Part shown: in pieces, positions 1 through 64,000 of the stretch
Layout of the letters: each line of letters begins with the position of its first letter
Numbering within the stretch: position 1 is the first letter of the stretch
Assembly: GCA_026770705.1 (NCBI GenBank)
Contig: JANJGN010000029.1
Span: 17,360,001-17,424,000, forward strand
Source: Isurus oxyrinchus
Taxonomy: Eukaryota
DNA length: 64,000 nt
Direction: 5' to 3'
Position numbers and translations under genes: made by a program
Notes under the pieces: model-generated
What the model saw: only the letters and a program-made list of their open reading frames with translations
Told to the model about the DNA's origin: nothing
Database searches by the model: none

Positions 1-104
1 TGAATGCCTTTAGGCACTGAGTTGCTACATGTTTTCAACCACAACCATGCCAAGTGTGTCCTTGCAACCAGGGCAACACACAGACAGTCCTGCAGAGGTT
101 GTTG

Positions 105-385
105 GATAGCAACTGACAACAACAACTTACATTTATAAGAAGCGCCTTCAACATCATTAAGTATCCCAAGGTGCTTCACAGGAGTGTTATCAAACAAACT
201 TCAATAGGAGCCACATAAGCTCGGTCAAAAAAAGAGGTTTTAAGGAGTGCCTTGAAGAAAAAGAGATGTAATATGGTGGAGAGGTTAAGGAAGGGATCTC
301 CAGAGCTTAGGCCCTTGGCAGCTGAAGGCAGAGCCACAAACAGTGCAGCATGGAACCACAAGAGGCCAGAATTGGAGGAGCACCG
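105..385 (-). mobile_element. L2-type LINE 3' end fragment
   Basis: acaacaacttacatttata...agcgcct tail on the reverse strand plus agcttagggcc...gcagctgaaggc. The same motif recurs many times in the window (e.g. 14400-14660, 28900, 35500). Confidence 0.6.
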
Positions 386-1271
386 AGGTTATAGGGAAGG
401 AGGGGATTACAGAGATGGGGAGGGGTAACCAGGAGTCATCTGCCATTTCCTCCTCCCAGTCAGGGATCCCAAGGCCCAATTTTACCAACTGTCAGCAGCC
501 AACTCAGTACAGGCTAGAGATCAAATCCAAGACTTTCCTAATCTCTGTCAGCTGGCTACTTTGTAAATTTGCTGAGCCATGCTCATTCTTCGTCTTTCAC
601 ACATTGTTCCCCAGGGTGAAAGGGCAGTAGGTTGATTCCCTGCTCATATACTTTTTCAAAAATCACACAATAGACAATCTCAACAGTAGGGCCGCTTTTC
701 AAATGACAACAAAGCATTCCCAATTCTGGAATGTTGAACACATCATTCAGCGAGCAGCTGAGAAATGCAGGTGAAGAAAGTGTTGGGGTTTATACCTGGC
801 CTGTTCCTGGTTAGTGCATCTTAGCCAGGGGGTCTTAGTAGTCAGCCTGACCACTCTGGGTCTGGAAGGTGCAAATAAGACAAACTCCCCAGCCATTACT
901 GCCTTTAGGTGGGGCCTGCTAGAAAGGTGTGTGTGGACTTTGAACCCAATCCATGTTCCGCCCAATGCCAAACAGGTCTTCTCAAGATCATGAGTCTCTT
1001 CAAGGGCTCCGTACAGCAACAGATGGTCAATTTCCTTACTGAATGATTGGGTGGGAGACTCAGGGGGTTTGCACTAGTGCATTAAGCAGTTAACCAAAAG
1101 CCCAATTCCAGGTATCATTGGACATCAGGCATCATTACAGGCTGTCCACCAATATCCAATCATCCAAGGATAAGTTTATTCCTAATGTGGAAGTCCTGCT
1201 TTCATCCAAATTGGTAACATGATGGCTGTGCACCCACTATGGGGGCCTGATTTCAACAGACCAGCACTCAC

Positions 1272-1682
1272 CTTTGATAATCACCTGTGTCACCTCAGGC
1301 ACCCCTTTAACTTCAGCTTTTATCTTGTTAACTGGGTCACAGAAATAGAATCCAGCATCTGACACAAGTAATTCTTTGATGCGGAGTTGGGCAGTGTGAA
1401 GGGAAGTAATCAAGCTCTCGTAACGTGAAGGGAGATGACATTGCTTTATGAAATCAAGAGTATTCACAATGACATGGGCATTTTTACGGTCTTCAGGATG
1501 TTTATAATGCAGCCATTTCACAAACTGTCGCTCAGCTACCATTCTTTTGGAGAAATTTGTGATCACTTTGGGTTCCAAAGTCGGCCTTTGGATGGAGTCT
1601 GCAAACTTGCAAGTGATTATCAAATCTTCCTTTATTACACCATAGGCTTTCTTTATAAGTTGTGCATTGCTGCTACTTTTCC
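1272..1682 (-). CDS. Ig V-set domain exon of an unnamed immunoglobulin-superfamily gene (partial gene)
   Basis: Open frame contains B-strand Cys (IITCKF), C-strand Trp (FVKWLHY), D-strand RY, E-strand AQLRIKEL and F-strand DAGFYFC (DxGxYxC). It is bounded by acceptor ttgttttccag| (exon starts 1682) and donor AAAG|gtgagt (exon ends 1272). The 411-nt phase-1/phase-1 structure is the canonical Ig-domain exon architecture. Confidence 0.88.
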
Positions 1683-1761
1683 CTGGAAAACAATTTAAAA
1701 TTAACAAGGGAATGGAATAGGTATTTAAAAATAATAAATCACCGCTCACGTCATCTCATTA

Positions 1762-1895
1762 CAAATGGAAAATACTGCGGGATGCTGAAAATCTACAATA
1801 TTAATAGACAATGCTAGAAATACTCAGCAGGTCTGGCGTCTGTGGAGAGAGAAACAAAGTTAATGTTTCAGGTCTGTGACATTTCACTGGAATCT
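1762..1895 (-). mobile_element. Old degenerate copy of the Penelope-type short element (family of 13335-13789 and 37068-37300)
   Basis: Shares actgcggatgctg..aatct / actcagcaggtctggc / gtt.atgtttc.ggtc. The hammerhead-like motif is decayed. Confidence 0.6.
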
Positions 1896-2059
1896 TTCAT
1901 CTGAATGGTCCATTTGCTAAGATAGGGGATGGATGTCAGCGCCTTCAGTCAGCACCTTCAGGACAGCCTGGTATTAATGAAGATTGAATTAAATCAATCT
2001 CAGGAGACTCTCAATAACACAGAGGCCACACAACAATCCCTGTGTGGGGAGCTGTCTTA

Positions 2060-2345
2060 GAGTGTGTTTGCTGATGATTGCACAGTTTTCTGTACCATTC
2101 ACAGCTCCTTAGACACTAAAGCAGCCCGTGCTCATATGCAGCAAGAATTGGACAACATTGATGCTTGGATGATAAATGGCAAGTAACATTTATGACACAC
2201 AAGTGCCAGGCAATGACCATCTATAAGAAGAAAGATTCTAACCATCTCTCCTTAACATTCAATGGCATTACCATCACTGAATACCCATCATCAGCATCCT
2301 GGGGGTTACCATTGACCAGAAACTTAACTGAATCAGCCATTTAAT
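2060..2345 (+). mobile_element. LINE RT C-terminal fragment (host element, continues at 4830-4970)
   Basis: tttgctgatgattgcacag (FADDCT RT motif) and ctggggttaccattgaccagaaact, also seen at about 29100. Confidence 0.65.
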
Positions 2346-4828
2346 AGACTCCAACATTTTCCCAATGACAGATGTTAAACTAACTGGCCTTTAGTTACCT
2401 GTTTTTTGTCTCCCTCCCTTTTTGAATAAGGGTGTTACATTGGCAGTTTTCCAATCCTCTGGGACTTTTCCAGAATCTAAGGATTCTTGGAAGATTATTA
2501 CCAGTGCATCCACTATCTCTGTAGCTACTTCCTTTAATATCCTAGGATGCAACCCACCAGGTCCAGGGGACTTATCAACCTTTAGCCCCATTAGTTTCCC
2601 TAGTATTTTTTCTCTAGTGATAATTATTGTATTTATTTCCTCTTTTGCCCCTTGATTATTTAGTATTTTTTAATGCTATTAGTGTCTTCTACCGTGAAGA
2701 CTGAAGCAAAGTATTTATTCAACCCCTCTGCCATTTCCTGGTTCCCCTTATTATTTCCCCAGCCTCATTCTCTAAAAGGCCTATGTTCACTTTGGCCTCT
2801 CTCTTCCTTTTTATATATTTAAAGATGCTCTTACTGTCCGCTTTTATATTGCTTGCTTGTTTACCCTCAAAGTTAACTTTCCCCCTCTTCATTATTTTTT
2901 GTTCATCTTTTGTTGGTTTTTAAAACTTTCCCAATCCCCTGGCTTACCACTAATCTTTGCCACATTGGATATCTTTTCTTTTAATTTGATACTATCCTTA
3001 AGTTCCTTGGTTAACCATGGTTGGTTTATCCCCTACCTTGAATCCTTCTTCCTCACTGGGATTATCTTTGTTGTGAGTCATGAACTATTTTGTTAAACAA
3101 CGGTTCATCAACCGTTTTTTCTGCTAAAATCCTATCCCAGTTCACTCCAGCCAACTCTGCCCTCAGTCCTCTGTAATTACCCTTATTTAAGTTTAGCAGA
3201 GTTGCTTCCAACCCAAGTTTCTCACTCTCAAACTGAATGCTAAATTCTACCATATTATGATCATTGTTTCCTAGGGGATCCTTTACTCTGAGATTAGTTA
3301 TTAAATCTGCCTCATTACACATTACCAGATCCAAAATAGCTTGATCCTTGGTTGGATCTACAAAATATTGTTCTAGGAAACTGTCTCAAATACACTCTAT
3401 GAACTCTTGCTCGTGGCCATCTCTGCCAATTTTATTTTCCCAATCTACATGAAGGTTAAAGTCACCCATGATTAAAGTACTGACTTTTTTACATGCCCTC
3501 ATTATCTCCTGATTTATTCTCTGTCCTACAGGAAAGCTTCTGGTCAGGGGCCTACAGACTACTCCCACCAGTGTCTTCTTCCCCTTGTTATTTCTACCCT
3601 CCACTCATAAGGATTCTACATCTTCCGATCCAAGATCTTTCTTGCTATTGCACTTATTCCATCTCGTACTAACAAAGCTACCCCACCACCCTTTCCTCCC
3701 TGCCTGTCCTTTCGAAAAGTCACATACCCCTGAATATTTAGTTCCCAGCTTTGATCTCCTTGTAACCATGTCTCCTTAATGGCTATAAGATCATACCCAT
3801 TAACCTCTATTTGTGCCATTAATTCATTTATTTTGTTCCGGATACTACGTGCATTTATGTAAAGGGCCATTAATTTTGCCTTTTTACCATTTTTCCCCCC
3901 ATTGACCCTATTTGCTGTTTTTTTAAGCTTGGACACTCTGTCCCTTCCTGTCACACCCTGGGTATTTTACCTAAATAGCTGCCCTGCAAGACTGCCATGT
4001 CCTTTTGCTTTGTAAGCCTACATATCCCCTTTCCAGAACCCTCTCCCATTCTCTTTGTTTTAAACCTCTCTCTATAGCCCCAGTTATTCAGTCTGTCAGG
4101 ACACTGGTCTCAGCACAGTTCAAATGAAGCCAATCCCACCAGAACAGCTCTCTTCTACCCCAGTACTGGTGCCAGCGCCCCATGAATTGAAACCCAATCC
4201 TCCCACACCAATCTTTGAGCCACGCATTTAACTCCTTGACTTTATTTACCCTATGCCAGTTTACCCCTGGCTTAGGTAGTAATCCAGAGATTAATGCCTT
4301 GGAGGTTTTGCTTTTTAATTTGGCTCCTAACTGTTCAAATTCTTTCAGCAGAACCTCCTTTCTAGTCCTATCAATGTCGTTGGTACCAACATGGATGACG
4401 ACAACTGGATCCCTCCCCTCCTGCTCCGAGTTCCTCTCCAGTCCTGAAGAGATGCCCTTAACCCTGGCACCGGGCAGGCAACGCAGCCTTCGGGACTCAC
4501 GCTCATGGCTGCAGAAAACAGTATCTATCCCCCTAATTATACAGTCCCCTACCACTACTACACTCCCATTTCCTCCCCCCATTTGAATGCTCCCTGTACC
4601 ACGGTGCTGTGGTCAGTTCACTCAACCTCCCTTGCAGTTCCTGCTCTCACCCACACAGCTTGTAAGAACCTTGTAACTGCTGGACAGTTGCAGGGGCCGA
4701 GAGTCCTTGAATGCTCCCCCCCGCCGTGTCGCCATACCTGCTTCACCTGCAGTCACACCCTCCTGTCCCTGATCATAGGCCAAATTTGAATTACTTAATC
4801 TGAGAGGTGTGACCACCTCCTGGAGCAA
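2346..4828 (-). mobile_element. CR1-clade LINE, decayed: ORF1 SGNH/GDSL-like esterase, ORF2 AP endonuclease and linker; truncated before the RT core
   Basis: ORF fragments VVVVGDCIIRG...HVGTND (esterase), LYINARSIRNK, IMGDFNL, DHNMVEF and KSPGPGGLHPRILKE...PEDWKTANVTPLFKKG, broken by stops and frameshifts. Confidence 0.93.
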
Positions 4829-4829
4829 G

Positions 4830-4970
4830 GGTGCACCTACATAATGTAGACTGCAACGGTTCAAGAAGGCAGCTCACCACCACCTTCTCAAGGGAAATTA
4901 GGCATGGGCAATAAATGCTGGCCCAGCCAGCAATGCCCACATCCCATGAACAATTTAAAAAAAATAAAAA
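4830..4970 (+). mobile_element. LINE 3' tail (shared with local SINEs)
   Basis: ggttcaagaaggcagctcaccaccacc...gggcaataaatgctggcc...cccacatcccatgaa followed by an A-rich end. Confidence 0.75.
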
Positions 4971-5367
4971 AGGTGTCTGGCACACACTGCAGCACCACAT
5001 CCTGTCGGTTTTCTCAGTGTATAGAAATACTACAAAACTCTAAAACACTGAAGTAAGATGAGAAGAAGCAATTTAAAAAGATGCAATCAAATATGTGAGA
5101 CTAAATGCAATTTACCCTCCCTCGTAGAGCAGTCCAACAGTTAGATAAACCCACCACGTTTCAGTCTTATTCCCAGGGTATCCCACTCCAAAGCGCACAA
5201 TAAAAAAAATCTGGTGACTTACTCAGCCAATTAGTCACAAATAATTTAAGAATAAATTAACAATTGCTCATTCCTGAGTGTAAATCCAAATACCATTGCT
5301 TTCCATTCGCCAAATTCCACTATCAACTGAATTTTTTTGATGCAGAGATAAAGAGTCAATTTTGTAC

Positions 5368-5431
5368 CTGCAAAATAAAGGTCAGTGAAGGACAAGTGCC
5401 AAGCCAACACGGAGAGGGCTAGACGATTCAT
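5368..5431 (-). CDS. Signal-peptide (leader) exon of the Ig V-set gene: MNRLALSVLAWHLSFTDLYFA-G
   Basis: ATG at 5431 (agcATGa), 21 codons of basic-then-hydrophobic leader, and a phase-1 donor GCAG|gtacaa at 5368/5367 that joins the V exon in frame. An acceptor tttcttttcctgcag| lies 57 nt upstream of the ATG, so the exon would start at 5488. Confidence 0.75.
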
Positions 5432-5944
5432 GCTTGTCTTTGCCGCTTTCTCTCTTCTACAAAGTAACTGTGTGATATTTACCTAAAACTGCAGGAAAAG
5501 AAACCCCAGTGATGGTGCAATTATTTATTGCACAGCTCATGTTCCCTTGTGCAATGGGCATGAGTCAATTATACCATAAGATTGAGCTTTTATTCCTGTT
5601 TTCATCCCAACATCTGTATAATTTTTAATGTCTCATTTCTGACAGCCACTGAGCTCTGGGCTCTCATGTTAACGATGGCAGAATGATGGAGGCGACAGGA
5701 ACCTTCACAAACAGCACCACTGACATGATATATGGACAACTCCATCCCTCCTGTATGGGCAATTTAGTAGAGATCGAGCAGCATCAATACCATTCCACAA
5801 CTGCTACCGGTACACAAATCAAGTTAGTCCCTTGTGGCAATACCAAGAACAGCACTAGCTTAACCAATTGAGGCAATTTGGTCCAAAGAAGGCCTTTATA
5901 GTCAAGACCTGTCTATTTCGAACTGTTGAGTTAGATTCCAGCTT

Positions 5945-6150
5945 GAACCATTGACAGACAAGAGCCAAACCAACCTAGAGAGAGCTACAAGATTCATGCT
6001 TGTGTGTGCTGCATTCCTCCCTTCTACAAAGTGACTGCATGCAATACATCTCAGTAATGGTGTAATTATTTGCTTTACAGTTCTTGTTCCTTTTTGTAAT
6101 GGGACATGATACAATTATACCATAAGATCCTGTTTTGATCCTGTTTTTTC
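5945..6150 (-). pseudogene. Diverged tandem duplicate of the leader exon and its upstream flank (MNLVALSRLVWLLSVNG...)
   Basis: Aligns by eye with about 5385-5605 (gattcatgcttgt, cttctacaaagt.actg, caattataccataagat). ATG at 5997. It lacks the polypyrimidine acceptor and the equivalent GT donor, and runs into a stop at 5904-5902. Confidence 0.65.
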
Positions 6151-8365
6151 CTGAATACTTGAGTTACAGAATATCCTATTTGGAATTTAAGTAGGAAAAC
6201 AGAATTACATTTGTTCCGCTCCTAGCCATCATCCAACAATGTAGATTATCTACGTGGACCCCCAATCCATTGGGAACGGTCTGTGGAGACCAAGTCTCAT
6301 CCGAGACAGAACCTATTACAGATTCTTAACCTCATTCTACAAGGCTCTATTTGGACATCATCCTCCACTCTATAGGGATTTGGTTACAGGCACCAAATCC
6401 AAATCATTGCAGTGTCTCGTGACAGACCTTAAGCCTGAGTCCATCTGTATCTGAAGCGTACGCATTGAACAAATGCTCATAAGGATTCTTGTTTCAGTTG
6501 GTGTCACAGCCACAGAACTATAAGGAATGATTAATCTTAGGCTGAACCAATGTGGTGTTCATTTGAGGAAGTACTGGAAGGTGTGACACAAACATTTACC
6601 ATCAATTTCCCAAAAGGATGACAAAAATAATGTGTTACGTATCATTGCCAAGTTGTTCATTGGTAGGATGGGTCCTGTAATTCATTCTAGCTCAGACAGC
6701 TTAGAGATTGACAATATCCTGGTAATCAATGCACAACTAATTAAACAACATTTGTAGCCCACTTCAAATTTCTGTGCCCTAGTACGAAATTAATATCGAT
6801 GCGTGCCAAAAACATCAGTGAAGCATCAACCCAGTGGGATCTAAGAGCTAGACATTGACCTCATCCAGTCAGAGCCTTAGGATGACTCATTGATAACCTT
6901 TAGAAGGCCCCTCAGAGAAATTTAGCTATTAATATTTGTATTTAGACTAGAAATTACAAGGTGACAAATGATTGCTTTTGTTCTGTCAGCCTGCAGAGGG
7001 AGCTCCAGTTGTCTTTGACTAACTAATCCCATTGAATACAGGAATGGGGTTCTGTGTTTGTGCGAGGCCATGAGGTCAGATTTGCTCTGCATTTGTCCTT
7101 CTCATTTCAACTTTCTAATCTAACTTAATTTGTCTTCAACAAGGATGGCTCAATTCATCTGGACATTGCTACCAGCTGCTGCTATGGTCTGTGCTCATAG
7201 CTGTCCTCTAGTGGGCGAAGATGGTACAGCCACTTGGGTCACACCAATCTGAGTCTGGTCATATTGGAGTGGTCCAGTGAGAATCAATGTTTCAAACCAA
7301 CGAACCTCGGCCCGGATTTTGTGGTCAGCAATGAAGGTGCTCATCGTTCATTCCACTGAAAACTGCCCACAACGTTTTCGCGAGCTTTAGAGTGTAAACT
7401 TGCTCTAATCTGGCATCTGTTTAAATGCATCATCCCCCACATGGGATCTCTGGTGCCTGCGAGCAGGACAAGAAACTGTGAAAACCCTTCAACCAACCAG
7501 ACTGAAGAAACCTCACTGAGCCACGCAGAGTCAAAACCAGGAAGTTAAAGCGCGAAGTATAAATTAGGTTTAATTCAGAAACAAGGTTCAAAACAAAGGT
7601 TGGGAAATACAGGGATTAATAGAGAGGGATAAAAGAGACAGACAGAATATGTTTTTTTTTAAGCAAGATCTAGTTCTCATAACACACTCTAACAGAAGTT
7701 ATCATGGAGTTACAGCTAGAACTTCAGCTGATTTCCCTTTCCCACTCCACCCCATCACTTCCCTAGCTTTGGGCAGAAGTAAAAGGACTTCTGTCAGGAG
7801 TGTGACCAACTAATGGATCTCCAACCAGGGCCAGGCTCCTTTTGCTACTGTTGACTCACTGCTGCACTGGGTAATGCGTTGAGCAGCTACACTGTCACAG
7901 TCCCATTTGATACACTAGCCCCAGATGTCCTTGAGCATGGACATTCCAAGGCAATTTTAGCCCTTAAATGGTGCTCGGACTAACCCACAAGGACAGGCTC
8001 CAATCAAGCCCAAATTCTTAGAATGTGAAAGAAAATATAGAGCAAACATGATTGAATGCCATACCTCAACATCTCAAAACTTCTCCACCTACAAATCACT
8101 ACAACTAAATTTACCATTTATTTTTATATATTCTTTCCCAATATAGTATCCTTACTATATAACTGTTCTAGAGGTTTTAGTTTACTTTTACTATGTCACC
8201 CAAATGTCAACCTTCATACTATTGGCAGCCTAGACCACCAGTAGGACATTATAGCTAATCCTGAATCAACATGCACACAGTGTTCACTTCCCAGAGCCAA
8301 TCGAAGCCAATGTCAGATCAGGCTGATCTGCCCTCTCATTGACCTCCTTGCTGCGGGGTACTTAC

Positions 8366-8599
8366 AGTATCCCAGCAACTACCCAGCTGATATTCAGCCC
8401 TTCAGCCGTGGTCACCTGTCTGGTTCAATGTCTTCATTGAATGAAAACTGTCATCCAAGGATGAAGCTGCTGATCTTGGCTTTTCTGAAAAGTGCTTCTT
8501 TTGCACAGATGATTTTCCCCTAGAAATTGGTTCAAATCTAAATACAATTTGCTTAATCACCTTAAAGCAATGCTTATTGCTCATTGGCTCCATAGCAAC
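8366..8599 (-). promoter_or_regulatory. Candidate promoter and 5' non-coding first exon of the Ig gene
   Basis: Minus strand has X-box-like GTTGCTATGGAGCC (8599-8586) overlapping CCAAT (8587-8583), then a consensus donor atact|gtaagt at 8366/8365. The leader exon has an acceptor and so needs an upstream exon. Inference only. Confidence 0.35.
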
Positions 8600-8870
8600 A
8601 CTGGTCCCCTGAGCAGACTGTCAAAATTATTTGTCATGCCCATGGATCCTATCCCCAAATTACTTACGGATATATTGAACTTTTAAATGAGATGTGCTTT
8701 TTTTTTTACAAAGGCATAAAAGCAAAAGCTGGCTGAGACTGCAAGGTAACCACTTGCTGGAAAATTTCTATGTGGATTACTTGACCAACTAATTCAAAGA
8801 GAACGGTGTGACACAGCCTACTTCAGTCTGAGGCACTTCAAAGGAAAATATACAACGTAAACCAAACCGT

Positions 8871-9441
8871 AATCACAGAATCACAGTACAGAAGAGGCCC
8901 TTCGGCCTCAAGTCTGCACTGACACGTGAGAAACACCTGACCTACCTACTTAATCCCATTTACCAGCTCTTGGCCCATAGCTTTGAATGTTATGACGCGC
9001 CAAGTGCCCATCCAGGTACTTTTTAAAGGATGTGAGGCAACCCGCCTCCACCACCCTCCCAGGCAGCGCATTCCAGACCCTCACCACCCTCTGGGTAAAA
9101 AAGTTTTTCCTCACATCCCCCCTAAACCTCCTGTCCCTCACCTTGAACTTATGTCCCCTTGTGACTGACCCTTCAACTAAGGGGAACAGCTGCTCCCTAT
9201 CCACCCTGTCCATGCACCTCATAATCTTGTACACCTCGATCAGGTCGCCCCTCAGTCTTCTCTGCTCCAACGAAAACAACCCAAGTCTATCCAACCTCTC
9301 TTCATAACTTAAATGTTTCATCCGTGCACCCCCTCCAGTGCAATCACATCCTTCCTATAATGTGGTGACCAGAACTGCACACAGTACTCCAGCTGTGGCC
9401 TCACCAAGGTTCGATGCAACTCCAACATGACCTCCCTACTT
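8871..9441 (-). mobile_element. CR1 LINE 3' fragment
   Basis: LSYEERLDRLGLFSLEQRRLRGDLIEVYKIM...TRGH...FFTQRVVRVWNALP is the CR1 ORF2 C-terminus, followed by a ttctgtga-type tail. Confidence 0.92.
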
Positions 9442-9896
9442 TTGGAGTTATATAGAATCTCCTGTGGTTGTAGAGATAATGGAAAATGAATACCATCTCA
9501 GCCAAAAATCACCTCCTGTTGAGTTATTTCATAGACTGTGAACATGAACTAAGTTGAAAAGAAAACAGATCTGGGTGAAAGGTGTGTTTGTTTTTTCTCC
9601 CTTCCAGGAACACACAAGGAAAAGGGTTTAAAAAGAGCCAACTGCAACCCTAGTTCTATGTGCAAGTTTGCTGTTCTGTTCTGGTGTGTGTGTTTGCTAT
9701 GAAGGTCACAGCTGTAGAACACCAACTGGGCACCCCTGCACTTGCCGGTAAAAGAAACTCTTTCTCTCTGGCTGCTGAAAACAAGTCACAAGTCAGCAAA
9801 GCTACAGTCGAAAAGGAAATAGGACAACTCCTCTCAGCTAATCTGCAGAACAAAGAATCTCCATACCAACAGTGTAGAACTTCAAAAGGACATTAA

Positions 9897-10710
9897 TTGA
9901 CACATTGGTGAATGAGCAGATAGGTCGGAGATGAAGTTCAATGCGGAGAGTTGTACACTTTTGGTACAAAGAACATGGAGAGACAGTATAAAATAAAGGA
10001 TACTATTCTAAAGAGTGTGCAGGAGCAGAGTGACCGGGGTACATAAGTCATTAAAGGTGGCAGGACAGGTGGAGAGAGCTGTTTCTAAAGCATACAGTAT
10101 TCTAGGCTTCATTAATAGGCACATAGAGTACAAGAGCAGGGAGGTTATGATGAACTTATATAAGACACCAGTTAGACCTCAGCTGGAGTACCATGTACAG
10201 TTCTGGGTGCACACTATAGGAAGGATGTGAACGCATTGGAGAGAGTGCAGAAGAGGTTTACGAGAATGGCTCCAGGGATGAAGAAAGATTGGAGGAGTTT
10301 GGATTGTTTTCCTTGAAGAGGAGAAAGCTAAGATGAGACTTGATAGAAGTTTTCAAAATCATGAGGGGTCTGGACAGAGTAGAAAGGGAGAATCTGTAAA
10401 TGTAAACACTCGTAAACAGATTGAGAACCAGAGGGCACAGTTTAAGTGTTTTGCAAAACAAACAAATGCGAGGCGAGAAAAATCTTTTTCACACTGCGAG
10501 TAGTTAGGGTTTGGAATGCACTGCCTGGAAATCTGGTGGAGGCAGGTTTGATTGAGGCATTCAAGAGGGCATAGGATAATTATTTCAATAGAAACAATGT
10601 GCAGGGTTACGGAGAAAGGGCAGGAGATTGGCACGAAGTTAAAATGCTCAGAGAGCCAGTGCAGACATGATGGGCTGAATGGCCTCGTTCTGCACCGTAA
10701 CAATTCTGTG
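9897..10710 (+). mobile_element. CR1 LINE 3' fragment
   Basis: KAYSILGFINRHIEYKSREVMMNLYKTPVRPQLEY.VQFW and the 3' UTR gatgggctgaatggcct...attctgtga. Confidence 0.9.
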
Positions 10711-11129
10711 AACTGCTCAACTGCCAAAGCCAGTGCCACCGGAATCAACCCCAACTATCGAAAGGACTGAATAGTATATCTTTTTATTAACTTTTTTATT
10801 TGGACTCAATTTCTCATTTCTAATCTGTGTGTATGTGTGTTGCATTTGTATTATTTTTCCTCGCTTATGAGTAACTAATAAACTTATTTGTTTGTTGACT
10901 CAAGAAAGCCTGGTCAAATGGGCTCCTTTTAAAACAAATACATTTGGACTGGGAAAAGGTATCCATGAGGGAAGGGATCCTTTCCAAATTAACCTTGTTG
11001 CAACCATCCGAGGGCCTGAATAAAGAAGGGGAGCAGTTCATCTCTGCTCACCTGGGAGCATAACAATTTGGGGTACCTTTCTGGAATCATAACAATTTGG
11101 GGACCTCGCCCGGGAATCGGTTGTAAGAC

Positions 11130-11730
11130 TCATTGCCAGAACTTTCCAACAAGCACCAAGACGTAGCTTGGCTGGTGGTGAGAAAGGCCCTCCCCATCAG
11201 ATCCTTCCTACACGCCAGGAGTCTCACTCCCTCTGCACGTTGCCCTCGAGGTGGCTGTGGTGGGGATGAGACTGTTATTCACCTCTTTGTGGAATGTACC
11301 TTTGCAAAGAAGGTCTGGAGAGAGATGCAGTGGTGTTTGTCAAGTTCATCCCAAGCAGCTATGTGACACAGGACTCTGTGCTCTACGGGCTGTTCCCAGG
11401 GACACACACCGAGACAAACATCAACTGCAGCTGGAGGATCATCAACTCGGGGAAAGACGCTCTTTGGTCTGCCCGAAACTTGTTGGTCTTCCAGTGCAAA
11501 GAGTTGTCCCCGACCGAGTGTTGCAGACTGGCACATTCCAAGGCCCAGGACTATGTGCTGAGGGACGCACTAAAGCTTGGGGCAGCCACCGCAAAGGCGC
11601 AATGGGGAAAGGTCGCTGTCTAAGACCTTTCTGTCATAGGGCACCGAAGGGCTGGGAATTGTATAGACCCCTCGGACTGACATGAAATGTACGTTGCAAA
11701 TATCAAGAATATTGCAATTGTAATGAGGCA
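11130..11730 (+). mobile_element. L1/Tx1-clade LINE 3' fragment (ORF2 zf-RVT zinc knuckle), frameshifted
   Basis: AWLVVRKALP...CPRGGCGGDETVIHLFVECTFAKKVW followed in another frame by WRIINSGKDALWSARNLLVF. Confidence 0.85.
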
Positions 11731-12061
11731 TCTCACGGGAGGAACATGCTGACTGGAGAAAAGTTAAGTTCTGCTGCACTTTCTGTTTCAGAACACACAG
11801 ATGCTTTTTAAGCAGTCACCGGTAGGGAGGAGCTGTGTCCGCTAATTGAAGGCATTAGCTTTTTGATGGAGCCACACTTCCACGGAATGTCTTGCTGCAG
11901 GCCCTGTGAAGTTTGTCCTTCACTGCTCAAGGTACCTAAAGGGAGCAGGAAGCTTGGCTGCACTTACAGTAGCAAACGTCATCATAGGTATATCTATTAT
12001 CAGGAGGGGAGAGCAGGAGTAGTCAGTTGGTGAAGTTAGAGCAAAAGTGAGGAGGAACAAG

Positions 12062-12345
12062 TTTTTATTCTTTCATTGGATGTGGCGCCACTGGCGAGGC
12101 CAGCATTTGTTGCCCATGCCTAATTGCCCTTGAACTGAGTGGGCTTTTCCAAGGGCATTGTTCTGGGTCTGAAGTCACATGTAGGCCAGGCGAGGATGGT
12201 AGATTTCCTTCCTTAAAGGAGATCTGTAAACCAGGTGAGTTTTTAAAATTTATAATCGTTTCCTGATCACCATTACTAAGACTTGCATTATATTCCATTT
12301 TTATTAATTGAACTTAAATCCCACCAGCTACAAATAAGGATTTCA
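12062..12345 (-). mobile_element. tRNA-derived SINE with LINE-like tail (partial)
   Basis: Reverse-complement match to the 47770-48150 family. Confidence 0.7.
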
Positions 12346-12759
12346 GGCAGTTAAGGCTGCTGAATGGAGGGCTTGTCTGAGGATCCTTTCAGTTATTGAC
12401 CCCAGAGTTTTGTATCTCGCCTACCATCTATGGCAGTTCATTATCATTACATTTGAACATCCCAAGGTGCCTGTATGTTTGTGGTTTTCCACAATCCGCA
12501 ACCCTCATTTGTATGATTGTCTGACCACAACACGGAAAGACTCGTATCTATATAGGATCCTAGAATGGTACAGGAGGCGGCCATTCAGTCCATCGTGCCA
12601 CTGCTGTCAGCTCCTTGAAAGAGCTATCCAATTAGTCCCACTCCCATGTCCTTTCCCCATTGCCCTGCAAAATGTTCTCCTTCAAGAATTTATCCAATTG
12701 CCTTGAGAAAGATATTATTGAATCTGCTTTGCCCACCAACCTATTGGGCAATTCCACTC

Positions 12760-13075
12760 TCACAACCTCAGGATGGCCCAAGACACTTTCCAGCCAATGA
12801 ATATCCTTTCAAGTGAAGTCACTGCTGTGAAGTAGGAAACATGGCAGACAACTTGTGCACAGTAAGCTCCCACAAACAGCAATTAATTAAATGATAATCC
12901 GTTTCACGTGTTGGTTGGGAGATAAATATCGATCAGGACACCGTGAGAATTCCCGTGTTCGTATTCAAAATAGCGCCATGGGATCCTTTGATTCCACCTG
13001 CGAGGGCAGACAGGGCCTCATCAGAAAGATGGCACCTCCAACAGGGTAGCACTCCCTCAGTCCTGGAATGTCAGT
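12760..13075 (-). mobile_element. DeuSINE-like (SacSINE1/AmnSINE-type) element
   Basis: Reverse complement of attgctgtttgtgggagcttgctgtgc.caaattggctgc...cattggct. Family name from memory. Confidence 0.6.
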
Positions 13076-13334
13076 CAGTATAATCAGCTTAAGTCCCCTC
13101 TGATCACTATGTGTAGTTGTCTGGCTATCTGCAGATCTGGCACAAATCTCCTCCTGGAGAGTTAGCCAGCTCCACACATCATATTTCAACTCTTTCCTAT
13201 CCAAGCAAACACTACACAGCATTAAAAAAGGAGTAAAGGTCAATGCCGTAGTGATCTCTGCTGTAAGGAGAAATCCATAACCATCAGATGGTGACTAAAT
13301 CCAGATCGCTTGTGACCCATAAGCCTATAATATT

Positions 13335-13789
13335 GTCTGTGACATCTTTTGATGATCTGTTTCTATCACTGCTTGCTTGTCCCTACAACCACACCAANNN
13401 NNNNNNNNNNNNNNNNNNNNNNNNNNNNNNNNNNNNNNNNNNNNNNNNNNNNNNNNNNNNNNNNNNNNNNNNNNNNNNNNNNNNNNNNNNNNNNNNNNNN
13501 NNNNNNNNNNNNNNNNNNNNNNNNNNNNNNNNNNNNNNNNNNNNNNNNNNNNNNNNNNNNNNNNNNNNNNNNNNNNNNNNNNNNNNNNNNNNNNNNNNNN
13601 NNNNNNNNNNNNNNNNNNNNNNNNNNNNNNNNNNNNNNNNTTCCTATGTCTACTTAGTTCTGTCGAAGGGTCATGAGGACTCGAAACGTCAACTCTTTTC
13701 TTCTCCGCCGATGCTGCCAGACCTGCTGAGCTTTTCCAGGTAATTCTGTTTTTGTTTTGGATTTCCAGCATCCGCAGTTTTTTGTTTTT
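13335..13789 (+). mobile_element. Young Penelope-type short element spanning the assembly gap, with 13-bp TSD
   Basis: Direct repeat agcctataatatt at 13322-13334 and 13790-13802. The 3' part is nearly identical to 37166-37300 and includes ctgtcga-agggtc-atgag-gactc-gaaacgtc. Confidence 0.7.
13398..13640. other. Assembly gap (243 N)
   Basis: Run of N. Confidence 1.
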
Positions 13790-13919
13790 AGCCTATAATA
13801 TTTTCCATTCAGGCCCAAACATGGCACTGAGGGTAAATTCAGCATTCCCACCCTCCCAGTAAGTAGTCCCACTCAAGGAGTGAGATCCCACATATGGCAG
13901 TAACACAGTCCGAGCCGTC

Positions 13920-14665
13920 CTCTCTTCAAGTGCCTTTGGTTCCTCCCTACTAACTCCATTTTCTAGCCACTGACTCCATCCCTTTCTCTGGTGACTCTCT
14001 GAATCTGAAAGAGACTATTTGCAACCTTGGTGTCACATTTGAGCTTCCAACCACATTAAAACTGCTTATCCGCCTCCTTAGCTTCACCCAAGTCCTCCCC
14101 TGCCTCAGCTTATCTGCTGCTGACATCCTGATTCATGCCTCTGTAACCTCTCTAGACTTGACTATTTCAACGTACCCCTGGTCTCCCACATTCTACCTTC
14201 CACAAACTTGAGGTCTTCCAATGCTCTGCTGTCCGTGTTCTAGCTCTCAGCAGGTTCTCTTCAACCTTAAACCCCGCTGCTCGCTGACAAACATTGTCTC
14301 CCGGTTAAGCAGGACCTCGATTATAAAATTCCTATCCTTATTTTCAAATCCCTCCATGCTGGCCTCACATCGTTCTATCTCTGTAACCTCCTCCAGCCTA
14401 CAATCTTGCAAGGTCTCTGCGCTCTTCTAATTCTGCCTGATTTTAATCACTCCACAATTGGCAGCCATACCTTCAGCTGCCTACAAGGCCCCAAGCTCTG
14501 GGATCTCTATCTCTCTCTTCCTTTAGGATGATCCTTTAAACTCCTCTTTGACCAAGATTTCGGCCATCTGTGGCTCAATGCCAAATTTTGCTCCATAATG
14601 CTCCTGAGAAGCTCCTTGGGACATCTTATTATATCAAAGGTGCTATATAAATACAATTGTTGGTA
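13920..14665 (+). mobile_element. L2-type LINE 3' fragment
   Basis: ctgattcatgcc...acctc..agacttgactattt (IHA...SRLDY-like) and the tail aaaggtgctatataaatacaattgttg. Confidence 0.7.
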
Positions 14666-14754
14666 TCGTGTGACCTCAACACTGTGACAGAACTAAATTC
14701 TCACTTAGTCATTTGGTAGTACAGAACTTGAATGTTGCTGAAAGAAAAAAAGAG

Positions 14755-14794
14755 ACACGTCAAAGCTTTTCTTCTTGCACTCATCAGGACACAT
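14755..14794 (-). ncRNA. Minimal type-I hammerhead ribozyme motif (Penelope-associated type), probably impaired
   Basis: Minus strand reads atgtgtc-CTGATGA-gtgcaagaa-GAAA-agct-TT-gacgtgt. Both core boxes are intact, stem I is gtc/gac plus G-U pairs, and stem III is the palindrome AAAGCTTT. The stem II closing pair is G-A rather than G-C. Confidence 0.6.
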
Positions 14795-15380
14795 CGCAAG
14801 AATACTGATACAAGGGGAAAACAACAATTTATACTGTATGTGAAGAGAGAGCTGATTCATTGGCAAATGGACTCTCATTGGTAGCGGCGTTGCCATGATA
14901 ATTATCCAGTGAAGGTAACTTACAGTTAACTGCCAAGCATTGTTTGAAATTTAAAGCAGATAGCTTGACCTTGATTGGTCAAGGCATTGCTCTGAGGAAT
15001 GACACAGCGAATGGCTGTCACTTTTTTTGTTTAGCTGTTATAGTAGCGACCAATGTTAATCCAAGGCAGTTCAGACGTGTGCCTGTTAATTCAGTTCTTA
15101 TGTGCTGCTACCCAGATGCAGTTCCAACCACTTCACAATTATTCAGCAGCAACAATTGAACGAAATGAACAGAACAGTATCAAAGTTAATTACCATCATT
15201 TTAGTAGCAGAAAATTAAAAAAGAATTTAATTTTCTCCTCAGCCCTCCTCTAATCCTGAAGACTTTTCTCTTTTCTAGATTATGGATAACATATAGAAAG
15301 CCCCTCAGAGAAAATAAGTTATTAATATTTATGTATAGACTTTAAATAGCAAGGAGACAAATTGTTGCTTTTGTTCTGTA

Positions 15381-15398
15381 GGCCTGCAGAGGGCACTC
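15381..15398 (+). promoter_or_regulatory. CTCF-like motif ggCCTGCAGAGGGCACTc (paralogous site at 6987-7005)
   Basis: Matches the CTCF core CC(A/T)GCAG(A/G)GGGC(A/G)C and sits in a duplicated module of about 190 bp. Confidence 0.5.
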
Positions 15399-15809
15399 CA
15401 GTTGGCTTTGGCCAACTAATCCTATTGAAAACTAGCAAATCAGAGTCTGTTGGTGTGAGCCGATGAGGTCATAGAGAGAGTGAAACAGGATCTGTGAAAG
15501 TGGATAACAAGCAATGACTCTGATATTTATAATTGTAATCAAGAGGATAATAAACGGAGCCAGCCACAAAACACACCCATGAACACAGTAAACAGCACTT
15601 AAGTGATGACAACTCTCTCCCAGCAATGTTTCCCTTTCTACCAGGTCTTATTTTATAGGGAAGTGATAAGAGGTCCGAGGAAACAGTAAAATGAATAAGA
15701 GAATGAAATAGACTGGGGTCAATGGAGAGGTGTGTCACAGTCCCATTAACAGAATGCATTGATTTTGAAATTGGGGTATTGCTAGTTTTGTTGTTTGATT
15801 AGCTCCTTG

Positions 15810-16410
15810 AGCCTGTTCTGCCATTCAATGAGAACATGATTTGCACCTTGGCTCCATTTACTCTGTTGTGTGTCCAAAGAAAAATCTATCCATTTCAATC
15901 TTGAAAGTTCCATTTGGCCCCCAGCATCCAGTTATTTGTGGTTGGGTAGGGGGGAGGGGCAAGGGGTTTCTACCATCCTTTGTGTGTGACGGATGCTTCC
16001 CGTCTTCCCACCTGAATGTCTTAAGCTCTAATTTTAGGATCATGGCCCCTTGTTTTTGATAGGAGCATCAGAGGAAATGTCTTCCCTGTTGAAAAATTTG
16101 GCATTCTTTGATTGAATCACCCTTCCATCTTCCACACTCAAGGAACTGTGAGCCAAGCAACCTGCCCTCATGAGTTGACCCTCCAAGCCGTGGTATCATT
16201 CCACTGAATCTGCACTGCTTCCCCTCTAAGCCAATCAATCTTTTCTGAGGTACGGTGCTCAGAACTGAACACAGTTCTCCAGGTGGGTCTGACTGATACC
16301 CTATACAATCGAAATGTACCTTCCCCTGCTTTATAAGCCGGCTCCCTCGAGATAAAGGCCCACATTCCAGTAGTGGTTTTGATTGTTATTTTTGTACCTG
16401 TCTACTGTCT
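15810..16410 (-). mobile_element. Old CR1 3' fragment
   Basis: gagcctgttctgccattcaatgag, cagaactgaacacagttctccagg, and remnant translation AFISRE..YK...LYRVSVRP. Confidence 0.65.
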
Positions 16411-17854
16411 TTCAATGGCTTGGAACAAAACAAATGGGGATGTGCTGAGGCGTTAACAAATCAGTAATTTTCACAGTGCGAGCCTATTGTTGTGCTTTTG
16501 AGTTCTCAATCTCCGTTTTCTCTTCCTTATTCCCCAGTAGACAGGGCAGTATAACAAAATGCTCAGCTCTTGAACTATACTACACCTCTTTCCCGCCAAA
16601 CTAAACCTCTCCCTCAGTCGCCAAGTATATCTCTTTCACCTTTTCCACTCCCCTCCCCACCCCCAGCATCTACATTCTGCCCAAAGGTGACATCACTTGC
16701 AGACATGAAGTCAGCTTCCACATGTACACTGACAGCACCCAACTTTACCTCTCCCCACTCTCTCGTCTGGCCCTCTCCATACCTCTACGATTGGTCATAC
16801 CTCCCTACACTGGTCATTATTTCCGGCTATGGTTCACATCCTTGGTATCCTATTTGACCCCCGCTTCCCATCTTATATCCTGTCTATCACAAAAATCTGC
16901 TACTCCCTACCCTCTTTATCAAGGTTTGCATACGCCTGTAAACAGAGCTCATCTGCTGCTGAGTCCCTCATCCCTGCCAGTCGCTTCCACACTCAACTTT
17001 ACTTTTAATCTTGGGATTTGGGAATCACTGACAACATTCCTAGTCCCTCAAAGCTTCCGATTTAAAATTTCTTATTCCCTCACTGTCCTCGAGGTGGTGG
17101 GTCTTTCACTGGATTGCTGCAGTCCATCTGGAGATGGCAAAGCCACAGTGCTCTTATTGGGGAGTTCCAAGATTTTAACTCAATGATGAAGGAACAGGAT
17201 AGATAGCCAAGTCATGACTATTCCAATGCTGTCCTTGTTGATCTTCCATGCTCCATAAACTTCAGCTCATCCAAGGCTCTCCGGACCATAACCTAACCCA
17301 AGCCAAGCCCCTCTCACCTATGACACCTTACCTTGTGGACCAACATGTGCTCCCAATTTCTCAATGTCTCCAATTTTAAATTCTCATCCTTGTGTTTAAA
17401 TCCTTTGAAATCTTTACCCCTCACTATTTCTGGAATTTCCTCTTACTTTGCACCCTGCACCCTGCACCCCCTCACACCCGCCCCCGCCACCCCCCCCCCC
17501 CATCCCCCACCACACCCATTCCTCAAACTCTGGCCTTTTGTGCATCCCTTCACCCCAGATTGCCAGCTGTGTCTTCAGTTGCCAAGACCTCATAATCTGG
17601 AGTTCCCTCATTAATCCCTTCACTTCTCCACCTTTAAGACGCTCCTTAAAACTCAGCTCTTTCACCAAACTTTTCATCTTCCCACCTAACACCTCTTTCA
17701 TTGGTTCAACACCCTGGGACGTTTTTCTATGTTATATGTGCTACATACCTAAAAATAATTTATTGTGATTATCAGTTGGCCAGTACAACACAGAGTAAGT
17801 ATTTTCAATTCATTCTTGGGCATTGCTGACAAGGCTGGCATTTATTACCCATCC

Positions 17855-18230
17855 ATCTGAATCAGAAGGTTGTGGTTCAAGACCCACTCCAGGGGCCAAG
17901 CACAAAACTCTAGGCTGATCCTCCAGTGCAGTCCTGCATGAGTGCTGTATTGTTGGAGCTGCTGCCTTTCAGATGAGACATTATTTTGAAGAAGAGGGAG
18001 AAGTTTTCACTGGTGTTCTGGCCAATATTTATCCTCAGTCAGCACCACAAAAACAACAGATGATCTGGTCATTATTACATTGCTGCTTGTGGGATCTTGC
18101 TGTGTGAAAATTGGCTGTCATGTTCCTATATTGCAACAATGGCGACACTTCAGAAGTACCTCACTGGCTGCAAAAAGCACTTTTGGACTCTTGAGATCAT
18201 AAAAGGTGCTATATAAATTCAAGTGTTATC
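17855..18230 (+). mobile_element. DeuSINE-like element
   Basis: tRNA-like head (gaaggttgtggttcaagaccc), central attgctgcttgtgggatcttgctgtg domain and aaaggtgctatataaat tail. Confidence 0.7.
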
Positions 18231-19715
18231 TTATTTGATACAATTTAGGTATCTTCAGGTAGGAGTCAATGAGGACTAATGGTTGTTTCCTAACTAGACA
18301 GAATATTACTTTAAATTACATTGAGAGAGTAGGGCAAGGGAATACATGTTAAAATTAGTAAAAGGCAAATTTAAGCCTAATATCACAAATGTTTCAAACA
18401 AAGCCTGACTCCTGGATAAAGTCATATGGCCAAGAATCACTGAAGAACTAACTGGATGCTGCAAAGTGTAGCTATAAACATATCATCAGTGAAAAGAATT
18501 AAAAATCTCCATATCCCTTTGTGCACATTAAAAAGTGCAAAGATCAGCTTAAAACTATGTACAGCAATGTACAATGTCATTCCTTCAGTCCATTTTCTTA
18601 CTTTGGTTACCTGGGGTGTGAGGGGTTGAATGCTTCTCCTTATTCCAAAGGCTGAGAGGGAAGATGAGAGATTTCTTCACATTGAAGGTCTTCATGATTT
18701 GGGATGCACTACCTAAAAATCTGGTAAAATCAGATCCCATAATCATTTCCATTAGGGACCAGGACTTGATGAGGACTATTTGCAGGGTTATGGGAAAAAA
18801 GCTGGTGCGTGGGATCAAATTGGACATGTCTTTCAAAGAGCTAGCAGAGGCAAGAGGGGCCAAATGGCCTCTTTCTATGATTAAAAAGAAAACTGGCATT
18901 TATCTAAGCGCATTTCACCTCAGCCCACCCCAAAGTACTTAGCAGCCAATTAAATACTTTTGAAGTGTAGTCCCTGTTGTAATGCAGCAAACGCGGCAGC
19001 CAATTTTGCGCACAGCATGATCCCACAGACAAGCATGTGGTAATGGCTGGATAATGTGTGTGTTTTGCGCTGTGAGATTCTATACATTGTGAGCTCATGC
19101 AGAACATTCTGGCTTCCACGTCGATGGGTTCAATGTATACACGTAATATATGACCAACCGGGGTTACATTGTCAGAGAGGAAACTGGGTCAATTGATTTT
19201 CAAAGAGTTCCAGAGGGTGGGAGACAATCACACCACCCCCCCCCCCCCCCCCCCCCAACTCCCTGGCTGTGAATCAGGGAGGCACAATGCAGAAAGGGTG
19301 GTGGGGGGGATCGGTCATCAGTGAGACGCCTCTGAGGAGGTTGAGAGGTCCCCTCTAGATGGTGCTATGCGTGAAGGCAACAGGACACCTGAAGCAATGA
19401 CGAATTAGGCAGAGACCAGCCTCCAGCCCCCAGCGCAGTGTGAGTCAGCGCAGTACCTGGATCCGAAAGCCGGCAGAAGGAGGGGAGGAGGTAAGCGGCG
19501 GGGCAAAGGCAAGGAGGGGATGAAGTGAAATGAGAGCTCTTTCTCCAGGCATGGTCTGCGACTCCCACTCAACACGCCCGTGGAGCCGAAGTTGAAACCG
19601 AAGGAGGACCAGCCGTGGCGCAGAGAGGTGGTGGGGGGAAAAAAATATATATATTTACTGGCTCTACTTGCCCGGTTTGCCCCGACGCTGCGGATGGCCG
19701 CTCTTTCCTCCTGCT

Positions 19716-19845
19716 AGGGTAGATGTGGATGAAATGAGGAAGACTTTCCTTGTCCCGGAGATCAAGCCTTTGGATCAGTACGATTTTTCAAGAGCCAAGA
19801 TCGCAGGAAGCCTATCGTGGCTCCTGTCCAAATCCTATGGATCAG
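19716..19845 (+). CDS. CAMSAP3: First coding exon of a calmodulin-regulated spectrin-associated protein (CAMSAP3-like); first in-frame ATG at 19734, homologous start position 19716 reads AGG
   Basis: Translates (R)VDVDEMRKTFLVPEIKPLDQYDFSRAKIAGSLSWLLSKSYGS, matching the CAMSAP2/3 N-terminus. FLVPEIK.LDQYDFSRAK..SL.W favours CAMSAP3 over CAMSAP2. Phase-1 donor TCAG|gtacat at 19845/19846 is where CAMSAP intron 1 is expected. Family call is strong, paralog call moderate. Confidence 0.85.
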
Positions 19846-20764
19846 GTACATGATTTGTTATGGGAGCCTGTTCTCTTATTGTTTGATAGGGAGGAGGGAG
19901 GGGGGACAGTGAACAGAGAAATCGCTCCTGGTAATGCGCAACCGGAAGATGGTCTCATTAAAACAAAACTAGCGGCATTGAACCCTGTCCTGCAGTCCCT
20001 GAACTCCCGAGTTGGGGGTAGAATGTATCAAGCGAGGGAGGGAGGAGGAGGGGAGGGGGAAGAATCCCATTTTTATTTCAACCCTCCTCCTCCTCCTCCT
20101 TTCCCCCCCCCCCCCCAAAAAAAACAGTTACTTGATTATTTTTTTAATGGTACCTTTAATTTGCTTTCTCCCTCCCTCCCTGTACAGTGAATACATTGGA
20201 AGCTTATTTTCGCTGGGTCTTGTGCGGCTGGACCCTCGGCTGCGCTGGTGCTTGATTTATGGGCCATTGTTAACGAGGGCTCCCGAATCAGTTCCAGACC
20301 ATCATTCGGGGCTGGACGAATCCAAGGCAAAAAAAAACCCCCACTCATTGTTAAGATCTGCCTCGAACCGTGCGTTTGCGATGCGTTATTGATCTAATGC
20401 ATTCGGGGCTAAACCATTTAATTAAACTGGTTAAGAGGATTAAGAAGCAGCCCTGAACTGGGTTGGTGTGTGTGTGTGTTTTCTCTATCTGTCTGTCTCT
20501 CTATCTCCTCGGGCTGGCTGTGTGAAATTAAATGGCCTTATTTATTTATTTGTTTGTTTGTTTGTTTTTGGGGAAGAAAAAAGGCGCTTGTTGGCCGGGA
20601 ATTAAAATAAAATAAACCCATGAACGCCTTTCCCTGATTTTTGTTTTTGTAAAGGGGACAGGTCCCAATGTGTAATTGCAAGAACGCGACCTCGGTGTCG
20701 GTTTCACCTGGTGAAATTGACAGCCGGTCGGTTAGAGGCGAGCGGGATTGTAATGGAGTTAGTG

Positions 20765-20800
20765 CCCCCAGTCCCAACCCCAACCCCAACCCCAGTCCCA
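20765..20800 (-). repeat. Hexamer repeat (CCCAAC/CCCAGT)n with G-quadruplex potential
   Basis: cccccagtcccaaccccaaccccaaccccagtccca; the minus strand has six G-runs of three or more. Confidence 0.8.
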
Positions 20801-23800
20801 ATCGAGTGACAATAATGGACCTTTATTTTAATCCCTTTTCCGGGCCCGACCCTTGGCTGTTTTGACACGGCGTGATATTATGTTATTGTTTAAGGGGGCA
20901 AACAAATGACATGGAAAAATTGTACTTTGATCATGACTCAAGCCAATTGTGTAACCAGTTAGGCGAGGTCAACTTGCTCTCTCCCTCTTCAGCGTTGCTT
21001 GTTTTATTTTTTTTCTTTTCATGCCTGGACATCTGCAGCAATGTGTTTTATTTTAAAGTAGTTTTTTTTTAATGCCCTTGATAAAATATGTTTTTCAGTA
21101 CTTGTAGAATAAAACGTGTTGGGGGCGGGTGGTGTTTAGATGGTTTGTGCTTCACGGGGAGGATCTGTACAGGGAGAGTGAGTCTGTGTAAAGTTTACAG
21201 TTGACTGTGGGGGTGGGGTGGGTGGTCCCTGGATTAGATAACTGCTGGTAAATCATTCCCTCTTGTTTGGCTTTGATTTTTTTTTTAAGCCTGTCCTATT
21301 CGAGTTGGGGAAAGAAGGAGGGTGGGGGGGGGGGGTCAGTCTTGAGCTGACATTGAGCATCTTAACACACGGCCCTTGAGGGGGTGGCGATGCTTTCAGA
21401 CGATATTATTGATTTGCATTGTTGTTGCAGCAGGTTTATGGGTAAAACTGCAGATCAACCATGATCCAACTGGATAGCAGAGCAGGTTCGAGAGGCCTAC
21501 TCCTGTCCTAGGTGACAGTGCATAAGCTGTGTGTTTGCCTGGTATCCTCTGATGACTCAAGTCAGTAAATCAGGGTTTGCTTTGTGATCTAGTATGTATT
21601 TTCCCTTGTACCATACAAGAGGCATATATATTTTATGAGTCCAGTGAGATATCAGACCTTGCTAAGTGTTGTGATATTAAAAGATAGGTTTTTGAGGTGA
21701 AAAGCAGTATGTAATATGTTCTGGCCAAGATTCTGAGAGAATCCCCTCATTAACAAGATGTCAGGCCTTCAGAAAAATGGATCTAAATCTTGGATACAAA
21801 TAATTGTGAAGTGGCATCTCTGACATGTAGTCTGACCAATTGCTCCACGACGGGTATATTTTATATGCCTAGGAGTATAGATTTGCACTGTGGAAGAAAT
21901 GGGGACTTGGCCCTGTTCTTGGATCTTTAATTGCACACAAGGAGCTGATTGCCAGCGTATTAATGTTTAGTTTTGACCAAGCTTGTGCGTATCTAAGTGT
22001 GAGGGAGGGTTTTTAAGCAACTTCGACTGGGCCAAGGCTTGGTTTGCAGTCGATTGCATGTGACCTTAGTATCTCTGGAGCATTTATGCTTGAAAGTGTT
22101 CTTTGAGGCTTTCAGCAGTCTGTGTAATCGCCAAGCTGATGTGGTGTTGAGCTTGATCAGCTGCAACTGCTTACCAGGAAGTATGATGGAGGCCGGGGAA
22201 TTGGACCCATTCATGTCAGAACTCACTCACTGGTGCCATAGCAAGGTGGCAGGCTTGAAACTTAGGAAGCTTGTGGACTGACTGGTTTAGATATAGAAGA
22301 CCCATCATCTTGTTATATGCTTTGGTTCAAGAACATAACCTGATTTAATATTTAATTTCATCACTGTTTTGAATTTGGCTTTAAATATATGTATGTGTAT
22401 ATTAGCCAAGTGATCTGTCTTGCCTTGAAAATCTGTCATTTGAAATTTAAGCAATGTGGTCAATCATGACATGCTTTGATAAACATGGTTTCTCTTTGCA
22501 TCCAAGTACAAATCAATGTAGACAGAAAATAGGTGCAACAAAATCAGTTCGAATCCCTCTCTGTGAAACAGTCAGAAGCCTATTTGGGCCTGATCTCAAA
22601 AGTTCAAGATCTGACCCTAGCATTTTCTGATTTCCCTCTTCTCCACCTGCCCTCGAGTTGAAAAGGGTTTACTTGCTGCTTCATGCTTTGTCCTGTTGCA
22701 CTGACCTTCCTTCCTCACCTTGCTGTCCGTTGCTCCTGTCCCATTTCAATATTCCACTCTGGCCTTGGCAAGTGACTTTCCTGGAGGAGCTGGGTCAGGA
22801 CACATTCCTCAGTGATGGTCACTGTCTCTATTGGATCACAGTGAGACCATTTCAAGGTAGAGCAGAATGGGTTGCTCTGTCTTTGAGTCTCTCACACCTG
22901 CTTAGCAAACAGAAGCAGCAGAGAGCAAAGCAGTATTGTATCAGAAAAGGCAGTTGGTCCTGTTTGTGTACAAGTTTCCAGAGAGCAAGTGGGAACTTTG
23001 TACAAATGGTCTTGACAGTCGGTACAAAATGTTTTGTCTGTGATTTTTGAGCTATTTTAGTGAAAGAGGGATGAGTGTATTTCACTCGGCTTTGGATAGG
23101 TGCAGATATTCGTGTATACATTTTAAAATTTAAATGAGGTCTTATTCACCCAAACCAAGCCAGAGTTGGACTGAACTTTTGAGACCAGCCGTCCCCAAAC
23201 ATACCAAACTTCTTGTGTCTCAGACAAGCTGTCGATGTTGGTTTCCGTTGGTTCCATGGATCATGTGAGATAAGCAGTTGAAGGAGAGTGGGATTGAAGG
23301 TATTGTGATGAAATTGTATAGATGGGGGTTAATGCATCAAAAAAAACCAACTGTCTGTTTTTGTTTGGGTGATGCTGGCAAGGCAATGTTGATCGTCCAG
23401 CCCTAGTTGCTCTCCGAAGATGGTGCCGGACTTTCTTAATACATCGTGATTGCATATAATGTCCTAACTCACACCAAGTCCATTTGCTTTTCACCTCTGT
23501 TTGCTGATGTAATTGCCTCCTGGTCAAGAAATTGTCATCCTTTGTTTCCAAATCCCTCCGTGGCCTCAGCCCACCCTATCTCTAATTTCCTGCAGTCCTA
23601 CAATTCTCTGAGGTATCTGCGCTCTTCCAATCTTGGCCTCTTGTGCGTCCCTGATGTTAATCGCTCCACCTATGCTGGCTGTGTGGACCTTAATTTCTGT
23701 AATTTTCTCCCTACCTGCCACGCTACCTTGTTTTCCTCCTTTTAAGGCACCCCTGAAAACCTACCTCTCTGAGCTAATATCTCTTTATGTGGCTCAGTGT

Positions 23801-24289
23801 CGTTTTGTTTTATAATACTGCTTCCTGAGAGGTGCCTGAAGTGCCATATAAGTTCTTGTATAACTGAATGATTTGTTCAACGTCAGATGATGTTTAGAAT
23901 CAGCTTGGTAGACGACTTACATGTAGATCAGATGGGGCATGGGAGGTGGGTTCTTTTTCCAGAGGGGGAATGTTCGTGAGTCAGAGCTTTGCGACAATTC
24001 TGCAACTTGTGTGGTCATATTCTGTGCAGCCCACTTATTTCTAAGTTTATTGACTTCAGTTTGTCAACCTCCATGCTTGCTCAGTACCATGATCGCTATA
24101 CTTTTGTACCCTGTGGGAATAATGGTTCTTTTTTTCCCCTAATTTTTAATGAATGATTGCGTAGCTAATGAGCTTTGAGATCATGTTAAGTTATTTGTTA
24201 TCTTGTCTATGGTGGTAGAAGAATTGTAAGGGTGGTGGGTAGAATCCATTGATCGCAGCTGAGCGTTGCCTTAAATTTTGTTAATACAT

Positions 24290-24622
24290 TCATTCATGGG
24301 ATGTGGGCATCACTGGCTAGGCCAGCATTTATTGCCCATCCCTAATTGCCCTTGAAGGTGGTGGTGAGCTGCCTTCTTGAACCGCTGCAGTCCATGTGGT
24401 GTAGGTACACCCACAGTGCTGTTAGGGAGGGAGTTCCAGGATTTTGACCCAGCGACAGTGAAGGAACGGCCGATATGTTTCCAAGTCAGGATGGTGAGTG
24501 ACATGGAGGGGGTTTTCCAGGTGGTGGTGTTCCCATGTATCTGTTGCCCTTGTCCTTCTAGATTGGTAGTGGTTGTGGGTTTGGAAGGTGCTGTTGAAGG
24601 AGCCTTGGTGTGTTTCTGCAGT
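24290..24622 (-). mobile_element. LINE 3' end (same tail family as 4830-4970)
   Basis: LTILTWKHI..SFTVAGSKSWNSLPNSTVG...GLQRFKKAAHHHL. Confidence 0.85.
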
Positions 24623-27600
24623 ACATGTTGTGCCAGAATTCTTGTTCTTGAAGTAGGGAATGTTAAAGGGTGAATTTAAAAAGGTGCTCAAAATCATGAG
24701 GGATTTTGAGAGATTAAATAAGGAGACATGGTTTCTGGACCAGGAGGGTCAGTAACTGAAGGGCACAGATGTAAGCTAGTTGGCAAAAGAACTGGGGGAG
24801 ATGAGGATTTGCTTCACCAGAATGAGTTATGATCTGGAATGCAATACCTGAACGGGTGGTAGAAGCAGATTCAGCAGTAACCTCCAAAGCAAAATGGATA
24901 ATACTTAAAGGGAAACACTTGCAGGTCTGTGGTGGGGAGGGGGGAGGGGACTTGCGGGGATAAATAGATGTCCCTTTTTTTAAAAAAAAGGCTGGCAGCA
25001 GCATGCTGGCCTGAATGACCTCTCCTTGTGATTCTATGATAATTAGATTTCCTGGTTAATGAAGACACGGTGTTACTGCCAATCGCTATATGCACTGTAT
25101 CCAATCATTGTGTTTTTAATTCTTGAAAGATGGCTTCAGAGTCTGATTGTGAGAATGAATATGAGAGGTGTTTGGTCTGGTCTGCTTCCATCATCATGTT
25201 ACTTGTGCAAATTGCTCCACTGAGAGGAACATGTTCTTGGGCAAAAACTTTGTCAAGACATCTTCAGGGGGAGAAACAAACGGTTTTAAAGTAAGTGTTA
25301 GTCAGTGGATTTATTCTTGCTTCTGTATAATTTAAGGAACTCAAGCTAACCTGAGACAGGTTCTATATTTAGAAAGCTGGGAGGTGAACTGGGAGCAGGT
25401 TCAATTACTCCTGGTGCACTCCCTGAAGGTAGATTTCAAACCATCTTATCGCAGATATGTCCTCCAAAAGGCTGAGTTTTGGTTTGAGGGGAACTTGGGG
25501 AGGGATCTTAATTGTTGGGAATGATCCTGAGTAACATCAATTGGGGAAGTATCTTGATGAATATTTTTCTTACTGCCCCTGCACCTCGAATGATTGAGGG
25601 GTGGGTTGGGGGCTGGATAGGTATCACCTGGTGATTTTGTTAAAGATTTGTTGAGGACAGTGAAAGTTTCTTGGAGGGAGGAGACCTCTCTGTACTGAGA
25701 TCCTACAAGAAATAAAAAGCATCAATTAAGATCCACTGGATAAAGTTAGTCAACGCTTGGAAGGGTTCCATTGCCCCAGAAATGGTTTAGGGAATTAATC
25801 CTGATATAAAGGTTCTTTCTATTTTATTATTGCATTTGAAGAATATTAACTGATCCTCTATTCAGTATTTTATGTTCAAATACCAGGACAGAATGTAGTG
25901 AGGCCACACTTGTGACCATTCCCTTTTCCCATGCGGTCACCACTCTGGCTTTAGCTGTCTTGCACACTGTCCACAGTCTGTTCTCTCACTGACTACTACA
26001 ACAACAAATTGTATTTCTATAGCATCCTGAATGTTGTAAACTGACCTAAGGAGAGTCAATGTGTGATTATCAAAACACAATTTGATATCGAGCTACCTCT
26101 TTTAGGTAGCCTAGAGCTAATTTCAATACAGAAATTGACTCCATTTTATAGTATCCTGATGCCTATAAGAATTTGTACTACATCAATCAATGGTGTGTTC
26201 TGTGCTCTTGGAAGATTTCCTACTGCTTATGAATTATCCTGCTTGCCTCTACCTAGAGCATTTGAATTATTCAGGCCTCTTTTTAATCCTTGAAAATCCG
26301 CCTTGTTTAGTCTTCCCTGACCTGCAGAAGCAGGATTTGACTGCAGTTGGGCTTTGATTACATTCGTGGAACCGGAGCATTTTACAGCACAGAGTGAAGC
26401 CATTTAGCTTCTTGCTCCTGTGCTGGCTTTCTGAAGAGCTTTTCACTTGGGCTCGTTCCCATGCTGTTGAACTTTTTATTTTTCAAATTGCTTTTGAAAA
26501 GGGAGGTGGAAAGTTATTCAGAGTTATTCTTCCACTTTTTTTTGCAATGGCGAATTCTGCATCCTTTCTCTGTATTACTCTGTATTTTTTTTAAAAGAAG
26601 CTTTTAGACAGTTTTTCATTTAGTGATCTTAAATTTATACCTTCTAATTAATGACTTGGTGACTAGTGGAAATAATTTGCCCTTTATTTACCTCAGCAAA
26701 TCCCTTCATAATATCAATCTTTTTATTCTAATTAAAAACCCCAGTTTCAAGTGAAGCACTTTTGAATTCAGTTTCCCCCATCATTATGCGACTGGTATAC
26801 GTGGTCATTTGAAATGTAACTGTAACACCAGGAAATCCATCCTTTTTACATCGAACAGTTTCTATCTCTTGCCTTTTCCAGCCCTCCACAGCTGCAATAA
26901 CTCTGACTTTACAAAACAAAGAATTCAGATATCCTCCTAAATACTGTTCACCTTTAGTTCAGCTTTTCACTCTCTCTCAAAATGGGCGAGGTATTCCGCT
27001 ACCCTCGTCATGTACCTCTAATAATAATTTAGTATAATTACTGCCTGTGGGCAAAGGAGACGATGAATTGTGGGAAGGCATTAAGCAACAAAGGAAAGTC
27101 ATTGGTTTGTTGTTTTTTCCTAAATTAAACCAGTTATCTTGATTTGAATGGTAAATTGAACTAACCAGAGACTGTTTTGAGACTATTGAACAGAGCTTAA
27201 TCCTTGATGCCCCTTAAATCAGTGAGTGTGTTTGTTACTAATAGCAATATTCTGTAATGTTTCATGTATCTGAATCACATCAAGGTACATAGACTTCAAA
27301 TGTTGTCTAACCTCATTCTCAGTTGCATTGTCTCCTGCTCATTCTTTCTCAAGACCTCAAAATTTTGGAATTCCTCATCCTGAATGCCTCTCCACACCTG
27401 GAGTCTTGCTTCTTGACGAGCTTCAGCCTGTTAAAACTAACACTTAGCCACCACCTACATCCTTTTGTCTGTTATATTGTCTAATTTATCTTCTCTCCTC
27501 ATTCAGTCACCCTTTTCAGTGTCGGTGGAGACCTGTGCTCAAAGCCCCGGCCATTTTACTTGGCTTCTCAATTTGGACAAATGTTTATTTTGATTCTGTC

Positions 27601-29097
27601 GAGTTGAGATCACCTGGCACCTCTGGCGATTGTCTTGATTCTGTTTCAATCGATTCTTTATCTCAGTGGAGGATGAGTTCTTGTCAAAAGTCCTCAATCA
27701 ATAACTCAAAAGTTCCTGGCCAGTGTCATCCTCTTGGTGGTTGGTGGGAGTGGGTTGTGGAATGGTCGATAAGTGAGGTTCAAGCAGAAGTAGCGGTGGA
27801 AGATTGTACCCAACACTGCCCTCGGTAATACTATGTCTGAATATCTGGAGAGCATTGTGGAACATCTAACTGTTGATGTTGCTTGTGACTGGTTCATAAA
27901 TGGAATCTGGAAGAGTAACAATTTCATTGTGAGGAAACCTGGGTTTTTTAATTTAATTTGGTTTTTTTTGAGGCAGATGCTAACTAAAACACCCTGAACT
28001 GAAAGGGAAATAGAACAGGTAAGCATAGAAAGGAAACTAACCCTCCTAGTTTCTAAGAAAGCAAAGTAAGGCTTGGAAACCCAAATCTCTGGTAAACTGA
28101 ATTTGTTTGCAAGATATAAAAGGACACAGATCAGTCCAAGCTGGGCAGTGGCAGTTGATGAGTCCACTGGTGCAGTACTAGCAAGCTGAAGAAGACCAAA
28201 GCTAGATCCAGAAGTTGAGAATAAGCAAAGATATAGTTGCTGCAGCTGTTTCTGTTCCTCAAAGATGATATTGGATCTATATCACCCAGACCGAGGTGAG
28301 CAGATTTTGCAGATATGTTCCGTTTGTGATGAAGACTGTGTCTGTGGAGTTCTGGTTTGTTGTGTGCTCCTTCAGCTAGGGATCAAACTAGCTCCTAGAA
28401 GGAGAGGAGCTTAAATTCCTCGTGCGAAAGAGAGCGTTTGAAGGACTGTGATTGATTGAGTGTGGGTGTGTGGAGTAGTGATATCTTGATGCACAACAGC
28501 TTGCATTTATATTGTTCCTTCATCGTGAGGAGCATTGTCAAGTTTGACACCAAGCCACATAAGAATCTATTAGGACTGGTGACCATCAAAGTGGAAGGTT
28601 TTGCATGTTAACTGGATCCACACCTGTTGAAGTCAAAATTAAGACACACAGCCTTTCTTTGCAGAGAGAGTTTATTGACTTTGTTCAATGACAACATGAC
28701 TCACCAACACCCAGTGTCCCAGCTATCCCCTAATTGTGTTCGAATAACCACCACCTGTTTCCCTTAATATAATTAATGTTAACAAACTGCAACAATGTAA
28801 TTGACAAGATGTTGGCATCTTAAAAGGGAAAAGAGAGGTTTAGCAAATGAATGCCAATGCTTTGTGTGACCACCAACATTGAAATCGGAGGTCTGCAAGA
28901 TGCCAAAATTGGAAGAGAGCAAAGATTTCAGGATTGTTGGACTGCAAGAAGTTACAGAGATAGAGAGGGATGAGGCCATGGAAGGATTTGAAAACCAGAA
29001 TAAGAATTTAAAAATTGCCAGACTGAGAGCCATTGTAGATCAGTGAGCATAGGAGTGGTCATTGAAGGGGTCTTGGTGCGAGTTTGAATGCTGGCAG

Positions 29098-29480
29098 CCT
29101 GGGGTTACCATTGGCCAGAAACTGAACTGGAACAGCTATATATAAATACTGTGGCTACAAGTCTAGGAACGCTGTGACGCGTAACTCACTTCCTGACTCC
29201 CCAAAGACTGTCCACCATCTACAAGGCACAAGTCAGGAGTGTGATGAAATACTCCCCATTTGCCAGGGTGAGTGCAGCTCCTACACTCAAGAAGTTCAAC
29301 ACCATTCAGGACAAAGCAGCCCTCTTGATTAGCACCACATCCACAAACATTCACTCCCTCTACCACTAACACACAGTCGCAGCAGTGTGTACCATCTGCA
29401 CGATGCACTGCAGCAACTCACCAAGGCTTCTCGGACAGCACCTTCCAAACCCACGACCACTACCATCTAGAAGGGCATGG
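29098..29480 (+). mobile_element. LINE ORF2 C-terminal fragment
   Basis: ctgtccaccatctacaaggcacaagtcaggagtgtgatg (LSTIYKAQVRSVM) with disablements. Confidence 0.8.
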
Positions 29481-32400
29481 GAATGTAGACTGTATAAAAG
29501 CCATCTTAACAATTTGCTTCTTAACTCCACTCTCACCCTGGAAGACCAGGTGAAAAAACTGATCTCTTTTACACTTAGCTACAAAGAAAATCTAACAGAT
29601 GTATGTTGAACTCTGAGTGGCTAAAGAATATTAGAAAAGCAGCTAAAGATTTGTGGGAGTTTGAATATTTAACTCCACCAAGATTCAGGTGGTGCGCAGC
29701 TGGGGCAGCTAATAAATATCTGTGAAGATGTTCCATGACCTCTGAATGCTCCAAGCTTTGTCAATTAAGTACTTAGTTCAAGTTTTCTCATGTCTATTCA
29801 CTTACATGAGCATCACCAACATTTATTGCCCCTCCCTAACTACCCTTAATGGAGTGATTTGCTGGACCATGTTGGAGGGCAGTTAAGAATTGACCATGCT
29901 GATGCTGATCTGGAGCCATGTAGATAGTCCAGACAGAGTAAGGATGGCAGGTTTCCTCCCCTGAAGGGCTTTGGTGAATCAGGTGGGGTTTTCCGAAGGT
30001 GTGACTTCCTGTTGTGATGTAGTTACAATGGCAGCCAATTTGCGCACAGCAAGGTCCCACAAACGGTATTGTGCTGGAGACCGAATCATCTATATTAGTG
30101 GTGTCAGCTGAAAGATGGATCTTGGTCTTGCATCCCAGCCGCAATAGCACAACCACAATGTTCTGATCAAATAAGTGAGCAATGCGCTATAAGCCACATT
30201 GGTGAACAATGCATCAAGTTGATTTCTTACTCTTTTTGAAATGTGTGCTGGATATTGCCATCAAGCATGCCAGGTCAAATTCATCACAGATTAGTCAGAA
30301 ACTGTAAGCCTTCCTCACCGCCTGTAAATACCAATCCAAGCTGTAGCAGTAGAGGAATTAAATGTCTGAAGGCCTCTAGCATTCAATGGAAAAAGCCCCT
30401 CCATTACCTCACAGCAATGTAATCCAATTCCACAAAATTGAAATGATTTCTGCAAGGAATTCAGCAGTTCTGCTACTGGAGATGATCTGTATCTATACTG
30501 TTAGCTGTCGTATACAGAGACCACACTCCACATCAAATCCTGTGCCGGAGGGTTTAATGGACTAAATTTCTCAACGGGAGAGATTTTTTTTTTTAAATGT
30601 CCTACAGTCTTTGAACAACTGGAGCTTTCTGGAAAGCTTCCTGATTCCCACATGTGGTCGTGGCAACTACTGAACTGCAACTCAGTTTACAAATACCCAA
30701 TTGTACACTCATTTGATTAAAAGAGTCAACTTGAATTTATATAGCTCCTCTCAAAACCTCAAAGTTTTCCTGTCACAAAACCTTTTATCTCCAATTAATT
30801 ACTTAAAAATGATGGGGCCACTGGAGGAGTCACACCAATTTGCACACAGCAAGCTCCCACCAACGGCAATATGACCAGATAATCTGTTTTGTGATAGCAT
30901 TTCAGGGGCATTTGGAAGAAGTTCTCTGCTTGCATTTGAAATAATTTCGTGGATTTTTTTTTTGAATCCACCTGAGTCTTGGTTTAGCATCTCATCTGAA
31001 CGTTGGCACCTCTGCCAGTGCCTCAGTGCTGCACTGGAGTGCCAGCTGAGATGATAGGGTTGAAATTTCTGGTGTGGGGCTTGAACGCAGGATCTCATCG
31101 CTTGAATGAGAGTGCTCCCAGCAAAAAGATCCCATGACCTTTATCAAAAAGAGCAGGAGAGTTCTCCCTGTCATCCCTCATCCAACAGCAGTAGGGGAGT
31201 ATCTGATCATGGCTTATGGGATCTTGCTGTGCCACAAAAATTGGGTACTATATTTCCCACATTACATGTGCACATGCTCCAGAAAAGTACTTAATTGGCC
31301 ATAAAACACTTTGGGGAATAGTGAGATTGTGAAAAGCACTATATAAAAATAAGGGGTCACCCATTTAAGACAGATCAGGAAAAACATATTTTCTCAGAGG
31401 GTCTTTGGAACTCTCTTCTTCCAAAGGGTGGTGGAAGCAGAGCCTTTGAATATTTTTAAGGGGGAGCTAGCAAAGAAAGGGGGTGTCGACAGGAATGTGG
31501 AGTTCAGGTCAAAATTAGTTCAGCCATGATTTTTTTTTGGAAAGGTGGAGCAGGCTTGAGGGGCCAAGTGGCCTTAGCTCTGCTCCTAATTTGTATGTTC
31601 GTTTAGTGTAGAGGAATCCAACATGATGTTAGAGACAATTAGGCCCTTGATTGGGTTGGGGGGAGGTGTGGTTGCTCAGTGAGGAGTGTCCATGTTTGGT
31701 ATCACTTCATAGGCTGTACACTGCAGACCTCAGAACAAAGTGATCCTGCACCTTCTACCCTTACAGTACTGTACATGATATACATTTGGCGCAAATTCCT
31801 GGTCCTGCTGTTGGACTCCTTTTGTAGCCCTCCTTCAGTATCTAGAGCTGCTCCAAGTTTGTCCATTTATGACGTGTACACATTTCTGTTTAGTCGATGC
31901 ATTTTGTGCTGGAATCAGGATTTCAATAAGCTGCTGAGTTTTAACGCCAGCCAATCTGGGGGCTGTAGCACGACATCCTTCCCTCTATCGCCTCGTCCCT
32001 CCCTATCTCTGCTAATTTCTTCCCAGCCCCGCAACCCTGTGAGAACTGGGCGCCCCTGTGACTCCAGCCTATTGGTCACTTCCCCTGTTGCTGGACATAC
32101 CTTCAGCAACCTAGGCCAGGAGTCTGCAGCCTGTGACTCTGGTGCCACGTGCAGCTCTTTAATATATCATTTGCCATTCCCAACCTTTTCCAGATGGATC
32201 ACGTTAACATGAAAAGGCCTTTAAAAAAAAAAGCATCAAGTCAAAAAGAAGTAAGAGCTGTCTTTTTGTTGTGGAGATAAAAGGCTAATCATTATGCTGC
32301 ACTTTACAATTTCAAAAGATGATTTTAACAAAAACCATCATTGTGCTGTATAAATCTGTTTGAATGGTGTAGCTACACTGTGGCTATAGATAATGCCTTA

Positions 32401-33784
32401 TGGCTGCAACCATTATTGTTTCTAATAGAGCTGAGATGATAAATTATCCTGTGCTGTTAGAAGTTATATTTATCACAAATCAATCATAGAAAAAAAAAAT
32501 AGTTTTTAATTCTACGCATCTTTTAGGTTTGTTTTAAGGATGACCTTACCAACAACTACATCAAAGTAAAAATGTCAGACTTGGGTCCATTATAATTTTT
32601 TCCCCTAAAGGCGACACGGATTCAATGCATGTATTTTATTAAATATTTATGCAAATTCTGCATTCTATCTGGGACACTTGGCAATTTGGTTGGTTTAGAG
32701 AAGCTGAATTTTCATCTTATTGCTCCTAATAATTTCTACTGCAGGCAAATTCTTTTAAAAAGGCTCATTAGTAAAAGTGTTGCTGAACCCTGATCAAGGT
32801 CTTATGCTCTGGGGCATCTCTCTGACTCTTTCAAACCTTTGACCAAGCGTTTTGTAATCCCTCCTACTACAACCACCTCTCTTTGGCTCAGTGTCAATTT
32901 TTGACTGACACTCCTGTGGAACACCTGAGGTTATGTTTCTATATTAAAGGCACTATGTAAATGCAGTTTGTTCTTTCATCTAAACAATCTTTCAGTTCAT
33001 CACTTCAAACCCTAGGCAAGAGTGCGTTTCTGACAAAAATGATCAGTTTTGCATGATTTCCTATTGTTTGGAATTCTTATTCTGAGCATTAAAAAAATGG
33101 ACAATGGCCAAGGTTTTCACCCGAATGAGGAAACAATGGGCTGTGACTCGGTTTGTTCCAATGCCTGATTTGGATTGGAACCATATTCTACTTGGTGACC
33201 TTTTCCCTTTTGCATGAAAATATTACAAGGTAATTTAAAAAAAAATAATTTACAAGCTATCATATTGGGACAGCAGTCAACAAAAGTGAAATGATTAATC
33301 CTATCTATTTCTTCACTGCAGTTAATATTCTGAAGATATTGTTTCCTGCCCTTTTTGCGGGATTAGGCCTTTTCTCTCTCTCTCACGCTCTTCCTTTACT
33401 CTCTCTCCTATCCCTCCCCTCTACTGTACCCTATTAAATCATGTTGAGCATGAAGTGATGGACAGAGACCTTTGGCAGGGTTGAGAACAATAGGCAAGAT
33501 TAAAGCAGTCACCTCTCCCACCCTGAAGCAGGAATCCTCAATTCAGAATCAGTTGGGTAACATCCGAACTGGCATCTGACCTTACAGATTTTTTTTTGTG
33601 AAAAAATACTTTATAAAATATCTGGAATAAAATATCTAAATGGCCATCACAAAAAGTGCAATCAGATTCAACTTTTACACAGGGATAACGAGGTGCTTCA
33701 GTACAATCAAGGAATATTACAATCATTCCAATGTGGTCATCACAGGCAGTCAGACAACTTCAATACCATTGCACTATCAACATA

Positions 33785-34167
33785 GGGCTTGGCCTAAATG
33801 GCCAAGTGGTTATGGTACTGGGTTTGTAACCCCAAGATCAAGAGTTCAAATCTCACAATGGCAAACTATGAAACAATGTGACTTCATCTGAGACAGATGG
33901 AAATGGGTTTGTACTCGAAAGAGTTACACCTTGCTTAAGGGCTTGGCCTAAATAGCCAAGTGGTTATGGTACTGGGTTTGTAACCCCAAGATCCAGAGTT
34001 CAAATCTCACAATGGCAAAACTGTGAAACAATGTAACTTCATCTGAAACAGATGGAAACGGGTTTGTGCTCGAAAGAGTATCAAGAGTTCAAATCTCACA
34101 ATGGCAAAACTGTGAAACAATGTAACTTCATCTGAAACAGATGGAAACGGGTTTGTACTCGAAAGAA
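33785..34167 (+). mobile_element. Multimeric tRNA-Thr(UGU)-derived SINE-like retroposon (two full units plus one 5'-truncated unit), 9-bp TSD
   Basis: A box TGGCCAAGTGG, anticodon loop TTTGTAA, B box GTTCAAATC. Units start at 33785, 33939 and 34080. TSD atcaacata at 33776-33784 and 34168-34176. Confidence 0.85.
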
Positions 34168-37067
34168 ATCAACATACATCATGTTGCACTCTGAGATGCT
34201 TCAATACAATTTGTATTTGATGCATACATTCATTGTGAGCTGTACAGGCACCTGGCCTTACAGATAGTGTCAGAATGACTACACCCTGCGAAAGGTGGGC
34301 CTGTGGCTGTTGTGTGACTGTTGCTGTTGTCAATAATTATGATATTCTGGTGATTGTTACTGAGTGAGGACTTGGTGCTTAGGCACTCCCAATGGTTTAT
34401 CACCCCCCCACCCCCACCCCCCCAGCAGTTTGTTTAGAGCTGAAATCAAAAAAAGGGGATGGTAGTACAAAGTCTCTGCGACTAGTTTTTCTGGAAACTG
34501 AGGAGGGTGTGGGAATATTTAAATGACACCTTTTGCCCTGTTGAACACTTCAACTTTTGTGTCGGTGAAGTGCGGAGCCAGCATTGCGTTAACACAGCGG
34601 GAAGTCTGAGCACCTTGGATCAGTTGAAAACAGGTTCATGGTTTTGTGGTTTCGAGACGTGAGGTTGCACGATAGGCTGCTAAGGGGAGATGTGTTGGCG
34701 CTGTTCAGAATGGAGGGGCTTCAACAGAGTAAATCAGGATAAACTGTTTCCACTGGCAGGAGGATGGGTAACTAGAGGACGCGGGTAATTGATAGTTGGT
34801 TGGGAATTGGGGGAAGGATGAGAATTTTTAAGCAGTAAGTTGTTGTGACCTCGAATGCGTCGCCTAAAAGGGCGGTGAAAGCAGATTCATCTGTAACTGT
34901 TGAGGGAATTGGATATATTATACTTGGAAAGATTTGCACATTTCCAAATTTGGAATAGAGTGGTAGAGTAAAATTAATTGATTGGAGAGCTCTTGGAAAG
35001 ATGGGCTGAAGTGCTGCCTCCTGTATGACTCTCTAATAATATTCCGAGTTCTCTCTGCCTATTTAGATGGATGTCACAGACCCCATGCTGTTATTTGAAG
35101 AAGAGCATGTTCTTCTGAGATACTGGAGCTGAATACACTGGAGAGAGAAAGCCAAGGGACTATTGGTTTGATTTTTAATAGGCAATGATTATTTCCCCTG
35201 GTTAGTGTTGTTGGGATTAGTTGTCGAGGTAGGTTTGGATTAGGATTATTTTTAGGGGTGTAAAGTGAGAAGTAGAAGAAACCTTTTCAAAGCTGTGAGA
35301 ATATTCACTTTGTTCCCACAAGAAGCGACTAAATCAGAAAAAGTTTAAGAGGGAGTTCGATAAACGATTTGGATAGGGGGCGTGGGATGTTAATGGTTGG
35401 TTGTGCGCTCTCCCATACCTGCGTTTTCTTGCACCCCACACACCATTATACCAGCACCATTTCTGAAGAATTAGCTGAGCCGTTCCTTCAGCTGCCTGCA
35501 CCCTGAGCTCTGGAATTTCGTCTCTAAATCTCTCCGCGCCTCTACTTCTCTCCTTTTTAAGAATTTCCTTAAAATCTATCTCTTTGATCAAGCTTTTAAT
35601 TATCTGTCACAATATCTCGTTCATGGTCCAATTCTCAAACTGTGGTAATGCTCCTGTGATGCTGGGATGTTGCATTTTAGTATATAAATGTTCAGGGGCA
35701 CCGATAATTCAAACCCATGGCTGTTGCAAAGGACAGGATTCCACTATGCCAAACAAGTGTCATCACAACCTCACTGCTTTGGCTGTTGGTGCTGACCCTG
35801 TGCATTGGCAGGTGTGGAAGACGCCAGTGTGAGATACTCACTCTGATTCCATGCATTGACACATGGGCCCTGAGGCGCTACAGTCTCACATACCCAGCGA
35901 GTATCCAGAAAAAAACTGATGCTCCTGTTTTGGTAAACAACGCCTGGTTCATTAACTCATTATCCGGTTTGTCAAGTTGGTGCTGAAATTAGTAATTTGG
36001 AGCTTGCATTAAGAGTTAGACTATACACAAAAGCAAAATGCTACAGATGCTGGAAATCTCAAATGTAGATAGAAAGTAGTGGAAGCACTTAGGCCAGGCA
36101 ACATTGGAGGAGGGGAGAAGAGATTTGTAAGGAAAGGTAGGAGCAGGGGGAGCAGGAGTAGGCCATTCGGCCCCTCAAGCCTGCTCCCCCATGCAATAAG
36201 ATGGCTGATCTGATTGTTGTATTGAGTCCAATTTCTTGCCTGTCCCCATAACCCTTGACTCCCTTGTGGATCAAAAATATGTCTAACTCGGCCCTGAATA
36301 TATTCAATGGCCCAATTATATTGACTCTCTGGGTGGAACCTATTCCCATTTCATAAGCCTGCACTCCTAACCAGCGAGTTTCAGCTTTTAAGTGCTTTGG
36401 TTGACATGCTCTGGGACTGAAACAAAGAATTTTTTTTTCTCCCTCCTCATCTGTCCAGTTCTCATTTCCTGTTTGATGCAGTTGAGTTCAGTAGGAAATG
36501 GCTGAATAACCTGCCAAATGGGTTTCTGTTTCCTGTGCTTTGGCTGCTCATTGTCACAAGGTAGGGGATTTGGTTGGGAACTGGTGGGGGCAAAGGGGGC
36601 AAACAAATATCAGGACTCAGCTGAGCTACTGATGTTTATTTTCTGGGAGGGGGGCTGTGGGGAAGGCAGTGGCATTGGGTTCATCTCTGCCAACCATGTG
36701 ATGCTTTCGTTCGCGTTCGTCTGCAAAGTCTTCTGAATAAATGACCACACTTCAGACATACTTCATTGGCTGCCAAGCGCTTTGAGACATCCTGAAGTCA
36801 TGAAAGGTGCTATGTAAATGCAGGTCCCTTGTCTCTGGGACTTGTTTCTGATTTTTTTTTCATTATCTTTCAATAAGGCACCAGCAATTTTCTGATCCCG
36901 TGTTTAGTGTGGTTATAATGGAGGAGCCACAATCCTGAGATGTTTAGACTTTCTTTATCCACATTTTCTATCCTTCCAAAGACCTGGGCCTGTGCTGCTT
37001 TTTTATTTTTGCATTGTGGGTCCATGGGTCTTCTGCTATCTACAGTGGCAGACACTTCTCCCATAGT

Positions 37068-37300
37068 AAAAACCGGATTCCCTGGAAAAACTCAGCAGGT
37101 CTGGCAGCATCGGCGGAGAAGAAAAGAGTTGATGTTTCGAGTCCACATGACCCTTCAATAGAACTGTTCTGTTGAAGGGTCATGAGGACTCGAAACGTCA
37201 ACTCTTTTCTTCTCCGCCGATGCTGCCAGACCTGCTGAGTTTTTCCAGGGAATTCTGTTTTTGTTTTGGATTTCCAGCATCCGCAGTTTTTTTTGTTTTT
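37068..37300 (+). mobile_element. Palindromic (inverted 5' duplication) Penelope-type short element with 14-bp TSD
   Basis: TSD acttctcccatagt at 37054-37067 and 37301-37314. Arms 37068-37164 and 37166-37262 are near-perfect reverse complements about position 37165. Confidence 0.85.
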
Positions 37301-37310
37301 ACTTCTCCCA

Positions 37311-37697
37311 TAGTGTTGTCAATCCTCCAGGATTGCCCCGGAGTTTCCTGAAATTAAAGACGGGCTTCAAGGATACTGCTGCAAGTATCCCACTAGAAAA
37401 ACCATAGAAGTTACATTTTTTCCCCCCTCCCTTTTTTAAAAAAAAATTATTTTAAAATACATATGCTTTTGTTTACTAAGTATAAACATATTGGGGAAGG
37501 GATGGAGGTTGCTTGACCTCCCAGAAACATCCTATTGAGTAATGGAGTGTTGCTCACTTGCTGATTGGTGGAGGAAAGTGGGTGTATCACAAAGATTGAC
37601 ATGATGAACAGCCAATGGGAGTATGGGGACAGGGTGGATGGAAGCAGGAGGTCACATGATAGATCCAGGAATATGTTCAGCCCGAGTTGGCAATCGT
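37311..37697. mobile_element. Old non-autonomous TIR (MITE-like) element
   Basis: Degenerate termini agtgttgtcaatc...gagttggcaatc (gttgccaac/gttggcaac type). A related right end occurs at about 44710-44745. Confidence 0.4.
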
Positions 37698-38439
37698 CTG
37701 TGATTTCAAGCCCAATTCCTAGGCCAGAGGATCGTGGATCTAAGCAGAGATGACAATGTTTTAAAATGCTTCTCGCAGCTTCCAGCTCTTTCTACAGTTT
37801 GATTACTTTCCCCTGTGTCCTCACCCAGGCTTAACCAATTGAGCATAGTGAGCATCAAACAGACTCAGTCAAACACAGAACAATTGAATGACACAGGGTG
37901 GGGAGAAAGACCACATGACCTAATTCTGAAGCAGGCTACCTTTTAAGAATAAAGCCATCTCGTGTCCCGAGTTCCTCCCTCCCAATTTCTGACAGATGCT
38001 ATAACGTGAGCAGAAGACAGCACGAGATGTGCATCACATTTAACATAGCAGAGCCTGCATGCAGGTGCACTATGTAAAGTTATAAATTATTCACGTTGAA
38101 AGCTTTGGGTTATTTATTATAACATAGTTTCAAAAGTGAGGGAGAAGCGGAGCGGATTCAGCAACAAACCAAACATTCTGGATCTCCAGTGTTACAGCAT
38201 GTGACTAAGGGTTCAGGGATTCTGTTCCTGCCCATTATCTCAATATGGTTACACGCAATCTGTTGGGCGAGAGAGTGGCCCTCACTAGCTCCCAATTGGA
38301 ATTATGTCACAGAGGCAGATTGTGACCTTCCAAGAACTACTGTAACTTTGATTCGTTTGCAGTGTTATGCCCGCACTTTATCTCTTGGCATTTTCTGCAT
38401 TTCTACTGGCACTTTAGCAGCTGGCCTTGGAAGGATGGT

Positions 38440-38453
38440 GTAGCCATGGTAAC
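38440..38453. promoter_or_regulatory. RFX X-box motif GTAGCCATGGTAAC
   Basis: Close match to the palindromic X-box GTTGCCATGGCAAC, in apparently unique intronic sequence. Confidence 0.45.
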
Positions 38454-38969
38454 CTCCAGAATTACTTGATTGCGTGGATTACAACAAATAATTCTTTTTC
38501 TCCCTCCCACTTGATTCATTCGAGCAACTCTAGCTGCTGAGTGGCCCGGATTGGCAACTCAACTAGGAAATGCATCACGAGCCAATGCACACGCGTACCC
38601 TTCCTTCTTGTGATCAGGAAACCTGGCTGATAACATTTCTCTTGGCCTGGAGGTGCAGCGGACAATGGGAGATCCCTGAATTGCTCTGGTTTGGAGGCGG
38701 CAACTCCCCCTGGATCTGGGATCGATTGGGAGCTGCCCACTTGGTCTGCATGGTGGTTGTGAGCTTGCCAACATTGCATCGGGGAGCTCAAATTCATTGA
38801 CCCCACCCCCAGCCCAGTATAGCAGCACTTGTTGCACAACGGGCAGGAGGTTCTGAAAATAATTTTGGCTCTAGTTTTGCCCCTCTGTCATTTCTCTGAC
38901 TGAACAGGCTGCCAATTCCTGACCTAATTTCCTTTTCAACTTGATGTGCCTCTTTTTTTTCTCTCCCTC

Positions 38970-39300
38970 ATTCATGGGAAGGGGGCGTTGCTGGCCAGAC
39001 CAGCATTTATTGCCCATCCCTAATTGCCCTTGAGAACCGAGTGGCTTGCTAGGCCATTTCAGAGGGCAGTTAAGAAGCGATTACATTGCTGTGGGCCTGG
39101 AGTCACATGTAGGCCAGACCAGGTAAGGAGATTAGCGAACCAGATGGTGTTTTATTTTACGACAATTGACAATGGCTTCATGGACGTCATTAGGCCTTTA
39201 ATTCCAGATTTTTTCTTTTATTGATTTCAAATTTCACCATTCGAACTCGGGTCACTAGGGCATTACCCTGGATTACTAGCCCAGTGTGACAATACAACTA
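38970..39300 (-). mobile_element. tRNA-derived SINE with LINE-like tail
   Basis: Reverse-complement match to the 47770-48150 family. Confidence 0.75.
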
Positions 39301-39463
39301 TGTCCCTATCTTCCCAGTACTTTTGTGGTGTTTCGACAACTGTGCTATGGAGATTGTTAAACATTTGCTCAATACTGTTCTTTTTAACTTTGCACATTGC
39401 TTTCCTTGACTATTGCCTCTTGGGAGAAAGTTTCCTATCGCTGGGATTCCCAGTGACAGTGGA

Positions 39464-39559
39464 TAGATCACTGTGTGTACTCACTCTTAGATCACTGTGT
39501 GTACTCACTCTTAGATCACTGTGTGTACTCACTCTTAGATCACTGTGTGTACTCACTCT
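39464..39559. repeat. Perfect minisatellite, 4 x 24 bp (tagatcactgtgtgtactcactct)
   Basis: Four identical head-to-tail copies with no spacers. Confidence 0.97.
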
Positions 39560-40539
39560 GTCACCATCTTTTTACAATGGCCTTTTGCTGCAATTGTTCA
39601 AATTCCCTGTTCGGCGGATGTCCAAGATATCGGCACTGTTTCGAAGAAGAGCAGGGGAGTTCTCCCCAGTGTCCTGGTGAATATTTATTTCTTGGCTAAC
39701 ATCGTTCAAAAAGAACGTTCAGTTGTTATTCTCATTGCTGTTTGTGGGAGCTTGCAGTGCTCAAACTGACTGCTGCGTTTTCCACTTTAAAACTGTCACC
39801 ATGCTTCAGATGTATGTTGTTGGCTGTAAAGCTCTCTGCAGTGTCCTGAGGTGGTGCAAGGTGCTGTACAAACGCGAGTTGCTCTAAAGATTTGGAAGAG
39901 GAGGGGATTAATGAATGATTTGCTCTGTCCAGTGAGATACTGGAGGGGCCGCAGATTGAACGTGTCAGCACCTGGTGATACAGACAAGAGATTGAGAGTA
40001 AAAATTGGAATGGGGGATAGAAATCACCCCCTGGTTGGAGCTCTCACCATCAGGAGCGTGGAAAGGAAAGGCTGTTAGTCACTCGTTCATAATTAAATAA
40101 TTCTATTTCCCCTCACTTTGGAGGCTTTGGATACCTTCATGGTAACACATTTCCCCTGTTTGGCACCAAGTTACACTGGTCACAACTGACAATCTGAGTG
40201 ACACTCTTATTTCTGATTGTAGGAGGAGCTAACTTTTGATTCATTCAACTTAAAGTGAGCCGCTCCCTGAAGGATGCAAAAACAGATCAAATTCAAGCTA
40301 AACTGAGTAGGAAATTTGGAAGTTGAATCTAACTGTTGGTATGGTTCCAATCTACACGGGCCAAATCCTTTACCGCCTCCTCATCTAAACAACTGGGAAT
40401 TGAGGAGAAACTTGTTTTACCCAGCAAGTAGAACATATTACCCACGAGGAGCTGTTGAGGTAAATCCTATGGAAACAAGTGTGTGAAGAAAGGGGAATGG
40501 GAGATTATCCTTCTAACTGTACAGTGAGGAGATAGCTTG

Positions 40540-40982
40540 GTGGTGAGTACACCGGACCAGCAATCCCAAGGCCCACAGCAGCTGGAGGAATTTGAATTCC
40601 ATTAATAAATCTGGAATTGAAAGCTAGTCTGTCATGGTGACCATGATTTTTTTTTTATATTCATTCAAGGGACGTGGGCTTCACTGGCTGGGCCAGCATT
40701 TACTGCCCATCCCTAATTGCCCTTGAGAAAGTGGTGGTGAGCTGTCCTCTTGAACCGCTGGAGTCCATGAATGATGGCTATTGTATCAATTGTCATAAAA
40801 ACCCATCTGGATCACTATAATGTGCTCCAGGGAAGGAAATCTGCCACTCTTACCCAGTCTGGCCTACGCAAGACTCCAGACCCACAGTAAGGTGGTTGAC
40901 TCTGAACAGCCCTCTGAAATGGCCTAGCCAGCCTCAGTTCAAGGGCAATTGGGGATGGGCAATGAATATGGCTTTGCCAGTG
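40540..40982 (+). mobile_element. tRNA-derived SINE interrupted by an inverted LINE-tail fragment (about 40647-40770)
   Basis: SINE body breaks at gaccatga and resumes at about 40771 (tgatggctattg...aaacccatctgg). Confidence 0.7.
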
Positions 40983-43089
40983 ACACAAAGGGAGGCCATT
41001 CTGCCCATCGTGCCTTTGTGTGAACCATTTTTTTTTATTCATTCATGGGATGTGGGCTTTGCCAGCAGAATGGCCTCCTTCTGTGCTTAGAGCATTCTTT
41101 TAGAGGTAAAAGCAATTGACTTGAATTTTGAGTTTGTGCAATTCATAGTGGGTGCTATTGAGGGCTGCACAATTAAATGATTAACCAGACCATTATGCAA
41201 GTGACCTGGAGGCTTGTTTCAGTCAAGGTTGCCTTCTACATAATGAAGGGAAAATAGCTGACAATAGTTCCAGCCAATATTTATTTTGTACTCTTGGAGA
41301 TATTTATTCAACACCATAAAGGGATAACGTCGCAGTAACATGTGGGCTCTGGGATCTGGGTCCAATGCCAAGCTGGAGTGAAAGTGTTTCTTCTGTCTTA
41401 AAGGTCATGAATTTGACAGGAAGGGGCCAGCGGAATATTGGAACAAATTGAGGAAAAGCAAGTTACAAGCCTACGATTGTTTAATTTTTAGGTCTACAGG
41501 TCAAATTTAAAAACAAAGGCTTTAAAGAAAATCGCACAGAGCGGTTTTAAAAATTTCCGACCGCCTTCGCTCTGAGGTGCCCTTGGCCAAAAGAGGTAGA
41601 TTTTAAGGGGAGCCTGAAAGGAGGGAAGAGATTTTCGGGACAGAAATTCAGAGCCTGGTGTCCAGGTGACTGAAGGCATGGCTGTCAATTGTGGAGCCTG
41701 AAATCGAGATGTGCATTGAGATCGGAGTATGTGACACCCCCATGGGCTGTCCTTTGCACCCACACACCTCTGACATTGCTGCAACAAAAAAAAACAAGTA
41801 TCATTTTTCTGTGCCTTGTGGAAGAGATTGGGAGCTACCATCTGCTTTGGGATGACAAGGAAGAAACTTGGGAACCGTGTTCCGAGATTTTTCAGCTGTG
41901 TGAAGCACCCTTTATTAAAATAAACTGGAGTGCCATTAGCTTAAGTCTCTGGGAATTAATCATTCTGCTTGTGAAATATCCTGTTTTCCAATTCTCCTCG
42001 TACCCCATGATTCCGTGGTGAATAGGTTATCACTGGGAACACATGTTTATGGTGACTGATGAAACAAGTTTTGTCTGTCTTGAAGATATTCCTGGAATCT
42101 TTTGGAAATGTTTGGACAGTTTTTTAAAAAATAAACTTTTTTTTTTCTCTGCGAATTTTTGCAAATCAAGGCCATGGATGCTGTCCTAGAAATAATCTCA
42201 GAGGCCTCTAGGAGATTTAAATTGATCCCTGCTGTGTTTTTTTTTGTTGTGTTCCTGCTGATAGTCTCCTTATCTTCAATTCTGAAGGACGCACTGTCCC
42301 CACTCAGTGCCAGCTTCACGCTTGACCACAGGCCATTCACCTACAACTGGGGTCATGACAGAATTTCCTGATGACACTTCCTCCTGCATCTTGGCACCCT
42401 GCCCTGTACCAACCGCTGGCAAGGCTGGGGCGGAGTGCTGGGCGAGGGATGTTTCCATGTTTGATCCCTGGTATTCTAGTGAGTTAAGTGATCTTTCTCG
42501 CTGGTAGTACAACGGCTTGCATTTACATAGTGCCTCCAAAAGAAAGTCCCCTCACAGCTAGAACAATTCATCAAAACAAAACGAGAGCATTAAAATAAAC
42601 ATGGATTTTTTTTTTAAAAATGGAAGCAATTTTTTGGTCAATTTTTAAAGTACTTTGAATAGCTAGTCACATTTCTGCCACTGCATCTTTTGTGTTGAAG
42701 ACGTGGAGAGATGCCTCTGACACTGTTCCAAGGGAGGACAGGGACTGGGGGAGAGGTGGTGAATTCGTGTTGCAGGAACTTATATTTATCCTTGGGTAAA
42801 GATAAGATTATCAAGTACAACATTCTCTTTAGAGCAGTGATATGGAGTGTGGAACTGAATTCGCTCTGGAGCAATATGGTAGCATTCCCATTGAAGGTTT
42901 AGTGTTTGCTCAGGGGGATGTGTGTGCGGGTTTCTTAAGTTACATTGACCATTCGTACGTTTGCGTTTACATCTATCTGATGGGACAGTGAGGACCCTGG
43001 CTCAACCCCCTCCCTAGTGCATGCTACACTGAATGATCCCTGCTGTGTGGTGTTTTTTTCTTTATCTTGTTTCTAAGGTGTTGCAGTCA

Positions 43090-44095
43090 AGGGAGAGATC
43101 TGGGATAATGTTCCCTTTTCCCCACCTCTCCACTGACCACAACAAGGTGCATTTTTTGAGTGTTTTAACCCCTTGAATGCTGTAACTTTTAAGAACAAAC
43201 ACGAAACAGGCTTTCTTGTAAGTTTAACTCAAAAGAAAAGGTAAATGTTTATTTTCACAAATCGCAACTAATAGCCACTTCTCATTCACAAAGGACACAA
43301 ATGCACACAAGAAAAGATGATTTCTAAAGATGTAGCATGCCCTTAGATTTTTTCAAGTTTTGAAATTCGATATTACTCTAGTTCTTCAAGGTGGTTTTCA
43401 AAGGTGTTGATGGCATGAAAATTCTCTTGGGTGACTGAAGGAGAAAATTGAGGTTGAAGGCCTCTGATGATCTCTCAATGGTTTAATCCAAGAACAGCTT
43501 TTCTAGTCAGTTTGTTGAGCACCTGTGGTGAAAATTATAATCTTGCAGGGAAAATGGATTAGCCATTCACTTCAGTGCCTGTGGTGGATTTTCCAGGCAG
43601 GGTTCTTCCTTTTGCTTCCTTCTGATCTGATTCACTGGACTGCCTTTGATTAATAAGGTATTCCCTATCACAAGCCGGTTTTAGTCATGTGACAACAGTA
43701 TCACTGTTTACGTTGTCTACACAATGTGTTGATGGCTAAGCAATTTGTCACACAATGGGGGATGTTTGATATTCCATCAATGTTCTATCCATGAATAGCC
43801 TTCAAAATGTCTTTAGTTCTAATGCCATTGTCATAGAGCCGGCAAGTCTACCAGCCATTGATGCTTTAAGCCTCCAATTGAAAGAGAGGGGCACCATCAA
43901 CATCTGGGTAAGTAGCCTGTATTTTAAGTGACTTAGCAGAGATAACAGTCAGATGTATCTGTCCCTTTCAGTACAAAATGCATTAGGAGTCACCTGACCC
44001 CTCGACTCCATCTTGGATCAAGGTAAATTGTCCATATTTCATGCTACCTTTTTAAAAGTCAAAATGTTCCCCCATACCCTTGTAGATCATGCCTG
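43090..44095 (-). mobile_element. Possible solo LTR related to the 8632-11094 LTR
   Basis: Reverse strand has aataaac...caagaaagcctg...ccttgttg, in the same order as at 10877-11000. Termini are not resolved. Confidence 0.35.
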
Positions 44096-45144
44096 TGAAA
44101 GTAACAATCTGGAGTTTCTGCTACTGGTTGCCCAGTGAGTTCCTGCTGGGTGATGTGGAGAGCTGGAGATGGGGTGCAGGGGGTCCAGCTTCAGCTGTAG
44201 TGTCCATCCTCCTGTTGTCCAGGAGCTTGGCAACACTTGTATTCCTCATGCTTAAGCCAAAGTAATGATTGGAACAGAACAGATCAGCATTCAGAGTGGA
44301 TCTCTTTGTTCTTTTCAGTAAAATGTTGGGTGACCGATGGTGAGTTTGTGAGCAAGGAGGTTGAAGCCCAGCTGGTCATGTGATATACATCCAAGATTAG
44401 GTTCAATCACGGTTGGTCACCCATCAGTCTATGCTTTCCAGCCCAAATCCTTGCCAGGAAGGGACCATGCAAACTAATCCCAAAGAAGGCTATTTATTTT
44501 CTACAAAACCATCTAGTGTCCCTGGTTGCTTCCCACATTACAGCATCTGTTGTGAAGAATATAGCTTGTGGTGCTGCCTGTACATCCTGCTTGAGACAGC
44601 GGAGCCTGCAGGTGCAGAGTGTATAATGTCGTAAATTATTAATGCTGGAAGTTCTGGTTATAATGAGTTTAAAAAGAGAATGAAGCAGAGCATTGTACAA
44701 AACATGCGAACTCCAGGAATATGTCCAGCCAGAGTTGGGAACCCGAGAGTCACTAGGCTGCAGCAATGTGGCGATGCCAGTGATTCCCATGACTCTTTTT
44801 TACTAGGTTTTCTTTCGCTGTCTGTTTTGCCTGCCATGAACGTTTTGGTTTCCAGTCCAGTCCTTCAATCAAATGGGGCTTTTGGTCTTGGAATTCATCT
44901 AAATGTTCTATTAATTTTAGATCAAACTGGCCCAGGTGGGTCCGATTGTAGTCTCCTCTATTGTCAGGAAAGCTAACCAGTGTTACTATCTCACTGGTCA
45001 TGAGATATAACGGCCTTGTCCCATTAGTCGTGTGTGGCTCAATGGTTAAAAAGCTATCATTAATCTATGAGAAGCTTCCTGTCCTTGCCTGCTCCCACTC
45101 TTGTACCTTCAGCAGAGAGGAACTTCAGATGGACTTTGGGGGAC

Positions 45145-45500
45145 ACACTAGTGTAGTGACCGTGTCACTGGGCTAGCAATCCAGAGGCCCAGGCTAATGC
45201 TCTGGGGATGGGGGGGGTTCAAATCCCATTGTGACAGCTGGTGCAATTTAAGTTCAGTCTGGTCTCAGTTTCGCCATCATTATATTAAATTGTCCCAAAA
45301 AACCCATCTGGTTCATGAATGTCCTTCAGGGAAGGAAATCTGCTGGCCTTACCTGGTCTGGCCTACATGTGACTCTAGGCCCACAGGATTGTGGTTGACT
45401 CTTAACCACCCTCTGAAATGGCCTAGCAAGCCAGCAGCTCGCACACAATTAGGCATGGGCAGCAAATGCTGGTCATGCCAGCAACATTCACATCCCTTGC
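45145..45500 (+). mobile_element. tRNA-derived SINE with LINE-like tail
   Basis: Same architecture as 47770-48150. Confidence 0.8.
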
Positions 45501-47074
45501 ACTTGGCACTTGACTAGTAGTAGGTTTGACTTGTTAGGAACATATGAGCCATGATGGACAGCGAATACCCTTTGGTCCTCCCGACTATGTAAACCTTCTG
45601 TGGCGCTCAATATGAGGATGGTTTATGGAACCGCCCCATGGAGGTGCGGTGGGACAGACTCAGCTCATCAAGCTCTCCTGTAGAGCAATCCAGTCAGTCC
45701 CACTCCATCCCAGTAATCATACGAGTTTATTCCCCCTAAGACACCATCCAGTTTCATTTTGAGATCATTTAGCAGCTCTGCCTCCAGCAATTCGGAGGCA
45801 GTGAGTTCCAGGTCTCTACTATTCACTGTGAATAGAGGAAAAAAAATTCTTCCTTGTATCTCCTCCACCACTGCCCCCATCTCTTGCCCAAAGTCTTAAA
45901 TCTGCCTCCTCTAGCTCTTGTACCATCAGCTAATGGGAATCGCTTTTCTTTGTCTATGCCTGTCAGAATCTTTGTATACCTCTATCACACCTTCCCTCAA
46001 TCTTTACTGTGCTAGCACACCAGCTCCTTAAATCAGCACTGGTGCCTCTTTATGGCTGGTCCAACTAAATGGTGGGGCCCACTTCATGATTCATGTGTGG
46101 GGAATGGGCTGACTCATTTGTAAATGGAAGATACTCGACAATGACTCACGAATTCCATCTGCTGCACTATTAAATCCAACTCTTTTTGTCTGTTGTCCCT
46201 TTTCTAAGCCTTCCTTTGGAAAGCATTTGTAAAGCAAGACTCAGTGAGGACCCCGTTAGGAAGACGAGGATTTGTTTGTTTGAGGTGAGAATTGCCAATT
46301 TGTTTCTGTCTCTTCTGCAGACTCCTCTCTGAGACATAGCTCCTTAGGAGCTGGGCACTAGCACCTCACTGGGGACCAGGTTCACTTTGAGATTACTAAC
46401 TCCCTTGGTTAAATATCTGATCAGTATCTTCCCTCTACCCACCCCTTCTCCAAGGCCTCTTCAAGAACAAGTACCTTCAGGAGAGGGAGCATTTGAAGGG
46501 TGGGGTGAGTTTTTGATTTGAGAAGTTGGCAATCAAGGCCCTTTTAAGAGCTCCTTTTGAAGAAACTTGAGGGTTTTTTTTTGGAAACCATTGGTTTCTT
46601 AATCACTTCCCCAACTGACTAACCGCATTCTCATCACATGCCAAATTCTCCACCTTGGTTTATTGTGGGAGGTAAGTCTGAAAGGTGCTTGTACCTGTTG
46701 TCAGCTGTGGTTCAGTGGGTAGAACTCTGGCTTCAGGGTCATAAGGTTGTCGGTTCGAGTCCTGCTCCAGTTCTTAGAACAGTAGCTGAACTTCAAAAAC
46801 AAAGAATATTGGTCATAAAAAGATTTGGGAGATCCCGGGGGTTGTGATTGGTCTATCTGTTGTAAGTCCAGACACCTGTTTGGATTTGTGTGTGATCCAC
46901 ACTAGGGAAACCCGGAAACACTCAGCATGTCAAAATCAAGCTTGTGCCAACAGCTCTAACCTTGTCCTTCGAGGGAAATTGGAGCCACTGTTGTCAAATG
47001 GTAATTTGCGCTTCACAGTATTTGAGTACAAAAGCAACTTATATAGCACCTTTAATTGTAGAAATGCATGTCTC

Positions 47075-47490
47075 AGCTGGTGGCACAGTCACCTCCAAGT
47101 TAGATCAGGGGTCCAAGCCCCACTCCAGACACTTTACCACATAATCAAGTTCCAGTGTAGTACTGAGGGAGTGCAGCACTGTCGGAAGTGCCGTCTTTTG
47201 GATGAGATCTTTAAACCTAGGCTCCAACGGCACCCCCCAACCCCCCCGATGGATGTGAAAGGTCCCATGGCACCATTCAAAGAAAAGTTGGGGAGATCTC
47301 CCTGGAGTTCTGATCAATATTTACCCCTTAATCTCCTTGGAGATTATCTGATCATTATCACATTACTGTTTTGTGGGAGCTTGCTGTGTGCCAATTGGCT
47401 GCTGCGTTTCCTGGATTACAACAGCAACTGCACCTTCAGTGGGATGTCCTGGTTGTGAAAGGCACTATATAAATGCAGGTTTGTCTTTGT
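47075..47490 (+). mobile_element. DeuSINE-like element
   Basis: cccactccagac...ccagtgtagtactgagggagtg...gtgggagcttgctgtgtgccaattggctgc...gaaaggcactatataaatgcag. Confidence 0.7.
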
Positions 47491-47769
47491 GTTGTACAGC
47501 AGATCTCAGCACATGTGCGGAGCCTGGCCCCAGCTGACACATTTCAACTCGAGAGGGCTGGGCGTCTAGAATACATTTTGAAGGCGCCTGAAGGAATTGA
47601 TGTGCGCCAGCTGTTGGACATGCTGAGACTGCACCTTTTTTTTTAACCCAGCTCCCTCCTCGCTACCTAGAACCTCTGAGTTTAAAGGAACACTGCATTC
47701 TTGGTAAAGGAATTAAGGAAACATCTTTCCTGTCAAGCAGGGAGAGAAGATGGAGCACCAAGGGTAAAC

Positions 47770-48152
47770 AGTGGCATAGCGATAATGTCACTGGACTAAA
47801 AATCCAGAGGCCCCAGGCTAATGCTCTGGGGACATGGGTTCAAATCCCACCACGGCAGCTGGTGGAATTTAAATTCAATCAATAAACCCGGAATTAAAAG
47901 CTAGTTTCAGTCATGGTAAGCATGAAACTGTTGTCGTAAAAACTCATCTGGTTCACTAATGTCCATTAGGGGGGGAAACCTGCCATCCTTACCTGGTCTG
48001 GGCCTACATGTGACTCCAGGCCCACAGCAATGTGGTTGACTCTTTAAAAATGCCGTCTGAAATGGCCTAGCGAGCCGCTCAGTTCAAGGGCAATTAGGGA
48101 TGGGCAACAAATGCCGGCCTTGCCAGCGACACCCACAGCCCATGAAAGAATG
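47770..48152 (+). mobile_element. Near full-length tRNA-derived SINE with LINE-derived 3' tail
   Basis: A box gtggcatagcg, B box ggttcaaatccc, and tail gggcaattagggatgggcaacaaatgc...cccatgaaagaat shared with the LINE tails at 4830 and 24290. Confidence 0.85.
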
Positions 48153-49387
48153 CATTGAGAAAGCAAGTCAACCAGCTGTGGCTCAGTACTGGACATTGCC
48201 ACTGAGTTCCCCTGTTTGATTCCTTGTGATAGTGGGTGTTTAATTGTCAATGTTTTCTGAAGGTGATTCTAAGTCTCCTTTTTAGACTTGAGGGTTTCTG
48301 CACAGATTTTCTATTTCCAGCAACCTTCAGTTTTCATCTGAAGTCAGCGTTCCCTGTTGGGTTATGATTCTCCTGGTGCCAGTTCTGCCTTGCTCAGGTG
48401 GCCCAACATGTGAATGGGCTTCTCGACTGTGATGAGAATCGCAGACATGTACAAACCCATTCTTGACTGGCAGGTTCGTGTGAACAGTCTAAGAAGGGTG
48501 TCACTGGATGGAAATCTGAGGTGAAAATTTGACTGGATTTTTAACCCCTTCCTACAGGGGGGGAATCATAATATCTCTGCCTCTCCTCCCCTGGCCCCTA
48601 AGTGGGGCAGAGGCAAGAAAAATCTGCGCACGTCACAGCTGCATTTTAAACATAAGTCTGCTCGAGACTCTCGTCTTGTGTTGGTCTATCCTGTCCCTGC
48701 TCCCTGACCAAGCCGAGGACAGAAACTGTGTTTACAGATTCGAAGTGGCTTTTCAGATGTCTTCCTTGTAAACTGGTTGACTGTGGTCTGAGTTACACAG
48801 TGGTCTGGCTTGCCGAAACTCAACAGCTTTCTCCTCCTCTTGAGCCTTAAAGTTAACATCTGAGATTTGTGATCTTTTTTTGAAAATAGATATAAATCTG
48901 TCACATGATGATTTAATATAGGTACTGAGGGAGTATGTGTCTGGATTATGGTATAGCATAGCTTCTCTTTGGCTGTGTAGTTTTGAAACAAGAAGACTTT
49001 TTAATGTTTCTTCTGTCACTCTAGGCTTGATTGAGGCCTAGGCCTGAAAGGCTCTGTATTGATTGATAGTGTCTTAGCAAAGCAGCCTAAAGCACTTCAC
49101 TAAAGAGAGACTTTCATTTATATGTAGCATCTTTCGCAACCTCAGGACACTCCAGAGCACTTTATATCCAGTGAAGTACACGTCCTTTCTTTATGAAGCA
49201 TAGTCACTGTTGAAGCCTAGAAGACAATTTGTGCACAGTAAGATCCCACAAATGGCAATGTGATAATCACCAGATGATCAGTTTTTTGCAGTTATTTGTT
49301 GAAGGAAAAATATTGCCCAGGACAGAGGACCTGACAAATGATATAAATATTAGGAGTTGTGCACTGTATTTATAGTGGCTGAAATGT

Positions 49388-50880
49388 CATAAGAACGTAA
49401 GAAATAGGAGCAGGAGTAGGCCATTCAGCCCTTCGAGCCTGCTCCAGCATTTAATGAGATTATGGCTGATCATCTACTTCAACACCATTTTCCTGCTCTA
49501 TCCCCGTATCCCTTGATGTTTTTAATATGTAAAAGTCTATCAATCTCAGTCTTGAATATTCTCAATGACTGAGCCTCCACAGCCCTCTGGGACAGAGAAT
49601 TCCAAAGATTTACCACACTGAGTGAAGAAATTCCTCCTCATCTCACTCCTTAAATGACCTGCCCCTTATTCTGAGGCTGTTTTCCCTGGTTCTAAAACCC
49701 TACCCCCAGCCAGTGAAAACATCCTTCCTGCATCTACCCTGTCAAGCCCTGTAATAATTTTGAATGTTTGAATGAGATCACCCCCTCATTCTTCTACATT
49801 CTAGAGGGCAAAGGCCTAGGCTATTTGATCTTTCCTCATAGAACAATCCCTCCATCCCAGGAATTAGTCTGGTGAACCTTTTGCTGCATTGCCTCTATGG
49901 CAAGTATATCTTTCCTTAGGTAAGGAGATCAAAACTGCACACACCACTCTGGGTGTGATCTTACCAAGGCTCTGAATAATTGCAGCAAGACGTCTTGTAA
50001 CAAAGGGCCAACATACCATTTTGCCACCTTAATTTCTTGCTGTACCTGCATGTTAGTTTTCAGTGACTCATGAACAAGGACATCCAAGTCCCTTTGAAGT
50101 TCAATGCTTCCCAGCCTCTCACCATTTCAGGAATACTCTGCATTTCTATTTCTCCCACCAATAGGGAGAACCTCTCATTTCTCTACCAAATTTTTGCTCA
50201 ATCACTTAGCCTTTCCAAATGCTCTTGAAGCTTCTTCGCATCCTCCTTACAACCCTCACACTTAGTGCTATGTCAGCTGCAAACTTGGAAATGTTACGTT
50301 TAATCCTCACATCCAAATCATTGATTTAGATTGTGAATGTCTGGGGCCCAAGCACTGATCGATGTGGTACCCCACTACTAGACACAGCCTGCTCACCCGA
50401 GAATGACCTATTTATTCTCACTCTTTCCACTCTGAACCAGTTCTCTATCCAGGCCAGTATATTCCACCCAATCCCATATTCCTAATTTTGTTCACTAACC
50501 TCATGTGGGATCTATTTAGCTAGTTGCATCCTCAAAAAAAAAACTCCGACAGGTTTGTTAAATGTTATTTCCCTTTCACAAATCCACGCTGACTCTGGCC
50601 AATCATACCATTAAGTGTCCTGTTATCACAACCTTTATTATAGATTGGAGCATTTTCCCTATGACTAAGGCTAACAGGTCTGCAGTTCCCTGGTTCCTTT
50701 CTTCCTCCTTTCTTAAAGAGTGGGGTAACACCTGCCTCCTAGTCTGCAGGAGCCATCCCATCAATTTTAAAGATGACCACCAGTGCATCCACTATCTCCA
50801 TAGCTACCTCTTTCAGCACTCTGGGATGTAGATCATGCCCAGGGGATGGTCTTTACTTTCAAGTCCTGTTAATTTCTCTC
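49388..50880 (-). mobile_element. Old CR1 LINE, internally deleted
   Basis: cataagaacgtaagaaataggagcaggagtaggccattcagccc tail, and cagtgcatccactatctc..tagctac homologous to 2500-2560. Confidence 0.8.
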
Positions 50881-52279
50881 ATACTTTCTCTTTTGCTAAT
50901 AATATGTTGCATTTCCTCATTTATGCCAGTCCCTTGATTTTAACTCCCTCTGTGGTGTAGTCAGTGGTGTGACATGAGCTACAGCCAAAAGGAAGACTTT
51001 GCTCTGTTCTGCATTAATGCAATGGCATAAGGATGTCATGCACAACTCGCTGGGAGGGAGAGGGTTGGTGTGGGGTTGGGGGGGGGTTTGGGGGGTGGTG
51101 GTGGTGGGGGAAGGAAGGGTGTGGTGGGAAAGGCCAGGGCCCTGTCCCATATTGCTTACCAGTTAGCGCTGGAAGAATGAGCTTGTCGGGTCACCTGGTG
51201 GGAGCAGAAACGAGCTTGGCAATGAAGCCCATTGTGGTGGAACAGCCAGTCTAGTCTCTCACATAATGAATAGCAATTCCAGTTCCATAAGGACAGAGGC
51301 ACTGGGAAAAGGCCCAAAAAAGATGATTCACCAGGATGATGCCATCACCGAGGACTACATTCTGGGACTTTTTCCCTTTTTGTGAAGCAGTCTAATGGAG
51401 ATCTTCCAAACTAAGTGGCTTGGGAGGGTAGACGTAGGTAAAATGTTTCCAATTGTGGGAGAACCACCATCAGGGGGAGGGCATAAATATGTTGTGGTAT
51501 ATTACAAGAGCTGAGCATTTACTTGCACCACCCTGTCTGGGGAATTGTAACTAAAGTGAGTTCGATAAAGGCTGTCTGCAGTTAAGCATGTGTTCCCTTT
51601 TGTGCATTTGCAGCAATGGTCACCAATAAATTCAGTAGGGAATTTGGGAGAAACTTTTTGCACCCAGAGCAAGAATGTCAGAATGCAGAACTTGCTGCTG
51701 CAGGGAGGGGTTGAGATCAACCGCATAGATGCATTTAAGGGGATGTTTGATAAACACATGGGAGGGGAAAAAAGGAATGGAAGGGTATGCTGATAATGTG
51801 AGTTGGCAAGGATTGGGAGGGTGTTCATGTGGAGCATAAACACCAGCATGGATCAGATAGGCTGACTGAGCCATTTTTGTGGTGAAAATTCAATATCATT
51901 AGGTACGAGAGGACTGCTGATCTCACGGAATGTGGCATAACATAATTCATTACCATCAGCACAGGGGAAAAAAAATACTGAAGATTCTTGCATGTCTAGT
52001 GGCTCATGATATTTCCCTTTGAATGAATTTTGAAATAAATTGGCTGTTGGTGAGTGCGGTAACTATTTGGCAAACTAGGGAAAAAACAATGCAGTAACCA
52101 AGGCCTTCATTAAATACAAGGTTTCAACTTGGGGGGAAAAACCCCCAAGGAGCTTCATGCGAGTAACTCATTTCTTTTAAATGTCAGTGATGAATGTTTG
52201 GGTGATTTTATGCACTGTGCAAAGTTTGGTCTCCCTGTAACAAGAGCTCCTTTCAGGGATGCAAAGGAATGATACAAGT

Positions 52280-53030
52280 TTATATGCTGAATTGAACGCA
52301 GAGAAGCGTGCAGTGATACGTTTTGTTAGGAAAAATGAGAGAAGGCAATACAAAATGTTATTCTGAAAGCCGTGCTGGAGCAGAGGGACCTGGGGTATAT
52401 GTGTTCAAATTGTTGAATGTGGCAGGGCAGATTGAGAAAGTGGTTAAAAAGACATATGGACGCCCAGCTTTATAAATGGAGGCATAGAGTACAAAAGCAA
52501 GCAAGCTATGGCGAACCTTCATAAAACTGGTTCAGTTTCAACTGGAGTGTTGTGTCCAGTTCTGGGCACCACACTTTAGGAAGGATGTGAAGGCTTTAGA
52601 GAGAGTGCAGAAAAGATTGACGGGAATAGTTCCAGGGATGAGCCGTTGTTAATTGCTGATGAATTGGAGCAGCTGGGGCTATTACTCTTAGAGAAAGTTG
52701 AGATTTAATAGAAGTGTCGAGAGTCATGAGGGGTCTGGACAAAATAGAGAAACCGAGCCCATTGTTGGAACCGGAGGATACCAGGTTAACATGATTGGCG
52801 AATGAAGCAACGGCAACAAGAAAAATGTTCTTAATGCAGTGAGCGGTTGGCCTAAGGAGTGCAGGGGAGGCAGATTCAATTGTACCTTTCAAAAGGGATT
52901 TGTTAAGGAACTGAGAGCAATCACAGGGCTACGGGAAGAAGTCAGGTGGGTGGGACGAACTGGATTACTCTTGCAAGGAGTCAGCACGGGCACAATGGAC
53001 CAAATGGACCCCTTCCTTGCTGTGACCTAT
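52280..53030 (+). mobile_element. Old CR1 3' fragment
   Basis: ggcatagagtacaaaagca...caactggagtgttgtgtccagttctgggcaccacactttaggaaggatgtg, homologous to 10110-10260. Confidence 0.8.
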
Positions 53031-55112
53031 GATGTTGGTAGGGGAGGAATATTGGCCAAGTTATTGGGGAAGAGCTTCTCTTTGGAGGGATAAGTGCTGT
53101 GGAATCATTGACGTTCATCTCAGAGCAAGAGAAGGCCTTGGCTCAACATGGCACAACATGTTAAACTCAGCGCTTTCCCAATGCCAGGCTGGAAGGTCAC
53201 CAAGATTGTGTTCGAATTTGGCAACGTGGCTTAAATTTACTAAACATCTGGGTGGAAGCTGAGCGAACACCACCCGTTCGTCAAACAGAGGCTGAAGAAT
53301 AGGGAAGATAATGGGGGATTCTGGTTTTAACTGGTGCAGCAGTGGAAGGGAAGAATTAGAATAGATTGTTTTTTAACAGTGAACATATTGCACTGTTAAA
53401 ATATTCCAATCAATTGGCTGCATTTTTCTCTCTCCTGCTGTTGGAAGGTGAGAAAAAACAAAACAGCTGGTTTGCAAATGGGTCTTCAGCAAGGAAGGTG
53501 GAGGATGAACGTGACTGCCTGGCTCAATTCTTTTAAAGATCGTTGTTGGTGCTTCACCTGGTCCCTGTACCGCCTTCAGTTCTCTGAAGGGGATGGAGGT
53601 GGTGGGCTTGTGGGTGATTTTCTAATGGGGGCCGGGAGAAAGCGATTTGTTGCTGGCAGTTTGCCAGTCAGTTGAAGGACCCTCAGCAAGTCATGTGGGA
53701 AATAAGTGTAAACACATGGGGTTGGAGGGAGAGGAGAGAGGAACTGCTTAAAGACATCTGGATTAAAGCTGGATTGTCTGATTTATTGCAGAGCTGAGCT
53801 TGTCCCTGTGTTAAAGAGACAGTGTACCAATTTAGTGACTCATTCTGTCTGAAAAGGACTTGTTCTAGTTCATCTTGATTGCCACTTGTTCTCTCTGCAT
53901 ATGTAATCGGAGAGAAAATGAGCAATTTACTGAAGGAGCCAATGCGTTTGCAATCTGATAGTCATAGCACATCTGCCAGCAACCAAAATGATTGTTAAGA
54001 TTGAGACGTAGTTCCTATTAGAAAGATTACCTTTACCTGAGACGTTGCCCTGATTGACATCGTGGGTACATGGCATATTAGCACGTCCGACTTTTATTGC
54101 AGAATGTTTATTTTTACTGATCGCGCAACTTGCACAACTAGAATTCTGCTGTGAATTGTTAATGGGGAAATGTACACGTGATGCATTCATTTTGCCATCT
54201 CGTCCTTTTTAAACAAATATTGCACGATAGTAACATGAACACGGAGTTACTTTTTCCTCAGTAGAATTAGCTTCATGGTGGCCAGTAACACCTGATCCTG
54301 TGTTAATATTGGACCCAATGAATGATGAAAGAGGATCTTAAGAATACCTCTTTCTCTTCTCCTCCTTCTCCTGTTTTTTGCCTCTTCCTCTCTTTATTTG
54401 CGTGCCCCATGCCGCCACCACCATCGCCCTTCTTTGGGTAACACACACACACACACACCCCTTCCCCCCCCCGAGCAACAATCCCAAGAACAAAATAAAT
54501 AAATTCTCCTGACGTGTTGTTCCAGTGCTGTTTCTATTAGTTGTGTTGCCAGAGTGGTGGCCAAAATCAGCCTGCAGAAAACCAAGTACTCTGCCTACCA
54601 CCAATAAGAATTCAGCAGAATTGTAATTTGGATTCTTTTTAAGGTGTAACTTGCCTTTCGCATGACCTCAATAGATTTATTGCTGATAATTAACTCTTGG
54701 ATTTAAGAACAAGTGATAGATCAGGTCCTACAGCTGTGTTGTGCCTGCCTGGGGACTTCCAAATCCATCTTCTCTTTCCTTTCAGTCTGCTTCTGTTGCC
54801 ATAGCAGCATGTGGTACAAGGAGAGGTGTGAGCAGCTCATAATCACTTCCGTCATGCTCACTCCTATGCTGTGCTGTTGTGTCCTTGCCCTCCCCCCTCT
54901 CGCCTGCTTATGTTCGCACTCGCTCTTGTGCTTTCTCTCCTAGATTTTTTTAAAAGTAGGGATGTGGGTGTGTGTGTGTGTGCTGCTCACATACACATGC
55001 TAATAGCTTGAGAGAGGTAGGCAAACGTAAACAAAATATATGCCTTCAGTGTGAGTCGATATGTGATATGACCAAAATAACAGGGGCCAGTGGATTTGTA
55101 CCAGTGTCAAAG

Positions 55113-55114
<2 letters not shown>

Positions 55115-55192
<78 letters not shown>
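55115..55192. repeat. (CA)39 microsatellite
   Basis: Uninterrupted CA dinucleotide run. Confidence 0.98.
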
Positions 55193-55196
<4 letters not shown>

Positions 55197-57199
55197 GTGT
55201 AACTGTTTAATGATTAAACTCTCTTCTGCCCAGTCTCGCAGCCCCCCCTACCCAATCCTGATAGCCCAAGGCTATTTAATTCAGCACTCTGTGTTTACCA
55301 GCTGTGCCATGCTGCAGTGTGGTTTCTATGGAGACCCGTCAGCAGAGAAGGGCGTTGGGCGGGGGGTGGGATTGGGGGAAGGGAAATGCTCCGGGACATG
55401 ATTGGGAGTATTCCTGCAGAGAAACCTGATGTTCTCCATGCTGCTGGCCAGGGCTTTTTTTTTCCATAGCATTTTAGTGGTGGTGCACGTGGCATGTACG
55501 TTGTCCACTAGTGTGGCTGGGAGACAGAAAGGAAAACTTGTCATGTGCTCTCCGAGCTTCCTGAATGAAACCATTTCCCCCACCATCAGGACACCACGGA
55601 CAAACTATGGAATGATTTAAGATGATTGGTAGTAGGATTAGAGGAAAAACTACTTCACCCAGAGGGTGGTGGGTGTTTGGAATTCGCTGCCTGGTTTGTT
55701 GGTGGAGGCAGAATCCCTCAACTCATTTAAAAGGCACCTAGATCAGCACCTAGAGTGCTGTAACCTGCAAGGCTACCGACCAGGTGCGGGAAGGTGGGAT
55801 TAAAATGGGCAGCTAGGTTTTGTTTTCAGCCAGTGCAGACGTGATGGGCTGAATGGCCTCTTTCTGTGCCGTAACTTTTCCATGGCTCCATGCCGCAATT
55901 TGCCAAGGTCGCCGTGCCAACACCTCGCTCTCTACCCTCTGCCCTCGAACACAGATGAAAGCAGCCATGTCATCAGAAAGTTGTTGCTGGTGTTTGTCAG
56001 TCAGCCTTCCTCAACACCCTGGGACCAATGTTCTGGAAATCCCTGCCCAGCAACCATCAAAGGCATCAGTGGTTCAGGGTGAAACCAGGCAGTAAACAAA
56101 GCATTGTCCACGTCCCAAAGCCAAATTATAACATTTGGGTCTCCACCTGCTCAACCACCTCTAGATTTCTGAGGAACTGACAGGGCTACTATTAATTTGA
56201 ACTGGTGGAGGTTTGAAGTTTAGGTGTTTCCTGAAGGGACTGACTATCGAACAGACCAAGGTGGTGGTGTGTGTGGCATTTACTCTGGTGAGACATTAAA
56301 CTGCAACTCCCTCTGCCCTCCTTGGTGCTTCGGCTGGACCTTTGCTTCTCTTGATATAATTCCACAGGTTGGCAGGGCCTTCTCCCTATTTCTTGGCCAA
56401 CTTTCGCTCCTCAGGCAAAAATGGATGGACAAACGGGTGATTGTCCCCTCAGTGTGGGCCCTGCTGTGTACAAAATGCATAGTTGTGCCTGGAGATTTGT
56501 TGTGTGAAGCATTGAGAGAATGAGTTACAGGGAGGTTTCCCTCTTGGACGGTTCACCTTTTTCTGTCTTTTCTACTCTTTCTCTCACGCTCTCTTCTCTC
56601 CCTTTTCTTCTCTGTGTCTCTCTCTCTCTCTCTCTCTGTGTCAGTCTGTGTGTCTCAGTTATGCTTAATGCTAAGCTGACCTCGTGCATCTTTCATCGCG
56701 ATTATGGATGATAATTCCTACATTTTAAATGGAGATTGGCTGAATTGTTCCTTTAGAGTTACATGCACCATCCAAAGCAGACAGTCTCCAGCTTGAGCCC
56801 TGGGCAGAGTGCGGCTGCTGTAATTAGCCAAAGAGTTTGTTGGGTTGGGGGTGAAGAATGAGCGAGGCTTGCTGCTCCCTAACTCTGCGGTGGTCTGTCG
56901 TTTATGGGGAAGGGATCAGGTTCACGTTTGGCTATGATGCTGCAATGGTCCTGTAGCCCACGATCTTGGCAATTCAAGGGATAAATGGCCTGGTTATTTG
57001 AATGAGGAGAAGGGGAACAGCAGTGAATGTCACCTTCTCTGGGGTGAGGGAGGGAGTGTGGAGGCAGTTGGAGGGAATCTTGTCTTATGGTTGTTGGTGT
57101 GGGATGGTGTGATGACAGCAATGGATGAGTCGGACACCAGGCAGTGAAGGCAGATGGCTGGGGTAGGAAGCTATTTTGTTATTGGCACCGGATGAGACG

Positions 57200-57722
57200 A
57201 CGGCTCAACTGGAGTGTTGTGTCCAATTTTGGGCACTGGAATGAGCAGACGTTACGGAGATGGTGCAGAAAAGATTTACGAGAATGGTTCCAGAGAAGAG
57301 AAACTTCAGTCACGTGGATAGATTGGACAAGCCGGGGTGGTTCTCCTTGTGGAGAAGGTCGAGAGGAGATTTGATGGAGGTTGCTCGAAATCTTGAGGGA
57401 TCTGGACAGAGCAGATAGCGAGAAACTATTCGCATTGTTAGAAGGATCAAGAACAAAAGAACACCAATTTAAGGTGATTAGCAAAAAGATAGCAATGGTG
57501 ACATGAGGCAAAAGTTGTTTTTTTTTTACATGCAGCGAGCGGTTAGGATCCGGAATGCACTGCCTGAAAGGGTGCTGGAGTTAGATTTGATCATGGCTTT
57601 CAAAAGAAAATTGGATAAGCACCTTGTACTAATATGGAGAAAGGGTGGGACTTGCAGAGAGCTGACACGGACACAAAAGGCTGAGTGGTCTCCTGTGCTG
57701 TAGCCGTTCTAGGATTCTGTGA
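57200..57722 (+). mobile_element. Old CR1 3' fragment
   Basis: ggctcaactggagtgttgtgtccaattttggg...gaatgcactgcctgaaagggtg...attctgtgat. Confidence 0.8.
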
Positions 57723-57996
57723 TCAATAAGGAATTGTCAGATAGCCGAAATCTGCAGAGTGGGGTCTTGGTGGATGGGTCAATGTTAATCCAGTTTGTGT
57801 GTGTGTGTGTGTGCGCTTTCTCATTCCTGATCTGTCTAGTTTCCTTTCTCGTTCTGTTCCTCTGCTCCCTCCCTCCCTTTCTGCTCCCTGGTTTGGTTTG
57901 ATTCGGTCTAGCCAGTGCACATGCTGGGAGAAATGGTCAGCACTGTCTCAATTTGTGTGTCAGGAGATGTGCTCAAATGGTGTGTGAATAAATGCA

Positions 57997-58010
57997 GTAA
58001 CCATGGAAAC
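57997..58010. promoter_or_regulatory. RFX X-box motif GTAACCATGGAAAC
   Basis: Close match to the X-box consensus. Confidence 0.45.
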
Positions 58011-58875
58011 CCCACATTGCCTCTGTATTTCTCTAGACTGCTATGTTTTTGGTTCAAAATTCAGATAATTCAACACCTAAATGTTATATCAATCCATGAA
58101 TTTGCTTAGGCAATAGGCTATTAACTTGATTACATGAGTTAACATGGGATCAGTGCCCCCCCCCCCTTAACCCCTGACCCTCATGTTAACATCTGAACTC
58201 GTCTTCCTTTGACCTATCTGGAGCTGTGGTTACAGATCTTTTAACCCTGGTTAATTATTGAAAACCTGCGTCTCTCCAAATGTTGTTCTGTTTTTATTTT
58301 TAGTATTGAAAATCAGGAGGTTTAAGTTTAAAAAAAAAATTAGGCAACACTAGCTTTAATCTTAATGTTAGAACCACTTATATTGTTTACAGTTTCTCTT
58401 GCCCTTTAACCCCCCCCCCCCCCCCCCACTACAAAATGCAATGGTACTGAGGCTAACTCTGGTGTCTTTATTGCTGCCTGAGTTGACATCAGATAAGTTG
58501 GTAGAGGCCAGAGTCAGACACTGAAATCACCACCTCGTCTGCCTGACAACAGACACAACCTCCAGATTCCATTTCAAACGTAATTGTTCATGTTTTCGTG
58601 CAAGTGCCTTTTTAATTCAATCTTGGTGAACCGCATTTTTTTTTCTTGAAACGTGGCAGTCTGTGGTGTTGGTGTGCACACAGTGCTTTTTGTAGCAGTT
58701 GGATACCACTGAGTGGCTTGCTAGGCCATTTCAGAGGGCAGTTAAGAGTCAACCACATTGCTGTGGTTCTGGAGTCACTTGTAGGTCAGGATTTCTTCCC
58801 TAAAGGACCTGTGAACCGGCTGGGTTTTTATGACCATCTGGTAGTTTCATGGCTATTAATGAGATGAACTTTTTA

Positions 58876-61800
58876 GTCACAGTCATAGAGTTATACAGCA
58901 CAGAAACACGCCCTTCGGCCCATCGTGTCCATGCCGGCTATCAAGCCCCTATCTATTCTAATCCCATTTTCCAGCACTTGGCCCGCAGCCCTGAATGCTA
59001 CAGTGTTTCAAGTGCTCATCTAAATACTACTTAAATGTTGTGAGGATTCCTGCCTCTACCACCCCCTCAGGCAGTGTGTTCCAGATTCCAACCACCCTCT
59101 GGATGAAAATTTGTTTCCTCAAATCCCCTCTACACCTCCTGCCCCCTTACCTTAAATCTATTCCCCCTGGTTATTGGCACCTCTGCTAAGGGGGTAAGTT
59201 CTTCCTATCTACCCCAACTATGCCTCTCATAATTTTGTATATCTCTATCAGGCACCCCCCTTCTCTGCTTTAAGGAAAACAAGCCCAGCCTATCCAGTCT
59301 CTCTTCATAGCTGAAACACTCCAGCCCAGGCAACACCCTGAATCTCCTCTGCACCCTCTCCAGCGCAATCACATCCTTCCTCTGCTGTGGCGATCAGAAC
59401 TGCACACAGAACAGCAGCTGTGGCCTAACTAGCATTTTATACAGTTCTAGCATAACCTCCCTGTTCTTATATTCTATGCATCAGCTAATAAAGACAAGTA
59501 TCCTATATGCTGCCTTAACCACCTTTTGTACCTGTGCTGCTGCCTAGGGTCCTACCATTCATTGTGTATTCCCTTGCTGTGTTAGTCCTCCTAAAATGCA
59601 TCACTTCTCACTTCTAAGGATTAAATTCCATTTGCCTCAGCTTTGCCCATCTTGTCAGCCCATCTATATCATCCTGTAATCTAAGGCTTTCCTCCTCACT
59701 ATTTATGACACCACCAATGTTCGTGTCATCTGCGATGATCATACCTCCTATTTTCGCATCTAAATCATTGATGTACACTACAAACAGTAAGGGTCCCAGC
59801 ACCGATCCCTGCTGTACACCACTCGTCACAGGCTTCCAATCACAAAAACAACTTTCAACCATCACCCTCTGCCTCCTGCCACTAAGCCAATTTTAAATCC
59901 AATTTTCCAAATTGCCCTGGATCCCATGGGCTCTTAACTTGACCATTCTCCCTTGCGGGACCTTGTCAAAAGCCTTACTGAAGTCCACGTAGACTACATC
60001 AACTGCATTACCGTCATCTACACAACTCAAAGTTCAATCAAATTTGTGAGACATGATCTCCCCCTGACAAAGCCATGCTGACTATCCCTGATTAATCCCT
60101 GCCTTTCCAAGTGGAGGTTAACCCTGTCCCTCAGAATTTTTTCCAATAGTTTCCCTACCAGTGATAAACTCACTGGCCTGTAATTACCTGGCTTATCCCG
60201 ACTACCCTTCCACCCACATTCGCTGTCCTCCAGTCCTCTGATACCTCTCCTGTGGCCAGAGAGGATTTGAAAATTAGTGTCAGAGTCCCTGCAGCCTCCT
60301 CCCTTGCCTCACATAGCAGCCTGGGATACATCTCATCTGGGCCTGGGGATTTATCCACTTTTAAGCCCATAAAAACTGCTAACACTTCCTCCCTTTCTAT
60401 GCTAATTTGTTCAAGTATATCACAGTCCCCCCTCCTTGATTTCTACACTTACATCGTCCTTCTCCATAGTGAACACAGATGAAAAGTAATCATTTAAAAC
60501 TCCACCAAAGTCCTCTGGCTCCACGCACAGATTGGCACTTTGGTCCCTAATTTGCCCTACTCTTTCCCTGGTTATCCTCTTGCCCTTAATATATTTATAA
60601 AATGCCTTGGGATTTTCTTTTTTCTTGCCCGCCAGTGTTTTTTTTTCATGCCCCCTCTTCACTCTCCTAGTTGCTTTAAGTACCCGCTACACTTTCTATA
60701 CTCCTCTCGGTCTTCCGCTGATTTCAGCCCTCTGTATGTGCCATAAGCCTTTTTTTTCCCCTTTATCCAATCCTCTATATCCCTTGACATCCAGGGTTCC
60801 CTGGACTTGTTGGTCCTACCCTTCACCTTTACAGGAACATGTTGGCCCTGAACTCTCACTATTTCCTTTTTGAATGACTCCCACTGTTCTGATGTAGACT
60901 TTCCTACAAGTAGCTGCTCCCAGTCCACTTTGGCCGGATCCTGTCTTATCATATTGAAATTGGCCTTCCCCCAATTCAGGACTTTTACTTCTGGTCCATC
61001 TTTGTCCTTTTCCATAACTACCTTAAACCTTCGAGTTATGGGTGACTATCCTCTAAATGCTCCCCAACTGACACTTCTACCACTTGCCTGACTTCATTCC
61101 CTAAGATTGGGTCCAGTACTGCCCCTTCTCTTGTAGGACTTTCTACGTGCTGGCTCAAAAAGCTCTCCTGGATCCACTTTAAGAATTCTGGCCCCTCTGA
61201 GCCTTTCACACTAAGACTATCCCAGTTAATATTGGGGAAGTTGAAATCCCCTATTATTATTACCCTATTATTTCTGAGATTTGCCTACATATCTGCTCCT
61301 TTATCTCTCCCTGACTGTGTTTGTTTGGAGGCCTATAATACATTCCCAGCAAAGTGCTTGCCCTCTTTTTGTTTTTAAGTTCTACCCATATGGCCTCATT
61401 TGAGGAACCTTCTAAGATACCTTCCCTCCTTACTGCAGTAATTGACTCCTTGATCAATAGTGTAATGCCACCTCCTTTTACACCAGGAAATCCAGGAAAC
61501 TAAAGCCCTCTCTCTTGCATCATCTCTTCAGCCACGCATTCATCCTCTCTATTCTCCTATTCCTATACTCAATGGCAGGTGGCACAGGGAGTAATCCAGA
61601 GATTACTGGAGATCTGAGGTCCTGCTTTTTAATCTAGCTCCCTAAATTCTTGTTGCAGGACCTCATTTCCCCCTTTCTACCCATGTCGTTGGTACCAATG
61701 TGAATCACGACCTCTGACTGTTCGCCCTCCCCCCTTCAGAATGCCCTGCAGCCATTCTGTGACATCCTTGACCCTGCCACGAGGGAGGCATCACACCATC

Positions 61801-62310
61801 CTGGAGTCAGGTCTACAACTGCACAAGCACCTGCCCGCACCCCTCACTATTGAGTCTCCTACCACTATTGCTCTTGCATGCTTACTCCTCCCCCCTTGTG
61901 CAGCTGCGCCACCCACAGTACTGTAAACTTGGCTCCGGCTGCACTCTCCAGAGGAACCTTCACCCTCACCATTTTCCAACACCGAAAAATGGTTCTTGAG
62001 TGAGATGCACTTTGGGGCTTTCCTGACCATCTGCCTGCCTCCCTCCTTCTGACTGATGGTCACCCATTCCCTCTCTGGCTGCACTTCCTTAAGCTGCGGA
62101 GTGACCACATCAAAAATGTGCTATCCACATAACCCTCAGCCTCACGGATGCCCCGCTGTGTCTCCAGCTGATACTCAAACTCCGAAACCTGTGGCTCAAG
62201 CTGGTCAAGCCGGTGACACTTCCTGCACATGTCATCCAGACTGCAAGGAGTGTCTAATAATTCCCAGATGTTGCAGGTCGTAAACCACACGGGACCGAGC
62301 TTCCTTGCCG
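58876..62310 (-). mobile_element. Near end-to-end but disabled CR1 LINE (ORF1 zinc finger/coiled coil plus esterase; ORF2 endonuclease and RT remnants), nested in a SINE
   Basis: TCNIWE...MCRKC, IVVGDSIVRG, EAIWVEL...YYRPPN, KSPGPDEMYPRLL and SGVQQGSVLGPLLFVVYINDL...IADDT, with many frameshifts and deletions. Confidence 0.93.
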
Positions 62311-63149
62311 TACTTTTTGTTTGTTTTTAAGTAAAAGACAATTTCCCTTTCATTCCAGATTAATTAATTAGTTAGATTTAACCGACTCTAGCTGCCATGG
62401 TCCTGTTTGATCTTGGGCCTTTGGACTACCAGTCTGGTAACATAATCACTTTGTCCATCATGCATGAAAAATGCATGAATTGGAAGTTCTGGTGTAGCAA
62501 AGGGTTCTTTCCTGGCGCACTCTATCATCAGTATGCTTCAATCTGGGGATTGAGTAGTTCAAGTGCCCTGAACATAAGTAACTCTTGTATCCTTTTGCAG
62601 CTGAATCAGCCCCTTTCAGCATTTCTCCTTGATCTTCTGGTTTCTATTTTCCAGATGTCAGGCAGTGGCTGATTCACGTAGGCCCACGGTTTGCTTTGGC
62701 CTTGATCTGTGTACACTGGGCCAACAAACAGGGTTATTGTACTCTGCCTGTAGTATCTAGGAAGGGACATGTTGAATGGGAGGTTTGTTTTCAGAAAGCC
62801 ACGTCAATGTTTAGATTATAGTCCTTGTGTACATTGGGCAGCATTTCCCGGGAATGCCCTGTGGGGAATTTGAGTCTCCTCCTTATTTTCGTCTGCTCAA
62901 AAGAGGTATTGTCGTAGTAACGGACTGTCTGGGACAAGTGAAGTTCCTCATGCAACCTGTCCAGAGGAAAATGGCCCAAATAAAAATATCAGCAGGAAAG
63001 TGTGCCTTGTGGCCATAGACTGGTTACATGGGTAGGTATTAGAGTTTTGAAAGGAAGATGGTGTCCAAAAAACTGGTGCCATTGTATCCACTGTGGTGAA
63101 AACTCAGTGGGTGCTGCCAATGGCATGGTGGGTAAATACACAGCCCAAT

Positions 63150-63575
63150 GTCTCAGTGGCTCACCGGGTGCAGCATTGCCTCTGAGTCACCAAGGTTGTG
63201 GGTTCAAGTCCCACTCCAGAGACTTACGTTCAGTCCAAATGCTCCAGTGCAGTACTGAGGGAATGCTGCACTGTTGATGCCATCCTTCATATGAGACATT
63301 AAATCCAGGTCCCGCCTACCCGCTCAGTCGCATGGGACCTTTTTAAGTCCTACTTGAAGGTGAGCGGGGGAATATTCCCTAGTTTCCTGGCCTATATTTA
63401 TCCCTCAACAAGCATCACTAAAAAGCAGATTATCTGGTCATTATCACAATGTGTTTGTGGGAGTTTGCTGTGGATGTTTCCTACATTACAACAATGACTT
63501 CAAAACCGCTTCATTGGCTGTAAAGTGGGACATAACAGTGATTGTGAAAGGCGCTATAGAAATGCAAATATTTTC
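63150..63575 (+). mobile_element. DeuSINE-like element
   Basis: tRNA-like head (cagtggctca...ggttgtgggttcaagtcccactccagagac), central domain and gaaaggcgctatagaaatgcaa tail. Confidence 0.75.
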
Positions 63576-63839
63576 CCTTTTGGTGCATTATTCAGCTCTG
63601 TAGGTTGGAGGATTTTCTGGTTTGTTCCTACTTTGTGCTTAGTCAGCTTCTCTCAGCCAGGGAACAACAGCACCCATGGGTGGGGGCCTGGGGACACTGC
63701 ACTTGGACAATGTGCAAACAGGTTACTGGAACATAAACTGTACATGTCAGTCTCATGATTAGATAGTTGGCGGGGAGAGGTGGGATACATCCTACTGCAA
63801 TAGGCCTCATGCTTAATAAAGTGGGGGTTGGTAAACTAT

Positions 63840-64000
63840 CTTTGACAGCCCCTCTCAGACACATGAGATCCAACAGCTCAAACAGGGGCAGTCGGTGCAT
63901 GGAAACATCACCACCTGCAAGTTCTCCCCCCTCAGTCACTCACCATCCTGACTTGGACAAGCATTGCTGTGGTTCCTTCACTGTCGCTGGGTCAAAATCC
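63840..64000 (+). mobile_element. LINE 3' fragment (runs off the window)
   Basis: cactcaccatcctgacttgga...ccttcactgtcgctgggtcaaaatcc is the reverse complement of 24440-24500. Confidence 0.75.

Follow-up and report, generated by a model that had tools for sequence, protein, structure and literature searches.

The window analysed here, 64,000 nucleotides of contig C29 of Isurus oxyrinchus (C29:17360001-17424000), carries on its reverse strand the 5' part of a gene for a receptor of the immunoglobulin superfamily (IgSF). The leader (signal peptide) exon (5368..5431, (-)) begins with an ATG at 5431, ends at a phase-1 donor at 5367 and aligns with the leaders of homologues. The V-set Ig exon of domain 1 (1272..1682, (-)) is supported by an AG acceptor, a GT donor, a Pfam match just under the cut-off and spliced contigs, and intron 2 (1..1271, (-)) runs past the window start, beyond which the remaining exons lie, all on the same strand. 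The adjoining piece L002 (C29:17350001-17360000) holds the C1-type exon of domain 2 (L002:9407-9706, (-); Pfam C1-set, 9e-12), which lacks a B-strand Cys and has Cys215 at its D-E turn, the C2/I-type exon of domain 3 (L002:8270-8548, (-); Pfam Ig_3, 1.3e-11) and, from spliced contigs, the transmembrane (TM) exon (L002:6277-6368, (-)) and three tail exons with one Tyr motif each (L002:5869-5922, 2637-2711 and 2039-2110, (-)). The last coding exon, with the stop codon (L003:9238-9255, (-)), lies about 10.7 kb beyond the window. The spliced frame is open throughout and encodes 454 aa in the order leader-V-C1-C2/I-TM-tyrosine tail, a type I membrane protein. The first-pass annotation had proposed a secreted or surface receptor; given the TM segment, three domains and tyrosine tail, the surface alternative holds, and neither the secreted form nor a lone V domain does.

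The same annotation had pointed to synteny next to CAMSAP3, and a reading frame that contains the first coding exon of a CAMSAP3-like gene does adjoin the receptor gene head to head (19596..19850, (+); Pfam CH_CAMSAP2_N, 2.5e-8). Its CKK exons lie at C29:17.56 Mb and score slightly best with CAMSAP3. A single-frame Tctex-1 family gene (L003:4160-4531, (+); Pfam, 6e-20) faces the receptor gene's 3' end in convergent orientation, and the gene order on C29 reads DOCK-C (-), Tctex-1 (+), receptor (-), CAMSAP (+), on the basis of 40 candidate frames between which small genes may be missed. Score alone separates neither DOCK6 from DOCK7 nor CAMSAP3 from CAMSAP1. Intron 1 contains, at about 2360-4800 of the window, a broken retroelement, presumably of LINE type, to which many contigs match at 85-95% identity. 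A degenerate second copy of the leader start and its upstream sequence lies at 5948-6146 (compared with 5382-5601; 70% over 222 columns), and is covered by none of the four runs compared.

A spliced gene with an intact V-set exon

Four of the 15 runs listed were compared (X1, X2, X5 and X6), and exon joining is documented by spliced contigs from three studies and two species. None of the runs is recorded as RNA; that they are RNA is a software guess, although their contigs skip introns exactly. In X2, letters 30-440 of a 2185-nt contig match the V exon without a difference, and from letter 438 the C1, domain 3, TM and tail exons follow one another, introns being skipped with CT..AC ends; its V part and its C1-to-tail part were assigned to one contig by matching length and depth. 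The same joining is found in X5 and X6, from a relative species, with 11-12 differences and no gaps in the V exon. Coverage of that exon is end to end in X1, X2 and X5, and begins at 1678 in X6. Both junctions singled out for checking by the first-pass annotation can be followed in these data. Onward from 1272, the V exon is spliced to the C1 exon in the contigs. For 5368 to 1682 the lengths agree, the junction itself being inferred from depth arithmetic in the relative species: in the X5 contig the V match is preceded by 99 nt, and the depth bins of 5209-5642 yield 59+40=99 nt over 5367-5465. A secreted V-only isoform was considered and rejected, as the one X1 contig that enters the intron (depth 6.6) is no deeper than other intron pieces and is read as unspliced RNA or DNA. 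When the genome (4.98 Gb) was searched, once with the V exon and once, with a stricter first step, with the Heptranchias protein, one V match was obtained, and the gene is single-copy in this genome.

The V exon is in phase 1 at both ends and consists of 136 whole codons without a stop. In precursor numbering it encodes Cys46, Trp78, Cys103 and Cys136, the last (1339..1341, (-)) being the canonical partner of Cys46 in an F strand that reads DAGFYFC. Its Pfam V-set match (E=1.4e-5) reaches 25.6 bits against a cut-off of 26 bits, and begins only in the later part of the B-C loop. Among the nine shark sequences described below, the Trp and D-G-F-Y hallmarks are invariant and both canonical Cys are present in eight. 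An AlphaFold model of the V domain built on the nine-row alignment has strands A', B, C, C', D, E, F and G at a whole-model pLDDT of 51; its top VIA matches are the V-set folds of PD-1 (Z 8.5, rmsd 3.3, 103 aligned), NKp44 (8.3) and CD28 (8.1), the best Foldseek E is 1.3e-3, and the V-set domains returned by both have tied, middling scores. The single-sequence model is helical (pLDDT 43) and was discounted. At the exon end, no recombination signal sequence (RSS) was found: a GT donor closes the exon, and a single heptamer with one mismatch lies about 30 nt into the intron, without a nonamer. A J-like Gly-x-Gly(-Thr) G strand, the mark of non-rearranging VJ genes of UrIg and NCR3 type, is likewise absent from all nine sequences, whose G strands read, for example, KGVPEVTQ, KREPDVT and KGESDVT. 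With the V-to-C1 splice in the contigs, the description of a non-rearranging, germline-joined V domain that ends in a splice donor is borne out, as are the 31 residues from Cys46 to Trp78 in an intact exon and the third Cys. The V exon is thus confirmed as a real, conserved feature.

Shark orthologues, the B-C loop and the third cysteine

Orthologues were found in eight named sharks, which we take to represent five orders: Carcharodon carcharias, Cetorhinus maximus, Scyliorhinus torazame, S. canicula, Mustelus asterias, Heterodontus francisci, Heptranchias perlo and Pristiophorus japonicus. With the window, they make up the nine sequences compared throughout. Identity of their V domains to that of the window falls from 91% to 39%. 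HMMER against 1.84 billion representatives gave 16 matches, four of them shark homologues, and profile searches added more; with only the V exon as query, a word-indexed search of proteins of 74-238 aa gave no match. Two of the 12 non-shark-type HMMER matches, from an insect and a snailfish, were checked and proved repeat-driven. In a domain-2 tree of 23 rows all nine sequences group together (96/89), and lamniforms and carcharhiniforms join (100/99), in agreement with the shark species tree and with a likely lamniform origin of the window; the domain-3 tree has no starred branch. Sequence and profile searches returned no orthologue from rays, chimaeras, carpet sharks or bony vertebrates, a weak absence since two of them also missed one known member each (Heptranchias and Heterodontus, respectively). 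The receptor is apparently restricted to sharks, and the proposal of a lineage-specific receptor stands within searches of that reach. It had also been called an orphan, which does not hold strictly, since it has orthologues in eight named sharks, under automatic names only (cell adhesion molecule 1/3-like or Siglec-8/12/14-like, the Siglec-like label being borne by proteins of four of the eight species, and both labels by Cetorhinus). A search of openly accessible literature, mostly at the level of titles and abstract openings, returned nothing on this gene, which is undescribed within the literature covered.

The alignment places a segment of 31 codons (1516..1608, (-)) between Cys46 (1609-1611) and Trp78 (1513-1515). 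This B-C interval, the equivalent of CDR1, is 31 residues long in seven of the nine sequences, 30 in Cetorhinus and 33 in S. torazame. Among Ig/TCR-like V loci of the same genome it measures 13 (20 loci) or 11 (10 loci), in a control formed by the 30 best of 150 V-set loci listed, all of them Ig/TCR-like and therefore biased, with one length taken by eye. Long B-C segments, often rich in Ser/Thr/Pro, are also found in the V domains of lecticans and link proteins: in this genome six V exons that precede link modules, and that we assume to be of aggrecan/versican/HAPLN type, have intervals of 17, 17, 21, 22, 22 and 23 (one 22 by eye). These belong to secreted matrix proteins, none is listed as a match in the sequence searches, and their intervals are at least 8 residues shorter, the window loop exceeding the longest by 8. 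At roughly 2.5 times the ordinary length, the loop is an outlier even against link/lectican V domains. The usual range of 10-17 residues assumed earlier was too narrow, since link-module V domains here reach 23, and the excess, put earlier at about 15-20 aa, is about 18-20 residues over Ig/TCR loci and only 8-14 over lectican/link-type domains.

What such a loop does can be read in two ways. It likely forms, at a fixed length, part of the outer binding tip and would contact a partner there, as we favour. Alternatively, the same receptor may carry it as a flexible, glycosylated spacer or shield and bind through the conserved C-C'/F face, a possible but doubtful reading. Mean pairwise identity of the loop (40%) is the lowest of nine regions (46-68% in the others), Ser/Thr/Pro makes up 19-29% of it against 15% of the remainder of the window's V domain, and an N-glycan sequon lies within it in four of the nine sequences, that of the window included. 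In the nine-row AlphaFold model the loop has a pLDDT of about 32 and no fixed shape. Tyr59 and Lys60 in the numbering of the domain (Trp-x-x-Tyr-Lys, on the C-C'/F face) are invariant. The low identity and pLDDT fit a floppy spacer as well as a binding tip. Nevertheless, a low pLDDT is expected from a nine-row alignment, and a Lys at the loop start and a Glu six residues before the Trp are invariant in all nine sequences. Throughout the five shark orders the loop also keeps to 30-33 residues, against shifts of 6-11 residues in adjoining segments (Trp to F-strand Cys, 46-57; F-G-G stretch, 17-23), which argues against a spacer.

The third Cys, Cys103 (1438..1440, (-)), aligns within an insertion of about 6-11 residues before strand D that is confined to lamniform and carcharhiniform sequences (six of nine). 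It is jointly present with Cys215 in these six and jointly absent with it in the other three; since both arose in one clade, this co-occurrence counts as one event and not as independent support. The third Cys is a derived, later gain, separate from the loop. Ig topology sets the C''-D region at the base of the first domain and the D-E turn at the top of the second, which makes an inter-domain disulfide plausible. Domain 2 lacks a B-strand Cys in eight of the nine sequences, and Heterodontus and Pristiophorus retain a lone F-strand Cys there, for which Cys215 is therefore not needed as a partner. A predicted complex of V and C1 domains, built without alignments, scored 0.05 and speaks neither for nor against such a bond. 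The cysteine pattern suggests that Cys103 would pair with Cys215 in lamniform and carcharhiniform sharks and lock domains 1 and 2. The Siglec MAG has a domain 1-2 disulfide, C37-C165 (PMC5150538); Siglecs reach a comparable lock with a cysteine pair other than the one predicted here. In the Pristiophorus orthologue, Ser replaces each of the two canonical V cysteines, and the C-C' region has gained two Cys; its middle tyrosine motif is duplicated, and one isoform omits the C1 exon.

Tail motifs and known receptor families

Three Tyr motifs are kept in all nine sequences: P-x-Y-[MV], V-Y-[ED]-[TS]-L and [IV]-Y-x-N. YxN and YxxL patterns accordingly occur in nine of nine, ITSM and ITAM in none, and the ITIM pattern ([IVLS]xYxx[LV]; PMC7226832) in one, the duplicated Pristiophorus motif. 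The TM segment has no charged residue, except for one Arg at its outer edge in Mustelus. The receptor likely signals through these inner-tail tyrosines. A conserved tail YxN is shared with DNAM-1 (CD226) and other ITT-like receptors, although DNAM-1 has two V domains, unlike the shark receptor, and no sequence match to it stands among the matches listed. After Src phosphorylation, the pYxN of DNAM-1 binds Grb2 (PMC4647266), and Grb2 binding is predicted here.

Kinship with Siglecs is the next reading to be weighed. Profile matches of domains 2-3 are strong for Ig2-3 of MAG (Siglec-4; PDB 5lf5; E=1.7e-25) and for CD22 (5vkj; 1.6e-17), and with the Carcharodon protein taken whole the top Atlas neighbours (0.96-0.97) are sialoadhesin, CD22, Siglec-10 and MAG. 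CD22 also has a Tyr tail. The receptor could be an offshoot of the MAG/CD22 lineage with a remodelled V domain and sialic-acid binding lost, and the automatic labels of half of the species point to Siglecs. Yet CEA, contactins, SIRP and nectin-1 match domains 2-3 too. In Siglecs the V cysteines form a B-E intra-sheet pair, but none of the nine sequences has an E-strand Cys, eight have the B-F pair, and domain 2 carries no Cys in its B-C loop. The position after the F-strand Cys, which we take as the equivalent of R118 of MAG, is Asp in the window and Arg in one of the nine. The rarity of the ITIM and the lack of a charged residue inside the TM for DAP12 are further departures, and the B-C loop is far longer than in Siglecs. 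Finally, the closest domain 2 among the genome loci scanned belongs to a VJ-C1-C2 gene on contig C24 (30% identity; sister at 89/86, not starred). MAG Ig1-3 has the same V-C1-C2 order, and its R118 is the F-strand Arg that binds sialic acid (PMC5150538). On balance, a Siglec origin seems unlikely.

An adhesion molecule of nectin/CADM type, to which the automatic label 'cell adhesion molecule 3-like' points, is improbable. Nectins/CADMs, SIRP-alpha and CEACAMs share with the receptor a V-first ectodomain and domain-level matches; the V-C1/C2-C2 layout of nectins and CADMs is present (Pfam), nectin-1 and CADM4 are among the PDB profile matches (E 1e-13 to 6e-13), and Atlas feature matches of the Heptranchias V domain fall in nectin and CD200 V clusters. 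These matches are no better than those to many other IgSF proteins, and as a single sequence the V domain gave no nectin/CADM, SIRP-alpha or CEACAM match at E<=0.001. Nor is there a common tail. SIRP is V-C1-C1 with ITIMs, and nectins and CADMs end in a PDZ-binding motif, of which no conserved form was found in the orthologues, whose C-termini differ (some models possibly being truncated) and which have three conserved tyrosine exons instead. The labels CADM3-like and Siglec-8/12/14-like therefore fail on defining features, and the earlier remark that it was not recognised as any named IgSF member survives. That the loop is artefactual, produced by a cryptic intron or by pseudogene decay, as a few in-frame GT..AG pairs and low-depth contigs entering introns might suggest, is refuted by contigs from all four runs and three studies, which cover the V exon without a gap so that no intron takes out the loop, and by nine sequences that keep frame and loop.

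CAMSAP and NOTCH paralogues occur together on three contigs (C8, C16 and C29), and C21 holds a fourth NOTCH. The lungfish CAMSAP3 is next to NOTCH3/BRD4, marked MHCpara-19, and shares its chromosome with DOCK6 (PMC10751288), the genes adjoining it being unnamed LOCs (PMC10751288 supplement). By this analogy, C29 would correspond to MHC paralogon 19. Such a place recalls the shark UrIg/UrIg2 genes, in which a germline-joined V is also followed by a C1-type domain (PMC12227049); the receptor differs from them in having no J-like G strand, one C1, a C2 third domain and a Tyr tail, and lies on a different chromosome.

The exon layout is also that of two unnamed VJ-C1-C2-TM genes on C24, which differ in their J-like G strand, their B-C interval of 15 and a V domain that cannot be aligned with that of the receptor (best blastp E 0.012). 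Gene 1 lies at 26.94 Mb (L106:4910-5263, L106:7673-8098 and L107:1330-1791) and gene 2 at C24:60269-75956 (L128, L129). Both are non-rearranging VJ-C1-C2(-TM) genes with GQGT G strands, V domains 48% identical to each other and an extra Cys in the C'-D region; they are candidate antigen-receptor-like relics. A V-like exon (L125:9043-9537, (-); C24:27004043-27004537) lies some 60 kb away from the C24 VJ gene and in opposite orientation to it. Elsewhere, L092-L100 (C10:39.68-39.77 Mb, (-)) hold a tandem run of roughly twelve C1-type exons, several of which have long C-D insertions; they may represent multi-C1 B7-H6-like genes.

Proposed function and significance

The reading that we favour, at a probability of slightly more than one half, is that of a spliced, single-copy shark type I receptor, likely signalling, whose 31-residue loop is likely part of the membrane-distal tip. 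Of this, the structure and splicing of the gene, its orthology, the length of the loop, the cysteine pattern and the tail motifs are shown directly. This V-C1-C2 tyrosine-tailed IgSF receptor is predicted to bind a ligand. Binding at the membrane-distal tip would lead to phosphorylation of the three tail tyrosines by Src-family kinases; the last (YxN) would recruit Grb2 in the manner of DNAM-1, and the middle one (YxxL, not an ITIM) another SH2 protein. The output would more probably be activating or co-stimulatory than inhibitory and would require no DAP12/FcR-gamma partner, although YxN alone leaves the sign of signalling unfixed. A fuller picture can be drawn only tentatively, and we consider it rather unlikely as a whole: an ancient V-C1-C2 receptor of MHC paralogon 19, kin to the VJ-C1-C2 genes, with an ordered, protruding, germline CDR1-like loop of fixed length and drifting surface, stiffened in one clade by a new domain 1-2 disulfide. 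If true, this would give V domains a novel means of making a binding site, and be a CDR1 counterpart of ultralong CDR3s.

At present, the gain from this receptor is descriptive: a conserved, unnamed member is added to the inventory of shark immune-type IgSF genes. Its V and C1 domains and its probable MHC-paralogous place may have a modest bearing on the origin of antigen-receptor-like genes. Finally, a CDR1-equivalent loop that stays near 31 residues in the main lineages of sharks offers a natural test of what the V scaffold tolerates at this site, which is relevant to the engineering of Ig folds.

What the first reader, a model, noticed from the sequence alone, without database searches (positions are those of the whole stretch)
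33776..34176. Tail-less, multimeric tRNA-Thr-derived retroposon inserted as one event, ending in a three-way-junction RNA
Seen: one 9-bp TSD (atcaacata) encloses unit 1, unit 2 (154-bp period) and a 5'-truncated unit 3 (89-bp period). Each unit ends near ...actcgaaagag(ttaca), with no poly(A) or microsatellite tail and no TTTT Pol III terminator. The 3' 50 nt fold into a compact three-way junction: closing stem TGT(A/G)ACT/AGTTACA, hairpin CATCTG-a(a/g)a-CAGATG, hairpin (C/T)GGGT-ttgt-(A/G)CTCG, joined by AAA linkers. Differences between units fall in loops or give G-U pairs. Inference: the pattern (truncated 3'-most copy, then full copies) fits successive end-to-end template jumps by an RT or copying of a multimeric/circular RNA. 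The junction may be an RT-recognition, 3'-processing or ribozyme-like element. I do not recognise this family, and it is the best candidate here for an undescribed system.
Basis: partly seen in the sequence, partly recalled or inferred. Interest (0 to 1): 0.8.

Follow-up and report, generated by a model that had tools for sequence, protein, structure and literature searches.

The report
Stacked tail-less shark SINE copies
This is a small pile-up of two and a half copies of a very abundant, tail-less, tRNA-like jumping element, probably built by repeated or multi-template reverse transcription at a favoured site; it is a neat but not unprecedented piece of transposon biology.

Summary
The sequence facts hold. 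A 9-bp duplication (atcaacata, 33776-33784 and 34168-34176) encloses unit 1, a 10-bp linker, unit 2 and a headless unit 3. There is no A-tail, no microsatellite and no T4 run.

Laying contigs of four public runs shows a very abundant family in two related species.
- Copies start at G(G)GCTTGG and end at GAGTTACA, followed by unrelated flank. The family really is tail-less.
- Other loci also carry unit-to-unit junctions.
- Other loci repeat the junction "SINE 3' end | ATCAAGAG", just 5' of the B box.
- The genomic target here also begins ATCAA.

I read the array as a retrotransposition-built stack at a preferred nick or priming site. A dimer with a family-level linker came first, and one headless unit was added. 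A single event with template jumps remains a live rival.

The three-way junction can be drawn, but:
- it is not the predicted best fold;
- only unit 1 has its closing stem;
- it shows no compensatory change;
- it matches no Rfam ribozyme.

The closest precedent is the Tx1-mobilised SINEU of crocodilians. Other agents of this scan noted the same Tx1/tRNA-Thr SINE system on other pieces of this genome. The partner LINE could not be checked here.

The parts
33776..33784 (+). left copy of the 9-bp target-site duplication atcaacata
   Evidence: Paralogous copies of the flanking repeat carry a single ATCAACATA (loose ends before 34168).
33785..33928 (+). unit 1: full-length SINE (gggcttgg ... gagttaca), 144 bp
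   Evidence: The family 5' end at 33939-33941 and 3' end at 33928 come from loose ends.
33799..33809 (+). A-box-like TGGCCAAGTGG of unit 1 (unit 2 has TAGCCAAGTGG)
   Evidence: Read. The consensus TRGCNNAGTGG is recalled, not from a call.
33842..33854 (+). B-box-like GAGTTCAAATCTC (T arm) of unit 1
   Evidence: alignment to Rfam tRNA. The B-box consensus is recalled.
33877..33928 (+). 3' domain of unit 1: two hairpins plus a possible closing stem
33929..33938 (+). 10-bp linker ccttgcttaa between units 1 and 2; not family body, but recurs at other loci
   Evidence: tables 3, 4 and 8. Summed contig depth is about 58,000-114,000 here, against 26.5 in single-copy flank. The reference letter dominates at each position, and bridging contigs exist in all four runs.
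33939..34079 (+). unit 2: full 5' end; 3' end stops at gagt (lacks taca)
34080..34166 (+). unit 3: headless unit starting at ATCAAGAG (unit position 53) and ending at cgaaaga (lacks gttaca)
   Evidence: Other copies run on with GTTACA after 34166 (table 7).
34167..34167 (+). one extra a between unit 3 and the duplication
34168..34176 (+). right copy of the 9-bp target-site duplication
33640..33775 (.). left flank: part of another interspersed repeat, the target
   Evidence: tables 2 and 8 (many contigs on 33640-33757); 20-mer at 33756-33775 lies on the minus strand.
34177..34237 (.). right flank: continuation of the same target repeat
   Evidence: table 2 (depth about 287,000 up to 34214, then down to 26.5 by 34261) and table 7 (loose ends behind 34211).

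Best explanation
The locus holds two and a half copies of a very abundant SINE found in this genome and a sister species. Other agents' notes call the genome a shark; I did not verify that.

Anatomy of the SINE:
- a tRNA-Thr-like head with A and B boxes, of about 72 nt;
- a short linker and a structured tail of about 50 nt;
- a fixed end, GAGTTACA, with no A-rich or repeat tail.

How I think the array arose. It was built by the reverse-transcription machinery of the partner LINE, in more than one step.
1. A dimer (unit 1, the family-level 10-nt linker, then a second unit) inserted into another repeat at |ATCAACATA. This made the 9-bp duplication.
2. A further copy was primed at the family's recurrent internal site |ATCAAGAG, just 5' of the B box of the second unit.
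3. Its 5' junction was resolved on the resident head by homology. That left no extra head and no new duplication, so the product looks like a headless third unit.

Shown:
- the family ends and the absence of a tail;
- the abundance;
- the recurrence of unit-to-unit and headless junctions at other loci;
- ATCAA at both right-hand junctions;
- different 3' truncations of the three units.

Inferred:
- the order and number of events;
- homology-based 5' resolution;
- that the partner is the Tx1-type LINE noted elsewhere in this genome;
- that the 3' hairpins are what its reverse transcriptase recognises.
For: Family abundance and ends:
- 23,677 contigs of X1 (organism A) and 10,194 of X6 (organism B) lay on the stretch at 80% likeness or more.
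- Loose ends behind 33928 (57 contigs, agreement 0.34) show unrelated flank after the 3' end.
- Loose ends behind 34166 (93 contigs) read GTTACA and then unrelated letters.
- Loose ends before 33941 (53 contigs, agreement 0.38) mark the 5' end.

Recurrent headless junction (table 5; 15 rows shown, 144 not shown). Joints into 34080 come from:
- 33928: 6 contigs in X1 and 4 in X6;
- 33927: 2 contigs in X1;
- 33920: 1 contig in X1.

Other points:
- Bridging contigs across the unit 1 to unit 2 junction occur in all four runs (table 8, records 5-8, 16, 22-23, 29-30). The reference linker letters dominate by depth (table 3).
- Both right-hand junctions are followed by ATCAA. Two random 5-mers agree with probability 0.0013.
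- Against plain duplication: units 2 and 3 differ by 2 substitutions in the shared 85 nt, yet end differently (gagt against ga+a). Unit 2's end follows the family consensus for two more letters.
- Precedent: Tx1-mobilised SINEU-3 copies pile up in tandem by sequential insertion. Tx1-Mar LINEs share heads with their SINEs (PMC4494074, passages and sections 16-18 read).
Against: - No internal target-site duplication marks a second event. The single outer duplication is what a one-event model predicts.
- Most family copies are not followed by ATCAA. Loose-end consensus after the 3' end has agreement of only 0.34-0.45, so any site preference is partial.
- The joints rest on short contigs (shorter side 20-27 letters) laid at 80% likeness. 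The tables are truncated. Amplification of one composite copy could mimic independent recurrence.
- Units 2 and 3 belong to the same subfamily, sharing 5 states against unit 1. That also fits reuse of one template, or local duplication.
- No LINE with this tail is in the window. The Tx1 link therefore rests on unchecked or only partly checked notes by other agents.
Confidence: 0.45

Rival explanations
1. One integration event with template switching.
1. Target-primed reverse transcription started on one SINE RNA.
2. It left that RNA at position 53 for the 3' region of a second RNA of the same subfamily.
3. It ran to that RNA's 5' end, including a 10-nt leader, or continued along a dimeric RNA.
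4. It finished on or through unit 1, giving one 9-bp duplication.
For: - A single duplication flush with both ends, and no internal duplications.
- Unit 1 has complete ends. Units 2 and 3 are near-identical.
- Other loci have tandem units with unrelated short spacers (table 5c), as expected from 5' leaders or added letters at jumps.
- Kojima 2015 invokes template jump for 5' extensions of Tx1-mobilised SINEs.
Against: - It gives no reason why the switch point (|ATCAAGAG) matches the start of the genomic target (|ATCAACATA).
- It gives no reason why the same switch point recurs at other loci in two species.
- The acceptor ends are truncated by 4 and 6 nt rather than being exact RNA ends.
Confidence: 0.3
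2. An ordinary insertion, monomer or dimer, followed by local DNA-level tandem duplication. Replication slippage or unequal exchange between the two ATCAA microhomologies 88-89 bp apart would create unit 3.
For: - ATCAA sits at both ends of the 89-bp period.
- Units 2 and 3 are 97% alike.
- A follow-up agent found local tandem events at another locus of this system (s1-871382).
Against: - The duplicated ends should be identical. They differ by a substitution and a 1-nt length change within 3 nt, while the other 85 nt differ at only 2 places. Unit 2's version follows the family consensus further.
- The same junction with other 3' end lengths exists at other loci.
Confidence: 0.15
3. A retrozyme-like element. 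A roughly 154-nt RNA is cut by a ribozyme in the 3' junction, circularised, and copied by rolling-circle reverse transcription into multimers.
For: - A constant 154-bp period with a recurrent linker.
- No terminator and no tail.
- The tail is more stable than shuffles (z -3.15).
Against: - No Rfam ribozyme family matches at E up to 10 in 33000-35000.
- GAAA is present, but the recalled hammerhead core CUGAUGA is absent on either strand (read).
- Most copies are monomers with fixed 5' and 3' ends and unrelated flanks.
- The unit 2 to unit 3 junction breaks the rolling-circle register.
Confidence: 0.04

Closest known systems
SINEU families mobilised by Tx1-Mar LINEs in crocodilians (Kojima 2015, PMC4494074)
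   Same: - Short non-autonomous retroposons that share a target preference with Tx1-clade LINEs.
- They insert into another transposon family.
- They are often found in tandem through sequential insertion.
- They have heads that some Tx1 families also carry.
- They show 5' extensions ascribed to template jump or 5' transduction.
   Different: - The head here is tRNA-Thr-like with Pol III boxes, not U1/U2 snRNA.
- A favoured site lies inside the SINE's own head.
- Spacers between tandem units are not copies of the target duplication.
- The Tx1 link was not verified in this window.
Classical tRNA-derived (SINE2) stringent-type SINEs with a LINE-derived 3' stem-loop (SINEBase definitions, PMC3531059)
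   Same: - tRNA-like head.
- Short body.
- Structured 3' region that plausibly mimics a LINE tail.
- High copy number.
- Target-site duplication.
   Different: SINEBase defines a 3' tail of simple repeats as a typical module. This family ends bluntly at GAGTTACA.
Dimeric or complex SINEs (e.g. dimeric Alu, SINEU-1D)
   Same: Two SINE units joined by a fixed short linker and propagated as a unit, as the recurrent linker suggests.
   Different: - Only about 2-4% of summed depth carries the linker.
- Whether the dimer is itself a master copy is not shown.
Tailless retropseudogenes of mammals (Schmitz et al. 2004, as described in PMC3747384)
   Same: tRNA-related retrocopies without a poly(A) tail (passage).
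   Different: Those are low-copy and 3'-truncated at varying points. This family has a fixed 3' end and very high copy number.
Hammerhead-bearing retrozymes and Penelope-like elements
   Same: Tandem, tail-less units.
   Different: - No ribozyme match.
- No similarity of the unit to the rest of the window.

Membership tests
tRNA-derived SINE (SINE2) | head derived from a tRNA, with internal Pol III A and B boxes | tested here: met
   Rfam tRNA 24.2 and 22.4 bits, below the gathering score of 29. Full-length alignment with anticodon loop UGU. A box TGGCCAAGTGG fits the recalled consensus. The B box matches about 8 of 11 positions (read). ARAGORN is negative.
tRNA-derived SINE (SINE2) | short interspersed repeat with at least 100 copies | tested here: met
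   23,677 contigs (X1) and 10,194 (X6) laid, with unrelated flanks at both ends.
tRNA-derived SINE (SINE2) | 3' tail of A-rich or simple repeats | tested here: not met
   Copies end at GAGTTACA followed by unrelated sequence (table 7). The locus has no such tail.
tRNA-derived SINE (SINE2) | 3' end shared with a partner LINE | not testable with these tools
Public contig scans were blank.
tRNA-derived SINE (SINE2) | transcribed by RNA polymerase III | not testable with these tools
   Contigs of runs guessed to be RNA hold the family (250 and 384 laid). Contigs cannot show starts, ends or strand.
Tx1-mobilised target-preferring SINE (as SINEU) | insertion-site preference shared with a Tx1-clade LINE | not tested
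   Only notes by other agents (s1-871665 and s1-871382 followed up; s1-897377 and s1-868823 first-reader only).
Tx1-mobilised target-preferring SINE (as SINEU) | recurrent insertion at one site, giving tandem copies | tested here: inconclusive
   Joints into 34080 in 9 contigs of X1 and 4 of X6, among 15 shown rows of 159. ATCAA at both right-hand junctions. Most 3' flanks show no common motif.
Tx1-mobilised target-preferring SINE (as SINEU) | snRNA-derived head (defines SINEU itself) | tested here: not met
   The head is tRNA-like. It is therefore not a SINEU, only an analogue.
Self-cleaving ribozyme / retrozyme | match to a known ribozyme covariance model or catalytic core | tested here: not met
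   No ribozyme among 8 matches at E up to 10. CUGAUGA is absent (read; the motif is recalled).
Self-cleaving ribozyme / retrozyme | circular RNA form | not testable with these tools
   Only contigs were available.
Conserved three-way-junction RNA element | pairs kept through compensatory changes | tested here: not met
   0 of 18 pairs changed on both sides. 2 pairs changed on one side to G-U. 500 of 500 shuffles did as well (3 sequences only). Family variants at the hairpin base lie in CpG sites (table 3).

The most novel reading that the evidence does not exclude
The SINE and its LINE partner home to a site inside the SINE's own tRNA-like head. Priming occurs on read-through RNA that still carries the downstream ATCAA of its source. 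Copies would therefore be both cargo and target, and arrays of headless units would grow by themselves. The blunt, tRNA-like 3' junction would be the handle that replaces a tail.
Probability: 0.25. Interest if true: 0.6.

Novelty: new variant of a known kind. Interest (0 to 1): 0.4.

Why it matters
If the self-targeting reading holds, it would be a clear vertebrate case of a Pol III-type SINE that carries the preferred insertion site of its own mobilising LINE.

That would explain how tandem SINE arrays and satellite-like repeats can be seeded by retrotransposition. It would also extend the Tx1/SINEU story from crocodilians to cartilaginous fishes.

The fixed tail-less 3' end would give a compact RNA for asking how a Tx1-type reverse transcriptase picks its template.

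As a single locus it is an ordinary product of that family.

Tried and rejected
- Other copies or a partner LINE in the window: none. BLAST of unit 1, a 36-mer, the 12-nt tail (one 1-mismatch hit at 56518, within chance) and a 15-mer seen upstream of AAAGAGT in other contigs found nothing more.
- Public contig collections: blank for two patterns in metagenome, genome and viral contigs. These hold little or no fish DNA, so the blanks say nothing about novelty.
- Known ribozyme or other RNA family: only weak tRNA matches.
- Covariation: three sequences only, none found. Family variants are mostly transitions at CpG sites and cannot be phased.
- Coding content of the flanks: no convincing ORF. 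Pfam on 7 ORFs of 150 aa or more gave V-set and GDSL/esterase only. No reverse transcriptase near the locus.
- Literature:
  - No paper in the held library contains any of four 15-18-mers of the unit.
  - Searches for Tx1/SINE/shark terms found no description of this family.
  - Repbase, Dfam and SINEBase sequences could not be searched here, so 'not described' is not established.
  - Supplementary figures of PMC4494074 (target-site data) were not seen.
- Papers, and what I saw of each:
  - PMC4494074: abstract, passages, and sections 16, 17 and 18 in full.
  - PMC3747384, PMC8455134, PMC5381603, PMC3531059: passages only.
  - PMC3706591: one passage.
  - All others: search listing only.
- Recalled, not from any call: A/B-box consensus, the hammerhead core, microhomology-mediated 5' junctions, and annealing of read-through transcripts in R1/R2-type elements. 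The last is also mentioned in section 18 of PMC4494074.
Full report
**What is in the sequence.**

The layout is as follows.

| Coordinates | Feature |
|---|---|
| 33776-33784 | 9-mer atcaacata (left copy) |
| 33785-33928 | unit 1, gggcttgg...gagttaca, 144 bp |
| 33929-33938 | linker ccttgcttaa, 10 bp |
| 33939-34079 | unit 2, full 5' end, stops at ...cgaaagagt |
| 34080-34166 | unit 3, starts at atcaagag (unit position 53), stops at ...cgaaaga |
| 34167 | one extra a |
| 34168-34176 | 9-mer atcaacata (right copy) |

- TRF reports period 154 (1.9 copies, 94% matches) and period 89 (2.0 copies, 97%).
- BLAST of unit 1 against the 64 kb finds only these three units at meaningful E-values.
- A 9-mer direct repeat at an offset of 300-499 occurs in 104 of 12,668,100 position pairs in this window. 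The flush duplication is therefore not chance.
- No run of four or more T occurs between 33700 and 34486.
- The head aligns end to end with the Rfam tRNA model at 24.2 and 22.4 bits, below the gathering score of 29. The anticodon loop is UUUGUAA (UGU, Thr). ARAGORN does not call it.
- The A box (TGGCCAAGTGG, 33799-33809) fits the recalled consensus. The B box (33842-33854) is degenerate.

**What the family looks like elsewhere.**

One search found runs of the source organism (A) and of a relative (B, about 0.41 of the sampled words). I laid Logan contigs of X1 (A, DNA), X6 (B, DNA) and X15 and X16 (guessed RNA) on 33640-34320 at 80% likeness.

- Contigs laid: 23,677 (X1), 10,194 (X6), 250 (X15) and 384 (X16).
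- Summed contig depth over the units is 0.6-6.3 million in X1, against 26.5 in the single-copy right flank. The tool warns this is not a copy number. I take it only as 'very abundant'.
- Loose ends place the family's 3' end at 33928. Fifty-seven X1 contigs continue with unrelated letters (agreement 0.34).
- After 34166, 93 X1 contigs read GTTACA and then unrelated letters.
- The 5' end is at 33939-33941. Fifty-three X1 and 55 X6 contigs have unrelated letters before it.
- The canonical element is therefore about 142-144 bp, G(G)GCTTGG...GAGTTACA, with no tail of any kind.

**Multi-unit forms are a family trait.**

- Contigs bridging a unit's 3' end into the next unit's 5' end appear in all four runs (table 8, records 5-8, 16, 22-23, 29-30).
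- Over the linker (33929-33939) the summed depth is 58,000-114,000 in X1 and about 15,000-67,000 in X6. At each position the listed alternative letters take only about 10-21% of depth, except at 33929 (table 3).
- The linker, or something close to it, therefore recurs at many loci in both species. This points to a dimeric subfamily or a subfamily with a fixed 5' leader. The contigs cannot tell which.
- Table 5c also shows tandem units with other, unrelated spacers of 1-25 letters.

**The headless junction recurs.**

Table 5 shows 15 rows; 144 more are not shown. Among the shown rows:

- Joints into 34080, the first letter of ATCAAGAG, come from 33928 (6 contigs X1, 4 X6), 33927 (2 X1) and 33920 (1 X1).
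- Three X1 and three X6 contigs go from 33928 to 34073 with 8 letters between.
- These are SINE 3' ends of different completeness joined to the same nucleotide just 5' of the B box.
- Ten of the 15 shown rows are a different type: an upstream unit broken at 33855-33886 and followed by a new 5' end. The family therefore also lands in its own A-rich middle, and self-insertion is not confined to one site.

In this locus both right-hand junctions are followed by ATCAA: ATCAAGAGT inside the SINE and ATCAACATA in the target. Two random 5-mers agree with probability 0.0013. Against a strict site rule, the 3' flanks of most copies show no common motif (agreement 0.34-0.45).

**The target.**

- Both flanks belong to another repeat, with high depth at 33640-33757 and 34169-34214.
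- Copies of that repeat without the SINE read ...CAGACAGTGCAATGGTATTGGAGTT directly before a single ATCAACATA (59 X1 and 48 X6 loose ends before 34168, agreement about 0.7). This serves as a paralogous empty site and supports the duplication.
- Oddly, the 20-mer that precedes the left duplication copy here (33756-33775) is the reverse complement of that consensus, with 1 mismatch. I cannot explain this small inversion.

**The 3' structure.**

- The 52-nt tail of unit 1 folds better than shuffles (z -3.15; 1 of 200 shuffles as good).
- The best fold is a long irregular hairpin at -16.2 kcal/mol.
- In full-length folds, the CAUCUG/CAGAUG hairpin (8 bp with its neighbours) forms in all three units. 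The 3' end does not form the closing stem.
- Units 2 and 3 lack the 3' strand of that stem.
- On the three tails, 0 of 18 pairs show a change on both sides and 2 show a one-sided change to G-U. Shuffles do as well (500 of 500).
- RNAalifold keeps only the two hairpins.
- Family-level variants at the base of the second hairpin (33904/34059 T or C; 34072 G or A) lie in CpG sites. A G-to-T variant at 33906, about 23% of depth, would break a pair (table 3).
- No ribozyme family of Rfam matches at E up to 10.
- The two hairpins are therefore plausible. The junction and any catalytic role are unsupported.

**How the array arose.**

- Units 2 and 3 share five states against unit 1 in the common 85 nt. 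They differ from each other at two positions and at their 3' ends.
- *Plain DNA duplication* between the two ATCAA motifs predicts identical ends. Instead, gagt and ga+a differ by a substitution and a length change within 3 nt, and unit 2's version follows the family consensus further. With the recurrence of the junction elsewhere, I put plain duplication at about 0.15.
- *One event with template jumps* explains the single duplication and the complete ends of unit 1. It does not explain the shared ATCAA or the recurrent switch point. I put it at about 0.3.
- *Stacking (my preferred reading, about 0.45)*: a linker-dimer inserted at |ATCAACATA. Then a further copy was primed at |ATCAAGAG of the second unit, with its 5' end resolved on the resident head by homology. 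That adds a headless-looking unit without a new duplication.
- A variant that fits both models: read-through RNA from a source copy carries the downstream AUCAA, and a nicked target ending ...TTGAT-3' anneals to it. A joint from 34172 back to 33997, with one letter between (table 5c), hints that the cgaaagaa|ATCAA junction itself is inherited.
- All of this is inference. The shown facts are the ends, the junctions and their recurrence.

**Partner and precedent.**

- No LINE is present at the locus, and none in the window shares the tail.
- Other agents' notes on other pieces of this genome describe Tx1-type LINEs that end at the same nucleotide of the tRNA-like unit. They also describe stacks of Tx1 and this SINE in a Harbinger-like transposon, and call the genome a shark. 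Of these, s1-871382 and s1-871665 were followed up; s1-897377, s1-868823, s1-897345 and s1-900665 are first-reader notes only. I could not test any of this here.
- Kojima 2015 (PMC4494074) describes the same kind of system in crocodilians:
  - SINEU families share a target, a Mariner family, with Tx1-Mar LINEs.
  - Tandem SINEU-3 copies arise from sequential insertion.
  - Tx1 families carry the same heads as the SINEs.
  - 5' extensions are ascribed to template jump or 5' transduction.
- Tx1 L1-like repeats are reported in whale shark and Callorhinchus (PMC8455134, passage).
- I found no paper describing this SINE. Repbase, Dfam and SINEBase could not be searched.

**Verdict.**

This is a real, tail-less, tRNA-Thr-like SINE family with a habit of piling up on itself. 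This locus is one such pile.

- It is a new variant of a known kind: an analogue of the Tx1/SINEU system with a Pol III head and a target inside itself.
- It is not a new class and not a ribozyme.
- The scan has found the same system before on other DNA of this genome.

Noticed in passing
window 33756-33775: The 20-mer just before the left duplication copy is the reverse complement (1 mismatch) of the sequence that other copies of the flanking repeat carry at that place. It is a precise 20-bp inversion next to the insertion, and I cannot explain it.
   Followed up: partly
window 33640-33757 and 34168-34237: The flanks belong to another high-copy interspersed repeat. It has no convincing ORF and no other copy in the window at E of 0.01 or below. 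It may be the Harbinger-like target named in other agents' notes; I did not test this.
   Followed up: partly
window 34073 (table 7): Nine X1 and 15 X6 contigs carry a conserved ...TTTGGTTTTCATTTA directly before AAAGAGT+ATCAAGAG. This may be the 3' end of a different element, perhaps the partner LINE or another SINE, ending in the same last letters at the same site. It is absent from the window.
   Followed up: partly
window 33812-33828 against 33897-33913: The second 3' hairpin (GGGTTTGTACT) resembles the anticodon arm of the head (GGGTTTGTAAC), 15 of 17 identical. The tail may itself descend from a tRNA-Thr fragment.
   Followed up: no
window about 2067 (+): A reverse-transcriptase fragment with an FADD motif, interrupted by stops: a LINE remnant.
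   Followed up: no
window 4091-4582 (-): A 164-aa ORF matching the GDSL-like lipase/esterase domain (E 1.4e-08). By recall, this domain is seen in ORF1 of CR1/L2-type LINEs.
   Followed up: no
window 45163-45238 (+): ARAGORN calls a tRNA-Ile (AAT) gene, the only tRNA call in the window.
   Followed up: no
window 13398-13640: A run of 243 N.
   Followed up: no

Follow-up and report, generated by a model that had tools for sequence, protein, structure and literature searches.

The 64-kb stretch of DNA analysed here (the window) contains a 261-bp palindromic feature (37054..37314), in which a target-site duplication (TSD) encloses two inverted arms and a tail (Table 1). The TSD, ACTTCTCCCATAGT, was found at both ends of the feature and nowhere else in the window. 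The arms paired over 97 bp (37068–37164 with 37166–37262) with 5 mismatches, 3 of which become G·U pairs in plus-strand RNA. The first-pass annotation, made from the letters of the window, had described a 14-bp TSD, near-perfect inverted arms of about 97 bp and a 38-bp 3′ extension, all of which were confirmed. Its 1-nt centre at 37165 has to be reworded: a single T is present there, but it is a left-arm base, complementary to the A that the family has at −34, and there is no spacer. In the family numbering used throughout, the hammerhead cleavage base C17 (37199) is 0.

Table 1. Coordinates of the focal insertion, its sister copy and the host gene context in the window
Feature	Position	Strand	Remarks
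TSD of the sister copy, 13 bp	13322–13334 and 13790–13802		
Sister copy, same family	13335..13789	+	CUGUCGA core; longer 5′ part; partly N
Presumed CAMSAP-like first coding exon	about 19734–19850	+	Host gene context; approximate limits
Left TSD, 14 bp	37054..37067		Exact direct repeat
Short inverted pLTR arm	37068..37165	−	Family −34..+63; 3′ end of the family's short class
Left hammerhead-like motif, broken	37127..37165	−	U6, G5A (37159), G16.2A (37133), loop change (37145)
Long pLTR arm	37166..37300	+	Family −33..+101; 96–99% identity to top family copies
Right minimal type-I hammerhead-like motif	37166..37203	+	Layout as in PMC4209133
Right motif, core CUGUUGA	37169–37175	+	
Right motif, stem II	37177–37181/37187–37191	+	
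Right motif, GAAA	37192–37195	+	
Right motif, C17	37199	+	
PLE tail, 38 nt	37263..37300	+	Covers the stretch separating the short from the long 3′ end class
Right TSD	37301..37314		Exact direct repeat

The core letters were as annotated, CTGTTGA in the right arm and CTATTGA in the left, with CTGTCGA in the sister copy at 13660. The geometry of a hammerhead is recognizable in each arm, but the GUC triplet assigned to both was present in the right arm only; the left arm reads GAAAC-AUC and has accumulated 5 changes, G5A and G16.2A among them. The right arm keeps 3 of the 4 bases of the helix I 5′ strand. An Rfam scan of the window at E ≤ 1 returned no hammerhead family, only miRNA hairpin matches below threshold, which were discarded as generic hairpin scores beneath gathering. 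Because both arms carry U7 plus a minority G at 37250 (G in ~3% of family reads), they appear to descend from one common source or to have been homogenised afterwards. Elsewhere in the window, old decayed relatives of the pLTR family were found on the minus strand at 1769–1900 and 36035–36122 (74 and 67% identity, respectively).

A Penelope-like source family

The right arm matched many places in the genome at 96–99% identity (40 of 620 candidates scored), and a downstream 31-mer of the family had 93,634 exact matches in the 4.98-Gb genome of the host, which is probably a shark. A parent element was found at L261:741–7500 (G000:C1, about 462–469 kb), where three near-identical pLTRs, all with U at core position 6 (U6), lie at 3.35-kb spacing around two ORF copies in the tandem order pLTR-ORF-pLTR-ORF-pLTR. 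One ORF copy is frameshifted near its start; the other is intact (918 aa, L261:4234–6987), with an RVT_1 match above the cut-off (E = 6.9e-8) and a GIY-YIG match just below it (E = 8.9e-4; 20 bits versus a cut-off of 22.6). This ORF, with its RT and GIY-YIG matches, supports the Penelope-type origin proposed in the first-pass annotation.

Read from its sequence, the parent protein has a CX4CxxC linker and a CxxC inside the GIY-YIG domain; a PDB search with this protein gave 0 matches. Neptune and Nematis Penelope-like elements (PLEs) are described as having a C-terminal GIY-YIG, a CX2-5CxxC linker and a CCHH motif (PMC8557442), and the parent protein likewise has a C-terminal EN, a linker of this form and a CCHH motif. 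The single RT + GIY-YIG ORF and the tandem-derived pLTRs of EN+ PLEs were both found. Complex insertions of EN+ PLEs consist of an inverted 5′-truncated pLTR, a 30–40 bp tail at one end and a TSD (PMC8557442, PMC3846280); this combination was found in the focal element and in 36 of 37 close inverted pairs. Judged by its sequence, the source is an RT + GIY-YIG Penelope-like element, of the Neptune/Nematis type by its protein motifs, and the L261 tandem is a candidate for a recently active source. Its intact ORF with U6 pLTRs is usable for PLE assays.

The hammerhead core and its history

The U6 form of the hammerhead 28-mer with the UGAG loop had 83,418 exact matches, compared with 171 for A6 and 115 for G6. 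The canonical core C3U4G5A6 is thus replaced by a U6 majority, and in the left focal arm by G5A as well, within a minimal type-I geometry (CUGANGA..GAAA..UH). The A6→U change common to the focal arms and the 13.66-kb copy was an inherited family trait, as first suspected; it marks a long-running lineage of ~1e5 copies over several subfamilies, of which the young mobile subfamily first proposed would be only a part. Stem II differs between subfamilies by two-sided changes (GGGUC/GACUC in the present one, GAGUC/GACUC in the older ones, AGGUC/GACCU in one that is more distant), in a comparison whose search patterns preselect pairing.

For older subfamilies, whose loop reads UA(C/U)G, there were 9,456 exact matches, and the first 100 listed comprised 59 A6 and 41 U6 copies. 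Divergence from the own majority was 9.7% for A6A7 (n = 26), 5.7% for A6U7 (n = 7), 6.5% for U6U7 (n = 11) and 3.8% for U6/UGAG (n = 93), rough values that are biased by selection on exact motifs. A midpoint-rooted tree was built from ORF 3′ ends (45 of 205 arms, each with at least 100 aa covered). Five old A6 copies grouped on long tips (96/85), and a ladder led up to the youngest U6 copies; one U6 row of odd composition fell outside. Five A6/UGAG copies stood singly within the U6 part, and the A6/U6 label needed 6 changes. In the more distant family with the AGGUC/GACCU stem, 15 of the 18 listed rows had A6. Because of the tip lengths and this A6 majority, U6 appears to be derived from older A6 subfamilies, under the midpoint root of the tree. 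Among UGAG-loop copies, A6 and G6 are of similar rarity, as would be expected if A6 had arisen there by later point mutation, and the A6/UGAG copies were rejected as an active source on these counts (171 versus 115) and on their scattered tree positions.

Across 43 read-through U6 arms, hammerhead positions varied little (0.02–0.05 non-majority, compared with 0.13 at −61..−35), the exceptions being N7 and CpG sites. This suggests continued constraint on the hammerhead footprint, one of several conserved parts of the pLTR, and either an RNA fold or a DNA signal would fit. Monomer folds of the hammerhead region did not exceed those of shuffled sequence in stability (z +0.3 to +0.6) and were given no weight as support.

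Single mutants of the CUGA turn had low activity in one scanned hammerhead (PMC9901934), A6C hammerheads were slow in Mg2+ and active in Mn2+ (PMC7151607, PMC3088659), and minimal PLE hammerheads were weak even with a canonical core (PMC4209133). PLE hammerheads can have protein assistance, and hammerhead mutants of PAc, a Poseidon element of Anolis (Frangieh et al. 2024), were unimpaired in insertion in vitro (PMC11167929). The core variants described in the accessible literature were U3-A8 (PLEs) and A6C (phage Bcep176); no activity test of an A6U mutant was found there. A search by title and start of abstract listed nothing on this family or its U6 core, although such core variants may be described elsewhere.

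We consider it rather likely that the U6 core cleaves weakly or not at all with its fold retained. A still-active variant with assistance is possible but carries less weight, and neutral decay is quite unlikely, the conserved hammerhead footprint of the U6 subfamily arguing against plain decay. What stands out is the continued multiplication of a family with an altered core letter, by which cutting of its ribozyme is likely weakened. The apparent passage from an A6 to a U6 lineage, followed by an expansion of about tenfold in exact-match counts, fits the in vitro dispensability of cleavage. As a tentative and rather improbable extension, the hammerhead of the U6 lineage, having lost A6 but retained its fold over ~1e5 insertions, may be a non-catalytic structural landmark whose 5′ edge, not the cleavage site, sets the stops of both twin-primed cDNAs; if true, the function of PLE hammerheads in the retrotransposition RNP would be that of a boundary or a binding structure, not of scissors. 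The family offers a natural experiment on two open points of PLE biology, namely the role of the hammerhead and the origin of the inverted ends.

Insertion ends and the origin of the inverted arms

At 2,999 loci the two hammerhead starts lay back to back, 0–6 nt apart, in an exact pattern from which the focal copy itself is excluded because of G5A; the centre was 1 nt in 10 of the first 50. The focal palindrome shares its near-identical centre with these loci and is an ordinary member of thousands of truncated inverted insertions, unimportant as a locus in itself. Centre letters and arm lengths varied continuously between loci, and the centres were often asymmetric or had extra bases.

The close inverted pairs among the sampled loci (n = 37) comprised 36 long + short, 1 short + short and 0 long + long combinations. 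Within the subset chosen on neither tail nor junction, 18 of 19 were long + short (binomial p ~4e-5 against 50:50, by hand calculation). With one mismatch allowed, TSDs were called in 35 of the 37, 25 of them 14–16 bp long, a few of the 35 calls being clearly spurious (microsatellite, 9-mer). At the first 50 back-to-back loci, N7 was C/C in 41, T/T in 7 and mixed in 2 arm pairs, where ~13 mixed pairs would be expected under independence. Rare core variants occurred in both inverted arms even at distances of 1–2 kb (C4:109119773/109121860, C21:35143825/35144956 and C5:23175467/23175577 of G000). Variants common to arms so far apart point to a single template or to arm-to-arm conversion.

The survey of ends covered 93 anchor matches out of the first 100 listed; they lie within the first 3.7 Mb of one contig. 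The 3′ ends were bimodal, with 47 long (~+102), 43 short (~+65) and 3 other arms, and solo insertions flanked by a TSD of their own (L077 and L146) had short ends too. The script called 51 of the 93 arms 5′-truncated between −85 and +9, and 50 remained after a check by eye, in which two calls proved wrong (L083 reads through and L105 ends at −34); breakpoints are good to a few nt. None of the 93 began at the hammerhead cleavage site (+1), two starting at +6 and +8. The bin −39..−30 held 22 ends (23 corrected), some of whose −34 calls could be upstream variants that went unrecognised, while other 10-nt bins held 0–8. Among inversion-flagged ends, 19 of 29 lay in −43..−27, a range picked after the data had been seen.

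The same survey of an older A6 subfamily covered 72 arms out of its first 100 matches; there, 23 of the 72 ends fell in −39..−30, two had unrelated upstream DNA and at most 1 lay at the cleavage site; one end was at −1, which is ambiguous with +1, and one at −6. Because 5′ ends do not pile up at the cleavage site, the inserts are best read as copies of RNA uncut there. The A6 relatives show the same cluster, so the breakpoint cluster at helix I appears to be older than U6, and U6 was rejected as its cause. Spliced templates were also rejected, since no sense-orientation join of upstream element sequence at −32 was found among 138 arms scanned, one distant 16-mer match being taken as chance. 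A permuted upstream hammerhead (GGACUC-GAAA-UC) cutting at −36/−35 was not conserved, being missing from the GAAC variants and the older subfamilies.

Other features of this region were seen along the way. A polypyrimidine tract followed by AG ends exactly at helix I (family −55..−33; L173, L180 and L006) in both old and young subfamilies, and resembles the intron end of D. virilis Penelope. In the youngest subfamily, the upstream sequence now resembles the 3′ half of the hammerhead (GGACTCGAAA-TCAA, L006:1474–1500), a possible alternative partner of stem II. One palindromic insertion lies within a (GATA)n array and has been duplicated along with it (L014/L015, G000:C45 3.563–3.564 Mb).

We regard it as quite probable that the two head-to-head pseudo-LTR ends arose in one event, by twin priming, with both nicked target strands priming on uncleaved element RNA. 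The endonuclease would nick the two target strands ~14 nt apart; one strand would prime at the distal start (~+102) and the other at the proximal start (~+65), giving the 38-nt tail. Synthesis of both cDNAs would continue beyond the cleavage site and end close to where helix I begins on its 5′ side (−34 and −33), possibly because the RNA ends there or RT is halted, and the cDNA 3′ ends would then be joined head to head. The U6 core would have come from the source lineage and would probably cut weakly or not at all. Priming from two RT start sites is favoured by the close inverted pairs, which are long + short and never long + long. Structure, parent element, counts and end distributions were observed directly, whereas we infer the staggered nicks, two-site priming, helix I stop and head-to-head joining, the priming by analogy: PAc has two internal RT start sites that define its tail, and both strands are extended (PMC11167929). 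PAc, however, is a lizard element of the Poseidon clade, and its start sites are inside the ORF. The strict long + short pairing and the helix I breakpoint cluster are predictions testable in the existing in vitro PLE system.

Alternatively, one cDNA or an antisense template could have folded back and primed itself to make the mirror arm; head-to-head junction palindromes of Penelope elements in rotifers were read in this way (PMC3846280). This we hold to be improbable, if the most serious of the alternatives. The rare variants common to both arms fit fold-back copying or arm-to-arm conversion as well as they fit twin priming, and at the breakpoint cluster one upstream variant contains a short hairpin sequence (GAACT-CA-AGTTC), but the A6 relatives have the same cluster despite different upstream sequence. 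The asymmetric centres and extra bases also count against a fold-back, and short solo insertions, which have no inversion, share the +63..+70 end class of the short arms, given which fold-back would fit less well than twin priming.

It is very unlikely that the palindrome moves as a MITE- or retrozyme-like unit, non-autonomous and copied whole. The abundance of loci with a 0–6 nt centre and the recurrent 1-nt centre would suit such a unit, but the clustering is explained by the breakpoint hot spot common to solo copies, centre letters and arm lengths form a continuum, and the arms are the parent's pLTR. In non-LTR retrozymes, units with a complete hammerhead follow one another as direct repeats in tandem (bioRxiv 10.64898/2026.07.22.740005); here, no direct tandem array was found, and two inverted units with non-canonical cores stand in its place.

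The twin-primed insertions proposed here resemble Adineta vaga Pen2a (PMC3846280) and the elements of Craig et al. 2021 (PMC8557442) in their head-to-head inverted pLTR, one-arm tail, TSD and pLTR hammerhead. Compared with these, the focal arms are minimal, both stopping at the hammerhead 5′ edge, and there are thousands of loci; the TSDs are ~14 bp long, versus 8–10 bp in the rotifer examples (PMC3846280, PMC8557442). With the minimal type-I PLE hammerheads of Cervera & de la Pena 2014 (PMC4209133), the family shares a short helix I, an extra base before stem II, G10.1-C11.1, palindromic 15.2–16.2 and the lack of a loop III, and it differs in position 6, which is U, not A, and fixed over ~1e5 copies. 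Like PAc (PMC11167929), the family has two 3′ end classes one tail apart and inserts that copy uncleaved RNA, with no ends at the cleavage site; unlike PAc, it belongs to another clade, has its proposed start sites before the ORF start and has a non-canonical hammerhead core. The insertion shape is already published, and the U6 core was not found in print by the title and abstract-start search, which listed nothing on this Neptune/Nematis-type family, although such junctions may be described elsewhere.

The focal insertion in its gene context

An exon at about 19734–19850 (+), which we take to be CAMSAP-like from its motifs, lies upstream of the element, and CAMSAP_CH exons lie ~115 kb downstream on the same strand (C29 +). 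We infer from these exons that the element is intronic in a CAMSAP-like gene on the plus strand. The hairpin first envisaged in the CAMSAP pre-mRNA is predicted to be very stable (−183.7 kcal/mol, z −25.7, 0 of 200 shuffles equally stable). The ideas of ADAR or Dicer substrates and of a cruciform, speculative here, would hold no less for the sister hairpins, of which there are thousands. The back-to-back hammerheads fared worse as folding ribozymes: forcing the right stem II alone costs a predicted 30 kcal/mol, and on either strand the antisense arm is transcribed first, so neither motif is predicted to fold. Both are predicted to be silent, the left having G5A and both being locked in the hairpin, and the most likely reading of the focal insertion is a hairpin that lies inert in an intron.

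Short-read contigs of a related species from two studies ran from the left flank into the left arm by 24 nt, and one began 25 nt within the tail and continued into the right flank; these overlaps are shorter than a 31-letter bridging rule requires, but an empty site would not give them. This suggests that the insertion is common to the related species and hence not very recent. The flanks differed by ~1.4% between the two species (8 other letters in 592).

Use of the structure by the host, as a regulatory dsRNA hairpin or an active ribozyme pair in the CAMSAP pre-mRNA, is highly improbable. The very stable predicted hairpin, its inferred intronic position and its apparent retention in a related species would be in keeping with such use, but the left arm has taken on 5 changes, G5A and G16.2A included, the antisense-first order and the cost of stem II hold on either strand, thousands of equivalent hairpins exist, and with flanks so similar, sharing between species needs no selection. 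An assembly artefact is scarcely credible: chimeras do occur at long palindromes, and the focal one was not spanned in full by any contig, but the TSD is exact, the 5 differences are specific to the arms, the contigs of the related species enter the left arm and join the tail to the right flank, and junctions of this type were present, at the family level, in 193 raw reads (42 starts) of another individual.

Just past the CAMSAP-like exon, at 20030–20120 of the window, a purine-rich and then pyrimidine-rich hairpin-like stretch gave only sub-threshold Rfam miRNA matches.
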